Assembly (NCBI GenBank): GCA_038128265.1
Contig: JAYPJE010000094.1
Coordinates: 1 to 12,088 of the forward strand
Length of the DNA: 12,088 bases
From: Gemmatimonadota bacterium
GTDB lineage: Bacteria; Latescibacterota; UBA2968; UBA8231
Reading direction: 5' to 3'
In this document: positions 1 to 12,088 of the stretch, piece after piece
Layout: the number at the start of each line of letters is the position of its first letter
How positions within the stretch are numbered: the first letter of the stretch is position 1
The notes under the pieces: generated by a model
Database searches by the model: none
Told to the model about the DNA's origin: nothing
What the model saw: only the letters and a program-made list of their open reading frames with translations
Program-made: the position numbers and the translations under genes

Positions 1-173
1 TCGTTGGCCATATGGCTGGCGGTAGAGGCGCTGCCGCCGTTGCCGCAGAGAAAAACCTGCTGACCGGCCTGGCGCGCCGCGTCGATCATGGCAATGGCCG
101 ACTCGACCTGCTCCAAATCCAAGCCATCAAGCGCAGAACGCAGGTCCTGCATGTAAGACGATAAGAAACTCAC
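1..173 (-). CDS. gmhA: SIS-domain phosphoheptose isomerase (GmhA/DiaA family), 5' part only; runs off the window start
   Basis: Manual translation of the minus strand from GTG at 173: MSFLSSYMQDLRSALDGLDLEQVESAIAMIDAARQAGQQVFLCGNGGSASTASHMAND. It contains the GmhA signature CGNGGS(A)xxAxH. AAAGGGG RBS lies 6 nt upstream of the GTG. Confidence 0.85.
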   Translation of the reverse strand, partial: MSFLSSYMQDLRSALDGLDLEQVESAIAMIDAARQAGQQVFLCGNGGSASTASHMAN

Positions 174-210
174 CTACAACCCCTTTCACAGCACACAGAC
201 GATAGACCGC

Positions 211-239
211 TTGAAAAGGTCCACCATATTGCTTAGTGT
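211..239 (+). promoter_or_regulatory. Candidate sigma70 promoter for the TolC-family gene
   Basis: TTGAAA (211-216), 17 nt spacer, TAGTGT (234-239), in the divergent gmhA/TolC intergenic region. Confidence 0.4.
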
Positions 240-281
240 CTCTTGCATGAAAAGTTCAGTCCACCCAGCAGGATGTACCCG

Positions 282-1736
282 ATGAATCGCACACCTCTAA
301 TAACGGCAATTTTTCTCTTTTGCGCCGCCCCGCTGCTGGCCCAGCAGCCGCTCTCGCTGCAGGCGTGCATCGACCTAGCGCTGAGCCGCAACCTGCAGCA
401 CCAGCGCAACGAGCAGACACTGGCGGCCAGCCGCACCAGCCTCGAATCGGCGCAGGCGCCCTTCGCCTTCAATATGGACGCCAACTTCACCGCGCCGACC
501 TTTACGGAGGTGCGCGATACGCAGGAGAGCGTCGCGCTGGCCACCCGCGTGCGCGACGAGAGCACCAACTTTACTTACAACGGCAGTCTGCGCATGGCGC
601 AGCGCCTGCCCTACTTCGGCTCGCTGCAGCTGACGACCAATGCCGAGCGCCGCGACTTTTCCTCCAACCGCCGCGCTGACTTCCTCGACTTTTCCGGCGA
701 TATGCGCCTCGACTATCAGCACGATATACTCAACCGCGCCGCCGAAGAGGTGACGCTGCAGCGCGCCCGGCACAACTTTGCCAACGCACACCTCAACTTC
801 GAACAGCAAGGCCTGCAGCTCGAGGGCCAGGTCATCGACGACTATTACACGCTTGTCCAGCGCCTGCGCCAGCTGGAAATTCAGAAACAGCGCCTCGATT
901 TGTCGCGCGCAAACCTCGAGCTGGCCCAGCGCAAATTCGAGGTCGGCCTAATCGCCGAAGTCGAAGCCCTGCGTCTGCAGGTCGAACTCCTACAGGCCGA
1001 GTCGAGCTTTGCCCAGGCCGAAACGGCCATCGAAAGCCAGCGCGACCAGCTGCGGCAAACGCTGGGCCTCAACCCGGAAGATCCGCTCGATATCAGCACC
1101 GAGGTCGAACACCGCCTCTACGCGATTGACGCCGAAAGGGCCATGCGGCTGGGTCTGCAGCAGCGCACGGACATGCGGCAAGCCGAAATTTCCGAAAAGC
1201 TGCGCCGGCTCGATCTGGAAGACGCCAACCGCCGCAACGGCATCAACGCTACACTCAACGCCAATGTCAGCCTGCGCGGGCGCGGTGACGATGTGGGCGA
1301 TATCAGCGGCACGCTCGAACGCAACCAGTGGGGTGTCGGCGTGCAGGTGACCATGCCATTGATCGACAGCGGCGCGCGACGCAGCAGCATGAATCAGGCG
1401 CGTATTGCCCTCGAACAGAGCCGGATCACGCGCGAGTTGCAGCGCCAACAGGTCGTGCGTCAAATTCGCGACGCCGTGCGCAACCTCAACGAGGCCGAGC
1501 GCCAGATCGCCATACGCCAGGCGGGGCTGAAAGTATCGGAGCGCACCTACGAAGTCGAGCAGAGCCGCTTTGAGCTGGGTCTGGCCCAAAGCCAGGACCT
1601 GCTCGACGCGCAGAGCCAGCTAACGCAGTCGCGCATCGACGCGCTAGGCGCCGTCATCGACTACCAGCGGCGCCTTAAGGACCTGCGCCTGGCGACGATG
1701 GCCGACTTAGGGGAGTTTGCTAGCGTCGAAGAATAG
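282..1736 (+). CDS. TolC-family outer membrane efflux/secretion channel protein (484 aa)
   Basis: ORF 243..1736, with the likely start at ATG 282 (AGGA upstream) giving the signal peptide MNRTPLITAIFLFCAAPLLA/QQ. It begins with LSLQACIDLALSRN and has two OEP-type repeats (LAQRKFEVGLIAEVEALRLQ and VEQSRFELGLAQSQDLLDAQSQL) plus the beta-strand WGVGVQVTMPLIDSG. Confidence 0.92.
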   Translation: MNRTPLITAIFLFCAAPLLAQQPLSLQACIDLALSRNLQHQRNEQTLAASRTSLESAQAPFAFNMDANFTAPTFTEVRDTQESVALATRVRDESTNFTYNGSLRMAQRLPYFGSLQLTTNAERRDFSSNRRADFLDFSGDMRLDYQHDILNRAAEEVTLQRARHNFANAHLNFEQQGLQLEGQVIDDYYTLVQRLRQLEIQKQRLDLSRANLELAQRKFEVGLIAEVEALRLQVELLQAESSFAQAETAIESQRDQLRQTLGLNPEDPLDISTEVEHRLYAIDAERAMRLGLQQRTDMRQAEISEKLRRLDLEDANRRNGINATLNANVSLRGRGDDVGDISGTLERNQWGVGVQVTMPLIDSGARRSSMNQARIALEQSRITRELQRQQVVRQIRDAVRNLNEAERQIAIRQAGLKVSERTYEVEQSRFELGLAQSQDLLDAQSQLTQSRIDALGAVIDYQRRLKDLRLATMADLGEFASVEE

Positions 1737-1745
1737 GGAGACCGA

Positions 1746-2234
1746 CTAGTTGTCGTCGTCCTGATTCATTAGGGGATGGGAGAATTCACCCTCGTCTTCG
1801 CCAAACCAGCGGCGCGGGCGCTGGCGCGTGTAGGAGGGGATGCGGTGCTGCTCTTCAGCTTCTTGGCAAGCCACACAGAGCCGAGCCGTCGGCAGGGCTT
1901 CCAGCCGCGCTTTGGGAATAAAGGGACAGGTAGCACAGAGCTTTAGCTCCGTTTCCATACAGGCTTCGCAGTGACCGTACGAACCGTTTTCCAGCTTCTC
2001 CAGCGCAACCGTCACCTCTTCTAACTCACGTCGCTCTGTATCGCCTAGCGCAACCAGCAGCTCCATGGCGCCCGCCTCGACGGCGCGGTCTAGGTCGTCG
2101 GCCTTGGGATCCTGCAGCTCGTCGATCTCCTGCTCCGTGCCGTCCAAGTCGCTCATCAGCTCGGCTCGGCGCTCCAACAACAGCTTCTTGACCTTTTCGC
2201 GTTCCCTTTTGTTCAGCGCAGTCTTCTTGGCCAT
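1746..2234 (-). CDS. TraR/DksA C4-type zinc finger transcriptional regulator (162 aa)
   Basis: Coiled coil with a DxxDxA tip motif (DDLDRA), followed by ALEKLENGSYGHCEAC...IPKARLEALPTARLCVACQE. GAGAGGA RBS just upstream of the ATG. Confidence 0.92.
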   Translation of the reverse strand: MAKKTALNKREREKVKKLLLERRAELMSDLDGTEQEIDELQDPKADDLDRAVEAGAMELLVALGDTERRELEEVTVALEKLENGSYGHCEACMETELKLCATCPFIPKARLEALPTARLCVACQEAEEQHRIPSYTRQRPRRWFGEDEGEFSHPLMNQDDDN

Positions 2235-2287
2235 GGTCCTCTCGTTTCGATAATGCGCCGTCGACGCTACAACACGCGGATCGGGCT

Positions 2288-2325
2288 AAATAATAAAATG
2301 GCCGAGGGATCGCTCCCGTCCGGCC
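2288..2325 (-). terminator. Possible intrinsic terminator/attenuator between the UVR-motif gene and the DksA-family gene
   Basis: Minus strand reads GGCCG-GAC-GGGA-GCGA-TCCC-T-CGGCC (interrupted GC-rich stem) followed by ATTTTATTATTT. Confidence 0.4.
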
Positions 2326-2352
2326 GAACTCTCTGTGGCGCTTTTGCTGGAA

Positions 2353-3126
2353 CTATTCTTGCGTGCCGATGGCCTGCTCGCGCTCTAAATCCCGCAGGCG
2401 GTCGCGCAAATCGGCCGCGCGCTCAAACTGATCGCCCTCGACGGCGGCACGCAGCTCCTCGCGCAGCTGCTCTAATTGACTCATGGGGCGCGCACTCTCG
2501 ACCTCGGTCTCCCATTCGCGCAGAAAGTGCAGCTCGGGACACTCTTCTAGCTGGTCAAAACGCCCGGTCTTGCGCAGGTAGTCTTCAATCTCGACAATGC
2601 CACCGCGAATCACTCCAAGCGCCTTTTTGTGCTCTTTCCCGTCTAGATGGGAGAGCACCCTCGCCTGAATGCGGTGCGCCGTGACAAACGGCGTGTGCTG
2701 TTCGGCCATCTGGCGGTCCTCTTCGGCTTCGGCATACTGATAGCACATGTCGAGAATAGCCAAGTTGTGGCGCGCATCGCGCTCGGCTAGGGCATACTCC
2801 TTCAGCTCAAAAAAGCTGATGCGCCGCCAGTAGAACTTCATCGCTTCCTGCGCCAATTCCCAGCAATCGTCGCGCGACAGCGCAAACGTACCGGGCCCAT
2901 GCTCCCCCTCCCAGCCCTCCAACTTGTCTCGGTAGTAGTCGAGCAACGAGCGATAGCCGTGCGGCCGCTCGCCGTCGGGACGCCCTTCCCACTCCAACTG
3001 CATCACGCCCAAGTCCATGCGAATCTGGATCTTATCCAGCCCGTCGCGTCCCTCTGCCTTGCGCACGCGCAGCTCGCCGGGCGCGTATTCCCAACCGCTC
3101 AATATGGGGCTGATATCGTTATCCAT
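2353..3126 (-). CDS. Conserved hypothetical protein with C-terminal UvrB/UvrC (UVR) coiled-coil motif (257 aa)
   Basis: ORF 2353..3177, probable start ATG 3126 (MDNDISPILSGWEY). The C-terminal LEQLREELRAAVEGDQFERAADLRDRLRDLE is a typical UVR motif. The N-terminal KIQIRMDLGVMQLEWEGRPDGERPHG resembles an uncharacterised family I recall from Planctomycetota/Verrucomicrobiota-type genomes. Confidence 0.85.
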   Translation of the reverse strand: MDNDISPILSGWEYAPGELRVRKAEGRDGLDKIQIRMDLGVMQLEWEGRPDGERPHGYRSLLDYYRDKLEGWEGEHGPGTFALSRDDCWELAQEAMKFYWRRISFFELKEYALAERDARHNLAILDMCYQYAEAEEDRQMAEQHTPFVTAHRIQARVLSHLDGKEHKKALGVIRGGIVEIEDYLRKTGRFDQLEECPELHFLREWETEVESARPMSQLEQLREELRAAVEGDQFERAADLRDRLRDLEREQAIGTQE

Positions 3127-3187
3127 GCGCGCTAAAAACCCTGAGGGAATGGACGTTTGAGGCCCTGTTGGACGCAAGATCGGCCTT

Positions 3188-3216
3188 ATAATATACGAAG
3201 CTCAACCTTTTGTCAA
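3188..3216 (-). promoter_or_regulatory. Near-consensus sigma70 promoter driving the UVR-motif gene (and possibly the DksA-family gene)
   Basis: Minus strand: TTGACA (3216-3211), 17 nt spacer, TATTAT (3193-3188), immediately after the stop codon of the HEAT-repeat gene. Confidence 0.75.
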
Positions 3217-3217
3217 C

Positions 3218-4042
3218 TCACGGCTCGTCGACCGGCGGCACGCCGTTTATCTCGCTGACAATGGCCAGCAATTCCTGGCGCAGCGTCTGCGTCATCATGC
3301 CGGTATCAGAGATAAAACGCTCGATGACGGGCACGGCATCTACGCCTACGTTGACGAGGGCTTCGTGCGTCTTTTCGCGCTCTTCCGGCGTCGGATTGTA
3401 CTGCATTTCGCGCGGATCAATCTGCGTGCCGAACATGCTAATCTGCGGATACTGCTCGTCGCCCAGTAGCCCCCCCATGCTCGGGTTGGCAAAGCCGCGC
3501 TGCGGCCGCCCAAGCGAGTCGACCATACCCGGGGCAAAAGGATAGCTCTGCTCTTCGCCGGTAAACACGCCGCGATACGCGCGCTGCTCTTCGCGCATCA
3601 TTAGCAGATCGTAGTAGCGCAGCGCATTGACGAGGATTTCAGCCGACTTGTCCCCACCCAAATCGCCAAGCGCGGCAACGGCCGTCATGCGGATATCGGC
3701 ATCCGCGGTGTTGAGCGAGCGGTCCAGCAGACGGCCGATATCGCTCACCGCGCTGGTGTCGCCAATCTGGGCCAGAGCGCGCACGACGTCCTGCTTGAGC
3801 GTCGTGCGCTGCTCGTAGTCGTGCAGGGCGCGGCGTAGAATGGGCACGGCGCGCGGGTCGCCGATCTCACCCAAGATCTGAGCGGCTTTGCGCCGCGTGG
3901 CATAAGGGTAGTCGGGGCGCGAGACGATCTCCGTGATCCGATCAAACTGCGCTTCGTCCCCCTGCTGGTACTTCGCATACATCTGGTTTATATTTGTGCA
4001 CCCAGCCAGTGCCAGCAGCGGCAGCAGCAATAACCAACCCAT
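3218..4042 (-). CDS. HEAT-repeat (PBS-lyase-like) lipoprotein (274 aa)
   Basis: Signal peptide II with lipobox LAGC (MGWLLLLPLLALAG/C). HEAT-like repeats: RRKAAQILGEIGDPRAVPILRRAL, KQDVVRALAQIGDTSAVSDIGRLL, RMTAVAALGDLGGDKSAEILVNAL. GGGAG RBS upstream. Confidence 0.85.
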   Translation of the reverse strand: MGWLLLLPLLALAGCTNINQMYAKYQQGDEAQFDRITEIVSRPDYPYATRRKAAQILGEIGDPRAVPILRRALHDYEQRTTLKQDVVRALAQIGDTSAVSDIGRLLDRSLNTADADIRMTAVAALGDLGGDKSAEILVNALRYYDLLMMREEQRAYRGVFTGEEQSYPFAPGMVDSLGRPQRGFANPSMGGLLGDEQYPQISMFGTQIDPREMQYNPTPEEREKTHEALVNVGVDAVPVIERFISDTGMMTQTLRQELLAIVSEINGVPPVDEP

Positions 4043-4074
4043 CGTTTAAGCTCCCGGACGCGCGCTGCAGCGCC

Positions 4075-4103
4075 TTGCAGAAGGCCGCGCAATCCCATAT
4101 TAT
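4075..4103 (+). promoter_or_regulatory. Candidate sigma70 promoter for the mrp-LOG-oxidoreductase operon
   Basis: TTGCAG (4075-4080), 17 nt spacer, TATTAT (4098-4103), 35 nt upstream of the GTG start. Confidence 0.5.
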
Positions 4104-4138
4104 CGTTAGCGATAAACGCCTTTAGAAAGCCCGCAACC

Positions 4139-4930
4139 GTGACCCAAGTACAGACGCACGATCGCCAAGCGATCCCCGGAATTAAAGATATGCTCGCCGT
4201 ATCGAGCGGCAAGGGGGGCGTTGGCAAATCCACCCTCAGCGCCAACCTCGCCGTCGCCCTGGCCGAACGCGGCCTGCGCGTGGGCCTGATGGACGCCGAC
4301 ATTTACGGCCCGAATATACCGGGCATGCTCGGCGCCAACGAGCGTCCGCAGGCCGACCCGCAAACGGGGCGCATTCAGCCGCTCGAGGCGCACGGGCTGA
4401 AGTTCCTCTCTATGGGCCTGCTCATCGAGGAGGGCGTGCCCGTCATCTGGCGCGGCCCCATGCTGGCCAAAATGATCAACCAATTTCTCTTCAACGCCGA
4501 CTGGGGCGACCTCGACGTGCTCGTACTCGACCTGCCGCCGGGCACCGGCGACGTGCAAATAACCCTGACGCAGTCGGCCCCGCTGACGGGCGCCCTGATT
4601 GTCACGACGCCTTCGGCCATTGCCCTCGAGGACGTGCGCCGCGGCGTCGAGATGTTCCGCCAAACAGAAGTGCCGCTGCTGGGCCTGGTTGAGAATATGA
4701 GCTCCTTTAGCTGCGACGAATGCGGCCACCAGTTCGCGCTCTTCGGCGAGGGAGGCGGCGCACAGATGGCCGATCAATTAGCCATTCCCCTGCTCGGCCA
4801 GATCCCGCTCGACGCAGCCCTGCGCGAGAGCGCCGATCGCGGGCAGCCGGCCGTGCGCAAACAGCCGCAAGCGGCCAGCAGCCAGGCCCTAATCGCACTG
4901 GCCGAACGCGTAGCAGCCCAGCTCTCCTAA
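4139..4930 (+). CDS. mrp: Mrp/NBP35 (ApbC) family Fe-S cluster carrier ATPase (263 aa)
   Basis: Deviant Walker A SGKGGVGKST, DADIYGPNIP, WRGPM, signature WGDLDVLVLDLPPGTGD, and GLVENMSSFSCDECG with the CxxC cluster ligands. Confidence 0.95.
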   Translation: MTQVQTHDRQAIPGIKDMLAVSSGKGGVGKSTLSANLAVALAERGLRVGLMDADIYGPNIPGMLGANERPQADPQTGRIQPLEAHGLKFLSMGLLIEEGVPVIWRGPMLAKMINQFLFNADWGDLDVLVLDLPPGTGDVQITLTQSAPLTGALIVTTPSAIALEDVRRGVEMFRQTEVPLLGLVENMSSFSCDECGHQFALFGEGGGAQMADQLAIPLLGQIPLDAALRESADRGQPAVRKQPQAASSQALIALAERVAAQLS

Positions 4931-4938
4931 GGCACGCC

Positions 4939-5718
4939 ATGGCGCCCGTCAAAGCCTACCGCGACCTGGAATTCCTAGCCAGTCCCGATGCCCGCACGCT
5001 GCGCATACTAGCCGAATACCTAGAGCCAGAAAGCCGCTTTGAACGCGAGAACATCCGCGACATCGTCGTATTCTTTGGCTCGGCCCGCGCCCCTTCGCTC
5101 GATGAGGCGGAGAAAGCGCTCAAAAATGCGGCTAATGGACAGGCCGCGCTGCGCGAAATGGAGCGCCTGCAGCAGCGCAAGCGCCTAGCCCAGTACTACG
5201 AAGATGCCTGCGAGCTATCGAGCCTGCTGACGGCCTGGGCGCGCCGCGATGGAGGGGAAGCCTTCGTGCTGTGCTCGGGCGGTGGCCCTGGCATCATGGA
5301 GGCGACCAACCGCGGCGCACTAGAAGCGGGCGGCCGGTCCATCGGCCTCAATATCAGCCTGCCCTTTGAGCAGCAGCCCAATCCGTATATAACGGAGGAG
5401 CTCAACTTCGAGTTCCACTACTTCTTTATGCGCAAGCTGTGGTTTGTCCATCTGGCGCGCGCCATCGTCGTCTTTCCCGGGGGCTTTGGCACGCTCGACG
5501 AATTGGCCGAAGTATTGACGCTGGTGCAAACGGGCCGCGCTGCGCATATGCCCATCGTGCTGTACGGAAGCGCGTTCTGGGACGAAATCATCAATATGGA
5601 GGCGCTGGCCCGTTGGGGCACCATCAGCGAGGACGACCTGCAGCTCTTTCACCGCGCCGATACCCCGACGCAGGCCTTCGACTACCTGCGCCAACAGCTG
5701 GGAGATATACCGTCTTGA
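4939..5718 (+). CDS. LOG family (TIGR00730-like) nucleoside monophosphate phosphoribohydrolase (259 aa)
   Basis: Real start is probably ATG 4939, 8 nt after the mrp stop; the upstream part of ORF 4720 overlaps mrp. Motifs FFGSAR, SGGGPGIMEA, IGLNISLPFEQQPNPY, FHYFFMRK and PGGFGTLDE. Confidence 0.93.
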   Translation: MAPVKAYRDLEFLASPDARTLRILAEYLEPESRFERENIRDIVVFFGSARAPSLDEAEKALKNAANGQAALREMERLQQRKRLAQYYEDACELSSLLTAWARRDGGEAFVLCSGGGPGIMEATNRGALEAGGRSIGLNISLPFEQQPNPYITEELNFEFHYFFMRKLWFVHLARAIVVFPGGFGTLDELAEVLTLVQTGRAAHMPIVLYGSAFWDEIINMEALARWGTISEDDLQLFHRADTPTQAFDYLRQQLGDIPS

Positions 5719-6725
5719 GCCATCTATCAATTGCCTGCGTGGGCGCCGGCTATTGGGGAAAAAACTTAGTCCGCGTCTTTGACAGCCTGCCCTCGGCGCG
5801 CCTGACGCACATTTGCGATGCCAGCCCCGAAATACGCGCACGCATGCAGGGCCTCTACCCGCACGCAACCATTACCGACGACTATGCGGCACTCTTAGAC
5901 GACCCGTCAATTGATGCCGTCGTGCTGGCCGTGCCGGCGAATGCCCACTACGAAACGGCGCGCGCGGCGCTGGAAGCGGACAAGCACGTCTATGTGGAAA
6001 AACCGCTAACGCTACAAGTTGCACATGCAGAGGAACTCTGCGCGCTAGCCGACGAGCGTGGCCTCAAATTGATGGTCGGTCACCTCTTGCTCTACCATCC
6101 CGGCGTGCAAACGCTCCGCGAGCTGGTGCAGAGCGGCCAGCTCGGCGACGTATACTATCTCTATGCGCAGCGCGTCAATTTGGGCATCGTGCGGCGCGAC
6201 GAAAACGCCCTGTGGAGCCTGGCGCCGCACGATATTTCCGTCGTGCTGCACCTACTTGAGCAGGAGCCCGACGCCGTTAGTGCACGCGGTGAGTGCTATT
6301 TGCAGGAGGGCGTCGAAGATGTCGTCTTTGCCAATTTGCACTTTGCCGACGGCAAGATGGCGCAGCTACAGCTGTCGTGGCTCGATCCACACAAAGTGCG
6401 CAAACTGACGGTAGTGGGCAGCCGTAAAATGGCGGTTTTCGACGACGTGGAAAGCGCCGAGAAAATTCGCATCTACGATAAAGCCGCCGAGCCGCGCCAG
6501 TATGCGTCCTACGGCGACTCTATCACGCTGCGCTTCGGCGACATCACCATTCCCCACATCGAGATGGCCGAGCCGCTGCGCTTGGAGTGCCAGCACTTTG
6601 TAGACTGCATTGCTGAAGACAACACGCCGCGCAGCGACGGGCGAGACGGCCTGCGGGTCGTGCGCGTCCTAGAGGCGGCGCAGCGCTCGCTAACCCAGGG
6701 CGGCGCCCCCGTCTCGCTTATTTAA
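5715..6725 (+). CDS. Gfo/Idh/MocA family NAD-dependent oxidoreductase, WlbA/GnnA-like nucleotide-sugar dehydrogenase type (336 aa)
   Basis: Probable TTG start at 5715, overlapping the LOG stop (TTGA), with GGAG at 5701-5704. Rossmann motif IACVGAGYWGKN, HVYVEKP, MVGHLLLYHP and SLAPHD. Confidence 0.92.
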   Translation: MSHLSIACVGAGYWGKNLVRVFDSLPSARLTHICDASPEIRARMQGLYPHATITDDYAALLDDPSIDAVVLAVPANAHYETARAALEADKHVYVEKPLTLQVAHAEELCALADERGLKLMVGHLLLYHPGVQTLRELVQSGQLGDVYYLYAQRVNLGIVRRDENALWSLAPHDISVVLHLLEQEPDAVSARGECYLQEGVEDVVFANLHFADGKMAQLQLSWLDPHKVRKLTVVGSRKMAVFDDVESAEKIRIYDKAAEPRQYASYGDSITLRFGDITIPHIEMAEPLRLECQHFVDCIAEDNTPRSDGRDGLRVVRVLEAAQRSLTQGGAPVSLI

Positions 6726-8955
6726 CGACGCGAAACGCGCTGCGCACCGCGCGCTCGTTACCCGCCATATCGCGCACACGCACCGTCCACTCGTGCGGCC
6801 CCGGCGCCAGATCCTGCGATGGCCGTGCGCGCACCGTCTTTGCCTCTGGATCGTATTCGGCAATCAGCGCCTGCCCGTTTAACTCGATGGTGATGTCCTC
6901 TTCGCGACCGATGCCGCTGCCCGCATCGTCAATCCGCGCGCTCAGTCTGGGACGCCGATCTGCTATGCGAGTGTCCCGGCGCGGGCGCAGTCCGTCGACC
7001 TCAGGCGCGCGCGCGTCGCGCAGGAGCGCAAAGCGCCCCAGCCGACGCAGCGACGCGCCAACGGCATCCTCCTGGCGCTCGCTGCCGACCAACCCCCACT
7101 GCGCCTCGCCCACCGCTTGATAGAGACCGACCTGGGCGTCCTCGCAGACATTCGGCGCACAGCGCAGCCACACGCCCACGCGCGCATCAAACGGCACGTC
7201 TTCTGGGCCAAGCGCATAGCCCGAGCCGACGGCGACTAACCCGTCCGGCACCTGCGGCACAAAGCGCTCGGCCTGCGGAAAGACGATTTTGTAGGCCGAG
7301 CGCTTGGCAAAGTCCAACGCCACTTCCCGATTGGCCAATTCAACGCGCCGCGCCGCCCCCGGCCGCACGGCCACTTGGTCCAATTTGATGGAACGACGCC
7401 GGTCGCCCAGCGCAACTGTCACTTCGATGCGATCACCCGGCTCGTGTCCCAGCGGCACATATACCTCATAGGTGCGCTGGGCGACCTGGCGTGGCCACAG
7501 CACGCGCTCGCCCACCAGCACGCGCGGCTGCCGGCTGAGCACATCGCTTGAGAGCAAGCGCAACTGGACCGCATCGGCGCGCGCACGGCGCTCGATTTTC
7601 ATAGCGTCCAGCGCGGCTGCGTTCGTAGGCGGCACCGCGCAGACAAGCGAATCCACTCCGCCCTTTGCATCGCGCACCAGCAGCTTCCAACGCCCCCTTT
7701 GCGCACCGACATCCCAGCGCTGCAGGCCAGCCGATGCGGCCACTTCGCGCGCGCTGTGCAGCTCCCATATACCCTTCTTGCTCTGGCGGTAAACCTCACT
7801 GCGCAGCAGGGCGTCATCGTCGTCAGCTATACTTCCTTCTATAGCCCAACCATCCTGGCGCTCTACTACGGCAACGGCGCGCAGGCTCGGCACATCGTTG
7901 ACGGCAATATGCAGACGCGCACGGGCGCGGTTGTCATTGGCGTCAACAGCAAAAACCTCGATCTCATGTATCCCCTCCGAGAGAAAGCCCGGACCGGTGC
8001 CCGCAGCGCTGCGCAGCAACCCGTCGCCGGGGCTCTGGTAAAATTCCAGACGGCTGCCGGGCGGACGAAAGAGGGCGTGGAATCGCCCGGTGCCACCGGG
8101 GTAATCGATGGAGAGGCGATCCAACTGCACCTGATGTCTATCGGAATAGGAGACGCGATCGTAGGACACGAGAAACGCGTCCTGACCATCGACGCGCAGT
8201 CCCAATTGGTGCGGTGCCAGCTTGTTGTTTGCCGCTTCGGCGCGATCCCACACCATGGCCGCTACGCCCACTCGACCGCGCACCTGCAGCGTATCGGACG
8301 CGCGATAGAAACCACTGGATGCGTCCCAGCGCAGCGGGACGCTGACCGGCTCAGCCCTCCCCTCGACCCGGCTACCTCGCCCCAGTGGAACCAATGCCAG
8401 GCGCTTTAGCACCGGCGGCGTCGAATCGTCTATCGAATAAGCACCCAGCAGCGGGTTGATCGGGATATTGTTGCTGTCGCGCAATTCTAGGTGGAGGTGC
8501 GGTGGGCCGGCGCCGCTCTCGCCGCTGCGGGCTATGACCTCACCGCGCCGCACCGGGATCTCGCCTTCCTCAAACCATAGGTTAACGCTGTAACGACCCG
8601 ATTCTTGCTGCGCTGCCCTGACGCGCTGCAGCGCTGGGCCGACAAAGGCCTCCAAATGGGCATAGACGGCAATCCGTCCATCGGACAGTCGCTGATACAC
8701 CGCGCGCCCGTAGCCCCACGGCGAGGTCCGCACGCGCTCAATATAGCCATCGGCGATCGCCTGCACTTCGTAGCCGGTGCGACCCCACGTTTTGATATCG
8801 ATGCCGGCGTGAAAGGCCGTCGTGCGCGACTCGCCAAACGAAGACGAAAGCGCCGGCGCTATGGGCATAGGCCACGGCAGCTCGTTGGCCAGCGCGGCAG
8901 CCGTCGACCAGCCCATTAGCAGCCATGCGGTCAGCGCGCACAACCCCTTAGGCAT
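6718..8955 (-). CDS. Secreted M23 family metallopeptidase with long C-terminal beta-rich/Ig-like region (745 aa)
   Basis: Start ATG 8955 overlaps the upstream stop (ATGCCTAA) and gives the signal peptide MPKGLCALTAWLLMGWSTAAALA. M23 zinc motifs HAGID (HxxxD), YAHL and SGAGPPHLHLE (HxH). The C-terminal DARAPEV...DAGSGI...LAPGPHEWTVRVRDMAGN looks Ig-like. Confidence 0.9.
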   Translation of the reverse strand: MPKGLCALTAWLLMGWSTAAALANELPWPMPIAPALSSSFGESRTTAFHAGIDIKTWGRTGYEVQAIADGYIERVRTSPWGYGRAVYQRLSDGRIAVYAHLEAFVGPALQRVRAAQQESGRYSVNLWFEEGEIPVRRGEVIARSGESGAGPPHLHLELRDSNNIPINPLLGAYSIDDSTPPVLKRLALVPLGRGSRVEGRAEPVSVPLRWDASSGFYRASDTLQVRGRVGVAAMVWDRAEAANNKLAPHQLGLRVDGQDAFLVSYDRVSYSDRHQVQLDRLSIDYPGGTGRFHALFRPPGSRLEFYQSPGDGLLRSAAGTGPGFLSEGIHEIEVFAVDANDNRARARLHIAVNDVPSLRAVAVVERQDGWAIEGSIADDDDALLRSEVYRQSKKGIWELHSAREVAASAGLQRWDVGAQRGRWKLLVRDAKGGVDSLVCAVPPTNAAALDAMKIERRARADAVQLRLLSSDVLSRQPRVLVGERVLWPRQVAQRTYEVYVPLGHEPGDRIEVTVALGDRRRSIKLDQVAVRPGAARRVELANREVALDFAKRSAYKIVFPQAERFVPQVPDGLVAVGSGYALGPEDVPFDARVGVWLRCAPNVCEDAQVGLYQAVGEAQWGLVGSERQEDAVGASLRRLGRFALLRDARAPEVDGLRPRRDTRIADRRPRLSARIDDAGSGIGREEDITIELNGQALIAEYDPEAKTVRARPSQDLAPGPHEWTVRVRDMAGNERAVRSAFRVVK

Positions 8956-9628
8956 CGTCCGATTTGCCTTCGTAGACACAGAGCTCCATATGCTCGCCCT
9001 CGACGCGCACATAGTGCAGCGGCTGCTCGGTCCAGGCACCCGTATTGAGGTAGCGATGTCCATCGCGCTCAATATCCATGGCCGCGTGCGTGTGGCCGCA
9101 GGTAATGGCGGTAAAGCCCTGTTCGGCGGCCGCACGCAGCGCATTCCGCGCTACGCGCTCGTTGAGCACGCGGTATAGCAACCCCCATTTCTTGGCGTAT
9201 TCGGCCACGTGCATATCGCGCCAGCCCAGCGCCACAAAGAGATGGTGCACGCGGCGAAACACCCATTTAAACACGCCGTGGCGCGGCATGACGTCGTCGA
9301 GGTCGTTGCCGTGCACGACGAGCAGCTGCCGCTCGATTGACCACTCGTCGACAAATTCGATCGCACCGGCATCGTCAATATGAAAATCGGCATCGTGGTT
9401 TCCGTAAACCCAGACCACCCGGCGCCGGTGCGACTCGGCGATCAGCTCCTGCAACACGCCGTCGTGCGCTACCGACAGCGCACGGCGGGGGTCGTCAATG
9501 ACATCGCCGTTGAGAATCAGCGTCGCCCCCTCGGGTAGTTCCCCAAGCCAAGCGCAGAACGCACGCTGATGAAAATAGCCATTACCCAGGTGTAAATCGC
9601 TAACTATATAGTAGAGCTCGTCCGCCAT
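8948..9628 (-). CDS. Calcineurin-like metallophosphoesterase, UDP-2,3-diacylglucosamine hydrolase (LpxH/YbbF)-like (226 aa)
   Basis: All five motifs are present: SDLHLG, NGDVID, GNHD, VHG and CGHTH, plus YLNTGAW. AAGGA lies just upstream of the ATG. Confidence 0.88.
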   Translation of the reverse strand: MADELYYIVSDLHLGNGYFHQRAFCAWLGELPEGATLILNGDVIDDPRRALSVAHDGVLQELIAESHRRRVVWVYGNHDADFHIDDAGAIEFVDEWSIERQLLVVHGNDLDDVMPRHGVFKWVFRRVHHLFVALGWRDMHVAEYAKKWGLLYRVLNERVARNALRAAAEQGFTAITCGHTHAAMDIERDGHRYLNTGAWTEQPLHYVRVEGEHMELCVYEGKSDDA

Positions 9629-9670
9629 TTCCTTGCCATAATACGCATACCTACTGAGTTTCTATTCTCT

Positions 9671-11146
9671 ATGAATAACGGCACTGCCCTACTAGGGCGC
9701 AAAGACGGCGAACCCGATCGCCTGCAGCCTCTCTTGGACCACTTGGGCCTGCTGCTACCCGACGAGAAGGAACGCCGCGCCTTTGCCGACTGCTCGCGCA
9801 CCCCGCTGCCGCCGTCGCTGCGCATCAATCCGCTGATCGCCCAGGCCGAGCAGCTTCACCCGACGCTGGCAGAGCGAGGCCATCCCGTTCCCTGGTGTTC
9901 AAACGGCTATGCGTTTCCCGCAGCTGAGACGCGCCTGAGCCACACCGTCGAACACGCAGCCGGCGCCTATTATCTGCAGGCCACGGCGCCGATGCTCGCC
10001 GTCGAAACCCTCGCCCCCCGGCCCGGCGAACGCGTCCTCGACCTGTGCGCGGCCCCCGGCGGCAAAACAACCCAACTGGCCGCGCATATGCGCAACAGCG
10101 GCCTGCTCATAGCCAACGAAATGAGCAAGAAGCGCATCCCCGCGCTGGTCGGCAATTTGGAGCGCTGCGGCGTCGGCAACGCCGTTATTACGCAGGCGCA
10201 GGGCACGATGCTTGCGCGCCACTTTCACAACTTCTTTGACCGCATCCTCGTCGACGCGCCCTGCAGCGGCGACGGCATCGTGCGCAAGGACCTGAGCATG
10301 CTGCGCTACTGGTCCCCGGACGACGCCCAGCGCCAGGCACAGACGCAAACCGGCCTGCTGCGCGCCGCCTTTCACATGCTGCGTCCGGGCGGCACGCTGG
10401 TCTACTCGACCTGCTCGCTGTCCGTAGAGGAAAATGAACACGTGCTGCTCGCCCTCCTCCAGCGCTACGGCGATGCGGTGGAGATACTCCCCGTTGCCGA
10501 CGTGGCCGCTCCGCCGCTGGCCAGAGCCATCGCCGCCGACCTGCCGCCGGCGCTGGGACATGCCGCGCGCGTGTGGCCGCACTGGCACGACAGCGAAGGC
10601 GCCTTTGTCGCCCACCTGCAAAAACGCGCGCCCACCGAGTGGCCCCAGGTCGCATCCGATGCGCACGCATGGCTGCGCGAAGCGGCCGACGATAGACAAA
10701 CGCTGGACGCCTGCCGCACGCTCGAACACCTGTGGCACTTCGCCATACCGCGCACGGCCGACCAGGTCGTCGCCAGCCGCGGACGCCACCTCGTCATGCA
10801 GCCAGCCGCCAGCGACAGCATCGAAGAGCACCTACCCTTTTTCGTGCGTGGGGGCATGCGCTTTGGTCGACGCCACCGCACGCACTTCTACCTGACGCAG
10901 CAGGCCGTAGCGCTGTGGGGCCATCTGGCCACCGCGCGCTGCGTCGACCTGGAATGGCCACAGGTATGCGCCCTCTTTGTCGGCGAGCCCATAGCACTGG
11001 ACAGAGCGATCGACCAGCGCGGTGAGATTATCTGCCGCTATGGTCCCTGGCCGCTGTGCCGCGCCATGGTCGAGGAGGAAGGCACGCGCCTCAACGGCAT
11101 GCTTCCACGACCCTTTTACCGCAGCGAACTGCGTCAACTCGTCTAA
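9671..11146 (+). CDS. RsmB/NOP2/NSUN family RNA m5C methyltransferase, RsmF/YebU-like (491 aa)
   Basis: GAYYLQ, VLDLCAAPGGKT, FDRILVDAPCSG and LVYSTCS...ENE, so both catalytic cysteines are present. No N-terminal NusB domain and a C-terminal extension, as in RsmF. Confidence 0.92.
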   Translation: MNNGTALLGRKDGEPDRLQPLLDHLGLLLPDEKERRAFADCSRTPLPPSLRINPLIAQAEQLHPTLAERGHPVPWCSNGYAFPAAETRLSHTVEHAAGAYYLQATAPMLAVETLAPRPGERVLDLCAAPGGKTTQLAAHMRNSGLLIANEMSKKRIPALVGNLERCGVGNAVITQAQGTMLARHFHNFFDRILVDAPCSGDGIVRKDLSMLRYWSPDDAQRQAQTQTGLLRAAFHMLRPGGTLVYSTCSLSVEENEHVLLALLQRYGDAVEILPVADVAAPPLARAIAADLPPALGHAARVWPHWHDSEGAFVAHLQKRAPTEWPQVASDAHAWLREAADDRQTLDACRTLEHLWHFAIPRTADQVVASRGRHLVMQPAASDSIEEHLPFFVRGGMRFGRRHRTHFYLTQQAVALWGHLATARCVDLEWPQVCALFVGEPIALDRAIDQRGEIICRYGPWPLCRAMVEEEGTRLNGMLPRPFYRSELRQLV

Positions 11147-11423
11147 GCAGGAAAATACTTCCCTAGACGCAGTCCCTTTCTCGTCCGAATGCATTCGCCA
11201 TCTGCCGCATTCCCCCTTTAAAACCGCACCACACGCATACAAGGGAAGCTTTTTCTCCCTACCCGCACATTTTTTCCCTCCCATGCCGTTGATCCCATCG
11301 ACGCGCTTTCAACATCTTGTGTCCTATCCGTAATCTAGCCCAACATAAGGCGAATAATCCCATGAAAAATTACGTGGTATTACATAGTTTTTTCAAATTT
11401 ATTTTTCATCATAAATAAAATAA

Positions 11424-11436
11424 AATCAATATTTTA
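11424..11436 (+). promoter_or_regulatory. IHF binding site
   Basis: AATCAATATTTTA matches WATCAANNNNTTR exactly, is preceded by an A/T tract, and lies about 30 nt upstream of the sigma54 -24 element. Confidence 0.6.
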
Positions 11437-11465
11437 TGATATTTTTGGTATTTTCTCCAACACAG

Positions 11466-11482
11466 TGGGCACACCCCTTGCA
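11466..11482 (+). promoter_or_regulatory. Sigma54 (RpoN) -24/-12 promoter
   Basis: TGGGCACACCCCTTGCA has GG(11468-69)-N10-GC(11480-81) and is close to the consensus TGGCACGNNNNTTGCW. The predicted +1 (about 11493) coincides with the first base of a hairpin. Confidence 0.7.
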
Positions 11483-11492
11483 ATAGCACCGG

Positions 11493-11581
11493 CAGACAGA
11501 ATGGTCCTCTTGTCTGGGACCCGGAGGCGGTCCTCCCCTCCCCATCATCTGCCGCTCCTCGCGCAGATGGCCTCCGGGTCC
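11493..11581 (+). ncRNA. Structured 5' leader / candidate sRNA module with CU-rich motifs
   Basis: Hairpin CAGACA(11493-98)/TGTCTG(11511-16). A perfect 12-bp stem GGACCCGGAGGC(11517-28)/GCCTCCGGGTCC(11570-81) encloses unpaired GGTCCTCCCCTCCCCAT and the inner stem CATCTGC/GCAGATG with loop CGCTCCTCGC. Confidence 0.55.
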
Positions 11582-11607
11582 TGTTTATACATGGATTTGG
11601 TGAGAAT

Positions 11608-11778
11608 ATGAACCGCACATACACGACTTATGCGGATCGCATGCGCCTACTGCTGCTCTGCATCCTATTTACCAGTTTGAGCGCACTCTTGATCGAACTG
11701 GCGGTGCAAAATACGCCATTCGAACAGGCCCATACTTCGGCAGACATAGCCCACTTGGGTGGCGCTGCCGACCCATAG
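11608..11778 (+). CDS. Small hypothetical single-pass membrane protein (56 aa), absent from the supplied ORF track
   Basis: ATG 11608 to TAG 11778: MNRTYTTYADRMRLLLLCILFTSLSALLIELAVQNTPFEQAHTSADIAHLGGAADP. GGTGAG RBS upstream. Basic residues precede a ~20-aa hydrophobic stretch. It fits exactly between the leader and the 3' hairpins. Confidence 0.6.
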   Translation: MNRTYTTYADRMRLLLLCILFTSLSALLIELAVQNTPFEQAHTSADIAHLGGAADP

Positions 11779-11789
11779 GCAAAAAGAGA

Positions 11790-11911
11790 GGGCCGGCCTC
11801 CCGCTCCCCGGGTAGGTCGGCCCCTTTCTCCCCCGCATCGGCCTCCCCCTCCCCGGGCAGGTCGATGCACCAGCTAAGCGCCGGCCTCCCACTCCTCGGG
11901 TAGGTCGGCGC
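11790..11911 (+). repeat. Three tandem 34-nt hairpin repeats with CU-rich loops (candidate cuckoo-like sRNA)
   Basis: 11790-11823 GGGCCGGCCTCCCGCTCCCCGGGTAGGTCGGCCC; 11835-11868 GCATCGGCCTCCCCCTCCCCGGGCAGGTCGATGC; 11878-11911 GCGCCGGCCTCCCACTCCTCGGGTAGGTCGGCGC. Linkers are 11 and 9 nt, and the outer stem bases covary. Confidence 0.85.
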
Positions 11912-11921
11912 CTATTTTTTT
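11878..11921 (+). terminator. Intrinsic terminator formed by the third hairpin plus T7
   Basis: GC-rich hairpin 11878-11911 followed by CTATTTTTTT, abutting the convergent ubiX stop codon. Confidence 0.6.
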
Positions 11922-12088
11922 AGTCCTCTGCAGCGCCCTTCGAACCGGTCCAGCGCGGAAAGAGCGCGTGGTCAATATCCAACAAACTACAGATGCGCCC
12001 GGCAATAAAATCGCCCAGATCGTCAAAGGTCTGGGGGCGCTGATAGAAGGCGGGCATCGCCGGCAGCACGACAGCCCCCGCCTCTGTT
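11920..12088 (-). CDS. ubiX: UbiX flavin prenyltransferase, 3' end only; starts beyond the window
   Basis: Manual translation TEAGAVVLPAMPAFYQRPQTFDDLGDFIAGRICSLLDIDHALFPRWTGSKGAAED* matches the UbiX C-terminal pattern GAxxxPxxPxFYxxPxxxxD...RW. Confidence 0.9.
   Translation of the reverse strand, partial: TEAGAVVLPAMPAFYQRPQTFDDLGDFIAGRICSLLDIDHALFPRWTGSKGAAED

Follow-up and report, generated by a model that had tools for sequence, protein, structure and literature searches.

In Firmicutes, the small RNAs LhrC and RsaE/RoxS carry multiple unpaired C-rich seeds aimed at Shine-Dalgarno (SD) sequences. Closest to the locus analysed in this study are the cuckoo RNAs, comprising CcsR1-4/RSs0680, NfeR1 and ar14 (RF02344) (PMC4615179, PMC8034643, PMC10746234). 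NfeR1 is described in PMC10746234 as blocking translation through pairing of its loops with the SD, independently of Hfq and with loops that are redundant. NrsZ is driven by RpoN, has repeated stem-loops with the loop ACAGGCAG and activates rhlA under NtrBC (PMC4253122). FlmE is cut from the flgE mRNA, carries one anti-SD stretch and is RpoN-linked within the flagellar hierarchy (PMC11187230).

The window analysed here, a stretch of 12,088 nucleotides, is contig C94 of a 4.29-Mb genome (60% GC, 84% complete) from a family of Ca. Latescibacterota. Analysis of the gap between an rsmF-type gene and the 3' end of a convergent gene, which we take from its sequence to be ubiX-type (its full protein has no Pfam call), revealed the features listed in Table 1. 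As judged by sequence comparison, the conserved unit is a predicted sigma54 promoter followed by a structured RNA of ~90 nt. A sequence-only reading of this DNA had listed an AT tract, an IHF site, a -24/-12 promoter, hairpins, an ORF, a trio of hairpins and T7, in this order on the + strand; all were found, and three conserved elements further upstream, at 11243-11386, had been overlooked. Folding is above chance at 11493-11590 (z -4.8) and at 11785-11921 (z -7.7) against 200 dinucleotide shuffles, and the promoter, RNA and ORF of this locus are kept in relatives. The ubiX-type gene is the neighbour of the unit in most relatives, the RNA lies beside a different gene in two loci, and in several genera the upstream neighbour is a gene other than the rsmF/rsmB-type methyltransferase gene.

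Table 1. Features of the locus (positions in the window, except for the ORF2 example)
Feature	Position	Strand	Description
dksA/traR-type gene	1746-2234	-	In 68/76 family genomes; syntenic with the RNA locus
rsmF/rsmB-type rRNA methyltransferase gene	9671-11146	+	Pfam PF01189, E 1.5e-49; neighbour, outside the unit
Element A	11243-11278		Purine-run/T-run pair ~225 bp upstream of the promoter; conserved in relatives
NrdR-type box 1	11307-11322		16-bp palindrome
NrdR-type box 2	11338-11353		31 bp after box 1, 15-bp spacer
Element C	11371-11386		16-bp palindrome common to motility promoters
AT-rich tract	11388-11455		Carries IHF-consensus site
sigma54 -24/-12 promoter (predicted)	11468-11482	+	GG-N10-GC; GG, AC and TTGC invariant in the alignment
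5' hairpin P1	11493-11516	+	CU-rich loop; varies across genera (folding)
Core RNA	11516-11582	+	Outer stem P2, C-rich internal loop (~11531-11545), inner stem P3 (covariation)
Inner stem P3	11546-11569	+	Invariant CUCCUC loop at 11555-11560
ORF1	11608-11778	+	56-aa single-pass membrane peptide, basic N-terminus; optional module
Three 3' hairpins	11785-11912	+	CUCCCC/CUCCUC loops; optional module
U7 tail after hairpin 3	11915-11921	+	From sequence; U-rich tail after last hairpin in close relatives
Convergent ubiX-type gene, 3' end	11920-12088	-	Adjoins the unit
ORF2 example	L016:1659-1823	-	Plus 10 other loci

Comparison with the cuckoo RNAs bears out the analogy drawn in the sequence-only reading, since several anti-SD loops on variable stems, a variable number of modules and a small protein nearby are common to both. 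However, the cuckoo loops are CCUCCUCCC, for which no exact motif was found in the window, whereas the loops here are CUCCUC/CUCCCC. The cuckoo rule of 2-4 adjacent hairpins with conserved loops and variable stems describes the 3' trio but not the core, which unlike the cuckoo RNAs is a nested stem with an internal loop. Cuckoo promoters are of the RpoH/RpoD type in Alphaproteobacteria, in contrast to sigma54 in Ca. Latescibacterota, and cuckoo CIN1 loci adjoin a DUF1127 protein, where this locus has a membrane-anchor peptide without DUF1127. Rfam gave a single sub-threshold match of ar14 (RF02344) to the 3' trio (21.8 bits against a cut-off of 58.8; E 0.11), and no family reached its gathering score in 20 orthologous loci; the expectation that no Rfam family covers the locus was thus borne out. 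The unit would be cuckoo-like in action and lies outside the cuckoo family by its loop motif, Rfam score, partner protein and promoter type.

Similarity to NrsZ of Pseudomonas extends to the sigma54 promoter and to repeated stem-loops whose copy number varies between species; the loops here are anti-SD CUCCUC/CUCCCC instead of ACAGGCAG, which does not occur in them, and NrsZ was absent from the Rfam matches of the window. The NrsZ analogy made earlier stands for sigma54; to NtrC or nitrogen control there was no pointer, the upstream sites suggesting motility and NrdR. RpoN linkage, anti-SD sequence and a flagellar tie are common to FlmE (CJnc230) and FlmR (CJnc170) of Campylobacter jejuni, likened here by description only; unlike FlmE, the RNA here comes with a dedicated sigma54 promoter, a set of several loops and a pair of NrdR-type boxes. 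LhrC and RsaE/RoxS resemble it in their C-rich seeds but are unrelated in lineage, promoter and structure. The traits of CsrB/RsmZ-type sponges, namely GGA loops on the transcribed strand and co-occurrence with csrA, were not seen.

Analysis of the core RNA among relatives revealed compensatory changes in 9 of 20 pairs in a free alignment. In the alignment of 34 distinct sequences, which was fitted to the covariance model and hence leans towards it, compensatory changes occur in 15 of 20 pairs and 98.2% of cells are paired, against 32-50% in slid controls. The core RNA is read on the + strand because G-U pairs outnumber A-C pairs by 54 to 3, and a - strand reading was ruled out on the same grounds. 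Loops stay invariant while stems change across relatives; of 35 rows, 34 read CUCCUC at the P3 loop. Six C/U-rich loops of the window are predicted to be open, with unpaired probabilities of 0.5-1.0. Consistent with the anti-SD role suggested for them from the sequence, the single-stranded CUCCUC/CUCCCC loops are complementary to the SD of this genome, which is purine-rich: of 737 clear starts, 81 have AGGAG, whereas a control window gave 2. In one genus (L050, L051, L053-L055), the 5' end of the RNA has an additional, diverged P3 hairpin.

A covariance model built from 12 leaders found the RNA in 38 of the 76 genomes of this family, in 16 of 18 genera and at one locus each; 87 genomes representing 13 further families of the phylum gave no match. 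The locus is single-copy, has a fixed chromosomal position and is inherited vertically. The ubiX-adjacent DNA was compared for 20 of the 38 model-negative genomes. All 14 genomes examined from one non-flagellated clade have lost the whole unit by a clean deletion, with rsmF abutting ubiX; a single box is all that remains in one of the 20, and in five of the 20 the unit is reduced but keeps the promoter and hairpins of the CUCCCC type, a form missed by the model. In metagenomes, 23 of 80 pattern matches carry both RNA and promoter, and 54 of the 80 gave no score against the model. Hence, of the co-conservation of promoter, ORF and hairpins on which the earlier reading had relied, promoter and RNA are kept while the ORF and the 3' hairpins are optional.

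The predicted sigma54 motif lies upstream of the RNA in 43 of 43 orthologous loci, that is, the 38 found by the model and the five reduced ones. The genome contains rpoN and 17 matches to the sigma54-activator domain, 11 of them strong, in agreement with the proposal of a sigma54-driven unit and with the regulators that it presupposed. The position of the motif places a predicted +1 near 11493. GC content falls to 12% at 11401-11450, against 60% genome-wide, and an exact match to the IHF consensus occurs at 11424-11436; this consensus by itself matches 46 times in the genome. An IHF-like site near -44 or -33 occurs in many relatives, the AT tract is absent from eight non-flagellated genomes, and the genome has three IHF/HU genes. 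Other sigma54-type sites of this genome were also recorded. Two strong ones, L117 (G000:C10:67251, +) and L118 (G000:C85:10253, +), are followed by structured, apparently non-coding stretches without an Rfam match at E 1. Paralogous promoters at G000:C12:88640 (-) and C23:18029 (+) each precede a near-identical hydrophobic ORF of ~32 aa, with a YceI-domain gene after one of the two units. Further sites at G000:C9:67877, C3:59643, C92:10233 and C19:34584 precede genes that, from their N-terminal sequences, are presumably groES, dnaK, a small heat-shock protein gene and pspA.

ORF1 was found in 16 of the 38 loci (15 by script, one by eye) and is missing in the 22 others, which keep the RNA. Its dN/dS spans 0.11-0.65 over eight pairs, with 0.21 for the comparison with the nearest relative, and 0.07-0.29 within the membrane core, from which it follows that ORF1 is under purifying selection. 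The small transmembrane protein postulated from the sequence is therefore real (dN/dS about 0.2), and its description as non-DUF1127 also holds, as no Pfam family was matched at E 0.1 and none of its 37 homologues has one. Its neighbours in a protein atlas, unnamed clusters below 0.9 and a Blr-divisome neighbour at 0.77, gave no support for an identity. Two ORF1-like peptides were observed at locus L033. ORF2, an Arg-rich protein family of ~55 aa and three helices, has its gene between ORF1 and the hairpins at 11 of the 38 loci; no copy was detected in this genome. The best 11 of 16 matches among 1.8 billion proteins align along its length; its three-helix model has a pLDDT of 84, an uninformative best VIA Z of 5.5 and no Foldseek match, and the family has no Pfam assignment, with no DUF1127 in five of five members. 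ORF2 is a possible RNA-binding partner.

The 3' trio consists of three 37-nt units at spacings of 45 and 43, and its repeat unit occurs nowhere else in the 4.29-Mb genome, so that a dispersed REP element was rejected. The number of 3' hairpins ranges among loci from none to at least five; their stems differ between genera while the loop stays the same. The scripted list behind these counts also includes a small number of fortuitous folds within ORFs. Together with its A-run, hairpin 1 may in addition terminate the gene opposite, and the U7 tail is the probable terminator of the long transcript. The T7 noted earlier is thus present at 11915-11921, but a simple terminator scan did not call hairpin 3 and U7 on the + strand; it gave one - strand site, at chance level.

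Where no module lies downstream, the core is followed by a U-tract (nine or more U within 14 nt) in 12 of 15 loci, representing five genera; of the 22 loci with an ORF or hairpin downstream, none has one. One locus was unparsed and the groups were assigned by hand. As the U-tract is present where nothing follows and absent before modules, the core is a small RNA gene that is read through in the long versions. ORF1, ORF2 and the hairpins are lost independently of one another. The 5' structure, earlier taken for a leader, is consequently the core RNA gene itself: 21 of 38 loci have neither ORF1 nor ORF2, and many have no 3' hairpin. Nor do the ORF and 3' hairpins form the conserved system of CcaF1/CcsR type that had been proposed, both being optional and the core persisting without them. 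Our best explanation accordingly reads the ORF1 peptide as a passenger module of the RNA unit. In metatranscriptomes, one contig in each of two runs bridges core and ORF1 without loose ends (11512-11772 and 11521-11775), which lends weak support to the single transcript over leader and ORF proposed earlier, the contigs being unstranded, of depth about 2 and probably from one campaign, with DNA carry-over possible. The eight listed contig differences are all within the ORF, five of them at third positions. Two further RNA runs, X3 and the unlabelled X4, contributed nothing on expression.

Three further upstream elements are conserved and shift together by about one helical turn between genera. 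Element A agrees with the reference at 17 or more letters in 31 relatives, the top genome site of its matrix is this locus, and by eye it is present in the reduced loci too; it is a candidate activator (enhancer) site. With a matrix of box 1 only, the best second match lies at 31/32 bp in 20 of 26 loci. An NrdR operator is normally a pair of 16-bp palindromes with a 15-16-bp spacer (PMC12051234), and two 16-bp palindromes with a 15-bp spacer were found here. Such an operator usually lies over a reductase promoter, in contrast to its position ~150 bp upstream of the sigma54 promoter of an RNA gene. In this genome nrdR adjoins a ribonucleotide reductase gene, at which a similar box pair was found. 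A matrix trained on relatives, with this genome left out, ranked this locus 1st of 15 pairs and the zapA, reductase and smc sites 2-4 (the reductase-gene site 3rd), a ranking that is partly circular because box picking used a pre-set consensus. The box pairs before zapA and smc lie at G000:C3:14479 and C1:123294, hinting at a wider NrdR regulon.

Element C matrix scores of at least 10 bits were found upstream of flagellin in 22 of 29 genomes and of fliM in 16 of 28, compared with 0 of 29 for a dksA control. The element also occurs 71 bp before the sigma54 site heading a cheA-cheW-cheR-cheD-cheB cluster, which adjoins an NtrC-type gene at G000:C1:68992-70410. These occurrences suggest that element C is a motility operator, predicted to mark the flagellar and chemotaxis regulon; for further sites that score highly in this genome, no connection with motility is apparent. 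A search for flagellin was positive in 37 of the 76 genomes, 33 of them with the RNA; in the other four the locus is missing from the assembly or at a contig edge. The RNA is kept in 10 genomes in which flagellin was not found, and element C in two of those. Of the five non-flagellated lineages that could be assessed, the unit is deleted in two, element C and the AT tract have gone from another two, and the remaining one retains both; loss together with flagella thus concerns about four lineages, few events and genomes losing much else. In this genome, element C was observed at G000:C2:144256, C9:3614, C1:68930 and C2:8344, at a divergent flagellin pair, fliS/fliM, the chemotaxis cluster and a globin-domain gene. 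About seven flagellin-like genes were counted, and csrA lies in a flgK-flgL-fliW-csrA flagellar operon (G000:C2:108100-108860).

Overall, our analysis makes it somewhat probable that the unit encodes a trans-acting, Hfq-independent anti-SD small RNA, cuckoo-like in action and tied to the motility regulon. Its promoter, structure, strand and modularity are evident from comparison between relatives; we infer its silencing action, its processing and the identity of its regulators. The sigma54 promoter with its four conserved upstream sites would drive a + strand RNA in which covarying stems hold C/U-rich loops open. At minimal loci the core hairpin would end in a U-tract, giving a transcript of about 100-200 nt; in this genome a weak tail would allow read-through over ORF1 and three more such loops to U7, for about 430 nt. 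By pairing with the purine-rich SDs of a number of mRNAs, the loops would keep ribosomes from loading, in the manner of NfeR1, and extra hairpins would add redundant seeds. Transcription would be set by a regulator binding element C and modulated by nucleotide-loaded NrdR, so that the RNA would be made within the motile programme and in step with dNTP supply.

Candidate targets in this genome were compared across relatives. A flagellin target, with a perfect 10-nt match to the P3 loop here, was rejected, the match being found in only 2 of 15 genomes with a readable flagellin start. Among 10,152 start windows in this genome, the ribosome-binding site of the dksA-like gene gives the best match to the P1 loop (13 bp); it ranks in the top 1.5% in 6 of 24 genomes and shows one compensatory change in a second genus; a permutation without this genus gave a median p of 0.23, which leaves a weak lead. 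An 8-nt match to ftsZ occurs in five of seven genomes of this genus with no support outside it, and hexamers complementary to the loops were found at ftsZ in 18 of the 34 genomes with the RNA and in 10 of the 18 without it (p 0.12).

The lack of a specific mRNA partner among these candidates would suit a protein-binding or decoy RNA, whose repeated C/U loops titrate a protein (e.g. a pyrimidine-binding factor) or another RNA. The loops are numerous, nearly identical and variable in copy number, like those of sponge RNAs, which also fits such a decoy, as does the failure to find Hfq in any of the 76 family genomes or ProQ in this 84%-complete genome. We nevertheless consider it unlikely, given that the loops are the complement of this genome's SD; its CsrA-sponge version is excluded because the GGA motifs would fall on the - strand and a search for csrA came up empty in 12 of the 38 genomes that carry the RNA. 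A reading as an obligate dual-function mRNA, whose system would consist of the peptide and of 3' hairpins released by processing, with the 5' structure as a leader that controls the ORF, appears quite improbable. The core with its own U-tail persists without ORFs and hairpins, the modules are lost independently, and ORF1 is a membrane peptide without DUF1127, which opposes the CcaF1-like form; these observations outweigh the purifying selection on ORF1, the RNase E/G gene present in the genome and the additional small protein, Arg-rich and with three helices, encoded at 11 of the 38 loci. The RNA contigs stop just short of the hairpins, as this reading would have it, the missing cover over the hairpins and rsmF being no evidence about their expression.

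A short hydrophobic peptide with an antisense lock is the general pattern of type I systems, and ORF1, with anti-SD motifs on both sides, could be a small membrane toxin whose translation is locked by the flanking sequences. Such a cassette is highly improbable for a single-copy, vertically inherited locus at a fixed position, with ORF1 missing in 22 of 38 RNA-keeping loci, no phage match and a predicted fold that does not pair the loops with the SD of ORF1. The unit abuts the 3' end of the convergent gene and an A-run precedes hairpin 1, as would be expected if the hairpins were mostly structural and served the convergent genes as terminators in both directions or as REP-like elements. The loops, however, are invariant, the strands are asymmetric, the promoter is dedicated and has four sites upstream of it, dispersed copies are lacking, and two loci keep the RNA beside a different gene; this reading is thereby largely refuted and is the least credible of the alternatives. 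Beyond the anti-SD small RNA itself, a wider scheme can be drawn, which we regard as doubtful: dNTP (through NrdR) and motility inputs would meet at one sigma54 promoter, broad Hfq-free SD masking would switch cells between swimming and replicating or dividing, NrdR would act as a cell-cycle regulator (reductase, smc, zapA and the RNA), and two new, optional small proteins would serve as effectors.

The combination of elements, which the sequence-only reading did not recognise as described, was not found in the literature searched (mostly open-access main texts; supplementary RNA-motif catalogues could hold it), nor was any sRNA report for Latescibacterota. This study thus describes a well-supported and apparently undescribed RNA family outside Rfam, in a phylum for which no sRNA report was found. 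The candidate NrdR-type box pair and motility palindrome at the sigma54 promoter of an RNA gene are new here, and offer two regulatory links, one an NrdR-type operator on a sigma54 RNA gene and the other a motility operator of the flagellar and chemotaxis regulon. The series of loci, from a bare ~100-nt RNA to two ORFs with several hairpins, is a natural record of a dual-function transcript being assembled or stripped down. Our results suggest a further origin of multi-loop anti-SD silencing, in a lineage for which searches gave no Hfq, and, if the dNTP and motility switch is true, the RNA would provide a post-transcriptional choice between swimming and replicating states in an uncultured phylum.

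What the first reader, a model, noticed from the sequence alone, without database searches (positions are those of the whole stretch)
11790..11911. Three covarying 34-nt hairpins displaying CUCC(C/U)C loops
Seen: the shared core is CGGCCTCCC-N-CTCC-Y-CGGG-Y-AGGTCG. The outer four base pairs differ between copies yet remain paired (GGGC/GCCC, GCAT/ATGC, GCGC/GCGC), i.e. compensatory changes. All copies keep a G-U pair and a bulged pyrimidine. The G-U would be an A-C mismatch on the minus strand, which favours function as + strand RNA. Inference: the loops are complementary to GGAG/GAGGAG ribosome binding sites and may be multivalent mRNA-pairing seeds or protein-binding sites.
Basis: partly seen in the sequence, partly recalled or inferred. 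Interest (0 to 1): 0.8.

Follow-up and report, generated by a model that had tools for sequence, protein, structure and literature searches.

The report
Flagellum-linked small RNA with C-rich loops
The three hairpins are the tail of an undescribed small regulatory RNA in a group of uncultured bacteria; its C-rich loops probably block ribosome binding on other messages, and its promoter appears to be controlled both by the flagellum activator and by the sensor of DNA building blocks.

Summary
In detail: three hairpins, found once in the genome, functional on the + strand. They are not a free-standing element but the variable 3' tail of a ~430-nt sigma54 transcript. Its conserved part lies upstream, at 11516-11582: a long stem with a C-rich bulge and a CUCCUC loop (35 of 36 loci). 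This core occurs in 38 of 76 genomes of one family (probably Ca. Latescibacterota). All 36 loci examined have a sigma54 promoter, and 14 have no room for a gene, so the RNA is the product. Small ORFs and tail hairpins (0-5) are optional; tail loops keep CUCC(C/U)C on different stems. The RNA tracks flagella (flagellin in 33 of 38 carriers, 4 of 38 non-carriers). The promoter carries the flgB-type enhancer and tandem NrdR-like boxes; a matrix built from these boxes finds the ribonucleotide reductase promoter as top other hit. Best reading: an Hfq-independent anti-Shine-Dalgarno sRNA working like cuckoo/CcsR and sX13, but no Rfam member. No target was validated: flagellin and flgB sites are not conserved; flgE is a lead without covariation.

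The parts
11244..11278 (+). Two enhancer-like sites (GGNAA-N3-TTTCC type), 21 bp apart, the motif of flagellar sigma54 promoters
   Evidence: Motif in 29 of 30 flgB promoters; 20 of 36 RNA promoters reach 10 bits against 8 of 360 shuffles, but this genome's own site scores only 6.6. At least one site in 33 of 34 relatives.
11307..11322 (+). NrdR-like box 1
   Evidence: All six conserved NrdR positions (C4 A6 A8 T9 T11 G13; PMC13584703, passages) in 31 of 32 loci that have boxes; same motif at the ribonucleotide reductase promoter.
11338..11353 (+). NrdR-like box 2, 31 bp after box 1 (degenerate; T11 usually missing)
   Evidence: 5 of 6 positions in 24 of 32 loci, 6 of 6 in 1, 4 of 6 in 7.
11372..11385 (+). 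Third conserved near-palindrome, again 31 bp on; factor unknown
   Evidence: Conserved in position and sequence; does not fit the NrdR positions by eye.
11424..11436 (+). IHF-like site in an AT-rich spacer
   Evidence: Match to a recalled IHF consensus; AT-rich spacer seen in most relatives.
11467..11481 (+). sigma54 -24/-12 promoter (GG-N10-GC); start inferred near 11493
   Evidence: present 30-150 nt upstream of the core in 36 of 36 loci.
11493..11515 (+). 5' hairpin with a pyrimidine-rich loop (GUCCUC)
   Evidence: Fold; a similar 5' hairpin in most relatives by eye.
11516..11582 (+). Conserved RNA core: long stem, C-rich bulge (11533-11543), apical CUCCUC loop (11553-11562), weak U-tract behind
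   Evidence: Models R1/R2; 38 of 76 family genomes; covariation; CUCCUC in 35 of 36.
11608..11778 (+). Small ORF A, 56 aa, basic N-terminus then one hydrophobic segment; optional
   Evidence: differences by codon position 109/35/195 among 6 same-genus copies over 24 codons; 38 homologues; no Pfam or NCBIfam family.
11790..11823 (+). Tail hairpin 1, loop G-CUCCCC
11835..11868 (+). Tail hairpin 2, loop C-CUCCCC
11878..11921 (+). Tail hairpin 3, loop A-CUCCUC, followed by U7: probable intrinsic terminator
   Evidence: Sequence. The terminator scan did not call it; it called only a - strand site at 11802-11786.
11920..12088 (-). 3' end of a convergent ubiX-like gene (cut by the contig end)
   Evidence: Pfam Flavoprotein; its stop found next to the RNA in 33 of 36 loci.

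Best explanation
A trans-acting, Hfq-independent small RNA built from C-rich loop modules. Shown by comparison: a sigma54 promoter drives a structured RNA whose single-stranded parts (5' loop, core bulge, core loop, 0-5 tail loops) are CUCC(C/U)C-type, while stems covary or are replaced. Inferred: the loops pair with G(A/G)GGAG ribosome binding sites and repress translation; the C/U change at one loop position fits a G partner. Inferred: the three hairpins of this window add binding sites, are made by read-through of the core's weak U-tract together with small ORF A, and the last one terminates. Inferred: the flagellar enhancer-binding protein switches the RNA on, and NrdR, bound between enhancer and promoter, switches it off when deoxynucleotides are plentiful, so the RNA tunes the flagellar programme to the cell's replication state. 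Targets are not identified.
For: Stand-alone RNA: the convergent ubiX stop lies within 100 nt of the core in 14 of 36 loci; G022, G032 and G129 have promoter, hairpin, core and U7-10 only. Covariation of the core: 97.7% paired and 9 of 19 pairs with double changes on the plain MAFFT alignment; 98.2% and 14 of 19 on the model-fitted one. Tail loops 38 CUCCCC and 5 CUCCUC on at least three stem types. Flagellin in 33 of 38 carriers and 4 of 38 non-carriers while RpoN is in 76 of 76; the split recurs inside genera g14, g18 and g10. Enhancer shared with flgB, flgF, fliO and a flagellin promoter, not with dnaK, groES, hsp20 (labels). NrdR boxes. No Hfq in 6 genomes searched. Two salt-marsh RNA libraries each hold one contig over core plus ORF A. 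Precedent: sX13 and CcsR (PMC3771888, PMC8034643, passages).
Against: No target shows conservation plus covariation: flagellin site in 2 of 11 orthologue-like loci, flgB GGGGAG in 1 of 30, flgE G(A/G)GGAG in 13 of 20 but permutation p=0.51 and in only 1 of 6 genomes of the own genus. Five carriers lack flagellin and keep enhancer-like sites, so the link is not obligate. Kin are not independent; no tree-based test was run. This genome's enhancer site is weak (6.6 bits), and the top-ranked promoter is not flagellar. Box 2 is degenerate; only 15 of 36 loci match the published NrdR pair pattern. The RNA contigs have depth about 2, give no strand, may be DNA, and stop before the three hairpins.
Confidence: 0.55

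Rival explanations
1. Protein sponge: each CUCC(C/U)C loop binds one C-rich-RNA-binding protein (for example a KH-domain or ribosome-associated factor that reads the 16S anti-SD tail), and copy number sets capacity, as in CsrB/RsmZ.
For: Variable module number (0-5 tail hairpins; an extra module 5' of the core in genus g13); short invariant loop on free stems; no covarying mRNA target; no Hfq.
Against: Loops are exact anti-SD sequences; characterised C-rich-loop RNAs act through G-rich mRNA motifs (PMC3771888, PMC8034643, passages); C/U tolerance at one position fits pairing with G. No candidate protein was identified.
Confidence: 0.2
2. Cis-acting leader and trailer of small membrane-protein mRNAs (attenuator, or the SD-sequestering UTRs of a type I toxin-like mRNA).
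For: ORF A is short and hydrophobic and under codon-level constraint; the core has a weak U-tract where ORFs follow; in G029 the core precedes a PAS histidine kinase-like ORF.
Against: 14 of 36 loci have no room for an ORF; G003, G007, G130 and G142 keep tail hairpins without any ORF. ORF A was seen in 15 of 36 loci (my tally).
Confidence: 0.1
3. Cis-antisense control of the convergent ubiX transcript, or merely a two-way terminator array.
For: ubiX converges on the RNA in 33 of 36 loci; terminator-like site on the - strand behind hairpin 1.
Against: G013 and G029 keep the RNA without adjacent ubiX; four non-flagellated genomes keep ubiX without the RNA; a terminator needs neither an invariant loop nor its own regulated promoter.
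Confidence: 0.07
4. The - strand is the functional one: GGAG loops in the ubiX 3' UTR titrate CsrA.
For: CsrA is present here and in 26 of 38 carriers against 3 of 38 non-carriers; the - strand also folds well (z -4.44).
Against: G-U versus A-C 54:1 and 47:14 favours +; promoter and U-run are on +; 12 carriers have no CsrA hit; GGGGAG lacks the ANGGA of CsrA sites (recalled).
Confidence: 0.04

Closest known systems
Cuckoo RNAs (CcsR1-4, ar14 RF02344; Alphaproteobacteria)
   Same: Modular hairpins, anti-SD loop kept while stems vary, variable module number, co-transcription with a small ORF (PMC4615179 part 1 of 6 and passages; PMC8034643 passages).
   Different: Loop CUCC(C/U)C, not CCUCCUCCC; a long bulged core that cuckoo RNAs lack; sigma54, not RpoHI/HII; no DUF1127 ORF; no Hfq found; best ar14 score 25.7 bits against gathering 58.8.
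ar7 (RF02342)
   Same: Hairpins with C-rich loops; weak matches to the g14 tail arrays.
   Different: 32.2 and 31.2 bits against gathering 60; no match in this window.
sX13 of Xanthomonas
   Same: Three stems with apical C-rich loops, Hfq-independent, represses mRNAs with G-rich motifs near the start; motility genes in its regulon (PMC3771888 passages).
   Different: No Rfam-level similarity; other phylum; here a sigma54 promoter with enhancer and NrdR-like boxes.
CJnc230/FlmE of Campylobacter jejuni
   Same: RpoN-dependent flagellar sRNA with an anti-SD motif in a species studied without Hfq-type chaperone (last point recalled); PMC11187230 passages.
   Different: FlmE is cut from the flgE mRNA and uses one single-stranded stretch against flgM; this RNA has its own promoter outside the flagellar clusters, several loops, and the flgM leader here has no G(A/G)GGAG.
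Pxr of Myxococcus
   Same: sigma54 promoter with upstream enhancer, three stem-loops, loop needed for function, host without hfq (PMC5684412 passages).
   Different: No Rfam match to Pxr; developmental, not flagellar, context.

Membership tests
Cuckoo/CcsR/ar14 | Loop motif CCUCCUCCC in each hairpin | tested here: not met
   Tail loops are N-CUCC(C/U)C, core loop NN-CUCCUC-NN.
Cuckoo/CcsR/ar14 | Rfam ar14 gathering score | tested here: not met
   25.7 bits at best, cut-off 58.8, 13 loci scanned; none in the window.
Cuckoo/CcsR/ar14 | 2-4 adjacent hairpins with variable, covarying stems | tested here: met
   Three here; 0-5 in relatives.
Cuckoo/CcsR/ar14 | Linked DUF1127 small ORF and RpoH promoter (CIN1 loci) | tested here: not met
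   ORF A has no Pfam or NCBIfam hit, ORF B no NCBIfam hit; the promoter is sigma54-type.
REP/dispersed DNA repeat | Many dispersed copies in both orientations | tested here: not met
   3 copies, one locus, one strand; one core per genome except a tandem extra module in g13.
CsrB/RsmZ sponge | GGA loops on the transcribed strand | tested here: not met
   The + strand is favoured and shows CUCC loops.
C-rich-loop base-pairing sRNAs (sX13/RNAIII type; a working class, not a sequence family) | Conserved C-rich loops, Hfq not needed | tested here: met
   no Hfq in 6 genomes, of which 3 are at least 90% complete with low contamination.
C-rich-loop base-pairing sRNAs (sX13/RNAIII type; a working class, not a sequence family) | Repression through G-rich motifs at target start sites | tested here: inconclusive
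   No covarying target among 24 flagellar genes; genes outside the flagellar clusters were ranked in G000 only.
NrdR regulon | Two 16-bp boxes with C4 A6 A8 T9 T11 G13, 15-16 bp apart | tested here: met
   Box 1 complete in 31 of 32, box 2 one position short in most, spacing 30-32; reductase promoter recovered. Met for box 1 and spacing, only partly for box 2.
NrdR regulon | Binding by dATP/ATP-loaded NrdR and repression | not testable with these tools
   Needs EMSA/MST and a reporter.
Type I toxin-antitoxin mRNA | Obligate small toxin ORF with an antisense antitoxin RNA | tested here: not met
   No ORF in many loci; an antitoxin promoter was not searched for.

The most novel reading that the evidence does not exclude
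A small RNA that couples flagellum building to the deoxynucleotide pool: the flagellar enhancer-binding protein activates a sigma54 promoter, NrdR bound between enhancer and promoter blocks the DNA loop, and the RNA's multiplied anti-SD loops throttle hook/rod or other messages. This would be an NrdR-controlled non-coding RNA and NrdR acting on a sigma54 promoter; I found neither in search listings.
Probability: 0.3. Interest if true: 0.85.

Novelty: new variant of a known kind. Interest (0 to 1): 0.68.

Why it matters
It defines an RNA family absent from Rfam in a phylum with hardly any cultured members, and shows modular growth of a regulator: one core, optional small ORFs, and tail hairpins whose stems differ between genera while the loop stays. 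NrdR is known almost only as a repressor of ribonucleotide reductase genes, although E. coli data hint at links to chemotaxis (PMC4898720, search listing only). Conserved NrdR boxes in a flagellar-type sigma54 promoter would give a direct, testable route from nucleotide status to motility. The binding test needs only purified NrdR and a 60-bp DNA.

Tried and rejected
Rfam: nothing in the window at E<=1; 4 sub-threshold hits in 13 related loci. Dispersed repeat: rejected. Flagellin C2:144507 as target: exact 10-nt complement of the core loop and rank 1 of 3535 start regions in G000, but kept only in G001 among 11 loci with the same divergent arrangement; the pattern search (1 of 76) was too narrow, as it missed G001, and is uninformative. 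flgB as target: GGGGAG 1 of 30, GAGGAG 1 of 30. Own-versus-swapped pairing for 24 flagellar genes times 2 seeds: only flgC (p=0.014) and flgL (p=0.025) with the bulge fall below 0.05, as chance gives. One search mixed flgE and flgG hits; one search replaces it. The G013 case (only CUCCCC core loop, GGGGAG at flgE) is one event. ORF A and B: no family in NCBIfam, ORF A none in Pfam, no informative hit in the ESM Atlas; the ORF B model (three helices, pLDDT 82) gave no match in Foldseek and best Z 5.7 to designed bundles, which shows neither likeness nor novelty. Locus L030 (one hairpin core match in a record titled Verrucomicrobiaceae) has no RNA core. 56 of 70 metagenome pattern hits had no core. 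The RNA runs held only 0.23 of the words and say nothing on habitat. Earlier scan findings: nothing. Literature search returned no relevant paper. Supplements were not read; cuckoo or NrdR tables there could bear on the 'not in print' statements.

Full report
Observation. The region folds far better than shuffles, more so on + (z -7.92) than on - (z -4.44). The 26-nt core has only these three matches in the 4.29-Mb genome at up to four mismatches, so it is no dispersed repeat. The window is the whole contig C94. Source labels on relatives read Gemmatimonadota and Ca. Latescibacterota; I infer a Latescibacterota family.

Anatomy. Between an rsmB/F-family gene (9671-11146, +) and a convergent ubiX-like gene lie, on +: a sigma54 motif at 11467-11481, a 5' hairpin, a 67-nt stem with a C-rich bulge and a CUCCUC loop (11516-11582), a 56-codon ORF (11608-11778), the three hairpins and U7. 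The terminator scan did not call the U7 site.

Relatives. A DNA search of 61 genomes found the locus in the genus and the upstream stem in other genera. A covariance model of the stem hit 35 of 63 other family genomes and 1 of 86 outside the family, weakly; the rebuilt model hit 38 of 76 family genomes in 16 of 18 genera. I examined 36 of these 38 loci (not G025, G027). All 36 have a sigma54 motif 30-150 nt upstream; the ubiX stop follows in 33, within 100 nt of the stem in 14. G022, G032 and G129 consist of promoter, small hairpin, stem and a U-run. So the RNA itself is the conserved product. The stem covaries: 9 of 19 pairs with double changes on the plain alignment of 15, 14 of 19 on the model-fitted alignment of 39 (fitted, so it leans to the structure). 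The apical loop holds CUCCUC in 35 of 36. G-U outnumbers A-C 54:1 in the core and 47:14 in the tail hairpins, fixing the + strand. 14 of 70 metagenome pattern hits carry the core too.

The hairpins of the finding. They are an optional tail. A script counted none in 19 of 36 loci and 1-5 in 17 (it overcounts G012 and G026, where some hits lie inside an ORF; G020 has an N gap in its array). Loops were CUCCCC 38 times and CUCCUC 5 times. Stems differ between genera: g14 has a straight stem of other sequence, g18 and g6 other sequences with the same 3-bp cap and 3' bulge. On 30 hand-picked hairpins, 90.6% of cells pair (shuffled 67.4%, slid registers 33-44%). G003, G007, G130 and G142 have tail hairpins with no ORF. 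All five carriers without flagellin have no tail.

Small ORFs. ORF A (one hydrophobic segment) shows the codon-position pattern of a real gene and has 38 homologues. A second ORF B, absent from this window, lies in 11 family genomes (28 homologues). Neither has a known family.

Link to flagella. RpoN is in 76 of 76 genomes; flagellin in 33 of 38 carriers and 4 of 38 non-carriers. Of those four, three have no full ubiX hit and one has ubiX 180 nt from a contig end, so none is a clean absence. Four non-flagellated genomes keep ubiX without the RNA. Kin are not independent and I ran no tree test; the split does recur within g14 (4 carriers among 5 flagellated of 31), g18 and g10. Genera g16 and g3 keep a minimal RNA without flagellin. 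CsrA follows less closely (26 of 38 versus 3 of 38).

Promoter. flgB promoters are sigma54-type and share a GGNAA-N3-TTTCC motif (29 of 30). The same matrix gives 10 bits or more in 20 of 36 RNA promoters against 8 of 360 shuffles; this genome scores 6.6. Conversely, sites from 34 relatives' RNA promoters rank fliO, flgB, a flagellin and flgF 2nd, 4th, 5th and 7th of 32 sigma54-like promoters here, and groES, dnaK and hsp20 21st, 26th and 30th (labels). The seed pattern came from the flgB motif, so this is not fully independent, and rank 1 is a non-flagellar gene. Between enhancer and promoter lie three boxes 31 bp apart in 32 of 36 loci, shifted by one helical turn in some genera. A matrix from boxes 1 and 2 of 30 relatives (G000 and G001 left out) ranks the ribonucleotide reductase promoter first after the RNA's own; symmetrised, it ranks the reductase first and the RNA's site 12th (reductase and nrdR confirmed). 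Box 1 has all six conserved NrdR positions in 31 of 32 loci (offset chosen by likeness, which favours this), box 2 five of six in 24; the published pair pattern matches 15 of 36 loci against 53 of 7200 shuffles (definition from PMC13584703, passages). The three g16 loci and G029 lack the boxes.

Expression. Two salt-marsh RNA libraries from different studies each hold one contig, 9 letters different, over 11512-11772 and 11521-11775; in the second it is the only piece laid on 8000-12088. Depth is about 2, there is no strand, DNA may be present, and both stop before the hairpins. This is a weak hint for a core-plus-ORF transcript only.

Targets. The loops are anti-SD sequences; G(A/G)GGAG stands before about 7% of called genes here (181 plus 63 of 3569). 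A flagellin has a perfect 10-nt site but it is not conserved. flgB fails. flgE has the site in 13 of 20 genomes, the most of 24 flagellar genes, without covariation (p=0.51) and in only 1 of 6 own-genus genomes. No target is established.

Comparison. It works like cuckoo/CcsR RNAs and sX13 (PMC4615179: part 1 of 6 and passages; PMC8034643, PMC3771888: passages) and sits in a regulon like FlmE (PMC11187230: passages) and behind a promoter like Pxr (PMC5684412: passages). It is a member of none: the motif differs and Rfam scores stay far below cut-off. Eight literature searches (listings only, open-licence library) showed no such RNA from this phylum and no NrdR-controlled small RNA.

Verdict. 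Real structured non-coding RNA of an undescribed family: about 0.9. Base-pairing anti-SD mechanism within a flagellar-type sigma54 regulon: 0.55. Boxes bound by NrdR: about 0.6. The full nucleotide-to-motility circuit: 0.3. New variant of a known kind; interest 0.68.

Noticed in passing
G000 sigma54-like promoters at C3:59645, C9:67879, C92:10233: dnaK, groES and a small heat shock gene have sigma54-type promoters here, so heat shock genes may depend on sigma54 in this family.
   Followed up: partly
L078:203-1384 (-) (G029): In this genome a 5'-extended form of the RNA lies directly before a PAS histidine kinase-like ORF (label by eye) instead of facing ubiX; possibly the cognate sensor.
   Followed up: no
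L005:1112-1273 (-) and 10 other genomes: Small basic ORF B (LRWY..QL..LP motif, three helices) rides in the same transcript in 11 genomes; unknown family, candidate RNA-binding partner like CcaF1.
   Followed up: partly
window 11372-11385: Third conserved near-palindrome in phase with the NrdR-like boxes; its best matches elsewhere lie at C38:26288 and before a fliM-like gene at C9:3636 (label by eye). Factor unknown.
   Followed up: partly
G000 C2:117623-121843, C2:143012-145661, C4:95581, C72:13513, C8:60449: At least eight flagellin-like genes, with a conserved divergent pair; most share one SD type, the one at C2:144507 has another.
   Followed up: partly
G000 C12:88640 and C23:18031: Two near-identical sigma54 promoters with the same -24/-12 core as the RNA promoter, each followed by a similar short uncalled reading frame.
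   Followed up: no
L067, L068, L069, L070, L072 (genus g13): A duplicated CUCCUC module lies 5' of the core, so the family grows at both ends.
   Followed up: partly
window 1746-2234 (-) and 2353-3177 (-): DksA/TraR-type zinc-finger gene and a UVR-domain gene, next to a HEAT-repeat gene; not examined.
   Followed up: no
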